The notes under the pieces: generated by a model | The model's input: the letters and a program-made list of their open reading frames with translations, nothing else | Told to the model about the DNA's origin: nothing | Databases searched by the model: none | Origin: Squalus acanthias | Lineage: Eukaryota | NCBI GenBank assembly: GCA_030390025.1 | Contig: JASTWF010000323.1 | Span: 62,001-126,000, forward strand | Length of the DNA stretch: 64,000 nt | Direction of reading: 5' to 3' | Made by a program: the position numbers and the translations under genes | In this document: in pieces, positions 1-64,000 of the stretch | How positions within the stretch are numbered: the stretch's first letter is position 1 | Layout: each line of letters begins with the position of its first letter

Positions 1-410
1 AGTTACTATTGAATATGCTTCCAGTGCCCTTTCAGGCAGTGCATTTCAGATCACAACAACTCGCTGTGTAAAGAAAACGTTTCCTCTGGTTCTTTTGTTA
101 ATCACTTTAAATCTGTGTCCTCTGTTCACTTACCATTCTGCCACTGGAAACAGATTGTCCTTATTCATTCTATCAAAACGATCCATGATTTTGAACACCT
201 CAATCAAATTTTTTCTCAATCTTCTCTGCTCTAAGGAGAAAAACTCCAGATTATCCAGTCTCTCCATAGAACTGAAGTCCCTCATCACTGGTACCATTCC
301 AGTAAACCTCCTCTGCACCCTCTCCGTGACATCCTTCCTAAAATGTGTTGCCCAGAATTGAACGCACTATTCCAGCTGAAGCTTAATTAGTGTTTTTTTT
401 TAAGTTTATC
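1..410 (-). mobile_element. CR1 LINE fragment (C-terminal part of ORF2)
   Basis: ORF 130..318(-) reads QRRFTGMVP..ERLDNLEFFSLEQRRLR, typical of the CR1 ORF2 C-terminus; decayed and cut by the window edge. Confidence 0.9.
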
Positions 411-1224
411 ACAACTAAACATCGAATGCTGATATTTCTGCGATGGATTTAAAGGGCGAGGTTAATCCACTCAGTTGGAAGTGTGAATGAGACCGTGAGC
501 TGAAAGAAGCGCACTTGGAGCCGAGAGCCTGGAACACGCAGTGTAACCGAGCATAAACACTCCTGCACAGACCAGACTTCACATTTTTCCCACTTGGCAC
601 AAAAGGCAGATATTAATTACAACAATTCATTTGATTTGATTTGAAATAGTTTAGTTAATAAATTGAATCATGTTTCTCTAATTGTATTTCCCAACTCAGA
701 TTGGAGGACTCATTTATGTTCTTCCAATGAGCACCTGAACCTCATCCGGCAACGTAATGTCTGCGACTGGTGAAGGATGGCCTTTGAAAACAACAGGAAG
801 AGAGCTCAGAGGCCGGGGGCCAAGGGAGCAGTGCGTTCTGCAACCAATCGCGGTTCTTGAGTCGGCCAGACAGTTGAGTCAGTGTGAACCCCTGTTAAAT
901 TATTTATCTTTTTAAAGTTAATTCAAGATTTCTTTTGTCAATGAAACAGTTTAACATTTTTCACTGCTGTGTTTTCATTGAGTTCTTAATGTGAGTTTCA
1001 GACACTTCAGTTTTAAATGGACTAAGTGTTGAAATGTCTTTAATTTTCCTCTTTCCATGTCGCTGTGAGTAAAATTACACAGATTGATTTCCCCTCATTA
1101 TGTATCAGTTTGTTATATTTAGAGGGACAATGCCTCACCTTTCTGCACCTTTAGGAGTTAAAGTAACATCCTTCCTGTTTGTAGTGAGTCACATTCTGTA
1201 CTGGGGGAGACAGCTGGAGCATTC

Positions 1225-1770
1225 AGCCTTCAAAATTCTTATCCTCTTGTTCAAAACCCTCCATGGCCTCATCCCTCCCTATCTCTGTGACCTCCTCCAT
1301 CCCTACAACTCTGTTAATAAGGATAAACTATTTAACTTGTCAGGAGGGTCGGTAACCAGAGGACACGGATTGAAGGTAATTGGAGAAAGAACCAGAAGCA
1401 ACACGATGGGAAAAAATTCACACAGCAAGTTGTTATGACCTGGAATTAACTGCCTGGAAGAGCGGTGGAAACAGATTCAAAGAAACTTTATAAAGGGAAT
1501 TGGGTAAATAATTGAATTGGAAAAAATTGCAGGGCTGAGTCTATGAACTGTGCACTCCTTCAACTCTTTCCTCTTGTGCAACCCCCACTGCCTTCGCTCC
1601 AGCATTGGCGGCCGTGCCTTCAGTTGCCGAGGCGCTAAAATCTCTGACCTGTTTCAATGTCTCCTTCTTTGGCTCAGTGTCAACGTTTGACTGATTCCGT
1701 TCTTGTGACGTGCCTGGGACGTTTTCCTACGCTGAAGGCGCTATGTAAATGTCAATTGCTGTTGCTGTGC
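1225..1770 (+). mobile_element. L2-type LINE 3' end interrupted by a CR1 fragment (~1311-1535)
   Basis: FKILILLFKTLHGLIPPYLCDLL is L2 ORF2 C-terminus-like; ends in ggcgctatgtaaatgtcaattgctgttgctg (L2-type tail); the middle part reads NKDKLF..SVTRGHGLKV (CR1). Confidence 0.7.
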
Positions 1771-1858
1771 TACCATTGGCTCAGCTTTGCCGGACAGAAT
1801 CAGCCAGGGACGGCGGTGGTGCTGCTCCCCATGATAGAAATGCTGCCAGCTCGCTTTA

Positions 1859-2599
1859 GAGGCTCACAGCTCAGAATTACCACTTGGCAAGGTACTGGAG
1901 GGCAAACAGTGACTGGGGCCGAAGCCCACCATCACAAAGCACCTTCAGTATAGGCTCACAGCTCAGAATTAGCACTTGGCAACGTACTGGAGGGCAAACA
2001 GTGACTGGGGCCGAACCCCACCATCTCACAGCAACTTCAGTATAGGCTCACAGCTCAGAATTACCGTTTGACAAGGTACTGGAGGGCAGAGAGTGACTGG
2101 GCTCGAACACCAAAATCACACAGCACCTTCAGTACAGGCTCAAAGCTCAGAATTACCACTTGGCAAGGTACTGGAGGGCAAAAAGTGACTGGGGCCGAAC
2201 CCTACCAGAATGCAGCACCTTCAGTACAGGCTCACAGCTCAAAATTACCAATTAGCAAGGTACTGGAGGGCAAACAGTGACTGGGGCCGGCCAACACTAT
2301 CACGCAGCACGTTCACTATAGGCTCACAGCTCCGAATTACTATTTGGCAAGGTACTGGAGGGCAAAGATTGACTGGGGCCGAAGCCCACCATCACACAGC
2401 ACCTTCAGTATAGGCTCACAGCTCAGAATTACCACTTGGCAAGGTCAGGCGGGCAAACAGTGACTGGGGCCGAAACCCCCCAGAATACAGAACCTTCAGT
2501 ATAGGATCACAGCCCTAATTGCCACTTGGGAAGTTACAGGAGGGCGATCATCGACTGGGGTTAAAGCCGTCACATCACGCAGCACCTTCAGTATAGGCT
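1859..2599. repeat. Tandem repeat, 92-bp unit, 8 copies
   Basis: Unit taggctcacagctcagaattaccacttggcaaggtactggagggc...gcaccttcagta starts at 1859, 1951, 2043, 2135, 2227, 2319, 2411 and 2502, with a partial copy at 2594. Confidence 0.95.
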
Positions 2600-2767
2600 G
2601 GTGCAATTATACAACAGACATTCCCTCTCCAGAAGAAGAAGATCCTGTAGCCGCTCTTTTCAATCGTGTTCCACAGACTCGTTCTTCAGTCCCGCAGGAA
2701 CGGGCTTCGGCGCCTGAGCACTGCAACTCGCTACATTTAGAATGCGAACGGCTGCCGAAAGCTGATC

Positions 2768-2815
2768 CTGGGCGGGGAATCGTGGCAGATGGCAATGCCC
2801 TTATAAAGAGCGGCT
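2768..2815 (+). promoter_or_regulatory. Candidate Pol II core promoter (GC box + TATA box)
   Basis: TGGGCGGGG at ~2768-2777 and TATAAAG at 2802-2808 in a CpG-rich unique patch; motif match only. Confidence 0.3.
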
Positions 2816-2844
2816 GCGCACTGAACCCGCTACGGGCCTGAGCC

Positions 2845-4080
2845 TGAGGGAGGAAGAGGGCGGAAAGAGAGAGAGGGAGAGAGAGAATGGGGGAGAGAGA
2901 GAGTGGCTAATAGAGAGAGAGAGTGGGTGAGAGATAGAGTCTGGGGGTAAGAGAGAGAGAGAGGGAGGGTGAGAGAAAGTGGGTGACAGAGATAGACTGG
3001 GATGAGCGCGAGTGGGCGAGAGAGATAGAGACTGGGGAGAGAGACAGTGGGTGAGAGAGAAAGACTGGGGGAGTGAGAAAAGAGTGGATGAGAGAGAGAG
3101 TGAGCGAGAGATTGGTTGAGAGAGTGGGTGAGATAGATTCTGGGGGAGAGAGAGAGAGGGGGAGAGAGAGGGGGAGAGAGAGACTGGGGCCAGAGAGAGA
3201 GATTGGCAGAGAGAGAATGGGCGAGAGAGTGTGGGTGAGAGAGAGACTGGGGGAGAGATAGAAAGACTGTGGGGTGAGAAAGAGAGATAGACTGAGAGAG
3301 AGAAAGGGGAGATTGAGAGAGTGGGGAGAGAGTGAGAGAGTAGGGTGAGAGAGAGAGACTGGGGGAGAGAGAGATAGACTGGGACAGAGAGCGAAGGCAA
3401 GAGAGACTGGGTTGAGAGTGAGACTTGGGGAGAGAGTGAGTGTGGTAGAGAGAGAATGGGGCAGAGAGAGGGACTGGTGTGTGTGAGAGAATGGTGGAGA
3501 GAGGGTTTACTGTGGAGAGAGATACAGAGGCTGGAGAGAGAGAGTCAAGGGAGATGAGACTAGGGGGAGCGAGAGAATGGTCAGAGAGAGCGAGCGACTG
3601 GTCAGAGAGTGAGCGAGAGAGATTGGAGAGAGAGACACTGGAGGAGAGACTTGGGAGAGAGAGACAGTGGGAGATACTTGGGAGAGAGAGAGACAGTGAG
3701 ACATACTTGGGAGAGAGATGGGGAGAGAGAGAGACTGGGGAGTGAGAGAGAGAGAGACTGGGGAGAGAAAGAGACTGGGAGAGAGGGAGAGATTGGGGGG
3801 GAGAGAGAAAGACTGGGGAGAGAGAGACTGGGAAGAGAGAGAGACTGGGGAGAGAGAGAGACTGGGGAGAGAGACTTAGTGAGAGGGAGAGAATCTGGGG
3901 AGAGAGACTGGGGCGAGAGGGAGAGAGACTCGGGAGAGAGACGAGGGTGAGAAGGAGAGAGACTCGGGAGAGATAGATAGACTGGAGCAGAGAAAGACTG
4001 GGGTGGAGAGAGACTGGAGAGAGAGGGAGAGAGACTGGAGAGAGAGGGAGAGAGACTGGGGAAGAGAGAGAGAGAGAATG
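2845..4080. repeat. GA-rich polypurine simple repeat with GAGAGACTGGG motif
   Basis: Degenerate (GA)n with recurrent gagagactgggg; produces the spurious Ser/Leu and Glu/Arg ORFs. Confidence 0.95.
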
Positions 4081-4469
4081 GGTAGAAATATTCCCTTTGC
4101 TTCGTACAATAGCGTTAAAACAATCTTTAACATCTACCGACAGTGCCTCATTTAAAAATATCTTCTAAAACCTGCAGGCAAGTTATCACTCAGGATTTCA
4201 ATGAGCTGGGACACGAAGGGCATTCAGTTCATTGTGAACAGATTAGTGGAGCTGGAGTCTGATGTGGGCACCTTCATTATCACAAGAGCACAAATAGGAA
4301 AACATTGTCATGAAAAGTTTCCATGGAAGAGGGAAACATTTCTGCTCATTTCACAGCATATACTGGATTTCAAATGTTTAAATAAAGAGAGGAAATCTCT
4401 CTCATGAACCGACACTGATTCTCTGCTGCTCCTTTTGCTTCGATGTTTTTTGTAGAGCGAGCCAGCAAA

Positions 4470-4494
4470 ACAAAGAGACAGAGAGTTATAAACT

Positions 4495-4528
<34 letters not shown>

Positions 4529-5215
4529 ATGACAGAGAGAGGAAGAGAGAGACCGACAGGGACAGAGACAGAGAGTGAGAGAGCGAGAGGCAAGCACAGA
4601 GGGAGATCGAGAGAGCGACAGCGACGGAGGAAGATAGACCGAAAGACAGGTTCCGAGGGAGATAGAGTGAGAGACAGAGACAGTGAAAGAGTCAGAGGGA
4701 GAGAGAGCGAGAGACAGGGTCATAGGGAGATAGATAGAGAAAGACAGACATAGGGATATAGAGAGAAAGACAGGGACAGAAGGAAATATATATATATATA
4801 ATATATATGTGTATATATAAAGAGAGAGAGAGAGAGTCCGAGGGAAATAGAGAGAGAGAGAGAGACAATGACAGAGGGAGATAGAGAAAGAGACAAGGAA
4901 AGAGGGAGATAGAGAGAATTAGGGTCCGAGGGAGATAGAGAGAGAGAGAAAATGACAGAGGGAGATAGAGAAAGGCAGAGACAGGTACAGGGGGAGAAAG
5001 AGCGAGAGATAGGGGTGAGAGAGATAGAGACGGTGAGAGAGAGAAAGTGAGAGACAGCGACAGATAGAGTTCGAGAGAGGGACAGAGGAAGATAGAGAGA
5101 GAGACAATGGGAGATGGAGATAGAGATAGGGAGAGAGGGCGATAGAGAGTGAAACAGCGGGAGAGAGGGACAGAGAGAGTTAGCGAGGGACACAGCGAGA
5201 AAGAGAGAGGGCTGA
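4470..5215. repeat. GA-rich simple repeat with a short (TA)n
   Basis: Degenerate (GA)n/GATA/GACA; (TA)n at ~4786-4819. Confidence 0.9.
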
Positions 5216-6207
5216 GGGTCCAGGCGCGTATAGTCTGTTCCCGGGGATTGAGCGCTGGCCGCACTTTGGAACAACACAGGTGGAGACGCAGCACATGTAC
5301 AATGGCCGGTGGAAGGGGGCGAATGCAGACAATTTTTAGGCCTCCGGTGAATTTTTTTATTTATTCGATTAACCGTTTAAAGCCGGAAAAAATTCTGCAA
5401 AGTGATATTGAATGTCGCGCGGTAAGTTCCAGTTAAATTTTGCCAGATGTTGTCACATTTTTGAAAGAGTTTATTAGGGTTATTTAAATCGTGTTATGAG
5501 ACAGGAGGCAAAGTTTGTGTCCCTGCTTGAACCTCAGAGCCTGTGAGAGACGGAGGGAACGGCAGCAGAAAAAGAGGAAACAACTTCTCTAAAACTGATC
5601 CCAAATCATCGCAAAGGCTGGGGAAAGATAACGGCACCGCCTACTTAGAAAGTTTAACCACTTTATTTACTTTCTTATTTGAGCTCCGTTTGGAATTAGA
5701 GGTTATATTATTTTTTTGTTGCATGTTTACCGACAGCATTGAAAAAGGAAAGAGAAACTTGGAGCAATTTCTTCTGTCAATGCTGCAATGAGACGTGAAA
5801 GAATTTAATAATTTTAATGAATTTTGCGCAAAACATGAACGTTAGAAACACTTCTGTCCTAAGTTTCTGGTATGATTTTGGAATAAACAAGCAAAAATCA
5901 ATTTCTCCCTCATCTAAACAAGTTTCAACCTGGTCTTGATGTCCAAACGCCCTTAAGGAGGCTTTGAATTGTTGAAAACGTTTAAAATTGAAATTTCTCA
6001 ATAGTTGATTTTGAAGAGATCGACTGAAGTGAGTAGCTTCACACAAACATGCAACCATGCTGTTCAGGAGGGCGAGGGCATGGGAGGATTTGTAGGAGTT
6101 ACATATTACTTTTTATTGAGTTTATATAAAATATCATTAAGACGCTTAGGAAGAGAATCAAGAAAGAGGAAAAATACAAAACATTTTATTTTAAATAAGA
6201 TGAAAAA

Positions 6208-6546
6208 AGAAAATGCTGGAACTGCGCAGCATGTCAGGCAGCATCTGTGGAGAGAGAAAGCGAGTTACCGTGTCAGGTCTGTGACTTTTCGTCAGGACTG
6301 GAAAATGTGAGAGATATAACAGATTTTCACCAGATGCAGAGGCAGGGAAAGGAGGGCGGCGAGGACAGAACAAAAGGGACGGTCGGTGATATGGTGGAAG
6401 GCAGGAGTGGTTGAATTCTGCCTCTGCACCTGGTTAACATCTGTTACATCTTTAACTGTTTCCAGCTCTGGCGCAAGGTCCCAGATCTGAAAGGTTAACC
6501 CTGTTTCTCCCTCTCTCCACAGATTCAGTCTGACCTGCTGAGTATC
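6208..6546. mobile_element. Penelope-like element termini in inverted arrangement
   Basis: ~6210-6345 is an imperfect reverse complement of ~6418-6546; each arm carries a decayed CTGACGA..GAAAC hammerhead-like core; same family at 55460-55632. Confidence 0.65.
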
Positions 6547-6556
6547 ATAGTAATCT

Positions 6557-7935
6557 TAGTAACTACAGGCCGGTCAGTTTAAAATCAGCGGTGGGTCAAC
6601 AATAATTCAAGTAAAAATTAACGGTCACTTGGAGAGATTAAAGCTAACTAAGGAGAGCCAACAACCATTTGTAAAAAGCAGATCGAGTTTGAATAATCGA
6701 ATTGCATTGTTTAATGTAGTAACAGGGAGGATTGAGGAAGGGATTGCAATGCATGTTGTCTACATGGCTTTTCGAAGGCGTTTAACAAAGTAGCACATAG
6801 AAGGCTGGTTAACAAAATTGAGGCTCATGGAATAGGTGGTCCAGGTGCAGCTTGGATAAGGAATTGCCTTAAGGACAGAAAACAGCGAGTTGTGGTCAAT
6901 GTCTGTTTTTCAGACTGGAGGATGGTAGGCAGTAGTGTTCCACAAGGGTAAGTGCTGGGGCCACTGCTTTATTTGATATATATAAATGACCTGGATATTG
7001 GAATACAGAGTAGAATTTCTAAATTTGCCGATGACACCAAACTTGGGGATGTGTCAATCAGTGAGGATGCTACGAATCGACTGCAACAGGACACAGGAAG
7101 GCTAGCAGAATGGGCAGATGGAATTTAATACAGAGAAGTGTGAGGTGATGCATTTTGGCAGACGGAACAGGGATAGGCAATATACACATAATGGCACGGT
7201 TTTAAAGAGTGTGCCGAGACAGAGGGAACTGGGAGTTAATGTGCATAGTTCCTCTGAAGATGGCGGGTTATATTGAGAGAGTGTTTAGCAAAGCATATGG
7301 GATCTTGGGCTTCATAAATAGAGGTATTGAGTACAAAAGTAGATAAGTTCTGCTGAACATTTATAAAGGGCTGGTTAGGCCACAACTGGTGTATTGTGTC
7401 CAGTTCTGGTCACCACACTTTAGGAAGGATGTGAATGCACTTGAGAGGGTGCAGAGGAGATTTAACAGAATGGTTCCGGGGATGGGGGATCTTACCTACA
7501 ATGACAGGTTGGAGAAGCTGGATTTGTTTTCATTAGAGCAAAGGAGGTTGAGGGGTGATTTGATAGAGGTGTACAAGATTATGAGGGGTTTGGATAGGCT
7601 GGACGGGGAAAGGCTGTTACCACTAGTTGGCGGTACAAGGTCTAGGGGACTAAGATTTAAGGTTTTGGGAAAGAGATACAGGGGCGACGTGAGGAAAAAG
7701 CATTTTACGCAGCGAGTGGTGAGGACCTGGATCTCGCTGCCGTTGGAAGTGGTGGAAGCGGAGCCACTCAATATTTTCAAGGGGAGACTGGATAGGCACT
7801 TGAAGGAAATAAACTTGCATTGCTACGGGGAAAGAACATGAGAATGGGACTAACTGGATTGCTCTATAGAGAGCTGGCATCGACTCGATCGGCCGAATTG
7901 CCTCATTTTGTGCCGTTATGACTCTCTGACTCTAT
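6557..7935 (+). mobile_element. 5'-truncated CR1 LINE (RT to 3' tail)
   Basis: KFADDTKLG at ~7021; ORF 7389..7841 [14 protein letters not shown]..; tail ttatgactctctgactctatg. Confidence 0.95.
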
Positions 7936-8039
7936 GGGATGTGGGCGTAGCTGGCTAGACCAGCCTTTATTGTCCATCCCTATTGCCCTTGAGAATGTCG
8001 TGATGAGCTGTCTTTTTAACAGCTGCAGTCCGTTTGATG

Positions 8040-8262
8040 ACAGATAGAGGAGAGATAGATGGAGATAGAGAGTGAGGAGAGATTATTAGATATAGATGGG
8101 AGGGAGAGAGGGTGACAGAGATAGAGGAGTGATAGACGGAGGTATTGAGAGAGGAGAGATTATTAGATATAGATAGGGAGAGAGAGGAGTTGACAGAGAT
8201 AGAGGAGAATTAGATGATAGCAGACAAAAGTTGAGTGAGAAGCAGATTATAGACAGAGGGAG
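8040..8262. repeat. GA/GATA-rich low-complexity tract
   Basis: Direct inspection. Confidence 0.8.
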
Positions 8263-8594
8263 ATGTCTTTCCCTCTTTGTTCCTTAAATTCCTATGTGCT
8301 GTGGGCCCTTTGAGCAGTTAATGATCCTTTGACAGAATGTGTTTTAATACTGTGTGTGATCCCAGATCTTTTATCTCCAATAATGGCACAAAGCTGAGCA
8401 GCTGTTGACAACTAAACAGAAGCTGCTTTTTGGAAGGTCGATAGAGTTGTTCCAGGAAGAAAGTGGATTAACTTAAATGCATTGGGAAGACAAAAGCAGG
8501 AATTAATATCTCGGCACTGATCCGACAGGGAGACTGCAGCACCGAATCCCAGGGAGGGGTATCACTGAAAGAGGGGAGGCAGTGATCGTTGGGT

Positions 8595-8981
8595 AAGGCC
8601 CAGGCTCCATAGCGGCCTGTGCTGAGTTACCCTGATCTTACACCCGGTGTTGTACTGAATCCCGCACACACACAGAGCAGGAAAGTTCTAGGTTCCACCC
8701 CGGCCTGTGCTGAGTTAGCCTGATCTCACACCCGGTGTAGGACTGAGCCACTCCCGCCACACCCCGCCCCCCCCCCCCCGCCCCCCACCCACACACACAC
8801 ACAGAGCAGAAAAGGCCCAGTCTCTATCGCCTCTATGTGCTGAACTAGCCTGGTCTCACCCGGTGTGGTACTGCGCCCCACGCACACTCACATAAGAGGA
8901 AAGGCCTTGGTTCCATGTGCTGCCTGTGCTGAGTTTGCTGATCTCACCTGGTGTGGGACTGAGCCCCACACACACAGAGAA
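8595..8981. repeat. Tandem repeat, ~88-bp unit, 4 copies (one lengthened by poly-C and CA runs)
   Basis: ggcctgtgctgagttagcctgatctcacacccggtgt..actgagcc..cacacacagag recurs at ~8595, 8683, 8812 and 8901. Confidence 0.85.
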
Positions 8982-9440
8982 TGGGACAGTGTAGAGGAAG
9001 CTTTACTCTGTATCCAATCCATGCTGTATCTGCAATAGGAGTGTTTGATGGGACAGTGTAGAGGGAGCTTCACGCTGTATTTAACACGTGCTGTACCTGC
9101 CTGGGAGTGTTTGATGGGACAGTGTAGAGGGAGCTTCACTCGGTATCTTACCCTTGCTGTACCTGCCCCGGGAGTGTTTGATGGGACAATGTAGAGAGAG
9201 CTTTACTCTGTTTCTAACCCGTGCTGTACCTGCCCCGGGAGTGTTTGTTGTGACAGTGTAGAGGGAGCTTTACTCGGTATCTAACCCGTGCTGTACCTGC
9301 CCCTGGAGTGCTGGATGGGACAGTGTAGAGGGAGTATATCTCGGTATCTAACCCGTGCTGTACCTGCCCTGGCAGTGTTTGATGGGACAGTGTAGCGGGA
9401 GCTTTACTCGGTATCGAACCAGTGCTGTACCTGCCGGGGA
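8982..9440 (-). repeat. 67-bp satellite, ~7 copies, reverse orientation
   Basis: gggacagtgtagagggagctttactctgtatctaacccgtgctgtacctgccctgggagtgtttgat repeated; reverse complement of the arrays beyond 39 kb. Confidence 0.95.
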
Positions 9441-9671
9441 GCAGTTTAAACTAAGATGGTTGCCTTTCCCCATGCCTCACATGCCTGAGCATTAAACTCA
9501 GAGACAGTGTTTGTGTTGGTCAGTCTTGTAATTAGAAAACTCATTCTGATAATCCTTGAATGTTCTGTCTCTCCCTGGGGTCTGAGTTCCTCAGGCAGTT
9601 TCTTCACGGGTCAGTGTTGAGTGTTGCTATTTAACCACGGGAGGTGTCATGGTCCGTCTTCATCGTGCTTT

Positions 9672-9770
9672 CCGCTTCCATATCATCGGCCGCCTCCGCC
9701 CCTGCCTGAGCTCATTTGCTGCTGAATCCCTCATCCATGCCTTTGCTATCTCTGGACACGATATTCTGAT
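9672..9770 (+). mobile_element. L2 ORF2 fragment
   Basis: Translates as RLRPCLSSFAAESLIHAFAISGHDI, similar to the L2 motif RLRP.L....AE.LIHAF..SRLDY. Confidence 0.6.
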
Positions 9771-9871
9771 AACAAATTGATATAAATAATGTAATAGGAA
9801 TAACATCAATTATTTTTAATTCTCTGTTAAATCCCCTGTGATCAGAGCGGGGCGTCATGCTCCGCTAAACA

Positions 9872-10180
9872 AATTACATACAATGTACAGCAGAGACACA
9901 GGTCATTCAGCAAAACTGCTACAAGCCCACGTTTATGCTCCTCAGGAACCTCCTCCCACTCCTCTTTATCTCACCTTAACAGCCAGCACTTCTATTCCTT
10001 TCTCCCTCTTGTGTTTATCTCGCTTCCCCTTAAATGGAGCAATGCTATTCACCACAACTACTCCCTGTAGTAGCGACTTCTACATTCTCACCACTCTCTG
10101 GTTGCAGAAGTTTCTCATTAATTCCTTATTGGGTTTATTGGGGACTGTCTTATATTCATGGCCCCTACTTTTGGTCTCAT
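9872..10180 (-). mobile_element. CR1 3' end fragment
   Basis: Similar to the 3' end of the CR1 starting at 14042. Confidence 0.75.
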
Positions 10181-10382
10181 AATTATATAATTATTTCAGT
10201 TTTTGCAATCTAAATTTATAAAATTGTCAGCACACCTTGTCTCATCAGCACATTGTGTTTGATTTTCCGCTGTCCCCTTTATCCGAGTACAAGTAACGAT
10301 TAGAATCTGGCTCAAAAACTGCAGAGCTTCGATTCTGCACATGAGACAAGGACTCAACGGTTTCTGTTATCACAGAAATATC

Positions 10383-11830
10383 GAATCATAGAGCACAGAA
10401 GGAGGCCATTCAGTCCATCGAGCCTGTGCCGCCTCTTTGAAAGAGTTATTCAATTATCCCCACTCCCCTGTTCCTTTCCCAAAGCTCTGTAAATCCCTCA
10501 CTTTCAGTATTGGTCCCGTTCCCTTTTGAAAGTTATTATTGAATCTGCTTCTATCACCTTTTCAGGCAGTGAATTCCAGATCGTAACAACTCGCTGCAGA
10601 CAATAAATTCTCCTCATATTCTGCTCTTTTGCCTATTATCTTCAATCTGTATCTTCTGGTTACCAACCCTTCCGCCTCTGGAAACAGTTTCTCATTATTT
10701 ACTCCATCCAAATCCTTGAGCAAATCTATTAAATTCCCAACTTAACCTTCTCTGCTCGAAGGGGAAAAATCTCAGCTTCTCCAGACTCTCCATATAACTG
10801 AAACCCCTTATCTCTGGTACCATTCTGGTAATTCTCCTCTGCGCCATGCCAAGGCCTTGACATCCTTCATAATGTGTGATGCCAAGAATTGGACACAATA
10901 CTCCAGCTCAGGCCTAACAAGTAATTTATATAGGTTTAGCATAACTTCCTTGCTTTTGTACTCTGTGCCTCTATTTATAAAGCCATAGATCTTGTATGCG
11001 TTTTTACCAGCTTTATCAATGTGTCCTGCCACCTTCAATGATTTGTGCACATAAACTCGCAGGTCTCTCTGTACCTGCACCCCATTTAAAATTGTACCAT
11101 TTAGTTTATATTGCCTCTCCTCATTTTTCCTCCCAAAGTTTATCACGTCACATTTCTCTGTGTTAAATTGTATCTGCCATTTCACCAGTCTGTGTGTGCT
11201 GCTCAAGTCCACTACTGTCCTCACTGTTTACGACATTTCTCAGTTTAGTTGCATCTCCAAACTTTGAAATAATACCTTCAGACATAAGTCCAGGCCTTTA
11301 ATGTCTATCAGAAAGAGCATTGGCCCTAATATCAATCATTGGGAAAAGCAATGTATACTTCCCTTCCTTTTGAAATCAGCTGTTCCCCACTCTGTTAACT
11401 ATCCCTTAGCCAATGTCGTATCCACGCAGCCACAGCCCCTTTAATCCAATGGGTTTCCGTTTCCCTTACAAGTCTATTAAATGACACTTTATCAAAAGCC
11501 TTTTGGAAGTCCAAATACGCAACATCAACTGCACTACGCTCATCAACCATTTCTGTTACTTCATCAAATAACTCAATCAAGTTTGCAAGATACACTTAGA
11601 CTTTACAACAATTTGTGCTGGTTGTCATTTATTAATCCATGTTTTTCCAAGTGACAGATAATTTTGTCCCAGCATATGGCATCTCGAAGTTTCCCCCCAT
11701 CGTCGTTAGGCTGACTGGCCTGTAGTTACAGGGTTTATCCCTCTCTCCTTTTTTAAACAGGTGTAACATTTGCAAACCTCCAGTCCTCTGAGAACACTCT
11801 CATATCCAAGGAGGATTGAATTATGTTGGC
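10383..11830 (-). mobile_element. 5'-truncated CR1 LINE
   Basis: ORFs with YLDFQKAFDKV (11395..11595) and LVRPELEYCVQF (10808..11224); tail at ~10383. Confidence 0.92.
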
Positions 11831-11930
11831 CAGAGCCTCCTCTTTTTCCACAATTCCTTCCCTCATACATCACATCCGGACCGGGGAAATGTTCCACTTT
11901 ACTGTGGTACAAAAATGTTGGACTATAAGG

Positions 11931-12106
11931 GGTTAACTGAAGCTGTTTGTTCAGTGACTGTAATTAATGTCAGTCTCCACAGGTTAACTGAAGCTGTTTG
12001 TTCAGTGACTGTAATTAATGTCAGTCTCCATGGAACCTAATTGTATCAGTGTAGGGTTTCCCTCTTCTATTAATAAGGGACTCCTTTCAATGTCTTATCC
12101 CATAGT
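11931..12106 (+). promoter_or_regulatory. Putative proximal promoter of the GPCR, containing a 51-bp tandem duplication
   Basis: 11931-11979 is identical to 11982-12030; TATA-like TATTAATAA at 12068-12076; 100-275 bp upstream of the ATG. Confidence 0.45.
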
Positions 12107-12205
12107 GTGAGTGAGAGCGTCACCTCCGGCACTAACAGGGATCATCGCACTGCTCCACAGAGCGGGAGTCGGAATTGGAGAATAGTAGTTTGGAATGTTA
12201 AAACA

Positions 12206-12386
12206 ATGGATCGGAATCTGAGAACAGTAGATTGGAATGTTACATCAATGGGCAGGAGTTTCTCCTGGGCGTTTTACATTCTTTCTGAATATTCTAATTA
12301 TCTACCATTAGACACGCGGATCTTTTACGCACTTCAGATGATTCAGTGCATTTACTATCCCCTCCTTGCTGCTGTTGGTGTTCCTG
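12206..12386 (+). CDS. GPR139/GPR142-like class A GPCR, coding exon 1 (N-terminus and first half of TM1)
   Basis: ATG in strong context (acaATGG); MDRNLRTVDWNVTS..IQCIYYPLLAAVGVP; N-glycosylation sequon NVT; ends at G|GTAAGT (phase 1), in frame with exon 2. Confidence 0.85.
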
Positions 12387-12605
12387 GTAAGTCTCTCTGT
12401 CCAGCTATTCAATTAAAGATGTTTAACTGCATTACTGATCTTGTAATTTACTCTCCTCTCCTTGTTGCGGTTGTTGTTCCTGGTTAGGCTCTGTACCAGC
12501 CATTAATTCTGAAAATCTTGGCTAACTGTATTTCTGCTCTTGTAATTTACTCTCCCCTCTTTTCTGCTGTTGGTGTCCCCGTTAAGTCTCTATATCCAGC
12601 AATTA
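12349..12605 (+). repeat. Three tandem 96-99 bp copies of the exon 1 3' end and splice donor
   Basis: atttact.tcc.ctc.tt..tgc.gttg.tgt.cc.g.ta.g recurs with the donor-equivalent G at 12386, 12482 and 12581. Confidence 0.85.
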
Positions 12606-12649
12606 GGTCTGTGAACCACATTTCACTGTATCACTCTGTTGTCATTTAA

Positions 12650-13130
12650 ATCTTGGGAAGACAAAATCCATTGTCTTAGGTCCTCGTAACAAACTCAATT
12701 CTCTATCTACCAATTCAGTCCCCCTCCCTGGGCAATGTCTGAGGCTGAACCAGACATTTCACAACCTCGGCGTCTCTTTGAACCTGAGCTGAGCTCCGAC
12801 ATCATATCCTCTGAATCACCAGGCCTGCCTACGACCGCCTCCATAATATCGCCCATCTTTGCCAACGCCTCAGCCCTTCCGCTGCATAAACCCTCATCTG
12901 TGCGTTTGCTAAATCCAGACTCGACTATTGCAATGCTCTCCAGGACGGTCTAGCAGTTACAAGCCTCCATAAATTAGAGCTCATCCAAAACTCTGCTGCC
13001 CATATCCTAACAGGCATCATGTCCCATTCACCCATCACCGCTGTGATCACTGACCAATATTTTTTCCTGATCCGGCAAAACCTCGATCTTAATATTCTCC
13101 TCCTTGAGTTCAAATCTACCATGACCTCAC
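12650..13130 (+). mobile_element. L2 LINE ORF2 fragment
   Basis: Decayed SRLDYCNAL..LHKLELIQNSAAHIL..HSPITAV motifs. Confidence 0.75.
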
Positions 13131-13334
13131 CCCTCCAATTAGTCCCATTCCCCTGCTCTTTTCCCAATGACCCGAAAATTGTTCCCCTTCAAGTATTTAT
13201 CCAATTCCCCTTTTAAATTTAATTGCTTTCCCTTTGCACCTCTCCCAGTCTTTCTGACTCTATTTTGTCTTTATTTATTTATCTCTGTCTCTCTCTCTCC
13301 CACTTTTCTCTCTCTCTCTCTCTGCCACTTGCTC

Positions 13335-14040
13335 ACAGAATCATAGAATGGTACAGCACAGAAGGTGGCCATTTGGCCCATCGTGTCCGTGCCGTCTCTT
13401 TGAAAGAGCTATCTAAATAGTCCTACACTTTAGCCAGTGCTCTGTAAAAATTTCCACTTCAACTAATTATCTAATTCCCTGTCCAAAGTTACTATTGAAT
13501 CTGCTTGCACCACGTTCTCAGACGGTGCATTCCAGATCACAACAACTCACTGTGTAAAGAACATTCTCCTCACCTCTCTGGTTCTTTTGCCAATTAGCTT
13601 AAATCTTTGTCCTCTAGTTACCCAATATCCTGCCACTGCAAAAAGTGTCGAATAATTTACACTATCAAAACCCATCATAACTTTGAACATCTATATTAAA
13701 TCTCCCCATATGGAAAATTACAAAGCTAGACCAGGTGTAAAAGTTCTCAATGGGAGAAAGGCCAATTTTACTATGCTGAGATGTGATTAGCAAAAGTGAA
13801 CTGGAAACAGCTACTTGAAGGCACATCATTGTCAGAGCAGTTGGAGGCATTCAAGGAGGCGATAGTGAGGCTTCAGAGCAAATATGTTCCAACAAATAAA
13901 TAGGATGGCACTGCCAAATGTAGAGCTCCCTGTATGTCAAGGAGCATGCAGAGTAGGATAAAGGAAAAAAGGGAAGCATTTTTCAGATACAGAGAGCTCA
14001 ATACTACAAAAAGCCTAGAGGCGTATAGAAAGTGCAGGGG
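13335..14040. mobile_element. Two abutting CR1 fragments (3' end on -, ~13335-13710; EN-RT linker on +, ~13710-14040)
   Basis: CR1 tail cacagaatcatagaat at ~13335; linker peptide in ORF 13934 (SRIKEKREAFFRY..LEAYRKCR). Confidence 0.7.
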
Positions 14041-16282
14041 TTACATTGGATTACATGGGATATACAGCACAGAAACAGGCCATTCGTCCCAACCAGTCTT
14101 TGCTGGTGTTTATGCTCCACTCGAGCCTCCTCCTGTCTTTCCTCATCTAACTCTATCAGCATAACCCTCTATTCCCTTCTCCCTCATATGCTTATCTACC
14201 CCCTCCCTTAAATGCAACTATACTATTCGCTTCAACCACTCCCTGTGGTAGCGAGTTCCACACTCTCAAAACTCGCTGGAAAATAAGTTTCTTCTGAATT
14301 CCCAATTTCATTTCATGGTGACTGTCTTATGTTGATTGCCTCTGGTCATGCTCTTCCACACAAATGGAAAGACTCTCTCTGTATATAATCTATCAATTTT
14401 TTTCATGATTTAAAGACCTCCATTAGGTCACATCTCAGCCTTCTCTTTTCAAGAGTAAAGAGACACAGCCTGTTCATCCTTTCCTGATAGGTGTAACCTC
14501 GCATTTCTAATATCACCCTTGTTAATCTTCTCTGCTCCCTCTCCATTGCCTCTGTACAATTTTTCTTAATATGGCGACCAGAATTGAACACAGTACTCCA
14601 AGTGTGGTCTAACCAATGTTCGATACATGGTTTGCATAACTTCACTACTTTTCAATTCTCTCGCTCAAGAAAGAAACCCTAGTGCTTGGTTGGCTGTTTG
14701 TATGGCCTTGTTAACTTGTGTAGATATTTTTAGTAACTTGCATATTTGTACCCGCAAATCCCTTTGTTCCTCTACCCCATTTAGATTCTTATTTTCCAAG
14801 CAATTTGTGAACTCCCTATTTTTCTTAACAAAAAGGAATACTTTACCTTTATCTACGTTGAATTTCATTCAGCAATTTTATGCCCATTCTGCAAGTCTAT
14901 TAATGTCTTCTTTTAATGTGTTGCAGTCCTCCTCAGTATTGGCTATTCCCCGCCCAGCCCCCCAAATTTGGTGTCGTCCACGAATTTAGAAATTGTGCTT
15001 TTGATTCTAAAGTCTAAATCGTTAAGATAAATTGTGAACAACAGTGGTCCCAGCACTGATCCTTGTGGAACACCACTTCCCACCTTCTGCCACTCTGAAT
15101 AGCTATCCTTTACCCCTACTCTCTGCTTTCTGTCTTGAAGCCAGCTAGCTTTCCATTCTGCTACTGTCCCCTGACTCCGCATTCCCTGACCTTATTCATT
15201 TTTTTATTAGGCTGTATCTTATCGAAGACCTTTTGAAAATCTAGATAAATTACATCTACTGCATTACCCTTGTCTACTCTCTCTCTGTTATCGCTTCAAA
15301 CAATTCAATAAGGTTGGCCAAGCAAGACCATCCCTTTCAAAATCCATGCTGACTCTTCATTATTATATTTTTCATTTCCAGAGGATCTTCTATTTTCTCC
15401 TTTAGTAGGGATGCCAATATTTTCCCTATGACCGATGTTAAGCATGTCTGGCCTAAATTTCTCTGGACATATTCTATATCCCATCTTAAATATAGATAGT
15501 ACATTAGGTATCCACCGGTCCTATGGCACTACACCTTTTTCTAACGAATTGCTTATATGTGTAGTAATGCATCTGTTATTTCTTCCCAAGATTCTTTTAA
15601 CATGCGCAGATGTAATCCATCTGGACCAGGGGTTTTATTCTCTTTGTGTTTGATTAGTTTATTCAGTAAATCTCCTCGTTTTATTTTGAATGCTATTAAT
15701 TCAGTAGTAATCTCATCATCCAATGTCATCTCCACCTGTTCTATCTCCCTGGTAAATACTGCAGCAAAGTTATTATTTAATACCTCTGCCATGACTCTAT
15801 TGCTGCCTGTGGTATTATCCACTCCATGTCTTCGTGGCCCTATACCCAACTCAACCTTCCTTTTTTTATTCATGTCCCTGTATAATATTTTACTTTTTTT
15901 TTATGTCCCTTGATAATTTAATTTAATTTCATAGTTCCTCTTTGCCTTCCTTATTTTTTTGAGTTAATTCCTAATCCCCTTCATATTATCCTTATCGTAC
16001 ACTCCTCTGCTGTCCATGTACTTAATGTTTGACTCTTTTCTTAACCACATTTTTTTCCTTATCGCTTTATTCATCCACAGTGTCTCATTGCTGTTTAACT
16101 TGTTCGTGTTTATTAGCAGAATATAATTTTACTGGACTCGGTTGAACACTGTCTTAAATGTTTACCATTGCTGTTGAACATCATTGGTTGTCAATATTTT
16201 TGCCCATTTTATTTTCCCAAGTGCTTTTCTTAGCCCCTGAAAATGAGCTTTTCTCCAATCTATTAACCTGATCTTTGTATTA

Positions 16283-19200
16283 GAATCATAGAATCATAGA
16301 AAGTTACAGCACGGAAGGAGGCCATTTTGGCCCATCGTGTCCGCACCGGCGAACAAAGAGCTATCCAGCCTAATCCCACTTCCCAACTCTTGGTCCGTAG
16401 CTCTGCATGTTAGAGCATCCCAAGTGCACATCCAAGTACTTTTTAAATGTGGTTAGGCTTCCTGCCTCTACCACACTTTCAGGCAGTGAGTTCCAGAATC
16501 CCACAACCCTTTGGGTGAAGAAATGTTCCCTTAAATTGACTATAAACCTTCCCCCAATTACTTTAAATCTGTGCCCCCATGTTTTTGACCCCATTCTGCT
16601 AAGGAAAATAGGTTTTTTCTAACCAGTATATCTATGCCCCTCATAATTTTATACACCTCAATAAGTTCTCCCCTCAGCCTTCTCTGTTCCAAGGAAAGCA
16701 GACCCAACCTATCAAGTGTTTCCTCATAGCTAAGATTCTCTACTCCAGGCAACATCCTTGTAAAACATGCTCTGTACCCTCTCTAGTGCAATCACATCTT
16801 CCCTGTAATGTGGTGACCAGAACTGCACGCAGTACTCTAGCTGAGCCCTAGCTAGTGTTTTATATAGTTGAAGCATAACCCCCCTGCTCTTGTATTCTAT
16901 GACACGTCTAATGAAGGCAAGCATTCCGTATGCCTTCTTAACCAACTTATCTACTTGTCCTGCTACCTTCAGGGATCTGCGGACATGCACTCCAAGATCC
17001 CTTTGTTCCTCTACACTACTCGGTGTCCTAGCATGTAATGTGTATTCCCTTTCCTTGTTAGCCCTCCCCAAATGCATTACCTCAAACTTCTCCGGATTTA
17101 ATTCAATTTGCCACTGTTCTGCCCACCTGACCAATTTATTGATATCTTCCTGCAGTCTACAGTTTCTTTTTCAGTATCAACCACACAGCCCATTTTAGTA
17201 TCATCTGCAAACTTCTGAATCATACCCCCTATTTTCAAGTCAAGACCATTGATATATACCACAAAAAGCAAGGGACCTAGTACTGAGCCCTGCGGAAGCC
17301 CACGGGAAACAGCCTTCCAGTCACAAAAACACCCATCAACCATTACCTTTTGTTTCCTGTTTACGAGCCAGTTTTGAATGCAACTTGACACTTTACTCTG
17401 GATCCCATGGGCTTTTAACTTCGTGTCCAGTCTGCCATGTGGAACCTTATCAAAAGCCTTGCTAAAGTCCATATACATTACACCAAACGCACTACCCTCA
17501 TGGACCCTCCTTGTTACCTCCTCAAAATATTCAATCAAGTTTGTCAGACACCACCTTCCCGTAACAAATCCGTGCTGACTATCCTTGATTAATCTGTGTA
17601 TGTCTAAATGAAGATTTATCCTATCCTTCAGAATTCTTTCCAATAATTTTCCCACCACGGAGGTTAGGCATACTGGCCTGTAATTACTCGGTCTATCCTT
17701 TACTTCCTTTTTAAACAAGGTTAACACATTAGCAGTCCTCAAGTCATCCGGCACCACACCAGAAGCCAGAGAGAATTGAAAAATGATTGTCAGAGACTCT
17801 GCTATTTCCTCGTTTGCTTTGCTTAGCAGCCTGGGATACATTTCATCCAGGCCTGGGGAATTGTCCACATCTAAAGCTGCTAAACCCCTTAATACTTCCT
17901 CTCTCACTATGTTTATTTCATCTAATATTTCACACTTCTTCCCACCCCCCGACAGCAATTTCTGCTTCGACCCTCTCCTTTGTGAAAATAGACGCAAAGT
18001 ATTAAATAAGAACCCTACCGACGTCTCCCGCCTCCACACACGGATAATACTCATGTTCTCTAATAGGCCCTACCCTTTCTTTAGTTTTCCTCTTACTCTT
18101 AATATATTTATACATTTTCTTTGTGTTTTCCTTGATTTTACTTGCCAAGAGTTTTTCATGCTCTCTCTTTGCTTTCCTAATATCATTTTTAAATGCACCC
18201 CTGCGCTTACTGTACTCCTCTAAAGATTCTGGAGTATTTAGCCCTCGGTATCAGTCATACACCTCCCATTTTTCTTTATCCTACCCTGCATGTCTCTAGG
18301 CATTCAGGGGGCTCTAATTTTGTTAGTCCCACCCTTTTTATCCATGGGCACATGTTTGGTCTGTATATCACAGAATCACAGAATCCCCACAATGCAGATA
18401 GAGGCCATTTCGTCCCATCGAGCCTGCACCGACACATATCCCACCCTATTCCCGTAACCCCACGTATTTAATCCCCCTAACAATAAGTGTCAATTTATCA
18501 CAGCCAAATCAACCTAACCCGCACATCTTTGGACTGTGGGAGGAAACCGGAGCTCCCGGAGGAAACCCACGCAGACACGGAGAGAATGTGCAAACTCCAC
18601 ACAGACAGTCACCCGTGGCCGGAATCGAACCCGGGTCCCTGGTGCTGTGAGGCAACATTGCTAACCGCTATGCCACCGTGTTGCCCACACGGATCTAAAG
18701 CCCCCGGATCTCCTCCTTGAATGCCTCCCACTTCTCTGACACTGATTTCCCTTCAAGTAGCTGTTTCCATTCCACTATGTCTAAATCCCCTCTGAGCTTA
18801 TCAAAATTTGCTTTTCCCCAATTCAGATATGTTTTTTTCCTTGTCTATCCTTGTCCTTTTCCATAACTACCTTAAATCTAACAGAATTATGGTCACTAGC
18901 ACCAAATTGCTCCCCCACTGATAAGGCTTCTACCTGCCCAGCTTTATTCCCTAAAACTAAGTCCAGAAACTCCCCCTCCCTTGTTGGGCTTGCTACATAC
19001 TGGCTAAAAAAGTTCTCCTGGATGCATTCTAGGTATTCGCCACCTTCGATACACTTCACACTAATTTTATCCCAGTTAACACTGGGGTAGTTGAAATCCC
19101 CCACTATTACTTATTACTGCCCTATAATTTTTGCACTTCTCAGAAATGTGTCTGCATATTTGTTCGTCTATCTCCCTCTCACTGTTTGGGGATCTGTAGT

Positions 19201-21000
19201 ACAATCCCAGCAGTGTGGTCGCCCATTTTTGTTTTTCAATTCGACCCATATGGCCTCGTCTCATGATCCCTCCAGCATATCATCCCTCCTCACAGCTGTA
19301 ATAATTTCTTTAATCAATTCCGCGACCCCGCCTCCCTTTTACCGCCCTCTCCATGCCGTCTGAAAATCCTGTAAACAGTAATGTTGAGCTGCCATTCCTG
19401 CCCCTCTTTCAGCCACGTGTCTGTAATAACTATAATATCATAGTCCCAAGTATCTACCTGTGCCCTCAGCTCATCTGCCTTGTTCGCTATACTCCTTGCA
19501 TGGAAGTATATATCATTTAGTACAGGCAAACCTTCTTGTTGACTACTATCTAGCCCTTGATTCCTCTGTCCTTCTAATTTAGTTTCTACCTTTTTGTTTT
19601 CCAATTCCAGTTTGTCTTCCCTCTCTATTGACTCAATAGTTAGGTTCCCATTCACCTGCAAAGCTAATTTAAACCCTCCCCAACAGCACTAGCAAACCAT
19701 CCCGCGAGGATATTGGTCCCGTTCCCGTTGAGGAGCAACCCGTCTGGCTTGTACAGGTTCCACATTCCCCATAAACGGTTCCAATTACACCGGAATCTAA
19801 AGCCCTCCTTCCTCCAACCTCTCTCCAGCCACGCATTCATCAGCTCTATTTTTCTATTTCTGAACTCAATAGCACGTGGCACTAGTAGTAATCCGGAGAT
19901 TACTACCTTTGAGGTCCTGCTTTTTAACCTCTTTCCTAGCTCCCTTAACCCTGCCTGCAGGACCTCATCCCTCTTCCTACATATGTAATTAGTACCGATA
20001 TGGACTACGACCTCTGGCTGTTCACCCTCCCCACTCAGAATGCCCTGCAGCTGCTCAGTGACATCCTTGACCCTGGAAACAGGGAGGCAACATAGCATCC
20101 TGGAGTCACGCCTGCGGCCGCAGAAACGCCTGTCTGCTCCCCTAACTATTGAATCCCCCATCACTATAGCTCTCCCTCTCCTCTTCCCCCCCCGCCTGTG
20201 CAGCTGAGCCTTCCATGGTGCTGTAGACTTGGCTCGGGCTGCACTCCCCGGAGGAACCATAGCCCTCACCAGTACTCAGCACCGAATACTGGTTGGTGAG
20301 CAAGATGGGCTCAGGGAACTCCTGCACTACCTGCCTGGTCCTCCTCTTCTGTCTGACGGTCACCTATTCTCTCTCTGCCTGCACACTCTTAAGCTGCGGG
20401 GTGACCAGCTCCCGAAACGTGCTATCGACGTAGCTCTCAGCCTCGCGGATGCACAGCAGTGACTGAAGCCGCCGCTCAAGCTCCGTAACCCGGTGCTCAA
20501 GCTGCTGCAGCTGGCGACACTTCCCGCACATGTGTTGGTCCAGACCACGGGAAGTGTCCAGGACTTCCCACATGGCAAAGGATGTGCTTTCCACGGGCGT
20601 GAGCTGCGCTGCCATACCTGTAATTAACCTCTAATTTAGTAAACTAGCTGGAATAAACATCAAAACTTTAAAAAAGCCAAGTATAAACCCTGACCAGATA
20701 CTCACCATTCAGTTCCCTTCCCTTGTGTCGACGTCACTTTTGACTTTTGACGTCACTCTTTGAAAATTGTGCCGCAGACTCGCTGCTCCTCCCAGGTCCG
20801 CACTGCCGCTGCTGCTGCTGTTGTGCGGCCTTCCTCCGCCTGGGGCTCATTTATACCGCCGCTGCCGCCTCGCCGCTCCTCCTCGGTTCGCTCTGCCGCC
20901 ACTGTTGCTGTTGCTGTGGAGCCTACCTGCGCCTGAGGCTCATTTTAAGCCGCTGCTGCCGCGTTGCCGCTCCTCCCAAGTCCGCACTGCCGCCGCTGCT
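16283..21000 (-). mobile_element. Full-length decayed CR1 LINE, copy A (5' UTR, ORF1 with Zn finger/coiled coil/SGNH esterase, ORF2 with APE+RT)
   Basis: ORF1 ATG at 20615, GDSIVR/HIGTN motifs, stop at 19664; ORF2 ARSIANK, GDFNYP, SDHN, YRPVCLTS, KFADD; tail gaatcata repeats at 16283; several frameshifts. Confidence 0.95.
18367..18686 (-). mobile_element. tRNA-derived V-SINE of HE1 type
   Basis: On -: A box ggtggcatagcggttag, B box ggttcgattcc, V domain gtggagtttgcacattctc..gcgtgggtttcctccggg..ccggtttcctcccacagtccaaaga, CR1-like tail gattctgt; inserted in ORF2 of copy A. Confidence 0.88.
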
Positions 21001-21570
21001 ACATATATCGTTCTTAATTAATATCTTAAAGCGTATTATATTATGGTCACTATTGCCTCGAAGTTCCCGCACTTTCACTTCTCTTATTTGATCTGGTTCA
21101 TTCCCCGTTACTATATTCAATAGACAATCCTTCCTTGTTGGGTTTTTACATATTGATTTCTAAAGGAGTCCTGTGCGCATTTTAGGAAATCCATTCCCTT
21201 ATGTCCTTTATCTACATCTTTTGTCAAGTTAATATGTGAGTAGCTGAAATGCCCCATGATTATTCTTCTATCTTTTTTACTCATTGCCCTAATTTGCCTG
21301 CATATTTCTTCCTCCACCACCCTTCCACTATTATGTGGTCTGTAGGCTACCCCTATTAGTGTGATTCATCCTATAGTATCGTTTATCTCTATCTACATGG
21401 ATTCTATTTCGGTCTTGCTGATAGCTGCGTCAATTTTTTCCACTGATATTATGTTATCCCGAATAATTATAGCGACTCCACCTCCCCTTTTCCACTCTCT
21501 ATCTTTTCTAAATATGTTATACCCTGCAATGTTTAATTCACAGTCCTAATTTTTCTGCAGCCATGTCTCA

Positions 21571-23190
21571 GTGAAATTTAAAAGGATTTTCGGAAAGCAA
21601 AGAGAGGGCTTGAAAAATACTGGCAAGTTAAAGATGTTTAATGAATACATAAAGAGCAAGAGGCTAACGAGGAAAAGAGTAGGGCCTATTAGATACCCAA
21701 AAGGTAAGCTGTGCGTGGAGGCAGATGACGGGAGTATGGTTCTTAAGGACTACTTTGCGACTGTCTTCACAGAAAAGAGGGACAATGCAGACATTGTACT
21801 TAAAGAGGAAGAGTGTGAAATAGTAAATGGAATAAACAAAGAGAAAGAGGAAGACTTAAGAGGTTTAGCATTTTTAAAGTAACTAATCGCCAGGCCCGGA
21901 TAAAATGTATCCCAGGCTGTTAAGAAAGGCAACGGAATGTCGTGTCTGAGTAACTTGATTTAATTTTTTGAGGAGGTAACGAGGAGGGTCGATGAGGGTA
22001 GTGCATTTGATGTGGTCTACATAGATATTACAAGGCATTTGAAAAGATCCCAATTGAAAGTTTGGTCAAAAATGTAAAAGCCCATGGGAGCCAAGGGAAA
22101 GTGGAAAGTTGGATCCAAAATTGGCTCAGTGGCTGGAAGAAATGCGTAATGGTCGACAGATGTTTTTGTGACTGCAAGTTTGTTTCCAGTGGCGTTCTGC
22201 ATGGCTCAGTATCAAGTCCCTTGCTTTTTGTGGTATACGTCAATGATTTAGACTTCAATGTAGGGTGCATGATTAAGAAGTTTGCAGATGATACAAACAT
22301 TGGCCCTGTGGGTGATAGTGAGGAAGGTAGCTGTACGTTGCAGAAATATATTTATGGACTCGTCAGGTTGCCAGAAAAGTGGTAGATGCAATATAATCCA
22401 TAGAATTGGGGTAGGCTAACAAGGCACGCGAATACACAAGAAATGGTAGGATACTGTGAAATATAGAGGAACATAGGGACCTTGACTTGCATGTACACAG
22501 ATCCTTAAAGTAAGCAGGACAGGTAGATAAGGTGGTCAAGAAGGCATACGGGGTACTTTCCTTTATTAGCCGAGGCATAGAATATAAGAACAGGGACGTT
22601 ATGCTAGAAATGTATAAAACACTAGTTAGGCCACAGCTAGAGTACTGCGTACAGTTCCGATCACAACTTTAAAGGAAAAATGTGATTGCACTAGAGAGGG
22701 CACAAAGGAAATTTACGAGGATGTTGCCAGGACAGGAGATTTGTTGCTGTGAGGAAAGATTGGACAGGTTGGTTTTATTGCCTTTGGAACAGAGGAGGCT
22801 GAGAGGAGATTTAACTGAGGTGTTTAAAATTATGAGGGGCCTAGATAGAGTGGAAAGGAAGGACCTATTTCTAGTAGCAGAGAGCTCAATAACCAGGGTG
22901 CATAGATTTAAAGTAATTGGTAGAAAGATTCGAGCGGAGTTGAGGAGAATTGTTTTAACCAGTGTTTGGAGGGGGTCTGGAAAGCACTGCCTGAAAGGAT
23001 TTAAGAGGCAGAAACCCTCATCACATTAAGAAGTACTTGGATATGCACTTGATGTGTCACAACTTGCAAGGCTACGGACCAAGAGCTGTAAAGTGGGATT
23101 AGGCTGGATAGCTTTTTCTCGACCGGCGCAGACACAATAGGCCGAATGGCCTTTTTCTGTGCCGTAAATTTCTATGATTCTATAATTCTA
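21571..23190 (+). mobile_element. Truncated, internally deleted CR1 LINE
   Basis: ORFs at 21571, 22062 (KKFADDT) and 22682; tail ttctatgattctataattctatg. Confidence 0.9.
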
Positions 23191-23214
23191 TGTTTCTTAA
23201 CCTTCGCTGCTGAT

Positions 23215-23978
23215 AGAGAACAATCCCAGCTTCCCCAGACTCTACACGTAACTGAAGTTCCAGATTCCTGTTACATTTCTGGTAAATCTCCTCTACACCT
23301 TCACTACTCCTTGACATGCTTTCCAATGTCTGGTTCTCAGAATAGGACACAATACACCAGCTGGGGCCTAGCTAATGTCTTAGAGAAGGTTAGCATTTCT
23401 TCCTGGAGGTTGCTACTCCTTGACTCTGTTTGTAAAGCCAAGGACTCTCTATGCTTTTTTAACAGGAGTCGCAACTTATCCTGCCACCTTCAAAGATGTG
23501 TATAAGTCCACCCCAGATCTCTCTGACCTTGCACCCGATTTAACGTTACACCATTCATTTTTTATTGCCTCTCCTCATACTTCCTACCAAAATGTATCAC
23601 TTCATCATTCTCTTTGTTAAATTGTATCTGCCATGCGTCTTCCCATCTCACCAGTTTGTCTGTGTCCTCCCGAAGACTGTTACTACCCTGCTCATTGTTT
23701 ATTAGCTTTTCCGAGCTTCCTGTCATCTGCAAACTTTCAAATTATGCGCTGTATACCCAAGTCTATCGCAGTAAAATACATGTAAAGGGCAATGGTCTCA
23801 ATGCCGACCCGTGGGAAACAACACTGTATACTTCCCTCCAGTCTGAACAACAACCGTTTAGCACTGTTCTCTGCTTTCTGTCTTTCAGCCAATTTCCCAG
23901 CAATGTTACCACTGCCACTTTAATCCTATGGGCCTCAACTTTGGTATTATGTGTTACTTTATCAAACGCCTTTTGAAA
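23215..23978 (-). mobile_element. Old CR1 RT fragment
   Basis: FQKAFDKV..WLKDRKQRTV in ORF 23763..24041. Confidence 0.8.
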
Positions 23979-24167
23979 GGATAGGGAAATTGGGAAAGTA
24001 TGGGCAGTATCAATCATAGAATCAAAGAATTGGTAAACCATGTTGTGTTGACAATTTGTTTAGCGGAGCATGACGTCTGCATGGATCATCGGCCTCGCCT
24101 GGTTTCAATCAATGATTTAAAATTCATTGATTTTATTCCTATTTTAATATTTATATCTTTTTGTTCT

Positions 24168-24352
24168 TAGGATATGTGTGATGTTGTCCAGAATGGTATT
24201 AGTTCCCCATCCCTAGTTACCCATGAGAAAATGGTGGGCCTTCATCTTGAGTCGCTGCAGTCCGTGTAGTAAAGGTGCTCCCACAATACTGTTAAGGAAG
24301 GAATTTCAGGCTTTTGACCCAGTGACGATGAGGGAAGGGCGATATTTTTGAA
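24168..24352 (-). mobile_element. 3' fragment of the LINE family seen at 50659-53856
   Basis: Reverse complement resembles ~53650-53835; a similar piece lies at ~7936-8035. Confidence 0.65.
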
Positions 24353-24358
24353 GGGTTC

Positions 24359-24752
24359 GGTAGCATAGTTTTATGTTGCTGGATTGGTAAACCAGATGCT
24401 TGGACGAATGATCCAGGTAGTTCGAATCCCACCAGGTGTGGAATTTAAATGCAATTAATTCAACAAATGTGGAAAAGAAATCTAGTATCAGTAATGGTGA
24501 CCATGAAACTACCGGATTGTCGTAAAAAGCCATTTGGTTCACTAACGTCCTTTAGGGAAGGAAATCTGACCTCCTTACCCATTATGGCCGAAATGTAACT
24601 CCAGACCCACAGCAATGTGGTTTACTCTTATCTGAAATGGCCGAGCAAGACACTCAGTTCTTTACGGCGGCTCGCCACCACCTTCTCCATGGCAATTAGG
24701 GATGGACAATAAATCCTGCCCTTGCCAGCGACGCCCAGATCCCAAGAATGAA
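24359..24752 (+). mobile_element. tRNA-derived SINE sharing both head and tail with the LINE at 50659-53856
   Basis: Starts GGTAGCATAGT; B box GTTCGAATCC at 24420-24429; 24359-24659 aligns with 50659-50972 and 24660-24752 aligns with ~53747-53840. Confidence 0.85.
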
Positions 24753-24989
24753 GTTTTGAAAATGCACAAGTCTGGATGGTGTGTGACATGAAGGGGGAAA
24801 TTAGAGGTTGATGGTGTTTTGTGCTACAGTCGGAGCCGAATCCTACCTCTCCGCTCTGCCTCGTCACCTTGATGGCAATTGTGGGTATCCAACTGCGGCC
24901 CTGGAGGTGAAAAGTACTTCCGGTAAAATACTAAACATAAACAAACTAACGTTTGGCATTTTCGGGATACAAATCATTTACTGCACACT

Positions 24990-25130
24990 TGGCAATGAGT
25001 TCGGGCTGAACACTAGGATGAGAATTTCAAATCGAGGCATTGCCGGACCGGGAGCCAATGTAGGTCAGCGTGCATAGGGGTGATGAATGAACGGCACCTG
25101 GTGCGAGTTAGGATACTAACAGCATAGCTT
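24990..25130 (-). mobile_element. L2 fragment
   Basis: ILTRTRCRSFITPMHADLHWLPVRQCLDLK (L2 HWLP motif). Confidence 0.7.
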
Positions 25131-25534
25131 TGGCTGAGACAGAAATGCTTGTAATTAATTAATTTCAGATATAAGTCTTGTATCTCCCCACCCCTCGAGC
25201 AATCAGTCTTGGAAGATAACAAATTACTCTGAATGGGTCAAAGACGAGACTTTGAGAGGCAACCTTATAGTGGAATTCGTCAGCAAGCTGTGACATTTGA
25301 TATCTGCCGAGATTTGCAGACAATGGCCAAGAAATTCGTCTCGGGCGGTGTCGTTAAACGGGCGGTATCGGATTGGGGGCCCATTACACGCAGCGCCTGA
25401 AATTCAGTTCCACTGCAGTTAATGACTGGTTTCTGGTACTAGTCTTCAATTATTAACATTACTTTTCCAGCAAAGGGTCAAGAGAAAATACACCCAGCCT
25501 GTTCATCCTTTCCTGATAGGTGTACCCTCGCATC

Positions 25535-25800
25535 ATACCCTCGATTCATCAGCTGAGGGTGGGCGATAGGTGGTAATCAGCAGGAAGTTAGTTACCTTGA
25601 CGATATCTAACTGAAAGCCATGAGACTTCATTATGTCCTTAGGCAAAGTTGAGAACTCGCAGGATCTCTCCCTGCTGACTGAAAACCACTGTGACACCAC
25701 CACTGATGGGTTTGTCCTGCCGGTGGAAAAGCACATACTTTGGGATGTTGATGGAAGAGTCAGGAATGCTAGCTGATAGGTATGGTTCTGAGAGTATAGC
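25535..25800 (-). mobile_element. Endonuclease fragment of the tRNA-headed LINE family
   Basis: LLITTYRPPSADES; reverse complement resembles ~51130-51365. Confidence 0.7.
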
Positions 25801-26057
25801 TATACGCGTATTCAATGTTTCCAGAGCGTTTTATGGAGTATTGAGATTGATACAGGGGATTTATCTTATTGGTTAATATTTTAAACGCTTTCCTTTGATT
25901 GCATGGTATGAACAGTTTGTGGGTTTTATTTATTCTTCCCCTTTGAAAAGCACCATTACAATTTTGGCTGCGTGGGGGCAATCTTTACAAAGATCTTGTT
26001 GTACTTATTCGAAGTTCAGACAAACAGAATCGAGGCAAAACGAGGAATGTAATTCTT

Positions 26058-29000
26058 GGACTGAATCTCTCTTCATACGTCATTCCTGCCATCCCAGGTA
26101 TCAGTCTGGTAAATCTTCGCTGCACTCCCTCCATGGCAAGAACATCCTTCCTCAGATAAGGCGACCAAAACTGCACACAATACTCAAGGTGTGGTCTCAC
26201 CAAGGCCTTGTACAACTGCAGCAAGACGGCCTGGCTCCTGTATTCGAAACCTTTCGCTATGAAGGCCAACATACCATTCTCAGATCTCGTTGCAATTCCC
26301 TTTTTCCAATCTATTGCCGTTCAGATAATAATCTGTCTTCCTGCTTTTGCCACCAAAGTGGATAACCTCGCATTTATCCACATAATTGTGCATCGGCCAT
26401 GCATCTGCCCAAACACCAACCTGTCCAAATCATACTGGAGTTTCTCTGCATCATCCTCACAGCACACACGCCCACCCAGCTATGTGTCGTCTGCAAACTT
26501 AGAGATATTACATCTAGTTCCCTCCTCTAGATCATTAATATATATTGTGAAAAGCTGGGGTCCTAGCACCGATCCCTGTGGTACCCCACTAGTCACTGCC
26601 TGCCACTCGGAAAAAGACCCGTTTATTCCAACTCTTTGCTTCCTGTCTGCCAACCAGTTCCCTATCCAAATCAGTACCTCACCCCAATCCCATGTGCTTT
26701 AACTTTGCACGCTAATCTCTTATGCGGGACCTTATCGAAAGCCTTCTCAAAGTCCAAATACACCACACGCACTGTTTCTCCCTTATCTATTCCACCAATT
26801 ACATTCTCAAATAATTCCAGTAGATTAGTCAGGCATGATTTCCCTTTTGTAAATCCATGTTGACTTATCCGATCCTGTCACTGTTTTCCAAGTCCTCTGC
26901 TATTACATCTTTTATAATGGAATCTAGCATTTTTCCCACTACCAATGTCAGGCTTACCGGTCTATAATTCCCCGTTTTTTCTCTACCACCTTTTTCAAAT
27001 AGTGGGGTTACATTAGCTACCCTCCAATCCATCGGAACTGTTCCACAATCAATAGAATTTTGAAAGATGACCAGCAATGCATCTACTATTTCTAGGGCCA
27101 CTGCCTTAAGTATCCTAGGATATAGATTATCAGGCCCTGGGGATTTATCGGCCTTCAATCCCGTCTATTTCCCTAACACCATTTCCCCACAAATAGTGAT
27201 TTCATTCCATTCCTCCCTCTCATTAGACCTTATGTTCCCCGACATCTCTGGGAATTTATTTGTGTCCTCCTTTGTGAAGACAGAACCAAAGTATGTATTT
27301 AATTGTTCCGCCATTTCTTTGTTCCCCATTATAAATTCCCCTGATTCTGAATGCAAGGGACCTACGCTTGACTTCAGAGAAACATATATAGAAAATAGGA
27401 GCAAGACCAGGCCATTCAGCCCCTCGAGCCTGCTCCGCCATTCAATGAGACCATGGCTGATCGTCCAAATTCAGTAGCCTGTCCCTGCCTTCTCCCCATA
27501 TCCCTTGATCCCTTTAGCGTTAAGAAATATATATAACTCCTTCTTGAATATATTTAATGAATTCGCGTCTACTGCCATCTGTGGTAGACAATTCCACAGG
27601 TTCACCACTCTCTGGGTGAAGATATTCCTACTCATCTCAGTCCTAAATGGCTTACCCCTTATCCTTTGACTGTGACCCCTGGTTCTGGACTCCCCGTCCA
27701 TCGGGAACATCCTTTCTGAATCTAGTCTGTCTAGTCCTGTTAGAATTTTATAAGTTTCAATGAGATCCCCTCTCATTCTTCTAAACTCCAGCGAGTATAA
27801 GCACCATTGACCCAATCTCTCCTCATACGTCATTCCTGCCACCGCAGGTATCAGCCTGGTGAATCTTCGCTGCTCTCCCTCCATGGCAAGAACATCCTTC
27901 CTCAGATAAGGCGACCAAAACTGCACACAATACTCAAGATGTGGTCTCACCAAGGCCCAGTACAACTGCAGAAAGACATCCTTGTTCCTGTACTCGAACC
28001 CTTTCGCTACGAAGGCCAACATACCATTTGCCTTCTTAACCGCCTGCTGCACCAGCATGCTTACCTTCAGCGACTGGTGCACAAGGACACCCAGGTCTCG
28101 TTGCACTTCCCCTTCTCCCAATCTATTGCCATTCAGATAATAATCAGCCTTCCTGTTTTTGACACCAAAGTGGATAACCTCGCATTTATCCACATTATAC
28201 TGCATCTGCCATGCATCTGCCCCATCATCCAACCTGGGCAAATCATACTGCAGTTTCTCGGCATCCTCCTCACAGCACACAATCACACCCAGCTTTGTGT
28301 CGTCTGCAAACTTGGAGATATTACATCCAATTCCCTCGTCCAGATTATTAACATATATTGTGAATAGCTGGGATCCTAGGACCGATCCCTGCGGTACCCC
28401 ACTAGTAACTGCCTGCCACTCGGATAAAGACCCGTTTATTCCAACTCTTTTCTTTCTGTCTGCCAATCAGTTCTCTATCCAAGTCAGTACCTTGCCCCCA
28501 ATCCCTTGGTACTTTTCTTTACACGCTAATCTCTTATGCGGGATCTTATCGAAAGCCTTCTGAAAGTCCAAATACACCACTTCCTCTGGTTCTCCCTTAT
28601 CTATTTTACCACTTTCATCCTCCAAAAATTCCAGTGGATTAGTCAAGCAAGATTTACCTTTTGTAAATCCATGTTGACTTTGTCCGATCCTGTCACTGTT
28701 TTCCAAGTGCTCTGCTATTACATCTTTTATAATGGACCCTAGCATTTTCCCCACTACCGATGTCAGGCTTACTGGTCTATAATTCACCGTTTTCTCTCTA
28801 CCTCCTTTTTTGAATGGTGGGGTAACATTAGCTACCCTCCAATCCATGGGTACTGTTCCAGAGTCTATAGAATTTTGGAAGATGACCAGCAATGCATCTA
28901 CTATTTCTAGTGCCACTTCCTGAAGTACCCTAGGATGTAGATTATCAGGCCCTGGGGATTTATCGGCCTTCAATCCCGTCAATTTCCCTAACACGATTTC

Positions 29001-32000
29001 CCTACAAATACTGATTTCATTCAGTTCTTCCCTCTCATTAGAACCTATGTTCCCCGACATCTCTGGGATGTTATTTGTGTCCTCCTTTGTGAAGACAGAA
29101 CCAAAGTATGTATTTAATTGATTTGCCATTTCTTTGTTCCCCATTATAAATTCCCCTGATTCTGACTGCAAGGGACCTACGCTTGACATCACCAATCTTT
29201 TTCTCTTCACATATCTATAAAAGCAATAACAGTCAGTTTTTATGATCCCTGAAAGCTTACTCTCATACTCTATTTTCCCGCTCTTACTTAATCCCTTTGT
29301 CCTTCGTTGCTGAATCCTATACTGCTCCCAATCCTCAGGTTTTCTGTTTTTTCTGGCAAATGTATATGTCCTCTCCTTGGATCTTATGCTATCCCTAATT
29401 TCCTTTGGTAGCCACGGTCGAGTCACCTTTTTTGTTTTATTTTTATGACAAACTGGGATGAACAAATTCTGTTGTTCATTCTTGCGATCTTTGAATGTTT
29501 GCCATTGCCTATCCATCGTCAACCCTTTGAGTGACATTCCCCAGTCAATCCTACCCAACTCGCGCCTCATACCATCGTAGTTTCCTTTATTTAAATTCAG
29601 GACCCTTGTCTCCGAGTCCACTACTTCACTCTCCATCTTAATGAAGAGTTCTATTATATTATGATCGCTCCGACACAAGGGGCCTCGCACAACAAGATTG
29701 CTAATTAATCCTTTCTCATTGCATAATACCCAATCTAAAATGGCCTGATCTCTAGTTGGTTCCTCGACATATTGGTCCAGGAAACCATCCCGTAAACACT
29801 CCAGGAACTCCTCCTCCACAGTATTGTTACTAATTTGGTAAGCCCACTCTATATGTAGATTAAAGTCGCCCATGATAACTGCTGTGCTCTTATTGCACGC
29901 TTCTCTTATTTCCCTTTTAATGCCATCCCCAACCTCCGTATTACTGTTTGGGGGTCTATACACCACTCCCACTAGCGTTTTCTGCCCCTTGGTATTTCTC
30001 AGTTCTACGCATACAGATTCCACATCATCAGAGCTAATATCCTTCCTTACAATTGTGTTAATCCCCTCTTTAACCAGCAATGCTACCCCAGCTCATTTTC
30101 CTTTTTGCCTATCTTTCCTGAATATTGAATTGTTGAGTACCCAGCCTTTGTCACCGTGGAGCCATGTTTCCGTAATCCCAATCATATCATATTTGTTTAC
30201 CTCTATTTGCGCAGTTAATTCATCCAGTTTATGACGAATGCTCCTCGCATTAAGACACAAAGCCTTCAGGATTGTTTTTTTAACGCTCTTAGACATTTTA
30301 GAATTATTATTCACTGTGGCCACGTTTGATTTAAGTCCTTGATTTCTCTGACTGACACCTTTGTTTTTCTCCTTCCTGACATTTGCTTCTATCCTTGTTT
30401 CCCTTTCCTCTGTCTCCCTTCTCAGGTTCCCAACCCCCTGCAGTTTAGTTTGAACACTCCCCCAGAGCACTAGCAAACAGTCCCCCTCGGACATCGGACC
30501 CCGGCCCTGCCCAGGTGCAAACCGTCCGGATTGTACTGATCCCACCTCCCCCAGAGCCGGTTCCAATGTCCCGGGAATTTGAATCACTCCCCCTTGCATC
30601 ATTCCTCTAGCCACGTATTCATCTGAAATATCCTTCTATTTCTACTCTGACTAGCACGTGGCACTGGTAGGAATCCTGAGATTACTACCTTTGAGGTCCT
30701 TTTTTAAAATTTACCTCCTAACTCCCAATATTCAGCTTTTAGGACCTCATCCCTTTTTTTCCCTATATCGTTGGTACCTATATGCACCAGGACAACTGGC
30801 TGTTCACCCTCCCTTTCCAAAATGTTCTGCAGCATCTGTGAGACAACCTTGTCCCTTGCACCAGGAAGGCAACACACCATCCTGGAGTCTCGTTTGCCGC
30901 CGCAGAAACGCCTATCTATTCCCCTTACAATAGAATCCCCTATCACGATAGCTCGACACCTATTTTTCCTCCCGTCCTGTGCAGCAGAACCACCCCTGGT
31001 GCCAGGAAGTTGGCAGCTGCTGCCTTCCCCTGATAAGCCATCCCCCTCAACAGTATCCAAAGCAGTATATCTGTTTGAGATGGGAATGTCCACAGGGGAC
31101 TCCTGCACTACCTGCCTGCGCCTACTACTCTGCCTGGTGGTCACCCATTCCCTTTCTGCCTGTGCAACCTTTACCTGTGGTGTGACCAACTGGCTAAACG
31201 TGCTATCCACGAGGTCCTCAGCATCGCGAATGCTCCCGTATGTATCCATTCGCAGCTCTAGCGACACAATGCGGTCTGCCAGTACCTGCAGCTGGATACA
31301 CTTCCTGCACACATGGTCTTCAGGGACACAGGAAGTGTCCCCGATTTCCCACATAGCGCAGGAGGAGCATACCACGGTGACAGGCTGTGTTGCCATGACT
31401 GACCCTTTAATTAATTGAACTTAAATTAAATCAAATCTTTCCCACCAATTACCAACTTTCCCCGCTACACCACAGAGACCCTAGAAACTTTAAACCACAA
31501 AATTAAAGTTTGGAAAAAGGAGAAAAAGAGAAATACTGACCAACCAATCACTTACCTGCTTTCTGATGACGTCACACTTTGATTATTTTTTACTTCTCTC
31601 TCTCCCGCTCTCGGGGCTCAAATTGGTAAGCCTATTGGTCGCTGCCGCCTTTTATAGCCGCCGCCTCGCCGCTGTCGCTCCACCCATGTCCGCCGCCTCT
31701 GTGGGACTCGCTTGTCGCTGCTGCCTTTTATGGCCGCCGCCGCGCCGCTGTCGCTCCACTCAGGTCTTTTTCTCTTCACATATCTATAGAACATTTTACA
31801 GTCAGTTTTTATTTTCCCTGGAAGCTTACTCCCATATTCTATTTCCCCCCCTCTGAATTAATCCCTTTGAACTCCTTTGCTGAAACCTAAACTGCGCCCA
31901 ATCCTCAGGTTTGCAGCTTTTTCTGCACAAGTTATATGTCCTCTCCTTGAATCTTATGCTATCCCTAATTTCCCTTGTTAGCAACGTTTGAGTCACATTT

Positions 32001-33644
32001 TTTGTTTTATTTTTATACCATAGAGGGATGAACAAATTCTGTAGTTCATCCATGAGATCTTTAAATGTTTGCCATTGCCTATCCACCGTCAACCCTTTAA
32101 GTAACGCTCCCCAATCCACCCAAGCCAACTCGCGCCTGATACCATCGTAGTTTCCTTTATTTAAATTCAGGACCCTAGACTCTGAGTCAACTGCTTAACT
32201 CTCTATCTTAATGAAGAATTCTATCATATTATGAACGTTCCTCCCCAAGGGGCCTCGTACAACAAGATTGCTAATTAATCCTTTCTCATTACATAATACC
32301 CAGTCTAAGATGGCCTGAAATCTAGTTGGTTTCTCAACATATTGGTCCAGGAAACCATCCCGTATGCACTCTAGGAATTACTCCTCCACAGTATTTTTAC
32401 TAATTTGGTTAGCCCAATCTATATGTAGATTAAAGTCACCCATGATAACTGCTGTGCCCTTATTGCACGCATCTCTAATTTCCCATTTAATGACATCCCC
32501 AACCTCAGCATTACTGTTTGGGGGTATGTATACAACTCCCACTAACGTTTTCTGCCCCTTGGTATTTCTCAGCTCTACCCATACAGATTCCACATCATCA
32601 GAGCTAATATCCTTCTTACTATTGTGTTTATCTCCTCTTTAACCAGCAATGCTACCCCACCTCCTTTTCCTTTTTGTCTGTACTTCCTGAATATAGAATA
32701 CCCCTGGATGTTGAATTCCCAGCATTGGTCACCCTGGAGCCATGTCTCCGTAATCGTAATTATATAATTTCCATTTATATCTATTTGCGCAGCTAATTGA
32801 TCAATTTTATTACGAATGCTCCTCGCATTAAGACACAATGCGTTCAGGCTTGTTTTTTTTAACGCTCTTAGACCTTTTAGAATTATTAATTACTGTAGCC
32901 CTGTTTGATTTGCAACCTTGATTTCTCTGCGTTCCACTTTTGCTTTTCTCCTTCCTGTCTTTTGCTTCTATCCTTGCTTCCCTTTCCTCTGTTTCCCTGC
33001 ACAGGTTCCCAACCCGCTGCCATTTTAGTTTAAACCCTCCCCAACAGCACTCGCAAACACTCCCCCAATGACATCGGTCCCGGCCCTGCCTAGGTGCAAA
33101 CCGTCCAGTTTGTACTGGTGCCACCTCCCCCAAACCGGTTCCAATGTCCCAGGAATTTGAATCCCTCCCCTTTGCACCATTCCTCTAGCTACGTATTCAT
33201 CTGAAATATCCTTCTATTTCTACTCTGACTAGCACGTGGCACCGGTAGCAACCCTGAGATTGCTACCTTTGAGGTCCTATTGCTTAATTTACCTCCTAAC
33301 TCCCTATATTTAGTTTTTAGGACCTCATCCCGTTTTTTCCCTATATCGTTGGTACCTATATGCACCACGATAACAGGCTCTTCACTCTCCCCCTCCAGAA
33401 TGCCCTCCAGCGGCTCCGAGACATCCTTGACCCTTGCTCCAGGGAGGCAACATACCATCCTGGAGTCTCGTTTGCGGCCGCAGAAACGCCTAGCTATTCC
33501 CCTTGCAATTTAATCCCCTATCACTATAGCTCTCCCACTCTTTCTCCTCCCGTCCCGTGAAGCAGAACCACAAATGGTGCCAGGAAGTTGGTTTCTGCTG
33601 CCTTCCCCCGATAAGCCATCTCCCTCAACAATATCCAAAGTGGT
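26058..33644 (-). mobile_element. CR1 LINE copy C (esterase to RT, truncated at both ends), split by copy B
   Basis: ORFs at 33189 (HIGTND), 32575 (NARSIRNK), 26865 and 25985; host sequence gacttca|..|tctttttctcttcac rejoins across 27377-31764. Confidence 0.9.
27377..31764 (-). mobile_element. Full-length, lightly decayed CR1 LINE, copy B
   Basis: ORF1 ATG at 31396 (CSSC..HVCRKC, GDSIVR, HIGTND, DGLH); ORF2 in pieces 30093..30614, 28467..30080 (537 aa) and 27471..28466 (331 aa, KFADD); GC-rich 5' UTR; 3' tail at 27377. Confidence 0.96.
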
Positions 33645-33645
33645 C

Positions 33646-35808
33646 ATGAGCATGAAATTCCTGCACTAAGGCGGGAGCAGTGTAATCTAAGCCACCTTGT
33701 GAATTAAATTCCTGTTCTGAGGTGGTGCAGATTAAGCTAGACTGCGCAGGGAATGAAATTCCTGGATTGAAGTGGGAGCAGTGTAATCTAGGCAGCCTCG
33801 GTATAAGATTCCTGGACTGAGGGGAGAGCAGTGTAATCTAGGCGTGTCCTAGGAATGATATTCCAGTAGTGAGACGGAGGCATTGTAACGTATTCAGTGT
33901 TGGAAATTAAATTCCTGATCTGTGGCGGGAGCAGTGTAATCTAGGCGTGTCCTCGGAATGACATTTCTGTCGTGAGACTGGGGCAGTGTAACGTATTCAG
34001 TCTTGGGAATTAAATTCCTGGACTGTGGCGGGAGCAGTGTATTCGACGCAGCCCTGGGAATAAAATGCCTTGAATGAAGTGGGACCAGTGTAAACTAGGC
34101 TGCCCTGGGAATTATATTCCTCGACTGAGGCGGCAGCAGTTTAATCCTAGCGGTCCTGAGGAAATAAATCCTGGATTTAGCCGAGAGCAGTGTAATCCAG
34201 GCGGTCCTGAGAATGAAATTCCTGGACTGAGCCGGGAGCAGTATAATCTAGGCGATCCTGAGAATGAAAGTCATGGACTGAGGCGGGAGCAGCGTAATCT
34301 ATGCGGATCTGGGAATGAAAGTCATGGACTGAGGTGGGAGCAGCGTCATCTATGCGGCCTCGGAATGCCATTCCTGGACTGTGGCGGGAGCCGTGTTATC
34401 TAATCGACCTGGGAATGAAATTCCTGGACTGAGGCAGGAGCAGTGTAATCCAGCCGGTCCTGGTAATGAATTTCCAGGACTGCGGTGGGAGCAGTGTAAT
34501 CTAGGCGGATCTGGGAATGAAATTCCTTAACTGAGGAGGGAGCAGTGTAATCTAGGCCCCCCGGGAATGACATTTCTGGACTAAGGCGGGAGCCGTGTTC
34601 TCTAGTCCGATTGGGAATGAAATTTCTGCACTGACGCGGGAGCAGTGTAATCTAGGCGGCCGTGTGAATGCAATTCCTGGACTGAAGCGATAGCCGGGTA
34701 ATCTAGGCCGCCCTGGGAATTAAATTCCTCAACTGAGGCGGGAGCAGTGCATTCTAGGCAGCCTGGGAATAAATTTCCAGGACTGAGGCAGAAGCACTCA
34801 AATCGAGGCGGCCTCGGAATGACATTTCTTGACTGAAGTGGGAGCCGTGCAAACTGGGCTGCCTGGGAATTATATTTCTGGACTGCGGCGGGCACAGTGT
34901 AATCTAGGTGGCCCTGGTAATCAAATTCCTCGACTCAGGCGGGAAAAGATTAAACTGGGCGACCTGGCAATTACATTCCTGAACTGAGACGGGAGCACCT
35001 TAATCGAGCCGGCGCATTGAATGACATTCCTGGACTAAGGTGGCAGTACTGAAACGAAGACGGTGCTGGGAATGAAATTCCTGGACTGAAACGGGAGCAG
35101 TGAAACTAAGCAGCCTGTGAATTAAACTCCTAGACAGAGGCAGGATTAGAGTAATCTAGGTGGCCCTACGAATAATATTCCTGTACTGAGGCGGGAAGAG
35201 AGTAATATAGGCGGCCCTGGGAAGGACATTTCAGTACTGAGGCAGGATCAGTGTAATTTAGGCGGCCTGGGAATTACATTCCTCAACTGAAGAGGGGGCA
35301 GTGTAATCTAGGCGGCCTGGGAATGAAATGCCTGTACTGAGGCTGGAGCAGTTTAGTATAGGCGGCCCTGGGAAATAAATTCCCGGAATGAGGCGGAAGC
35401 AGTGTCATCTAGGCAATCCGAGGAATGAAATCTCAACGACTGAGGCGGGTGCAATGTAAACTCGGCTGCCCTGGGAATGATATTCCTGTACTGAGGTGGG
35501 AGCCATGTAATCGAGGCGGTCCTGAGAATGAAATTCACGGAATTAACCGAGAGCAGTGTAATCCAGCCTGTCCTGAGAATGAAATTCCTGTGCTAAAGCT
35601 GGAGCTGTGTAACGTCGGCAGACTTGAAATCAAGTTCCTGGATTGAGGCGGAAGCAGTGTAATCTAGGCGGCCCTGGCAATGAAATTCCTGTCTTGAGGC
35701 GGGAGCAGTGTAATCCAGACGACCCTCTGAATTACATTTCGAGATTTCGGCAGGAGCAGCATAATCTAGGGTGTCCAGGGAATGAAATTCTCTAGATTGA
35801 GGCGGTCT
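33646..35808. repeat. Tandem satellite, 50-51 bp unit, roughly 42 copies
   Basis: Consensus gggaatgaaattcctggactgaggcgggagcagtgtaatctaggcggccct; gaatgaaa at 34211, 34262 and 34313. Confidence 0.95.
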
Positions 35809-37303
35809 CGGTGACATGTAGGCCTGTCACATCTTCCCATCACTGGGATTATCTCAAGTTCCTGCCATTTAGGAATATTTATCTTTTGTGAATATTTTTA
35901 TCCTAATGGTCTGGGATGGAATGAACCATAGAACAAGATTGTGGCAATGCATCTTTTTTCTTATTGTATTCCTTCCTTTTTACAGTAACGATCTAGTCTT
36001 TTGTTAACACTTTTAGTTCAATGCAGGAAGATAAATTCCGTTCGCTCTGATCTGTCCACGGTATTTTAAGAGCATGTGAAATATCCGCTAATCATTCAGT
36101 TCCCTTCAGTATCTCCTTTCTCACCAACTTCACTTCTGCATTAGTGGCACTGCTTCTGATGGGATGAACAGGATAACAAGTATAATTCACATTCTCACAA
36201 AATATCTATTTAGCCTGAATTCAATGCATTTATTTCCAATCTTTGTTTTGAATTTACTATTGGATCCCATGCCACTGGCACAGTTTAGTGTATCTCTCAT
36301 TGAGACCGAGAGTGATTCTCCACTGCCTCCTGCTGTACTTCAGGATAAACAATCCCAGCTGATTGCAATTGAAGTACTGAGGATAAGAAAATCCTTGCAT
36401 ATTTTCTCGTCTAATAATCTCTGCACACGTTGGAAACCAACAGGTGAAAAAGTACAAGGATAAATCTCTTCCATTTGTGTTCAGATACTTCAGAAAAGCA
36501 TTCGACGGCACTTTGCCTGTGGAATAATTCGTCTGATTTCGATGCTAACAAATGCATTTAGTGGGACATTACCTGGTCAATAATTATTTTAATTTATTGT
36601 CTATTCTTTTCAATGTTATTTTGAAAATCCTCCTTTCAATGAGATAGAATTAGTGTATTTCAACAATAATGCAGAAAACTCAATCTTGAAAACACTCTTA
36701 CAGCCCAGTTATCTTTATAACTGCAGAGCAATTTTACTTATTTTCTTAGCATTGTCATATTACATCCGTACATTTTAAATACAATTGCCTGTAATTATTG
36801 CACGCCAAGTTTGCAGTTTCTGTATTTTGCTGCTGCATTCATTTTCAGCTCTAAATAAAAATGAATATTCTAACCAGGAGCAGGAATCCAAGCGGGATTT
36901 CCCCCTCCCTACCACAGGGGCACAAAAGCGAATTACACCGCTCCAAATGCTCACTGATCCTGGGACATGAAGGCTTCCTGACAGGTCCTGCTCCTTTGTG
37001 TCACTGGTACCCCGGGAAGTGCTTTTGTCTGCTGGGCTAAACATAGATCGATCATTTAATCTCTCATTGATCAAACATCTATTACTTCCATGTTGTAATT
37101 ATCCCCAATTCTTTTATTAATTCTATAATATATTCCCGATTATTCTTACAGTAAACCCGGTATTCATCTCCACAGGTAATATAATTAGATTATATCATTT
37201 AATGTCGCTAATGAGTTGCAGATTTCACCCCAAAATCCATCAAACTGCTGCTTTTGAACCCAGCCTGATGTATAATTTCGCTGTTTATTTCCCTTCTTTA
37301 CAG

Positions 37304-38205
37304 TGAACTTAGTCACGATTGTGATAATGGCTCGGGGAAAGTGCGGTCTCTCCAAATGTGTCACTCGCTACCTAGTGGCAATGGCCTCGGCGGATCTACT
37401 GGTCGTTATCCTCGACCTGATATTGAGGCACATTCCGATTCTTTATGGGGAACTTTTTCATTTCGTGCAGTCCATCCCCGTGTGTAATATCCATGCCGTC
37501 CTGGTATATGCAGCCACAGACTGTTCTGTCTGGTTCACCATCAATTTCACCTTTGATCGATTTGTGGCAATTTGTTGCCAGAATCTGAAAACTAAATATT
37601 GCACCGAGAAAACGGCGACTGTGGTTCTGGGAACAGTGACCGTGCTGAGCTGCTTAAAGAACATTTACTGGTATTTTATGTTGACAGCTTGGTATAGCTT
37701 TAGGAACCTCCCCTGGTTTTGTGTTGTAACAGTCGATGTTCTGAATTCACGTGTCTGGGCAGCAATCGAGTTCCTTCATTATATTCTCAACCCGGGGGTC
37801 CCATTTGTTCTGATTCTGCTGCTCAATGCTGTCACCGTCAGACACATTTTAGTGGCCAGCAGAGCCCGCCGGAGACTCCGGGGTCCCTGCAGTGGGGAGA
37901 GTCCCAGAGACCCAGAGATGGAGAGTCGCATGAAATCTATCATTTTGCTGCTTGTTATCTCGGGCAATTTCATCCTGTTATGGGCAGTGTTTATGGTGAA
38001 TTCTATATGGTGGCGGTTGGACTGGTTGGGGTATGAGTCTGTTCAGATACCTAGATATATAATGGAAATAGGATTGATGCTGCAGCTGCTGAGTTGCTGC
38101 ACAAACACTGGGATTTATGCCGTGACCCAGACTAAGTTCAGAGAGCAGTTGAAGAATGTATGGAAATATCCCTTTAATCTTATTGTAAAATTCATTAAAG
38201 GATGA
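37304..38205 (+). CDS. GPR139/GPR142-like class A GPCR, coding exon 2 (rest of TM1 through TM7 and helix 8)
   Basis: Uninterrupted 300-codon frame: N1.50, AMASADLL (D2.50), Cys at the top of TM3, FDRFVAIC, ECL2 WFC, NPGVPF in TM5, FILLW in TM6, CCTNTGIY in TM7, KFREQL; stop TGA at 38203-38205; spliced product ~360 aa. Family-level call; orthology not established. Confidence 0.93.
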
Positions 38206-38531
38206 GAAGAAGCGGAGACTTTGCAGCCTGAGAGCTCCTTGGGCCTGATATTGTGATTGAACCGCTCTCCCCGGTCTGCCCGCGTTGCCGGTGATCTGGA
38301 ACATTAACACGCTCACTCACACACTGTCTGCACTGGGCTCAATGTGAGGGGCACGGCCATCTGCCACGTCCCTCTGGAAAGGCACCAATGCCCTAGACAA
38401 AGTTGGCCGCCCCAAACGCGCCGCCTGAAGCAGCACAATACCCGCCCGCACTAAAATGGTGACCGCCACGCCTGATAGAAAGAAGGCAGCGACGGCTAAT
38501 GAGCAAACAGTGGGACCCTGCCCTGCTCCAC

Positions 38532-38633
38532 GCCCCGCACAAAGATGGCGGCATCCGCGCCCCGCACAAATATGGCGGCTCCTGTGCCTCGCACAAAGAT
38601 GGCGGCTCTGGTGCCCCGCGCAAATTCGGCTCT
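38532..38633 (+). repeat. GC-rich 27-bp tandem repeat, 4 copies, with YY1-like AAGATGGCGGC
   Basis: gcac/gcgc at 38537, 38564, 38591 and 38618. Confidence 0.85.
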
Positions 38634-38640
38634 CCACCCC

Positions 38641-39012
38641 ATAAAGAGATTTAAAAATCTTTAAAAAACATTATAAAATTTTATGAATAATTAAATTATT
38701 TTATAACTTTTTATAAATCAGTATAACGCCTCATACATAAATATTACGCTTTATATATCATTATAAAACTTAATAAATCATTTTAACCCTTAAAAAATCA
38801 TTATTAACCTATGAAAACATTACCACACTTTCTAAATCATTATAATCCATTATAAAACATTATGATCCTTTATAAATTATTAAGCCCTTTTATAAATCAT
38901 TTTAACTCATAAAAAATCATTATAGGCATTTATAAATAATATCACACGTAATAAATCATTATAACCCCTTATACTTCTTTATAACCCTTTTCACACTTTA
39001 CTAAACTTTACA
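38641..39012. repeat. AT-rich degenerate ~20-bp repeat (ttataaatcattataacc-like)
   Basis: Recurrent taaatcattat/aaacattat; contains ATTAAA at 38690-38695 (possible polyA signal). Confidence 0.8.
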
Positions 39013-41540
39013 GTGAACAAATCCCATTACAGTGTCCCATCAAACAGTCCCAGTGCGGGTACAGCTCTAGTTTATTATAGAGGAAAGCTCACTCTACACT
39101 GTCCAATCAAACACTCCCAAGACGGGTACTGCATGCATAAAATACATTGTTACCTTCCCCATAAAAATGCATATCAAGCACTCCCAGAACATCACCGGCT
39201 AGGTACAGAGTGAATCTCAATCTACACTGTCACATAAAACACTCCCAGGGTCAGCTAAAGCATGTGGTGAGACAGAGATTAAAGTAAACTCTATGATCTT
39301 ATTGAATGACGGAGTGGGCTCGAGGGGCACAATGGCCTACTCCTGCTCTTATTTTTTATGTTCTTATGTTCTCTACACTGCCCCATCATACAATACCAAG
39401 AGAGGTAGAGCACTGGTTAGATGCAGAGTAAATCTCACTGTACACTGTCCAAACTAAAACATCCCATGCAGGCAGAGCTTGGGTTAGATACAGAGCAAAG
39501 CAGTGTATATACTGCCGCATCAGTTACACCCAGGGCAGGTACGGCAAGGTTTAGATACAGAGTAAAGCTGCCACTACAGTGTCCCTACAAACAATCACAG
39601 GAAATTTACAGCATGGGTTAGATAAAAGGTAAAACTCCCTCTACACTGCCCCATCAATCACTCCTGGGACAGACACAGCACGGCTGGATACAATGTAAAG
39701 CTCCCTCTGCACTATCCCATCAAACACCCCCAGGGCAGGTACAGCACGTGTTTGTATAGTGTAAAGCACCCTCTACACTGTCCCATCAAACATTCTGAGG
39801 GCAGGTTAAGCATGGGTACGATACCGAGTAAATCTCCCTCCACACTGTCTCATCAAACAATCCCAGGGCAGGAATAGCAAAGGTTAAATATAGAGTAAAC
39901 ACCCCTCTACAATGTCGGATCAAACACTCCCAGGGCAGGTACAGCTCGGTTTACAAAGAGTCTAAAGCTCACGCTACACATGTCCGATCCAACACTCCAA
40001 GTGAAGGTACAGCACGGATTAGATACAGAGTAAAGCCCCCTCTACAATTTCCCTTCAAATAGTCCCAGGGCAGGTGAAGCACAGGTTAAATACAGTGTAA
40101 AGCTCCCTCTACACTCTCCCATCAATAATTCCAGGGCAGGTGGAGCACTTGTTAGATATAGAGTAAATCTATCTCTAAATGTCACATCAAAAAATTGCAG
40201 GGCAGATAGAGCACGGGATAGATACAGAATAAAGCTCTCACTACACTGCCGCATCAAACACTCCCAGGGCAGTTGTAGCATGGGTTAGCTACAGCGTAAA
40301 GCTCCCTCTAAACTGTCAAAGGAAACGCTTCCAGGGCAGGTACAGCACGGATAGATACAGACCAAAGCTTCCTCTATACTGCCCAATCAAACAATCCCAG
40401 GGCAGGTGCAGCATAAGTTAGATACAGAGTAAAGCTCCAACAACACTGCACCATCAAAAACTCCCAGGGCAGTTGCAGTGGTTAGATTATCTAATGACCA
40501 TCAATATAAGATAGTCACTAATAAATCCAATAAGGTATTCAGGAGAAACATCTTCATACAGAGACGGTGTAGAACGTGCAACTAGTTACTACATGGATTA
40601 GTTGAGGCGAAGAGCACAGATGCATTTTAGGGGAGGGTCGATAATTACAGGAGAGAGAAAGAAATAGAAGGAAGTTATAGAGCAAAGCTCACTCTACACT
40701 GTCCTAGCAAACACTCCCAGGGCAGGTATAACACGGGTGAGGTACAGAGTAAAGCACCCTCTACGCTGTCCCATTAAACATTCACAGAACAGGTACACCA
40801 CGGATTAGATACAGAATAAAGCTCCCTCTACACTGTACAATCGAACACTCCCAGGGCATGTATAGCACGGGTTAGATACAGAATAAAGCTCCCTCTACAC
40901 TGTCCCATCAATCACTCCCAGGGCTGGTTTAGAACAGGTTAAATGCAAAGTAAAGCCCCGTCTACACTGTTCCATCAAACACTCCCAGGACAGCTGCAGA
41001 TGTTAGATTGTTGTATAATCATCAATATAAAATAGTCAGTAATAAATCCAAGAAGGAATTCAGGAGAAACATCGTCATCCAGAACCTTGGCAGAATATGG
41101 AACTAGTTACCACGTGGATTAGTTGAGGTGAATAACATAGATGGATTTTAGGGGAGCTCGATAATTACATGAGGGAGAGAGGATTAGAAGGAAGTTATAG
41201 AGGAAAGATCACTCTACACTGTCCCGTCAAATACGCCTGGAGCTGGTACCGCACAGGAGAGATATCGTGTAAAGCTCCCTCTACACTGCCCCATCAAACA
41301 CTCCCAGGGCAGTAGAAGCATGGGTTAGCTACAAAGTAAAACACCCTCTACACTTTCCCATGAAACACTCCCAGGGCAGCTGCAGGGGGTAGATTGTTAA
41401 ATGCTCATCGAAATAAGAAAATCACGAATAAATTCAGTAAGGAATTCAGGAGCAACATCTTCGTCAGATACTAGATAGAATGTGGAACTAGTTACTACAT
41501 GGATTAGTTGAGGCAAAAAGCATAAATGCATTTTAGGGGA

Positions 41541-42222
41541 TGGTTTCTGGGAGCAAACTGTTGTGGAACCAACCAGGGAGAAGAATATTTTACATCGTAG
41601 CATAGTAGAATTTCAAATTCAGTTTGAGGGTGAGAAAGCTAGGTCTCAAACTGGTGTCCTGATTTTAACAAAGGTAATTACAAAGGTATGAAGGCAGACT
41701 TGGTTAAAGTGGACTGGGAAAATATATAACAGGGTAAGACAGTCGAAAATCAGTGGCAAACATTTAAGGAAATATTTCATAACTATCAGCAAAGATATAG
41801 TCCAGTGAGAAAGAAAGACTCTAAGAGAAGGATAAACCATTCGTGGCTAACAGAAGGAAGTAAAGGATGAAATCAAATTGAAAACAAAAGCATTCAAGGT
41901 TGCGAAAAGGACTGGGAAATGTTTAAAATCCAACAAAGGACGACTAAAAAATTGATAAAGAGAGAGAATATAGCTTATGAGAGTAGGCTAGCAAGAAATA
42001 TAAAAACAGACATTTAGAGATTCTACTGATATATAAAAAGGAAGAGAGTAGCTAAAGTAAACTTTGGTCCTGTAGAGGAATGGTCTGGGGAATTAATAAT
42101 GGGAAACAGGAAATTGGCGGAGACTATGATCAAATATCAGCCATGATTTTATTGAATGGCAGAGCAGGCTCGAGGAGCCAAATTGCCTGGTCCTACTGCT
42201 ACGTCTTATGTCCTCATGTTAA
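41541..42222 (+). mobile_element. Internally deleted CR1 (EN end/linker fused to the 3' UTR) with a 7-bp TSD
   Basis: tagggga at 41534-41540 and 42223-42229; the linker jumps at ~42135 to the tail atcagccatgat..cttatgtcctcatgtt. Confidence 0.75.
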
Positions 42223-44203
42223 TAGGGGAAGCTAGATAATTATCTGATGGTGAAACGAAAATAATGAAGTTATAGAATCAAGCTCCCTCTAAACTGTCCC
42301 CTACTGTTCCATGAAATATTCACATGGCATGTACAGCAAGGGTTAATACAGAGTAAAGTTCCCTCTAAACTACACCAACGAACACTCCAAGGGCAAGTGC
42401 AGCACGGGTTAAATTATTTAATGGCCATCAATATAAGATAGTCACTAATAAATCCAATAAGGATTTCAGGAGAAACATCTTCACCCAGAGACTGGGTAGA
42501 ATGTTGAACTAGTGATCAAAAGCATTTAATTAGGGTAATAGCGTAGATGCAATTTAGGAGAAGATCGATAATCGCAAGAGTGAGAAAGAAATAGCAGGAA
42601 TTAATTGAGTAAAGCGCTCTCTGCACAGTCCCATCAAACGCTCACAGGGCTGGAACAGCACTGGTTGGAGAGAGAGTAAATTTCACTCTGCACAGTCCCG
42701 TCAAATACTTCCGGAGCAGGTACAGCACGGGATAGATACAGAGTATAGCTCCCTCTAAACTGCCCCATCAAACAACCCAGGGCAGGTAAAGCACGGGTTC
42801 GATACAGAGTATAGCTGCCTCTAAACTGCCCCATCAAAAACTCCCAGGGCAGTTGCAGCATGGGTTAGCTACAGATTAAAGCTCCCTCTACAATGACCCA
42901 TGAAACACTCCCAGGGCAGGAGCAGCATGGGTTAGATACTGATTAAAGCTCCCTCCAAACTGTCTCATCAAAAACTCCCAGGGCAGCTGCAGGGTTTAGA
43001 TTGTTTAATGGTCATCAATTTAAGAAAAACACTAATTATCCAATCAGGAATTCATGAGAAACATCTTCATCCAGAGTCTGGTTAAAATGTGGTACTTGCT
43101 ACAAACTGGATTAGGTGAGGCAAACAGCATAGATGCATTTTTGGAAAAGCTGACTAAGTATATGAGGGAGAAAAGAATAGAAGGAGGTTATAGAGTTAAG
43201 CACCCTCTAAACAGTTCCATACTCTCCCATGAAAAACTCCCAGGGCAGTTATAGCATGGTTTAATATTCAGCAAAACTCCCGCTACACTGTCCCAGTGAA
43301 CATTCCGCGAGCAGGTGCAGCACCGGTTAGATACATAGTAAATCACCTTTTACACTTCCCCATCCAACAGGCCCATGGCAGGTTCAGCACGGGTTAGATA
43401 CAGAGTAAAGCTCCCTCTACACTGCCCCATCAAACACTCCTAGGGCAGGTAGAGCACGGGTTAGATTATTTAATGACCATCTATATGATATAGTCACTAA
43501 TGAATCCAAAAAGGAATTCAGAAGAAACATCTTCATCCAGAGACTGGTTAGAACGTGGAACAAGTTTCAACATGGATTAGTTTAGGCGAATAGCATTGAT
43601 ATTTAGCGTAAACTCGATAATTTCATGAGGGAGAAAGAAATATAAGGACGTTATAGAGTAAAGCTCTCTCTACGCTTTCACTTCAAACACTCCCAGTGCA
43701 GGTACCGCACAGGTTAGACACAGAGGGAAACGCACTCTACCCTGTCCCATGAAACAATCCCTTGGCAGGTACAGCACGGGCTAGATACAGAGTAAAGCAC
43801 TCTCTACACTCTCCCATCTCATACTCCCAGGGCAGATACAGCACGGGTTAGGTACAGAGTAAAGCTCTCTCTACACTGTTCCATCAAAAAATCACAGGGC
43901 AGGTACAGCACGGATTAGATACAGAGTAAAACTCCCTCTACACTGGCACTTGAATCACTCCCAGGGCAGGTACAGCGCGGGCAAGGTACAGAGTAAAGCT
44001 CCATCTACAGTGTCCGACCAAACACTGCCAGGGCAGTTACTGAACGGATTAGATACAGAGTAAAACTCCCTCTACATTCTCCTATCAAACACTCTCAGCA
44101 CAGGTACAGCGCGGGTAGTATACAGAATAAAGTTCCATCTATACTCTCCCATCAAATATTCCTACGACCCATACAGCACGGATTAGATACAGAGTAAAAC
44201 TCC

Positions 44204-44335
44204 CCAGTCGGGGAAAACTTCATCCGTCAAGGACATTCAGCCTCCGATCTTCGGGTAAGCGTTCTCCAAGGCGGCCTTTGAGACACACGACAGCGCAAAA
44301 TCGTCCAGCAGAAACTGATAGCCAAGTTCTGCAAC
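44204..44335 (+). mobile_element. Penelope-like GIY-YIG endonuclease C-terminal fragment
   Basis: Translates PVGENFIRQGHSASDLRVSVLQGGL*DTRQRKIVQQKLIAKF, matching the PLE pattern PV.EHF...GHS..DL.V..L....R...E..LI..F. Confidence 0.7.
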
Positions 44336-44336
44336 A

Positions 44337-45068
44337 CAGAAATTCGGTGCCAACCCATAAGGCCACTCAAAGTGCCGGTTTCCTGCATGTACTGCGCATG
44401 CGCTGGAAACCAGAACTTCCGGTCTCGTGAGGGAGGGGTTCAGAGGTGAACCGCGTGCGTGGTAGAGGCTGGACGCACGCAGCAAACTTAAGTTTTTATT
44501 CAGGTTTCTCCGGGAGGATAATTATTGAAAAAGCTGCGCTTTTAAAAAAGTGGCGCAAGACCAGTTTCTAGCAAGGTAAGTGGTTAATAAATTACAATTA
44601 AAATTTTTTTTCAACAGGTTTATCTTTTTTAGATAATTTAAAGAAAGGTAAATTTATTTGTAGCACCGTTAAAAAGTATTTTAATTTATTCAAAAAAGGA
44701 CATTTTTGTTAATAGTAGTTAATTTATTTAACTTTTAGCTATTTTAAAAATTTAATTTTTTTTGCTTCATTTATTTGAAGTTTACGTGTTGTTTTGGTGC
44801 AAATTCAATTCATAGATTTGACAGGTCTTCCTGTCAAATCTATGAATGAAAATGCCCTGCTCGGATTGGCTGTCCATGGCCCACGTGATCCCAGGGGACG
44901 CCTCGAACTAACTGCGCCCCTGGGACAAGCAATCACTGCGCGCCGGCAGCTGGGAGAGGCCCAGGACCCGAAGTTCTCGTTGGCCCATAACACAACGGCA
45001 GGCGCGCTAGGTAAGTACGCGCGCGATGGTTGCCCCCGCGGGAAGCCGGAAAACCGAATTTCTGGCCC
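44337..45068. mobile_element. Non-autonomous DNA transposon/MITE (possibly PIF/Harbinger)
   Basis: Inverted ends cagaaattcgg (44337-44347) and ccgaatttctggccc (45054-45068); GC-rich arms and AT-rich centre; second copy at 46494-46910. Confidence 0.65.
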
Positions 45069-46493
45069 GCCCGGGCAGTTACAGCGCAGTTTAGATGCAG
45101 AGTAATGCTCCATCACACTCTCCCATCAAACACTCCCAGGGCCGGTACAGCACGGGGTAGATACAGAGTAAAGCTCCCTCTACACTGCCCCATCACACAC
45201 TCCCAGGGCAGGTACAGCACGGGTTAGGTACAGAGTAAAGCTCCCTCTACACTGTCCCAAGAAACAATCAGAGGGCAGATACAGCACGGATTAGATACAG
45301 AGTAATGCTCCCTCTCCAGTGTCCGACCAAACAAAGCCAGGGCAGGTACAGAACGGATTAGATACAGAGTAAAGCTCCCTCTACATACTCCTATCAAACA
45401 CACTCAGCACAGATACGGCGCGGGTAGTATACCGAATAAAGTTACATCTATACTCTCCCATCAAATACTCCTTCTACCTGTCCAGCACGGATTAGATACA
45501 GAGGAAATTTCCCACTATATTGTCCAATCAAACACTCGCAGGGCAGTTACAGCATAGGTTAGACACAGATTAAAGTTCTCTCTGCGCTGTCACAGCAAAC
45601 ACTCCCATGGCAGGTACAGCACAGGTTATATACAGAGGAAAGCTCCCTGTACACATACCCGTCAAACGCTCCACGGCAGGTACAGAACCGGTTACGTACA
45701 TAGAAGCATAGAAGATAGGAGCAGGAGTAGGCCATTCGGCCCCTCGAGCCTGCTCCGCCATTAATTGAGATCAGGGCTGATCATCCAAATTCAGTACCCT
45801 GTCGCTGCTTTCTCCCCATATCCCTTGCTCCCTTTACCCTTAAGAAATCTATATATCTCCCTCTGGAATACATTTAATGAATTGGCCTAAACTGCCTTCT
45901 GTGGTAGAGAATTCCACAGGTTCACCTCTCTCTGGCTGAAGAAATTCCTCCTCACCTCAGTCCTAAATTGCTTACCCCTTATCCTTAGACTGTGACCTGT
46001 GCTCCTGGACTCCCCGCCATCGGGAACATACTTCCTGCATCTAGTCTGTCTAGTCCTGTTGCAATTGTATATGTTTCAATGAGATCCCCTCTCATTCTTC
46101 GAAACTCTAGCGAATATAAGCATAATCGAACCAATCTCTCTTCATATGTCAAATCTGTCATCCCAGGTTTCAGTCTGGTAAATCTTTGCTGCACTCCCTC
46201 CATGACAAGAACATCCTTCCTCCGATAAGGCGACCAAAACTGCACACAATACTCAAGGTGTGGTCTCACCAATGACTTGTACAACTGCAGCAAGACATCC
46301 TTGCTCCTGTACTCGAATCCTCTTGCTATGAAGGCCAACATAGCATTTGCCTTCTTAAGCGCCTTCTGCACCTGCATGCTTGCCTTCAGCGACTGGTGCA
46401 CAAGGACTCCTAGATCACGTTGCACTTCCCCTTTTCCCAATCTATTGCCGTTCAGATAATAATCTGTCTTCCTATTTTTGCCAACAAAGTGGA

Positions 46494-46910
46494 GTTTATT
46501 TTTAGCACCGTTAAAAAGTATAATTAATTTTTTCAAAAGTTTAAATTTTTGTTTAAGGTAGTTAATTTATATAATTTGCAGTTATTTTAAAAATATGATT
46601 TTTTTTTCGATTTATTTGAAGTTTAGGTGTGGTTTTGGGTCCGATCTCTATTCATAGATCTGACAGGTCTTCCTCTCAAATCTATGAATGAAAATGCCCT
46701 GCTAGGATTGGCTCTCCATGGCCCACGTGAGACCAGGGGACGCGTCGAACTAACTGCGCCCCTGGGATACGCAAGCACAGCCCGGCGGCAGCTGAAGGAG
46801 GTCCAGGACCGGAAGTCCTCGTTGGTCCAAAGCACAACTGCAGACGTGGTAGTTAAGTACGCGCACGATGCTTGCACCCGCAGGAAACCGGAAAGCCGAA
46901 TTTCTGGCCC
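46494..46910. mobile_element. Left-truncated second copy of the MITE
   Basis: Aligns with ~44654-45068 and ends in the same ccgaatttctggccc. Confidence 0.85.
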
Positions 46911-47608
46911 AATTTGTGAATATCTGGGCTCCTCGCACCGATCCCTGCGGTGCCCCACTAGTCACTGACCGCCACTCGGAAAAAGAACCGTTTATTCCAA
47001 CTTTTTGCTTCCTGTCTGCCAACCAGTTCTCTATCCAAGTCAGTACCTTACCCCCAATCCCATGTGCTTTAAATTTAACTTTGCACGCTAAGCTCTTATG
47101 TGGGACCTTATCAAAAGCCTTCTGAAAGTCCAAATACACCACATCCACTGGTTCTTCCTTATCTATTCTATCAGTCACATACACAAAAAATGCCAGTAGA
47201 TTAGTCAGGCATGGTTTACCTTTTATAAATCCATGTTGACTTTGTCCGATCCTGTCACTGTTTTCCAAGTGCGCTGCTATCTTTTATAATGCACTCTAGC
47301 ATTTTGCCCACTATCGATGTCAGGCTTACCGGTCTATAATTCTCCGTTTTTTCTCTACCACATTTTTTAAATAGTGGGGTTACATTAGCTTATCTCCAAT
47401 CCATGAGAACTGTTCCATATTCTATAGAATTTTGAAAGGTGACGAGCAATGCATCTACTATTTCTAGGGCCACTTCCTTAAGTACCCTAGGATGTAGATT
47501 ATCAGGCCCTGGGGATTTTTCGGACTTCAATCCCGTCAATTTCCCTCACACCATTTCCCTACAAATACTGATTTCATTCAATTCCTCCCTCTCATTAGAC
47601 CCTATGTT

Positions 47609-48547
47609 TGGCAGGAAAAATCCTAGAGCAATTTATTATCTTAATGGCAAGAAACTGGAGAGTACTGAAGTGCAAAGGGATCTGGGGGTCCTGGTGCACG
47701 AAACTCAAAAGGTTAGTATGCAGGTGCAGCAAGTGATTAAGAAGGCAAATGGAATGTTGGCTTTCATTGCTAGGGGGATAGAATATAAAAATAGGGAGGT
47801 ATTGCTTCAGTTGTACAAGGTATTGGTGAGACCGCACCTGGAATACTGCATACAGTTTTGGTGTCCTTACTTAAGGAAAGACATCCTTGCTCTCGAGGCA
47901 GTGCAAAAAAGGTTCACTCGGTTAATCCCGGGGATGAGGGGGTGGTCATATGAGGAGAGGTTGGGTAGATTGGGACTCTACTCATTGGAGTTCAGAAGAA
48001 TGAGAGGCGATCTTATTGAAACATATAAGATTGTGAAGGGGTTGGATCGGGTGGATGCGGGGAGGATGTTCCCGATGACGGGTGAGACGAGAACTAGGGG
48101 ACATAGTCTTAGAATAAGGGGCTGCTCTTTCAAAACTGAGATGAGGAGGAACTACTTCACTCAGAGGGTGGTAGGTCCATGGACTATGCTGCCACAAAAA
48201 GCTGTAGAAGCTACAACATTAATTAAATTTAAAACAGAAATAGACAGTTTCCTAGAAGTAAAGGGCATTAAGGGTTACGGGGAGCGGGCAGGAATTTGGA
48301 CATGAGTCTAGGTTCGGATCGGTCATGGCCCTGTGGGTAGTGGAGTGGGCCCATGGACTGTGTAGCCTGATTCTGCTCCTATTTCGTGTGTGCAATTCTG
48401 TTAGATGCAGGAGATGGTTCTGTGATAGATAGTAGATTGGCGGTTAGGATCAGATCAGCCATGATCTTATTGAATGGCGGAGCAGGCTCGAGGGGCCGAT
48501 TGGCCTACTCCTGCTCCTATTTCTTATGTTCTTATGTTCTTATGTTC
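47609..48547 (+). mobile_element. Young 5'-truncated CR1 inserted antisense into copy D
   Basis: Open frame FGRKN..YCIQFWCP..GYGERAGIWT to 48305; (TTATGTTC)n tail; tatgtt at both junctions. Confidence 0.93.
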
Positions 48548-50200
48548 CCCAACATCTCTGAGAGTTTATCTGTGTCCTGCTTTGTGAGACAGAACCAAAG
48601 TATGTATTTAATTGGACTGCAATTTCTTTGTTCCCCATTATAAATTTCCCTGATTCTCACTGCAAGGGACCTATATTTGACTTCACCAATCTTTTTCTCT
48701 TCACATATCGATAGAAGCGTTTACAGTCAGTTTTTATGTTCCTTTAAAGCTTACTCTCATATTCTATTTTCCCCCTCTTAATTAATCCATTTGTCCTCCT
48801 TTGCTGAATCCTAAACCTATTCCAATACTCAGGTTTGCTGCTTTTTCGGGCCAATGTAAATGTCCTCTCCTTGGATCTTATGCTATCCCTAATTTCCCTT
48901 GTTAGCCACGATTGAGTCACATTTTTTGTTTTATTTGTATGCCATACAGGGATGATCAAATTCTACAGTTCATCCATGCGATCTTTAAATGTTTGCCGTT
49001 GCCTATCTTTAACTCACATTCCCCAATACATCCTAGCCAACTCGCGCGTCGTACCATCGAAGTTTCCTTTAATTAAATTCAGGACTCTAGTCTCTGAGTC
49101 AACTACTTCACTCTCCATCTCCAAGAATTCTATCATATTATGATCGCTCCTCCCCAAGGGCCCTCGCACAACAAGATTGCTAATTACTCCTTTCTCATTA
49201 CATAATACCCAGTCTAAGATGGGCTGATCTCCAGTTGGTTCCTCGACATATTGGTCCAGCAAACCATCCCGTATACACTCTAGGAATTCCTACTCCACAG
49301 TATTGTTACTAATTTGGTTAGTCCAATGTATATGTAGATTAAAGTCACCCACGATAACTGCAGTGCCCTTATTGAACGCGTCTCTAATTTCCCGTTTTAT
49401 GCCATCCCCAAACTCAGCATTACTGTTTGGGGGTCTGTATGCAACTCCCACTAACGTTTTCTGCCCATTGGTATTTCTCAGCTCTAACCATACAGATGCC
49501 ACATCATCAGAGCTAATATCGTTCCTTACTGTTGTGTTAATCTCCTCTTTAAACAGGAATGCTACCCCACCTCCTTTTCCTTTTTGTCTGTCCATCCAGA
49601 ATATTGAATACCCTTGGACGTTGAATTTCCAGCCTTGGTCAAACTGTAGCCATGTCTCCGTAATCCCAATTATATGATATCTGTTTACATCTATTTGCGC
49701 AGCTAATTCATCCACCTTATTATGAATGTTCCTCGCATTAAGACACAAAGCCTTCAGGCTTTTTTTTAACACTCTTAGTCCTTTTAGAATTATTATTTAC
49801 TGCAGCCCTGTTTGATTTATACCCTTGATTTCTCTGCCTTCCACTTTTGCTTTTCTCCTTCCTGTCTTTTGCTTCTATCCTTGCTTCCCTTTCCTCTGTT
49901 TCCCTGCACAGGTTCCCAACCCGCTGCCATTTTAGTTTAAACCCTCCCCAACAGCACTAGTAAACACACCCCCTAGGACATCGGTCCCGGTCCTGCCCAC
50001 GTACAAGACGTCCAGTTTGTACTGTTCCCACCTCCCCCAGAACTGGTTCTAATGTCCCAGGAATTTGAAGCCCTCCCCCTTGCACCATTCCTCTAGCCAC
50101 GTATTTATCTGAAATATCCTAATATTTCTACTCTCACTAGCACGTGGCACCGGTAGCAAACCTGAGATTACTTCCTTTGAGGTCCTGTTTTTTTAATTTA

Positions 50201-50650
50201 ACCAGCCCTGGGAGTGTTTCATGGGACAGTGTACAGTGTAAATCTCCCTGTACATTGTCCCCTGAAATACTCCCATGGCTGGTACAGCACGGGTTAAAAT
50301 AGATTAAAGCTCCCTCTACACTGTCCTATCAAACACTTCCATGGCAGGTAAAGCGCGGGTTAGATACAGAATAAACCACCCTCTGCAGTCTCCTATCAAA
50401 CACTAGGAGGACTGTTACAGCCCGGGACCGATGCAGAATAAAGCTGCATCTTCAGTTCCCCATCAAACACTCCTAGGACCTGTACAGCACGGGTTAGATA
50501 CAGAGTTAAGCTCCCTCTATACTGACCCGTCAAAATCTCCCCGGGCAGTTACAGTGCCGGTTAGATGCAGAGTAAAGCTCCATCTACACTGTCCCATCAA
50601 ACACTCCCAGGGCAGTTGCAGCACGGGTTATGTACAGAGTAAAACGTCCA
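50201..50650 (+). repeat. 67-bp satellite (first 36 bp inverted)
   Basis: Direct match to the consensus. Confidence 0.9.
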
Positions 50651-50658
50651 GTAATTTA

Positions 50659-53600
50659 GGTAGCGTAGTGGTAATTTCACTTGGCTAGTATTTCAGTTAA
50701 GCCTGGTCCAGAGAAATGAGTTCAAATGCCACCACGCCAGCTGGGGAATTTTAATGCAGTTAATTAAATAAATCTGGAATAAAGGGCTAGTATCAGTAAT
50801 GGTAACTACGAATCTATCGGATTGTCATATAAAACCAATCTGGTTCATTAATATCCGTTAGGGAAAGAAATCTGCCGTGTTTACCCGTTCTGACCTATAT
50901 GTGACTCCAGGCCATCAGCAATGTGGTTGATTCGAAACTGCCCTCTGAAATGGACGTGCATGTCACTCAGTTGTAACTAACAGCTACGACACAAAATAAT
51001 AAGAATGAAATCGGCTGCAGACATGCCAACGGCACACCCAACCCAGTCGACAAAGCAAAGTCCTCCTCACCAACATCTGGGGAGAGCGGTCCCACAGAAT
51101 AGTGAAACAAAAGCCTGACATAGTGATACTGACAGAATCATACCTTTCAGCAAATGCCCCAATATCCTACATCACCATCCCTGGGAATGTCCTGTCCCAG
51201 CAGCAGGACAAACCCAGTCGGTATACAGTCGGGAAGGAGTTACCCTGGGAGTCCTCAACATTGACTCCGGAATCCATGAAGTCTCATGGCTTCAGGTCAA
51301 GCATGGGTAAGGAAACCTCCTGCTGATTACCACCTACCACCCTCCCTCAGCTGGTGAATCAATACTCCTCCATGTTGAACAACACTTGGAAGAAGCACTG
51401 AGAGTAGCAAGGGCACAGAATGTACTTTGGGTGGGGGACTTCAATGTCCATCACCAAGCGTGGCTCGGTAGCAACACGAATGAATGAGTCCTGAAGGACT
51501 TAACTGCCAGTCTGGGCCTGCGGCAGGTGGTGAGTGAAAAACCTACCTGACCTCGTCCTCACCAATCTACCTGTCGCAGATTCATCGGTCCATGACAGCA
51601 TTGGCAGCAATGACCACCGCACAGTCATTGTGCAGACGAAGACCCGTCTTCACACTGAAGAAACAACTCCATCGTGTTGTGTGGCATCACCACCGTGCTA
51701 AATGGGATAGATTCAGAACAGAGCTAGTAGCTCAAAACTGTGCATCCATGAGTCGTTGTCGACCATCAGCTGCAGCAGGATTGTATTCCACCACAATCTG
51801 TAACCTCATGACCTGGCATATCAATCACTCTACCATTACCACCTAGCCAGGGGACCAACCCTGGTTCAATAAGGAGTGTAGAAGAGCATGCCAGGAGCAC
51901 GACGATGCACACCTAAAAATGAGGTGCCAAACTGGGGAAGCTGCAACACAGGACTCCATGCATGCTAAAAGTATCAAGCAACATGCTACATACAGACAGG
52001 GCTAAGCGATCCCACAATCAACGGATCAGATCAAAGCTCTGCAGTCCTGCCACATCCAGTAGTGAATGTTGGTGGACCATTAAACAACTAACGGGAGGAG
52101 GCGGCCCCAAGAATATCCCCATCCTGAATGATGGTGGAGCCCAGCACGTGAGTGCCGAAAGACAAGGCTGAAGCGTTTGCAACCAACTTCAGCCAGAAGT
52201 GCCGAGTGGATGATCCATATCTGCCTACTCCCGAGGTCTCCATCATCACAGAAGCCATCTTCAGCCATTTCGATTCACTACACGTGATATCAAGAAACGG
52301 CTGGGCGCATGGATGCAGCAAATGCTATGCGCCCCGAAAACATCCCGGCTATCGTGCTGACCACTTGTGCTTCAGAACTAGCCGCGCCTGTAGCCACGCT
52401 GTTCCAGTACAGCTATAACTCTGGCATCTATCCTACAATGTGGAAAACTGCCCATGTATGTCCTGACCAAAAAAGCAGGACAAATCCAACCCGGCCAATT
52501 GCCGCCCCATCAGACTATTCTCAATCATCAGCAAAGTGATGGAAGCTGTCGACAGTGCTAGCAAGCGGCACTTACTCACTGATGCCCAGTTTGGGGTCCC
52601 CCAAGAACACTCGGCTCCCGACCTCATTACAGCTTTGGTCCAAACATGGACAAAGGAGCTGAATTCCACAGGTGAGCTGAGAGTGACTGTCTTTGACATC
52701 AAGGAAACATTTGACCGAGTGTGGCATCAAGGAGAACTCGTAAAACTGAAGTCAATGGGAATCAGGGGTTAAACGCTCCGGTGGCTGGAGTCATACCTAG
52801 CACAAAGGAAGATGGTTGTGGTGGTTGAATGTCAATCATCACAGCCCTAGGACATCGATGCAGGAGTTCCACAGGGCAGTGCCTCGGCCCAGACATCTCC
52901 AGCGGCTTCATCACTGACCTTCCCTCCAACATAAGGTCAGAAATGGGGATGTTCGCTGCTAACTGCACAGTGTTCAGCTCCATTCACTGCTCCTCAGATA
53001 ATGAAGCAGTCCATGCCCGAATGCAACAAGACCTGGACGACGTTCAGGCTTATAAGCGGCAGATAACTTTCGCGCCACAGAAGTGCCAGGCAATGACTAT
53101 CTCCAACAAGTGAGATTCTAATAACCTCCCCTTGACATTCATTGGCAATACCATCGCCGAATACCCCACTATCAACAACTTGGGCGTCACCATTAACCAG
53201 CAACTATACTGGATCCGCCACATAAATACTGTGGCAACAAGAGCAGGTCAAAGGCTAGGTATTCTGCGGCGAGTGTCTCACCTCCTGACTCCCCAAAGTC
53301 TTTCCACCATCTACAAGGCACAAGTATGGAGTGTGATGGAATACTCTCCAATTGCCTGGATGAGTGCAACTCCAACAACACTAAAGATGCTCGTCACAAT
53401 CAAGGACAAAGCAGCTCGTTTGAGTGGCACCCAATCCAGCACCTTTAACAGTCAATCCCTCCACCATCGGCGCACCGTCGCTGCAGTGTGTACCATCTAC
53501 AAGATGCACTGCAGCAACTCGCCAAGGCCTGCTCTGCAGCACCTTCCAAACCCGCGATCTCTTCCACCTAGAAGGACAAGGGCAGCAGGCGAATAGGTAC

Positions 53601-53856
53601 GCCGCCACCTCCAAGTTCCCCTGCAATCACATACCATCCTGACTTAGAAATATATCGCCGATGCTTCATCGTCGCTAAGTCAAAATCCTGGAACTCACTA
53701 CCTAACAGCACTCTGGATTACTATCACCACACGGACTGCATCGGTTCAAAAAGGCCGCTCACCACCACCTTCTCAAGGGCAACTAGGGATGGGCAATAAA
53801 TGCTGACATTGCCAGCGACGCCAAGATCACATAAACGAATAAAAAAACAAGAAAAA
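50659..53856 (+). mobile_element. Decayed single-ORF LINE (APE+RT, CR1-group-like but distinct from copies A-D) with a tRNA-derived 5' head
   Basis: Head GGTAGCGTAGTGG with B box at 50720; KVLLTNIWG at 51057, PDIVILTESYL, GDFNVHH, DIKETFDRVWH, GVPQG, IYKAQVWSVMEYS; A-rich end; many frameshifts. Confidence 0.88.
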
Positions 53857-54587
53857 CTCTGCACCATCAAACACTCCCAGCCCAGGTACAGCACGGCTTA
53901 CATACAGAGTATACTCCCGCTACACTGTCCCATTAAACAATTCCAGAGCATGTACAGCACCGGTTAAAAACAGTGTAAAGCTCCCTCTCCACTGTCCCAG
54001 CAAACATTGCCAGCGTAGTTACATCACCGGTTAGATATATGATAAAGCTTCCTCCTCACTGTCGCATCACACTCCCAGGGCAGGTGCAGCACGAGTTAGC
54101 TACAGAGGAAATCTCCCTCTCCCCTGCCCCATAATGTCACATGAAACACTCCCAGGGCAGTTGCAGCACGGGCTGAAATAGAGTAATGTTCCCTCTGCAT
54201 TGTCCAATCAAACACTCGCAGGGCAGGTACAGCACGGATTAGATGCAGAGTAACGCTCCCTATAAACTTTCCTATCAAAAACTCCCAGGACAGGTACAGC
54301 GCAGGTAAGATACAGAATAAAGCTCCCTATACACTGTCCCATCAAACACTCCCAGGGCAGGTACAGCACGGGTTAGGTACAGAGTAAAGCTGCCTCTACA
54401 CTGTCCCATCAAACACTCCCAGGGCAGGTACAGCACAGGTTAGATACTGAGTAAAGCTCCCTCTACACTTTCCCATCAAACACTCCCAGGACAGGTACAG
54501 CATGGGTTAGATACAGATTAAAGCTCCCTCTACACTGTCCCATCAAACGATCCCAGGGCAGCTACAGCACGGTTTATATACAGAGTA

Positions 54588-55062
54588 CATACGAACATAC
54601 GAATTAGGAGCAGGAGTTGGCCACTCGGCACCTCGAGCCTGCTCCACCATTCAATAAGATCATGGCTGATCCGATTACTACACCTTCCCGCCTACCCCAG
54701 ATAATTTTTCACCCCTTGCTTACCAAGAATTTATCTACCTCTGCCGTATAAATATTCAAAGACTCTGCTTCCACCGCCCTCTGAGGAAGAGAGTTCCAAA
54801 GACTCACGAGTCTCTGTGAGAAAAAAATTCTCCTCAACTCTGTCTTAAATGGGCGACCCTTATTTTTGAACAGTGACCCCTAGTTCTAGATTCTCCCACA
54901 AGAGGAAACATCCTCTCCACATCCACCCTGTCCAGACCCCTCAGGATCTTATATGTTTCAATCACGTCACCTCTTACTCTTCTAAACTCCAGCGGATACA
55001 TGCCTAGCCTGTCCAAACTTTCCTCATAAGACAACCCGCCCATTCCAGGTATTAGTCTAGTA
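54588..55062 (-). mobile_element. Short CR1 3' insertion
   Basis: RLIPGMGGLSYEE..LEFRRVRGD; tail catacgaacatacgaa. Confidence 0.9.
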
Positions 55063-55459
55063 TTGAAGCTCCTTCTACAATCTCCCAACAAACACTTCCA
55101 GGGCAGGTACAGCACGGGTTAGATAGAGAGTAAATCACCCTCTACACTCTCCCATCAAACACTCCCAGGGCAGCTAAAGAACGGGTAAGATACATAGTAA
55201 ATCTGCCTCTACACTCTCCCATCAAACAGTCCCAGGGCAGGTACAGCACGTGTTAGATACAGAGTAAAGCTCTCTCTAAACTGTCCCATCACACAGTCCC
55301 AGGGCAGGTACAGCACGGGTTAGACACACAATAAATCTCCCTCTACACTGTCCCATCAAACATTCCCATGGCAGATACAGCACGGATTAGTTACAGAATA
55401 AATCTCCCACTACACTCTCCCATCAAACACTCATAGGAACGGTACACCATGGAGGTTCC

Positions 55460-55632
55460 CATTGTTCTTTCCTCTTTCCTCCATCCCCCTTTCCCTCCCT
55501 CTATAATTGCTTAAAAGCCATTACATCTCAAATATTTTCCAGTTCTGACGAAGTGCCAGCGACCTGAAAGGTTAACTCTGTTTCTCTCTCCAAAGATATT
55601 GCCTGACCTGCTGAGTATTTACAGCTGTTTCT
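55460..55632 (+). mobile_element. Penelope-like terminal repeat with decayed hammerhead core
   Basis: CTGACGA at 55545-55551, GAAA at 55566-55569, then gGTTAAC; matches 6440-6546. Confidence 0.65.
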
Positions 55633-55863
55633 GATTGAAATACAGTTTAAATACAGAGGATTTCGCCCTGCACGCATGCACATCAGGCACTCAAGGACAA
55701 GTACACCCCGGGTTAGATACAGAGTAAAGCTCTCCCTATACTGTCCCATCAAACACTCCCATGGCAGGAATTGCACGGGTTGGATACTGAATAAAGCTCG
55801 CTCTACAATCTCCCAACAATAAACCCTAGGGGAGTAACAGCTCGGGTTAGATACACTGTTCAT

Positions 55864-55972
55864 GCCTCAGTCAAGGAAATTCATTCCCTGAGCCGGCTAC
55901 ATTGATCTGTTCCCACATCAATTCAGGAATTTCATTCCCAGGGTCGCCATGATTTCTCAGCTCCCGCTCACT
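55864..55972 (-). repeat. Two units of the 51-bp satellite, reverse orientation
   Basis: gcctcagtcaaggaaattcattccc and caggaatttcattccaggg are reverse complements of the 33.6-35.8 kb unit. Confidence 0.75.
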
Positions 55973-56292
55973 TTCGCTAACATTGCGAGTGTAAATGAAC
56001 TGCGATGGTCTCTGTATTTAAATTGAATGTCAAGCATTACCAAGGCAGGAACTTTAATGGGCACTGTGTGTTAGCGAGAGAATATTTACAGGTTGAATCC
56101 CTCCCGTATAAGTAATGTGTCAGTGTTGAGGTGATGCTGAGAGAGCAGATTTGGGTAATAGAAACAGGCAGAAGCAGAATGATCCAGAGAGGAAAATGGA
56201 AGGGGATCCATCTTTGTTTTCTTTACAAATCAGAGCATAAAACAACGTCATCTTGTAAAAAGTGGGAGTTTGTTAAGAGGTGATAAATTTTG

Positions 56293-57066
56293 TTAGGAAG
56301 AATGAGCAGAGGCAATGTGAACTAAATGGTACAATTTTAAAGTGTTTGCAGGAACAGAGAGACCTGGGGCTGTATGTACACAAATCTTGGAAGGACAATT
56401 TGGGAAGGCTGTGAACAAACCATTCGGGATCTTGAGATTTATTAATAGAGGCACAGAGTTCAAAAGCAAGGAAGTTATTGCTAAAACATTATAAACAATG
56501 GTTAGGCCCCAGCTGCAGTATTGTGTCCAATTCTGGGGAACACATTTTATGCACGTTGTGAAAGTCTGGGAGAGGGTGCGGAGGAGATTTAATAGAATGG
56601 TATCAGGAATGAGGGACTCCAGTTCTGTGTAGAGACTGGAGAGGCTCGGGTTTTTCTCCTTAGAGCAGAGAAGATTAAAAGGAAATTTGATTGTGGCGTT
56701 CAAAATCATGAATCGTATTGATAATGTAAATAAGGAAAAGTTGTTTCGAGTGGCAGAAGGGTCAGTAACCAGAGGACACGGATTTAAGGTGACTGGAAAA
56801 AGAATCAGAGGCGACAGGAGGAATTATTTTTTTTACACAGCGAGTTGATGTGATCTGGATTGCACTGCCTGAAAGGGCGCTGCAATCCGATTCGAAAGCA
56901 ACTTCCAAAAGGGATTTGGATACATTTTTGATGGAATATGATTTACAGGTCGATGGGGAATCAGCAGTGGAGTGGGATTAATTGGACAGGTCTTTCAAAG
57001 TGCCGGTACAGGCAAGTTGGATCGAATGGTCTCGTCCTGTGCTGTACCATTCTATGATTCTATGAT
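56293..57066 (+). mobile_element. 5'-truncated CR1
   Basis: VRPQLQYCVQFW; tail ttctatgattctatga. Confidence 0.9.
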
Positions 57067-57251
57067 GTAATGTTTGTCAGATGATGCTGCAAGACTGAGA
57101 ACAAGGGATTGTTCATATCAGAAGCACGGATAAGATCTTTCAAAGAGCACAGGAGATCATTTAGCAACATATGCATACTAGAGTGAGGAGAGAGCGCGAG
57201 CTGGGAGAATGTTTGTGTAACCAGGACACATAAAACTGTGAGTGCCCTGAT

Positions 57252-59160
57252 CGAACATACGAACAAGGAGCAGGAGTAGGCCACTCGGCCCTTCGAGACT
57301 GCTCCGCCATTCAATAAGATCATGGCTGAGCTGATTACTCCACATTCCCGCCTACCCCCGATAACTTTTAACCCCCTTGCTAACCAAGAATCTATCCACC
57401 TCTGCCTTAAAAATATTCAAAGAATCTACTTCCCCCGCCCTCTGAGGAAGAGAGCTCCAAAGATTCACGACCCTATGTGAGATAAAATTTCTCCTCATCT
57501 CTGTATTAAATGGGCGACCCCTTATTTTTAAACAGCGACCCCTAGTTCTAGATTCTCCCACAAGAGTAAACATCCTCTCCAGATCAACTCTGTCCAGACC
57601 CCTCAGGATCTTATATGTTTCAATTAAGTCACCTCTTATTCGTCTAAACTCCAGCGGAAAACAGCCTGTCCAACCTGTCCTCATAAGACTATCTAACCAT
57701 TCCAGGTATTAGTCTAGTAAACTTCTCTGAACTGCCTCCAACGGATTTACATCCTTCCTTAAATAAGGTTACCAATACTGTACACAGTACTCTAGATGTG
57801 GTCTCACCAATGCCCTGTACAACTGAAGTATAACCTCCCTACCTTTGTATTCAATTCCCCTCGCAATAAACGATAACATTCTATTAGCTTTCCATTTACT
57901 TGCTGTACCTGCATAGTAACCTTTTGTGATTCATGCACTAGGACACCCAGATCCCTCTGCATCTCAGAGCTCTGTAATCTCTCAGCATTTAGATTATATA
58001 ATTCTTTTTTACTCGTCCTGCCAAATTGGACAACTTCACATTTCCGCACATTATACTCCATCTGACAGATCTTTGCGCACTCACTTAACTTATCTATATC
58101 CCTTTGTAGCCTCCATATGTCCTCTTAACAATTTACTTTCCTACCTATCTTTATGTCATCAACAAATTTAGCAACCGTACCTTTGGTCCCTTCATTCAAG
58201 TCATTTATATAAATTGTATAATTTTTCTCTCCTTATTAATCTTTTAGTCACTCTTTGCTGTTTTTTATATTCTGTGCAATCTTCTGACATGCCACCCATC
58301 TTTGTGCAATTATATGCTTTTTCTTTAAGTTTAATACTATCTTTAACTTTTTAAGTTAACCACGGATAGTGGTCCTCCCCTTGGAATTTTCCTTTCTTGT
58401 TGGAATGTATATATTCTGTGTATTTTGAAATATACCCTTAAATGTCTGCCACTGCAACTCTATTGACCTACCCCTTAACGTAATTTGCCAGTTCACATTA
58501 GCTAGCTCTGCTTTCATACCCTCCTAATTGCCCTTAATTAAGTTCAAAATACCAGTCTTGGAACCACTCTTCTCTCTCTCAAACTGAATATTAAATTCAA
58601 TCATATTATGATCTCTGCTACCTCGGGGCGCCTTCACTATGAGGTCATTAATCCTATCTTGTTCCACAATACCAGGTCTAGTATAGCCTGCTCTCTGGTC
58701 GGCTCCAGAACGTGCTGTTGTAAAAAATTATCCCGAAAGCATTCCATGAATTCCTCATCTATGCTACCTTTGCCCAACTGATTTTTCCAGTCTATATGCA
58801 GATAAAATCCCCCCATGACTATTTCCGTACCATTCTGACAAGCACCCATTCTTTCTTCCTTTATACACCATCCTACCATGTGGTTACTGTTACGGGGCCT
58901 GTACGCAACTCCCACAAGTGACTCCTTGCCATTATTATTTCTCATCGCTACCCAAACCGCTTCTACATCCTGGTTTCCTGAACTTAGGTCATCCCTCTCT
59001 ATTGTGCTAATACCATCATTAATTAACAGAGCCAACGCTCCACCTTTTCCCACCTTCCTGTCCTTCCTAAATTTCATGCACCCTTCAATATTCTGTTCCC
59101 AATCTATGTCATCCTGCAGTCATGTTTCTGTAATGGCGATCAGATCATATTTATGTATTT
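57252..59160 (-). mobile_element. CR1 with an internal deletion (EN/linker joined to the RT end at ~58220)
   Basis: ORFs at 58637 (VAYRPRNS..AILDLVL), 57804 and 57352; tail cgaacatacgaac. Confidence 0.88.
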
Positions 59161-59162
59161 CT

Positions 59163-60842
59163 AAAGCACCCTCTACCCTGTCCCATCAAACACTCCCAGG
59201 GCAGGTTCACATAGGTGCAGATACAGAGTAAAGTTCCCAAAGCATTGTCCGAACAAACATTTCCAGGGCACGTACAGCACGGTATCGATACAGAGTAAAG
59301 CTTCCCTCTGCATTGTTCCAAAAAACACTCCCAGGGCAGGTAAAGCACTTTTCAGATACAGAGTAAAGCTCCCTCGACACTGTCCAAACAAACACTTCTA
59401 GGGCAGGTACAGCACTTTTCAGATACAGAGTAAAGCTCCCTCGACACTGTCCAAACAAACACTTCCAGGGCAGGTACAGCACGGGTTTGATGCAGAGTAA
59501 AGCTCCCTCCAAACTGTCCCAATAAACACCCCCAGGGTAGGTACAGCACGGGTTAGATACAGAGTAATGCTCCCTCTACACTGTCCCATCAAACACCCCC
59601 AATGCAGATACAGTACGGGTTAGATACAGAATAAAGCTCCTTCTACACTAACCCATCAAACACTCCCAGGGAATGTACAGCACGGGTTAGATATAGAGTA
59701 AAGCTCCCTCTATTTGTCCCATCAAACACTCCCTGGGCCAATACAGCACGGGTTAGATACAGAGTAAAGTTCCCTCTCCACTGTCCCAACAAACATTCCC
59801 AAGGCAGGTGCAGTACGCGTTAGATACAGAGTAACGCTCCCTCGACACTGTCCCATCAAACACTCCCTGGGCCAATACAGCACGGGTTAGATACAGAGTA
59901 AAGTTCCCTCTCCACTGTTCCAACAAACATTCCCAAGGCAGGTGCAGCACGGGTTAAATACAGAGCAAAGCTTCACTCTTCGTTGTCCCAAAAACACTCA
60001 CAGGGCAGCTACAGAAGGGGTTTGATATAGTGTAAAGTCCCTTTAGACTGTCTGATCAAATACTCTCAGGGCAGGTACAGCAGGGGTTAGATAGAGAGTA
60101 AAACTCCCTCTACACTGTCCCATCAAACACTCCCAGGGCAGGTACAGCACGGGTAAGATACAGAGTAAAGCTGCCTCTACACTTTCCCATAAACACTCCC
60201 AGGGCAGGTACAGCACGGGTTAGATACAGAGTAAAGATCCGTCTTCACTGTCCCATTAAACACTCCCAGGACATGTACAGCACGGGTTAGATACAGAGTA
60301 AAGCTCCCTCTACAAAGACCCATATAGCTCTCCCAGGGCAGGTACAGCATGGGTTAGATACAGAGTAAACCTTCCTCTACAAAGACCCATAAAACACTCC
60401 CAGAGCAGGTACAGCATGGTTTAGATACAACGTAAAGCTTCCTGTACACTGTCGCTTCAAACAGTTCCAGCGCAAGTACAGCACGGTTTTGATACAGAGT
60501 AAAGCTCCCTCTACACTGTCCAATCAAACACTCCCATGGATTGTACAGCAAGGTTTACATATAGGGTAAATCTTCCTCTACACTGTCCCAACAAACACAA
60601 AATTGAGAGGTCGCACAACACCAGGTTATAGTCCAACAGTTTTATTTGAAATCACAAGCTTTCGGAGCTATCAAATAAAACTGTTGGACTATAACCTGGT
60701 GGTGTGCGACCTCTCAATTTTGTCCACCCCAGTCCAACACCGGCATCTCCGCATCATGACCAACAAACACACCCAGGGCAGGTACAGCAGGGGTTTAATA
60801 CAGAGTAAAGCTCCCTCTTGACTGATCCATCTAACACTTCAG
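59163..60842 (+). repeat. 67-bp satellite array
   Basis: Direct match to the consensus. Confidence 0.95.
60599..60759. mobile_element. Palindromic, probably Penelope-derived insertion with an 11-bp TSD
   Basis: 53-bp arms 60597-60649 and 60671-60723 with 1 mismatch; ccaacaaacac at 60588-60598 and 60760-60770. Confidence 0.75.
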
Positions 60843-60846
60843 CCTA

Positions 60847-62418
60847 CTTGAACCGCTGCAGTCTGTTTGGTGAAGGTACTCCCACAGTGCTGTTAGGGAA
60901 GGAGTTCCAGGATCTTGATCCAGCCACGATGAAGGATCGGCGATATACTTCTAAGTCAGGATGATGTGTGACTTGGAGGGGAACTTGTAGGTGGTGGTTT
61001 TCCCATGCACCTGCTGCCCTTGTCCTTCTGGGTGGAAGAGGTCGCGAGTTTGGGAGGTGCTGCCGAAGAAGCCTTGGCGAGTTGCTGCACAGCAACTTGT
61101 AGATGGTACATACTGCAGCCACGGTACACTGGTGTTGGAGGGAGTGAATGTTTATCTTGGTGGATGGTGTGCCAATTAAGTAGGCTACTTTGTCCTGGAT
61201 GGTGTCAAGCTTCTTGTGTGTTGTTGGAGCTTCACTCATCCAGGCAATTGCAGTGTATTCCATCACACTCCTTACTTGTGCCTTGTCGATGGTGGAAAGG
61301 CTTTGGGAAGTCAGGAGGTGAGACACTCAACGCAGAATACCTAGCCTCTGACCTGCTCTTGTTGCCACAGTATTTATGTGGCTGGTCCAATTAATTTTCT
61401 GGTCAATGGTGACCCCCAGGATGTTGATGTTGGGGTTTCTGCGATGGTAATACCGTTGAATGTCAAGGGGCGGTGGTTCGAATCTCGCTTGTTGGAGATA
61501 GTCATTGCCTGGCACTTATGTGGAGCGAATGTTACCTGCCACCAATCAGCCCAAGCCTGAACGTCGTCCAGGTCTTGTTGCATATTTGCATGGACTGCTA
61601 CATTATCTGAGGAGTTGTGAATGGTGCTGAACACTGTGCAGTCATCAGCAAACATTCCCATTTCTGACCATATGTTGGAGGGAAGGTCATTGATGAAGCA
61701 GCAGAAGATGTTTGGGCCTAGGTCACTGCCCTGAGGAACTCCTGCAGCGATGTCCTGGAGCTGTGATGTTTGACCTTCAACCACCACAACATCTTCCTTT
61801 GTGCTTAGAAATGACTCCAACCAGTGGATCGTTCCTCGCCCCCCCCCCCCCCTGCTTCCCATTAACTTCAGTTTTACTAGGGCTTCTTGATGTCACACTC
61901 GGTCAAATGCTGCCTTGATATCAAGGGCAGTCACTCTCACCTCACCTCCGGAATTCAGCTCCTTTGTTAATGTTTGGACGAAGGCTGTAATGAGGTCGGG
62001 AGCCGAGTGGTCTTAGCGGAACTCAAACTGCGCATCAGTGAGCAGGTTATTGGTGAGGAAGTGCCGCTCGACAGCACTGTGGATGACACCTTCCATCACT
62101 TTGCTGATGATTGAGAGAAGACTGCTGGGGCGGTAATTGGCCGGGTTGGATTTGTCCTGCTTTTTGTGGACAGGACATACCTGGGCATTTTTACACATTG
62201 TCGGATAGCTGCCAGTGTTGTAGCTGTACTGGAACAGCTTGGCTAGAGGTGCGGCTAGTTCTGGAGCACAAGACTTCAGCACGTTCTCCGGACTGTTGTC
62301 GAGGCCCAAATGCATTTGCTGTATCCAGTGCGCTCAGCCATTTCTTGATATCACCTGGAGTGACTCGAATTAGCTGAAGACTGGCTTATTTGATGGAGGG
62401 GACCTCAGGCGGAGGTTT
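60847..62418 (-). mobile_element. RT-region copy of the tRNA-headed LINE family
   Basis: NYRPSSLLSIISKVME, GVPQGSDLGP..MFADD, KAQVRSVMEY; homologous to ~52200-53750. Confidence 0.9.
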
Positions 62419-62429
62419 GTTTACTTCAT

Positions 62430-63550
62430 CAAAAGACATTTGTAATTTTGAACACCTCATCAAATCTCCACTTAATCTTCTCTACTGTAAGGAAAGCAGC
62501 CCAATCTTATTCAGTCTCTCCGTATAACTGAAGTCCCTCATCCCTGATATTACTCTAAGAATTATCTTCTGCACCCGCTCCAAGGCCTTGACATCCTTCC
62601 TAAATTGCGGTGCCCAGAATTGGACACAATACTCCAGCTGAGGCCTAACCAGTGGTTTATAACGGTCTAACGTAACTTCCTTGCTTTTGTACACTCGTCC
62701 TCTATTATTAAAGCCAAGGATCCCGTAAGTTTTTTTTGTAGCCTTCACAACTTGTCCTGCCCACTTCAAAGATTTGTGTCCATACACCCCATGTCTCTCT
62801 GTTCCTGCACCCCCTTTAAAATTGTACCATTTAGTTCTTATTGTCTCTCCTCATTGTTAATTCCAAAATTTATCAATTCACACTTCTCTGTGTTAAATTT
62901 CATCTGCTCTGTGCTTGACTATTTCAACAGTCAGTCTATCTCCTCCTGAAGTCTGTTACTATACTTCACATTGTTTACTACTTTTCCGAGTTTTGTGTCA
63001 TCTGCAAACTTTGAACTCATGCCCTGTGACCCTGGCCCAGGTCATTAATATATATCAAAAAGAGCGGTGATCCCAACACCGGCCAATGGGGAACACCGCT
63101 GCACACTTCCCTCCAGTTCAAGAACAATCGTTCACCACTTCTCTCTGTTTTCTGTTCCTTAGAAAATGTTGTGTCAATGCTGCCTCTGTCCATTTAATCC
63201 CATGGGCTTTAATTTTTCTAACAAGTCTATTATGAGGTACATTACCAAATGTCTTTTGAAAGTCCATATACACAACCTCAACCGCACTACCCTCATCACC
63301 CCTCGCCTTCAATTCATCGAAGAACGCGATCAATTTATTCAAACACGATGTGCCTATAATAAATCCATGCAGACTTTCATTTGTTAGACCATACTTTTCC
63401 ATGGGTAACTTAATTTTGTCCTGGAATAACGTCTCTAATAGTTTGCCCACCACCGATATTAGGCTGACTGGTCTGTAGTTGCCGGGTTTATCCCTCTCCA
63501 ACTTTTTATGGAGGTGCAAAATTTGCATTCCATCAGTCCTCTGACACAAC
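62430..63550 (-). mobile_element. CR1 RT fragment
   Basis: [32 protein letters not shown]. Confidence 0.9.
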
Positions 63551-64000
63551 TGTCACAGGCTCAGTACGAGGTCCCTTGCTTTTTGTGGTATAAATCGATG
63601 ATTTACACTTCAATGCAGGGGGCATGATTAAGAAGTTTGGAGCTGATTCAAAAATTGGCCGTGTGGTTGATAGTGAGGAAGAAAGCTGTGGACTGATCAG
63701 TTGGGCAGAAAAGTGGCAAATGAAGTTCAATCAGGAGAAGAGTGAGTTAATGCATTTGGGGAGAGCTAGCGAGGAAAGGGAATACACAATAAATTATCGG
63801 ATATTAAGAAGCGTAGAGTAACAGAGGGACCTTGGAGTGCATGTTCATAGATCCCTGAAAGTTGCAGGACAGGTGGGTAAGCTGGTAAAGAAGGCATACG
63901 GGACAGTTTACTTTGTTAGCTGTGGCATAGAATATAAGAGCACGGAAGTTATGCTTGAACTGTATAAAACACTATTTAGTCCACAGTTAGAATAGTGCCT
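63551..64000 (+). mobile_element. CR1 RT fragment running off the window
   Basis: MIKKFGADSKIG..WAEKWQMKFN. Confidence 0.88.

Follow-up and report, generated by a model that had tools for sequence, protein, structure and literature searches.

How ORF2 is translated from the bicistronic RNA of a LINE has been settled for few elements, mainly as reinitiation. One of the closest described cases is that of the Dictyostelium elements TRE5-A and TRE3-A, for which −1 frameshifting is given as a requirement for ORF2 translation in the part of PMC5911963 that deals with them. Like the CR1 elements analysed here, these are APE-type non-LTR retrotransposons with a −1 reading, but they belong to another clade, live in another host and have an unrelated ORF1. 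For Paramecium non-LTR consensuses, the relevant section of PMC5405496 invokes +1 frameshifting or reinitiation (groups 1 and 2) and readthrough (group 3) for ORF2; these elements differ from CR1 in relying on a +1 shift or readthrough rather than on a −1 shift and in belonging to a distinct clade, and the Paramecium case is, like ours, built on sequence only. SART1 and mammalian L1 likewise have a bicistronic LINE RNA on which ORF2 is reached at the ORF1 stop: as set out in the passages of PMC3708506 and PMC5009743 concerned with each, SART1 uses UAAUG plus a downstream structure, and L1 ORF2 is held to depend on AUG-independent initiation and not on frameshifting. Outside the LINEs, the U_UUA_AAC cassette of infectious bronchitis virus, as outlined in PMC5009743, has the same heptamer as the junction described below and an overlapping, AUG-less −1 polymerase frame. 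The mechanism class is known and has already been stated for Dictyostelium LINEs, and the CR1 case extends it and founds no new kind.

CR1 is the dominant retrotransposon in most vertebrates, according to a 2026 survey (PMC13343379). The CR1-clade elements with an esterase ORF1, among which the consensus library of that survey has the family SquAca_CR1-1, are like the elements studied here in having an SGNH-esterase ORF1 followed by an AP endonuclease and a reverse transcriptase. In its main text the terms frameshift, overlap, translation, start codon and slippery are all absent, and ORF2 expression is unaddressed there. Our literature search, in which older subscription literature was thinly covered, returned no paper stating −1 frameshifting for CR1; the 1997 papers that first described full-length CR1 elements of chicken and turtle may discuss the overlap.

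The window, by which we mean the whole stretch of 64,000 nt that was analysed, is repeat-rich DNA of a cartilaginous fish as judged by its closest protein homologues. ORF1 of CR1 ends at four places in it, each time on the minus strand: 19664 (copy A), 30445 (copy B), 33025 (copy C) and 49932 (copy D). Copies B, C and D constitute a single family, being 86–88% alike, copy A comes from a different CR1 family, and every one of the four is decayed. The architecture of ORF1 is a coiled coil plus an SGNH esterase; the latter matches Pfam PF13472 at E 0.0006–0.001 (below the curated cut-off), and the same domain is present in close ORF1 homologues from sharks and rays. ORF2 of copy B contains an endonuclease (PF14529) and a reverse transcriptase (PF00078), both above cut-off, and a comparison by eye shows that in B, C and D the linker and the beginning of the endonuclease match the first 400 letters of SquAca_CR1-1. 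Judged by their domains and by this by-eye match, which place them in the CR1 clade, the copies are ordinary CR1 LINEs. A full-length copy B (window 31760–27380) is inserted in the ORF2 of copy C, which breaks at 31765 and resumes at ~27376. Long minisatellite arrays lie at window 33640–35820, 39030–40490, 59160–60600 and 2860–4090, with units of ~51, 67, 67 and variable length, respectively.

The features of the four junctions are as follows.

33025..33644, minus strand: SGNH-esterase domain of ORF1, copy C, 5′-truncated; it also has a stop codon and lacks 1 nt near 33132
33028..33034, minus strand: slippery heptamer U UUA AAC, copy C, where the last ORF1 codons are Gly-Leu-Asn
33025..33027, minus strand: ORF1 stop TAA, copy C, adjoining the heptamer on its 3′ side
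32861..33034, minus strand: start of ORF2 in the −1 frame, copy C, reading FKLKWQ... with a linker of ~58 codons and no ATG
32853..32860, minus strand: A-run, copy C, 8 A; the contig-supported family form has one base fewer
31765..32852, minus strand: endonuclease and following ORF2, copy C, decayed and interrupted at 31765 by copy B
49932..49941, minus strand: heptamer and stop, copy D, within a 120-nt block identical to C
30445..30454, minus strand: copy B junction T TCA AAC TAA, 1 nt short 3′ of the stop, with a 7-A run and the endonuclease in +1
19664..19673, minus strand: copy A junction T TTA AAT TAG, from which ORF2 stays open in −1 into the endonuclease and has no ATG on the way

The initial annotation had read GAG GGT TTA AAC TAA at the end of ORF1 as a −1 frameshift site, and we found this sequence on the minus strand at 33039–33025 in C and 49946–49932 in D. 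In the upstream frame, the X XXY YYZ heptamer is U UUA AAC in C, D and L001 (an intact element outside the window), U UUA AAU in A, and mutated in B. Counted over both strands, the window has 6145 stop triplets; a canonical heptamer precedes 40 of them (0.65%) by chance, compared to three of the four ORF1 stops. The spacer in copy C is 7 nt long (33027–33021), as had been stated, and the −1 frame of C and D is indeed open and free of ATG from the heptamer to the A-run, with frames 0 and +1 stopped before the endonuclease. In A, B and D the −1 frame is closed by a stop only a few codons before the heptamer, so the overlap of ORF2 with ORF1 is limited to ~8 codons. The ATG that follows the stop in C and D (33023) is in frame +1, which closes after 45 codons, short of the endonuclease, and it was rejected as an ORF2 start. 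The caveats that accompanied the proposal were confirmed as well: in copy B the heptamer has become T TCA AAC and 1 nt is missing downstream of the stop, and within the window continuity of the −1 frame into the endonuclease is directly seen in copy A only.

The frame that holds the endonuclease differs among the copies of the window, being −1 in A, +1 in B and 0 in C and D, where the domain lies 198 and 195 nt from the stop. Taken from the window alone, the agreement of C and D on frame 0 resembles the outcome that the initial annotation had named as speaking against frameshifting, namely a family consensus with the endonuclease in frame 0 or +1, and outside data were therefore brought in. 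We aligned 13653, 10048 and 3610 contigs from the public runs X1, X5 and X8, along with 12 raw reads from X21, to 32720–33220. The sole indel listed there is one base absent from the A-run, in 79, 69 and 31 contigs, respectively; in X1, clipping at the A-run affects another 57 contigs. The 1-nt deletion accounts for 5%, 29% and 22% of the depth of X1, X5 and X8 and for 2 of the 6 raw reads of X21; the low share probably reflects clipping of short contigs, since the private deletion of C near 33132 is likewise unlisted as a gap, and these figures give no share for the 8-A form. Among the long records that cross the A-run, the shortfall relative to C is 1 nt in two, 2 nt in another two and 15 nt in one; record 12 of X5 (depth 220), which spans 33023–32815, is one base shorter than C, and this places its endonuclease in −1. 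The published consensus SquAca_CR1-1 has 7 A in the A-run, as in copy B, and a G at 33016; the published consensus rows omit variable columns and were left out of the frame assignment.

L001 has a 304-codon ORF1 that ends T TTA AAC TAG, and its ORF2 runs in −1 through FKL, the linker and the endonuclease, with the first Met lying after the first endonuclease motif. Two stingray RefSeq entries, XP_059830283.1 and XP_059824367.1 (P0228 and P0229), which are gene models seen as protein only, contain esterase, GFKL, linker and endonuclease as a single chain. Because the A-run deletion in the contigs, L001 and the two stingray models agree, we read the family frame as −1, copy C having gained one base and D having lost two (or the form of C having lost three); the outside data put the endonuclease in −1 and not in 0 or +1. 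That ORF2 in the −1 frame lacks a start codon of its own is seen directly in A and L001, and for the B/C/D family through the contigs plus the published consensus. We also weighed, and dismissed, a further −1 slip on the A AAA AAC in the A-run of copy C: it predicts +1, whereas the endonuclease of C is in frame 0.

Conservation of the heptamer can be followed in proteins and in nucleotide consensuses. A set of 253 proteins yielded 137 distinct ones with the terminal esterase motif, 94 of which end in Leu-Asn and 10 in Gln-Gly-Asn, while 7 have Lys-Asn in that position followed by a tail and 26 end otherwise. Leu-Asn, Gln-Gly-Asn and Lys-Asn are what U UUA AAC, G GGA AAC and A AAA AAC, respectively, would leave in the protein (the last two as read from protein alone), and these are three of the four heptamers given in PMC5009743 as most shift-prone for mammalian ribosomes, U_UUA_AAC and G_GGA_AAC among them. 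Leu-Asn endings occur in named homologues from sharks, rays, frogs, turtles and a lizard, among others, and in one sturgeon record flagged as unverified. The residue before Leu-Asn is codable by NNT in 92 of the 94, while one position further upstream 50 of 94 are not; counting distinct residues, which is fairer as the sequences are related, 13 of 14 are NNT-codable (p 0.014). The supplement of PMC13343379 was matched by motif over, apparently, the first 400 letters of each row. Seventeen of its 23 matches of TTTAAACTA are ORF1 ends, and these belong to sharks, rays, chimaera, coelacanth, bowfin, frog and crocodilians. When the search was made with an upstream motif instead, TTTAAACTA was present in all eight CR1 rows with a visible ORF1 end, a ninth row ending too early. 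In the depth of X1, X5 and X8, heptamer positions are absent among the 40 best-supported of 77 variable places. Taken together, these observations indicate that the heptamer is conserved beyond what the protein needs. With the outside data on the frame, they give the slippery heptamer and its −1 arrangement firmer support than the window does by itself.

The same conservation could be ascribed to the protein: with no recoding, Leu-Asn would be kept for the esterase fold, and ORF2p would arise from a spliced or internally started RNA or from a non-AUG start in the linker. Leu-Asn does most often lie 25–26 residues past DGLHL (56 of 70 homologues), as would be expected of a structural terminus, but the distance ranges overall from 22 to 39 residues, 26 of the 137 esterase LINE ORF1s end otherwise, and the Leu codon is TTA in all eight consensus ends found without conditioning on the heptamer. 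Protein constraint explains neither the preceding T nor the fixed −1 overlap, and we regard this explanation as very improbable.

Two observations on the homologue set lie apart from this argument. P0247 and its relatives P0248–P0251, P0167 and P0185 form a distant esterase ORF1 group ending in ...RYLN, and P0247 carries an SH3-like domain (PF00018, PF14604) ahead of the esterase. P0017 and P0062 are CR1 ORF1 proteins whose records name Pseudomonas aeruginosa and a flatworm parasite of Xenopus as the source, which probably reflects contamination with host DNA.

Our preferred reading, to which we give a probability of about 0.7, is that the CR1 junction uses −1 frameshifting to produce an ORF1–ORF2 fusion. 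Most ribosomes reaching U UUA AAC and the immediate stop would terminate and release ORF1p. From the observed heptamer, stop, AUG-less −1 overlap and conservation we infer that a minority would slip back one base on the heptamer, bypass the stop and go on to make a fusion of ORF1p, linker, endonuclease and reverse transcriptase. A high ORF1p:ORF2p ratio would then be set by the slippage, as in gag-pol, and the candidate stimulator is a G-rich tract 10 nt downstream, possibly assisted by a slow stop codon. The predicted product is an esterase–endonuclease–reverse transcriptase fusion. A conserved −1 site in CR1 would provide a short, testable cassette in a dominant vertebrate group, and the annotation of intact CR1 elements would change, ORF2 having no start codon.

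The position of the stop, which directly adjoins the heptamer in every junction examined, would also suit termination–reinitiation, in which ribosomes reinitiate near the ORF1 stop in −1, either at an AUG (UAAUG) or without one, to give free ORF2p, with the heptamer aiding re-seating. SART1 and L1 offer a precedent for each variant, and TAATG with the ATG in the ORF2 frame occurs in 3 of 17 published junctions (ScyCan_CR1-1a, SquAca_CR1-17a and SquAca_CR1-6c). However, there is no AUG at the junction in the other 14 published rows, in copies A–D or in L001, the ATG at 33023 in C and D being in the closed +1 frame. Reinitiation predicts neither the X XXY YYZ pattern nor the switch of ending from xLN to QGN, and the B/C/D family differs from SART1 and L1 in having no UAAUG and in having a slippery heptamer that those models do not need. 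We consider it the main rival, though an unlikely explanation. The families ScyCan_CR1-1a, SquAca_CR1-17a and SquAca_CR1-6c possess the heptamer in addition to an overlapping TAATG, and both expression routes may coexist in them.

Retroviral and coronaviral −1 cassettes carry a strong conserved stem-loop or pseudoknot 5–9 nt downstream. In contrast to these viral cassettes, we found no conserved RNA structure at the CR1 junction, where a G tract at 10 nt is kept instead. The initial annotation had proposed a hairpin as the stimulator.

32999..33020, minus strand: proposed 9-bp hairpin, in a form peculiar to C and D, assessed by folding and by family depth

The stem (33020–32999) folds as described, with 9 bp, one bulge, a GGG loop and an energy of −9.3 kcal/mol. 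It is weak and not clearly better than shuffled sequences, with z of −1.38 over 68 nt (20 of 200 shuffles as good), −1.81 over 33 nt (13 of 200) and −2.0 with 300 shuffles. The C at 33016 is G in at least 99.4% of family depth in the three runs, where 40 of 77 variable places were inspected. Position 33001 is T or A, about half each, in family depth, with no compensating change at its pairing partner among those 40 places. Stem pairs are retained at 6 of 9 in B and 3 of 9 in A, the L001 junction is without structure (−2.5 kcal/mol), and the 3′ arm differs among the sawfish, stingray and crocodilian consensuses. As a stimulator the 9-bp hairpin is not supported, given that one of its pairs depends on a base peculiar to C and D (below 1% of family depth) and that the stem is only partly kept in B and A and absent from L001; it is probably a by-product of a private substitution.

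With T at 33001, the family-majority sequence forms another hairpin, which keeps the 7-nt spacing and shares the three outermost pairs; its energy is −10.0 kcal/mol (z −3.0 with 300 shuffles, pair probabilities of at least 0.97). With A at 33001 the sequence folds at −6.5 kcal/mol (z −1.0). A family-specific structure may exist, and the weak family hairpin may add to stimulation. An explanation in which the −1 shift is driven by a hairpin at this distance, be it the stem of C and D or the re-paired one of the family, has the canonical spacing and the fold of the T-33001 form on its side. In the catshark consensus ScyCan_CR1-14, moreover, a stem of 5 bp with one changed pair can be read by eye at the matching inner register. 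We nevertheless judge it quite unlikely, as the C–G pair requires the rare base at 33016, about half of the family depth breaks the A–U pair uncompensated, and the pairing is lost or variable in the other copies, L001 and the consensuses.

The heptamer and hairpin had been described as identical in copy D. C and D are indeed identical over 120 nt (33051–32932; ~49958–49839 in D) and 87–88% alike on either side, and the chance of such an identical 120-nt run is ~7e-5. The block carries two rare shared variants, the base at 33016 included, and 22 of the 25 listed private bases of C are not in D. The block could be due to gene conversion, to a small sub-lineage or to an artefact of the assembly. 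Because the two sequences are not independent there, copy D is no second witness, and the identity stands without lending independent support.

Downstream of the heptamer, the feature that appears better kept than the hairpin is the G-rich tract.

33008..33017, minus strand: G-rich tract starting 10 nt after the heptamer, family form G5-TT-G3, with a C at 33016 in C and D

G5-N2-G3 begins seven bases after the stop. By eye, 6 of the 17 published rows have it at exactly this position, two of them from alligator and one each from crocodile, chimaera, sawfish and catshark; most of the remaining published rows have a G run nearby, and at least two are without one. The tract is present in contigs of the B/C/D family, and the G5 run also in L001, although the linker that surrounds it in these elements is otherwise divergent. 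No G-quadruplex is predicted at the tract. Long-range pairing of the tract with the bodies of A and B was rejected, at −19.2 to −21.9 kcal/mol versus shuffled means of −18.9 to −20.3 kcal/mol. We put the G-rich tract forward as a candidate conserved stimulator, as a lead only, and the frameshift may accordingly have a stimulator other than an RNA fold. Its 10-nt spacing recalls protein-stimulated frameshifting by PCBP–nsp1β. PCBP–nsp1β is named as a case of protein-stimulated frameshifting in the corresponding passage of PMC5009743.

Searches in other directions gave little. The linker alone returned no match in a protein search (14 candidates, weak evidence); in viral contigs, none of 85 candidate stretches was confirmed as CR1, with one weak hit, and none of 13 pattern matches hit CR1 proteins; plasmids gave no match. 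Seven prokaryotic genome loci, from bacterial or metagenome assemblies, were left out.

A scan of metagenomes covered 53 loci, 28 of which have the terminal motif and a stop (counted with L054–L060, one of which is among the 28), and L001 is the only vertebrate-like one among them. The ORF1 stop is TGA-C in 20 of the 28, often as TGA CTA or TGA CCA. The endonuclease is reached without a further stop in 18 loci, in frame 0 in 17 and in −1 in L001 alone; many invertebrate linkers contain Met, and the loci are related to each other. TGA-C followed by a same-frame ORF2 is a candidate for stop-codon readthrough, which would be a separate route to a fusion, and the invertebrate loci point indirectly to fusion as a general aim of esterase LINEs. 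A broader account would combine these elements: the fusion made by −1 frameshifting would have been kept from sharks to crocodilians, the G tract, by binding a protein or the ribosome and not by folding, would stimulate it, and invertebrate esterase LINEs would use UGA-C readthrough. We offer this account tentatively, as a possibility more likely to fail in some part than to hold throughout. If it is true, esterase LINEs would follow the gag-pol logic in both of its retroviral forms.

The TGA-C loci with ORF2 in the same frame include L002, L005, L006, L007, L012, L013, L015 and L018, as well as L020, L040, L042, L043, L044, L046 and L052.

Follow-up and report, generated by a model that had tools for sequence, protein, structure and literature searches.

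A tRNA-derived head at the 5′ end of elasmobranch Zenon LINEs and its possible use as a Pol III promoter

A stretch of 64,000 nucleotides from Squalus acanthias (contig JASTWF010000323.1), termed the window, was found to contain at positions 50659 to 53856 a decayed LINE with just one open reading frame (ORF), encoding an endonuclease and a reverse transcriptase (RT), inside a 67-bp satellite. Judged by its sequence, this LINE is an elasmobranch Zenon of the CR1 group, and the tRNA head with which it begins is a real, family-wide feature of this known LINE family. We lean slightly towards a scheme in which this dead copy belongs to a lineage whose 5′ end is the tRNA-derived head and whose members would be driven by Pol III. 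Pol III transcription is what defines SINEs, and coding capacity what defines LINEs, so a family seeming to do both breaks this division. If the scheme is true, such a family would provide a natural 3-kb protein-coding Pol III transcript and a passage from LINE to SINE in one step, as against the usual model with the head gained after deletion. Should Pol II turn out to do the transcribing, the result would reduce to a structural detail of a known family that had been overlooked.

The LINE copy described in the original prediction proved to be real upon re-reading of the window, with every feature at its position (Table 1). The endonuclease codons for KVLLTNIWG start 85 bp past 50972, the end of the part shared with a short element elsewhere in the window, and only ~400 nt lie upstream of the endonuclease, leaving, as predicted, no room for an ORF1. 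Pfam domains were matched in 2 of the 12 frame pieces scanned, confirming both the endonuclease (Exo_endo_phos_2, E 9e-8) and the RT (RVT_1, E 9e-9), and a tblastn search with eight full-length relatives (846 to 1195 aa) covered positions 51018 to 53715 across several frameshifts. The copy is dead, its ORF carrying stops and frameshifts before terminating at a TAG codon at 53784-53786, and the A-rich tail at 53838-53856 corresponds to the poly-A tail of Zenon elements. Satellite was present on both sides, stopping at 50643 and restarting at 53856; the left array ends at unit phase 48 and the right one restarts at phase 58, with 9 bp lost. As the satellite is broken once and restarts 9 bp on, this arrangement fits entry of the LINE into the satellite as a single insertion unit. 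No target-site duplication was found by comparison of the flanks at the LINE insertion. Fifteen bases (50644-50658) between the satellite and the head match neither and were possibly gained during insertion. Several arrays of the 67-bp satellite occur at 8981-9435 and 39371-60598 of the window, LINEs being nested both between the arrays and within them, and a separate 51-bp array lies at 33652-35805.

Table 1. Coordinates of the Zenon LINE, its flanks and related elements in the window
Positions	Strand	Feature	Basis
24357-24752	+	Short non-coding form: head plus body, meeting the last ~14 codons and the tail at a GTT microhomology	blastn, alignment
50232-50643	.	67-bp satellite, left flank	
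50659-50735	+	tRNA-derived head	Alignment with short form; exact words in SquAca_Zenon-1
50736-50972	+	Non-coding 5′ body common to the short form	blastn
50973-51056	+	Linker, long form only; A-rich stretch	Variant contigs, consensuses
51057-51660	+	APE-type endonuclease coding region, frameshifted	Pfam PF14529; tblastn
51661-53786	+	Single ORF from the linker domain to the C-terminus, including the reverse transcriptase; stops, frameshifts	Pfam PF00078
53787-53856	+	Short 3′ UTR and A-rich tail	Common to 24655-24752 and 8045-7932
53856-54587	.	67-bp satellite, right flank, restarting 9 bp further in the unit	
60840-62431	-	Second copy of the same Zenon LINE, both ends cut	83% identical

Four words drawn from the window LINE (start of the head, B box, body, linker) each had an exact counterpart in the row of SquAca_Zenon-1, which identified the element as an elasmobranch Zenon in place of the unknown SINE-LINE hybrid that had been proposed (PMC13343379, available part). 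A single ORF with an APE endonuclease and an RT and without an ORF1, as found here, is the structure of this group: according to the available part of Stuart et al. (2026, PMC13343379), the Zenon elements of elasmobranchs, coelacanth and hagfish all lack ORF1 and have a poly-A tail. The absence of ORF1 was, therefore, rejected as a novelty, being normal in Zenon. The same part of that source gives tens to thousands of copies per Zenon family, with intact copies nearly nil (0/2313, 1/1419 and 3/612 as examples).

The close protein matches were from sharks and rays; the ten were 58 to 73% identical, four of them being named from Mobula, Scyliorhinus or Heptranchias, and the distant relatives were EN-RT proteins of 935 to 1195 aa on contigs of 3.3 to 4.3 kb, one of which came from amphioxus. 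In a 41-row RT tree, whose rows were chosen by similarity and include no named Zenon references, both window copies grouped 100/100 with three close database proteins (one of them named from a shark), apart from the two pieces of canonical CR1 that the window contains. When metagenome_contigs were scanned for a motif, the one match was a 23-mer due to chance, homology not extending beyond it; scans of viral_contigs and genome_contigs yielded nothing, and the N-terminal piece of the endonuclease, used in a protein search, gave 0 of 40 candidates. Separately, a near-intact canonical CR1-type ORF2 of ~937 codons with two internal stops only was observed on the reverse strand at 27522-30332. Five database gene models (P0003, P0006 and P0173 to P0175), four of which are named from sharks, carry in-frame pieces of the window LINE inside host proteins; these are probably annotation artefacts or cases of exonisation.

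The head of the window copy contains, as predicted, an A-box-like TAGCGTAGTGG at 50661-50671, an AGT loop at 50685-50691 within an anticodon-type arm at 50680-50696 (the Thr-type AGT itself being at 50687-50689) and a B-box-like GTTCAAATGC at 50720-50729, within a B box at 50719-50729 that is one base off the textbook motif. An extra arm of ~20 nt lies between the anticodon-type arm and the B box. Such a long extra arm would presumably suit a class II tRNA too; the loop itself reads Thr(AGT). Alignment with the head of the short form gave 52 of 76 identical positions, and only 1 of 2000 shuffles was as good. A motif scan detected neither a strict nor a relaxed A and B box match at the LINE head, ARAGORN reported 0 tRNA genes in the whole window, Rfam gave no tRNA match at E ≤ 10 in three stretches, and a blastn comparison of the LINE and short-form heads against phages produced no tRNA match. 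The LINE head folded no better than shuffles (z −0.98), and among the heads and tails folded, significant structure was restricted to the short-form head (z −2.3), which was not a cloverleaf. As the head was missed by ARAGORN, Rfam and folding, its tRNA origin is not demonstrable from this decayed copy alone; the predicted derivation from a tRNA is clear, by eye, in the family consensuses. Elsewhere in the window, an unrelated tRNA-headed repeat at 18590-18685 on the reverse strand, which we take to be V-SINE/HE1-like, has strict A and B boxes and is the sole strict match in the window.

Inspection by eye of the first 400 nt indicated that a good A box, followed by an anticodon-type arm, an extra arm and then a B box, opens all seven elasmobranch Zenon consensuses, which derive from five species (Zenon-1 of CarCar, HypSab, RhiTyp and ScyCan; SquAca-1, -2 and -3); the A and B boxes of tRNA origin that characterize SINE2 elements were, by this inspection, seen in each. 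None of the three hagfish/coelacanth Zenon rows, whose 5′ ends may be incomplete, opens with the head. A paired stem of 5 bp round an AGT-type loop is present in most of the consensuses; that of SquAca-2 is damaged, and HypSab and RhiTyp have an altered version. All seven elasmobranch consensuses run on through the same body into the same linker, HypSab-1 and SquAca-3 reaching the start of the endonuclease within the first 400 nt, and the other five the linker. The linker of the window copy is ~30 nt shorter than those of the consensuses (by eye).

Four of 24 public sequencing runs (X3, X6, X7 and X21) were compared. The linker, which has no counterpart in the short form, was covered at 51041 and 51053 by 90 and 98 contigs in X3 and by 42 and 45 contigs in X6. 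Summed contig depths in the linker bins (50996-51061) were 65,854 and 255,923 for X3 and 1,639 and 12,996 for X6, values that are not copy numbers, the single contigs listed having depths of about 3 to 40; the X3 values were of the same order as those of the endonuclease bins. The first linker bin was almost without depth in X7 (0.81), and X21, a raw-read run that contributed 19 reads only, was uninformative. None of the contigs listed spanned the whole distance from head to ORF. One bridging contig was present among them (X6 record 9, 50932-51265), which is probably this very locus in a relative since it has only 8 differences.

These data bear on whether the head stands beside the ORF by chance, as a one-off recombinant between a SINE and a 5′-truncated LINE, the consensuses then being assembly chimeras. 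Such an accident would agree with the single head-ORF junction that, as had been stated, occurs within the window, and with the absence of a fully spanning contig among those listed. The same linker follows the body in seven consensuses from five species, however, and is covered by many variant contigs in X3 and X6, the satellite is broken once and there is no LINE-type tail after the body. The junction is thus family-wide rather than unique to this locus, and neither a different 5′ UTR nor an ORF1 was found. Chance adjacency was rejected because of the family-wide linker and the single satellite break; it is largely refuted, and we consider it very improbable. The related claim that no SINE tail lies between head and ORF held for a LINE-type tail, but an A-rich stretch is present at ~50990-51010. 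The head may have reached the LINE from a SINE, the A-rich linker then being the old tail, or directly from a tRNA.

Depletion of TTTT (T4) runs on the sense strand had been put forward as a further test of the prediction. Such runs were scarce: the two Zenon copies have 1 in 4754 bases, against 60 in the other LINE stretches, which total 18443 bases. The only run among the 3198 bases of the window LINE (at 50752) is copy-specific, since almost every contig that covers this position in three runs has TTTA there. In codon-preserving shuffles, 0 T4 runs were observed on the coding strand against 4.2 expected (P 0.005), and the counts of A4, C4 and G4 matched expectation. Within the first 400 nt, T4 was seen by eye in 0 of 7 elasmobranch consensuses versus 3 of 3 hagfish/coelacanth rows. 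The same codon-preserving test, however, showed a shortage of T4 in the control LINEs as well (21 versus 31.4 expected, P 0.003); scaling by the control ratio lowers the expectation to ~2.8 runs, for which a count of zero is marginal (about P 0.06). The predicted scarcity of the runs stood, their deficit beyond that of control LINEs being only marginal. Neither copy was significant alone in dinucleotide shuffles (P 0.07 and 0.08), and Fisher's test of T3 versus T4 runs gave P 0.055. The two Zenon copies overlap and are, therefore, not independent in these counts. The family is also C-rich at third positions (0.34 versus 0.15), a preference that leads to fewer T-runs whatever its cause.

Transcription by Pol III would account for avoidance of T4 terminators on the sense strand, and we infer, with confidence just on the favourable side of even, that Pol III transcribes elasmobranch Zenon. 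The available part of Kojima (2018, PMC5786205) regards Pol II as very likely the polymerase that transcribes LINEs and the bipartite elements derived from them, and the head could be family-wide but a captured relic, or a helper, within a Pol II 5′ UTR, the lack of T-runs then reflecting base composition. This alternative is compatible with the other Zenons and deleted forms, which have no tRNA head and are presumed to be transcribed by Pol II (PMC6740152 and PMC5786205, available parts), with the marginal status of the T4 deficit once corrected for the controls and with the presence of AATAAA at 53795 and 53838; a capped, polyadenylated RNA would, moreover, solve translation. A mere relic fits poorly with a head that is placed at the extreme 5′ end in 7/7 consensuses, its two boxes being conserved in sharks and rays alike, and with a coding strand from which T4 is absent when other homopolymers are not. 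The two copies of AATAAA within the first 130 nt (50767 and 50778) are a weak point against Pol II. We regard a relic head as unlikely and retain Pol III transcription as the preferred reading.

By sequence comparison, the short element looks less like a separate SINE partner of the LINE than like the LINE after loss of its middle by internal deletion. This 400-bp form contains only the two ends, 5′ and 3′, of the LINE to which it belongs, as does a deletion element. Its body matched the LINE in blastn (50719-50972 versus 24419-24659, 75.6% over 254 columns), its tail, which includes the last ~14 codons of the ORF, is 90/111 identical to the LINE, and a relaxed A and B box match is present at 24361/24420. 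An overlap of the two halves at GTT and retention of the terminal ORF codons are what an internal deletion would leave. In X7, 335 contigs pass from the same body end directly into a tail that is ~25 nt shorter than that of the short form in the window; hence, at least two short forms exist, having arisen via a second deletion or a separate origin. Further pieces of the Zenon family, all on the reverse strand, were observed at 24162-24353 (a 3′ fragment lying head to head with the short form), 25540-25806 (endonuclease) and 7932-8045 (tail).

In the Pol III scheme, head and ORF would move as one unit, a step for which the evidence is direct since every elasmobranch consensus begins at the head. 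The internal A and B boxes would act as the promoter from which Pol III would transcribe 3.3 kb. This RNA would have to be translated without a normal cap or an in-frame AUG, via either the short upstream AUG or, within the linker, a start codon other than AUG, which is the weakest step. RNAs made by Pol III lack a cap, and their translation is usually poor. In the window copy, no in-frame ATG without an intervening stop was found upstream of the endonuclease, the ATG at 51005 in the linker being out of frame with the endonuclease, and the consensuses have a common out-of-frame ATG in the linker (by eye). These features indicated that translation would be unconventional under any polymerase. 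Pol III transcription combined with translation of the resulting RNA is, in our estimation, about evenly balanced. The EN-RT protein of a LINE binds its own 3′ tail and inserts the element by target-primed reverse transcription, which in this case would have been accompanied by a small target deletion. The junctions suggest, finally, that deletion of the middle between short microhomologies would yield a 400-nt head, body and tail, a ready-made SINE.

Translation of an uncapped RNA would not be needed if labour were split, with Pol III making the full-length RNA that is copied and the protein arising from Pol II read-through of copies in host genes. Such a division would fit both the boxes and the avoidance of T4. 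Intronic RNA is rarely exported, however, which counts against this possibility, and a long-kept ORF implies, by inference from cis preference, that the protein mostly copies its own RNA. Zenon-like LINEs have been annotated in the whale shark, where 39% of the Zenon-like sequence is intronic (10.1101/443036, available part), as split labour would favour. Overall we consider split labour improbable. The Pol III scheme in its fullest form would make elasmobranch Zenon an autonomous coding retrotransposon that is read by Pol III via a tRNA-derived promoter, is translated independently of a cap and gives rise to SINEs by deletion, the promoter and the terminator-free 3.3-kb strand predating the shark/ray split; this fullest form is put forward tentatively, our confidence in it falling a little short of even.

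The Zenon family and its lack of ORF1 were already known, and what seems to be new is the tRNA head as the 5′ end of this coding family. The available main text of PMC13343379 contains no mention of tRNA, polymerase, promoter, Pol III, head or non-autonomous, and a term search of the available part of its preprint found tRNA, promoter, Pol III and polymerase to be absent. No Pol III-driven or tRNA-headed Zenon was detected in literature titles and the starts of abstracts, a scope outside which Repbase, Dfam and subscription journals lie. The parts of PMC7245038, PMC3747384 and PMC4824008 that were available (for the last, the supplement with one file left out) contained nothing on the elasmobranch Zenon family. 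The tRNA head of elasmobranch Zenon seems, therefore, to have been present in public data but unremarked.

Among known systems, the elasmobranch Zenon LINEs are the closest, having a single APE-RT ORF, no ORF1, a poly-A tail and a length of ~3.3 kb, with identical head, body and linker words and no structural difference from the window copy (PMC13343379, available part). As the long element is 3.2 kb with an endonuclease and an RT, it is not a SINE, despite its SINE2-type head. Known chondrichthyan SINEs carry an L2 tail, as described in the available part of PMC5499810; of these, SacSINE1/CmiSINE are likewise tRNA-headed repeats of sharks and chimaeras but, compared by description, are non-coding, with a body of Deu or CORE type and a tail from L2-2_CM, in contrast to the Zenon tail of the short form. 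Motif searches on the Deu-SINE/SacSINE1 question in three supplements (one file left out) gave 0 matches. The Zenons of bivalves and butterflies mobilise SINEs via the tail only (PMC11481361, PMC10294476 and PMC6685494, available parts).

Closer in process are the lepidopteran Zenon/Persaeus elements, in which a single-ORF Zenon gave rise to short forms with 5′ and 3′ parts, including the end of the ORF; in the available part of PMC6740152, however, Persaeus is without tRNA homology or a Pol III promoter, whereas the shark LINE and its short form are both headed. One published mention exists of an autonomous LINE in which a tRNA-like sequence occurs, that of RTE-1_DAn (Kojima 2018, PMC5786205, available part). 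RTE-1_DAn and related elements resemble the shark element as autonomous-type LINEs containing a sequence that resembles a tRNA, and so match many SINE2s, but belong to the RTE clade, and the comparison is one by description, the position and role of the tRNA-like sequence being unstated in that part of the source. Bov-tA and SINE2-1_ACar share with the short form a tRNA head joined to 5′ and 3′ LINE parts; in these, as described in the available parts of PMC4494074 and PMC5786205, the parent LINE is headless and the head was gained after deletion, whereas the coding parent in sharks is already headed.
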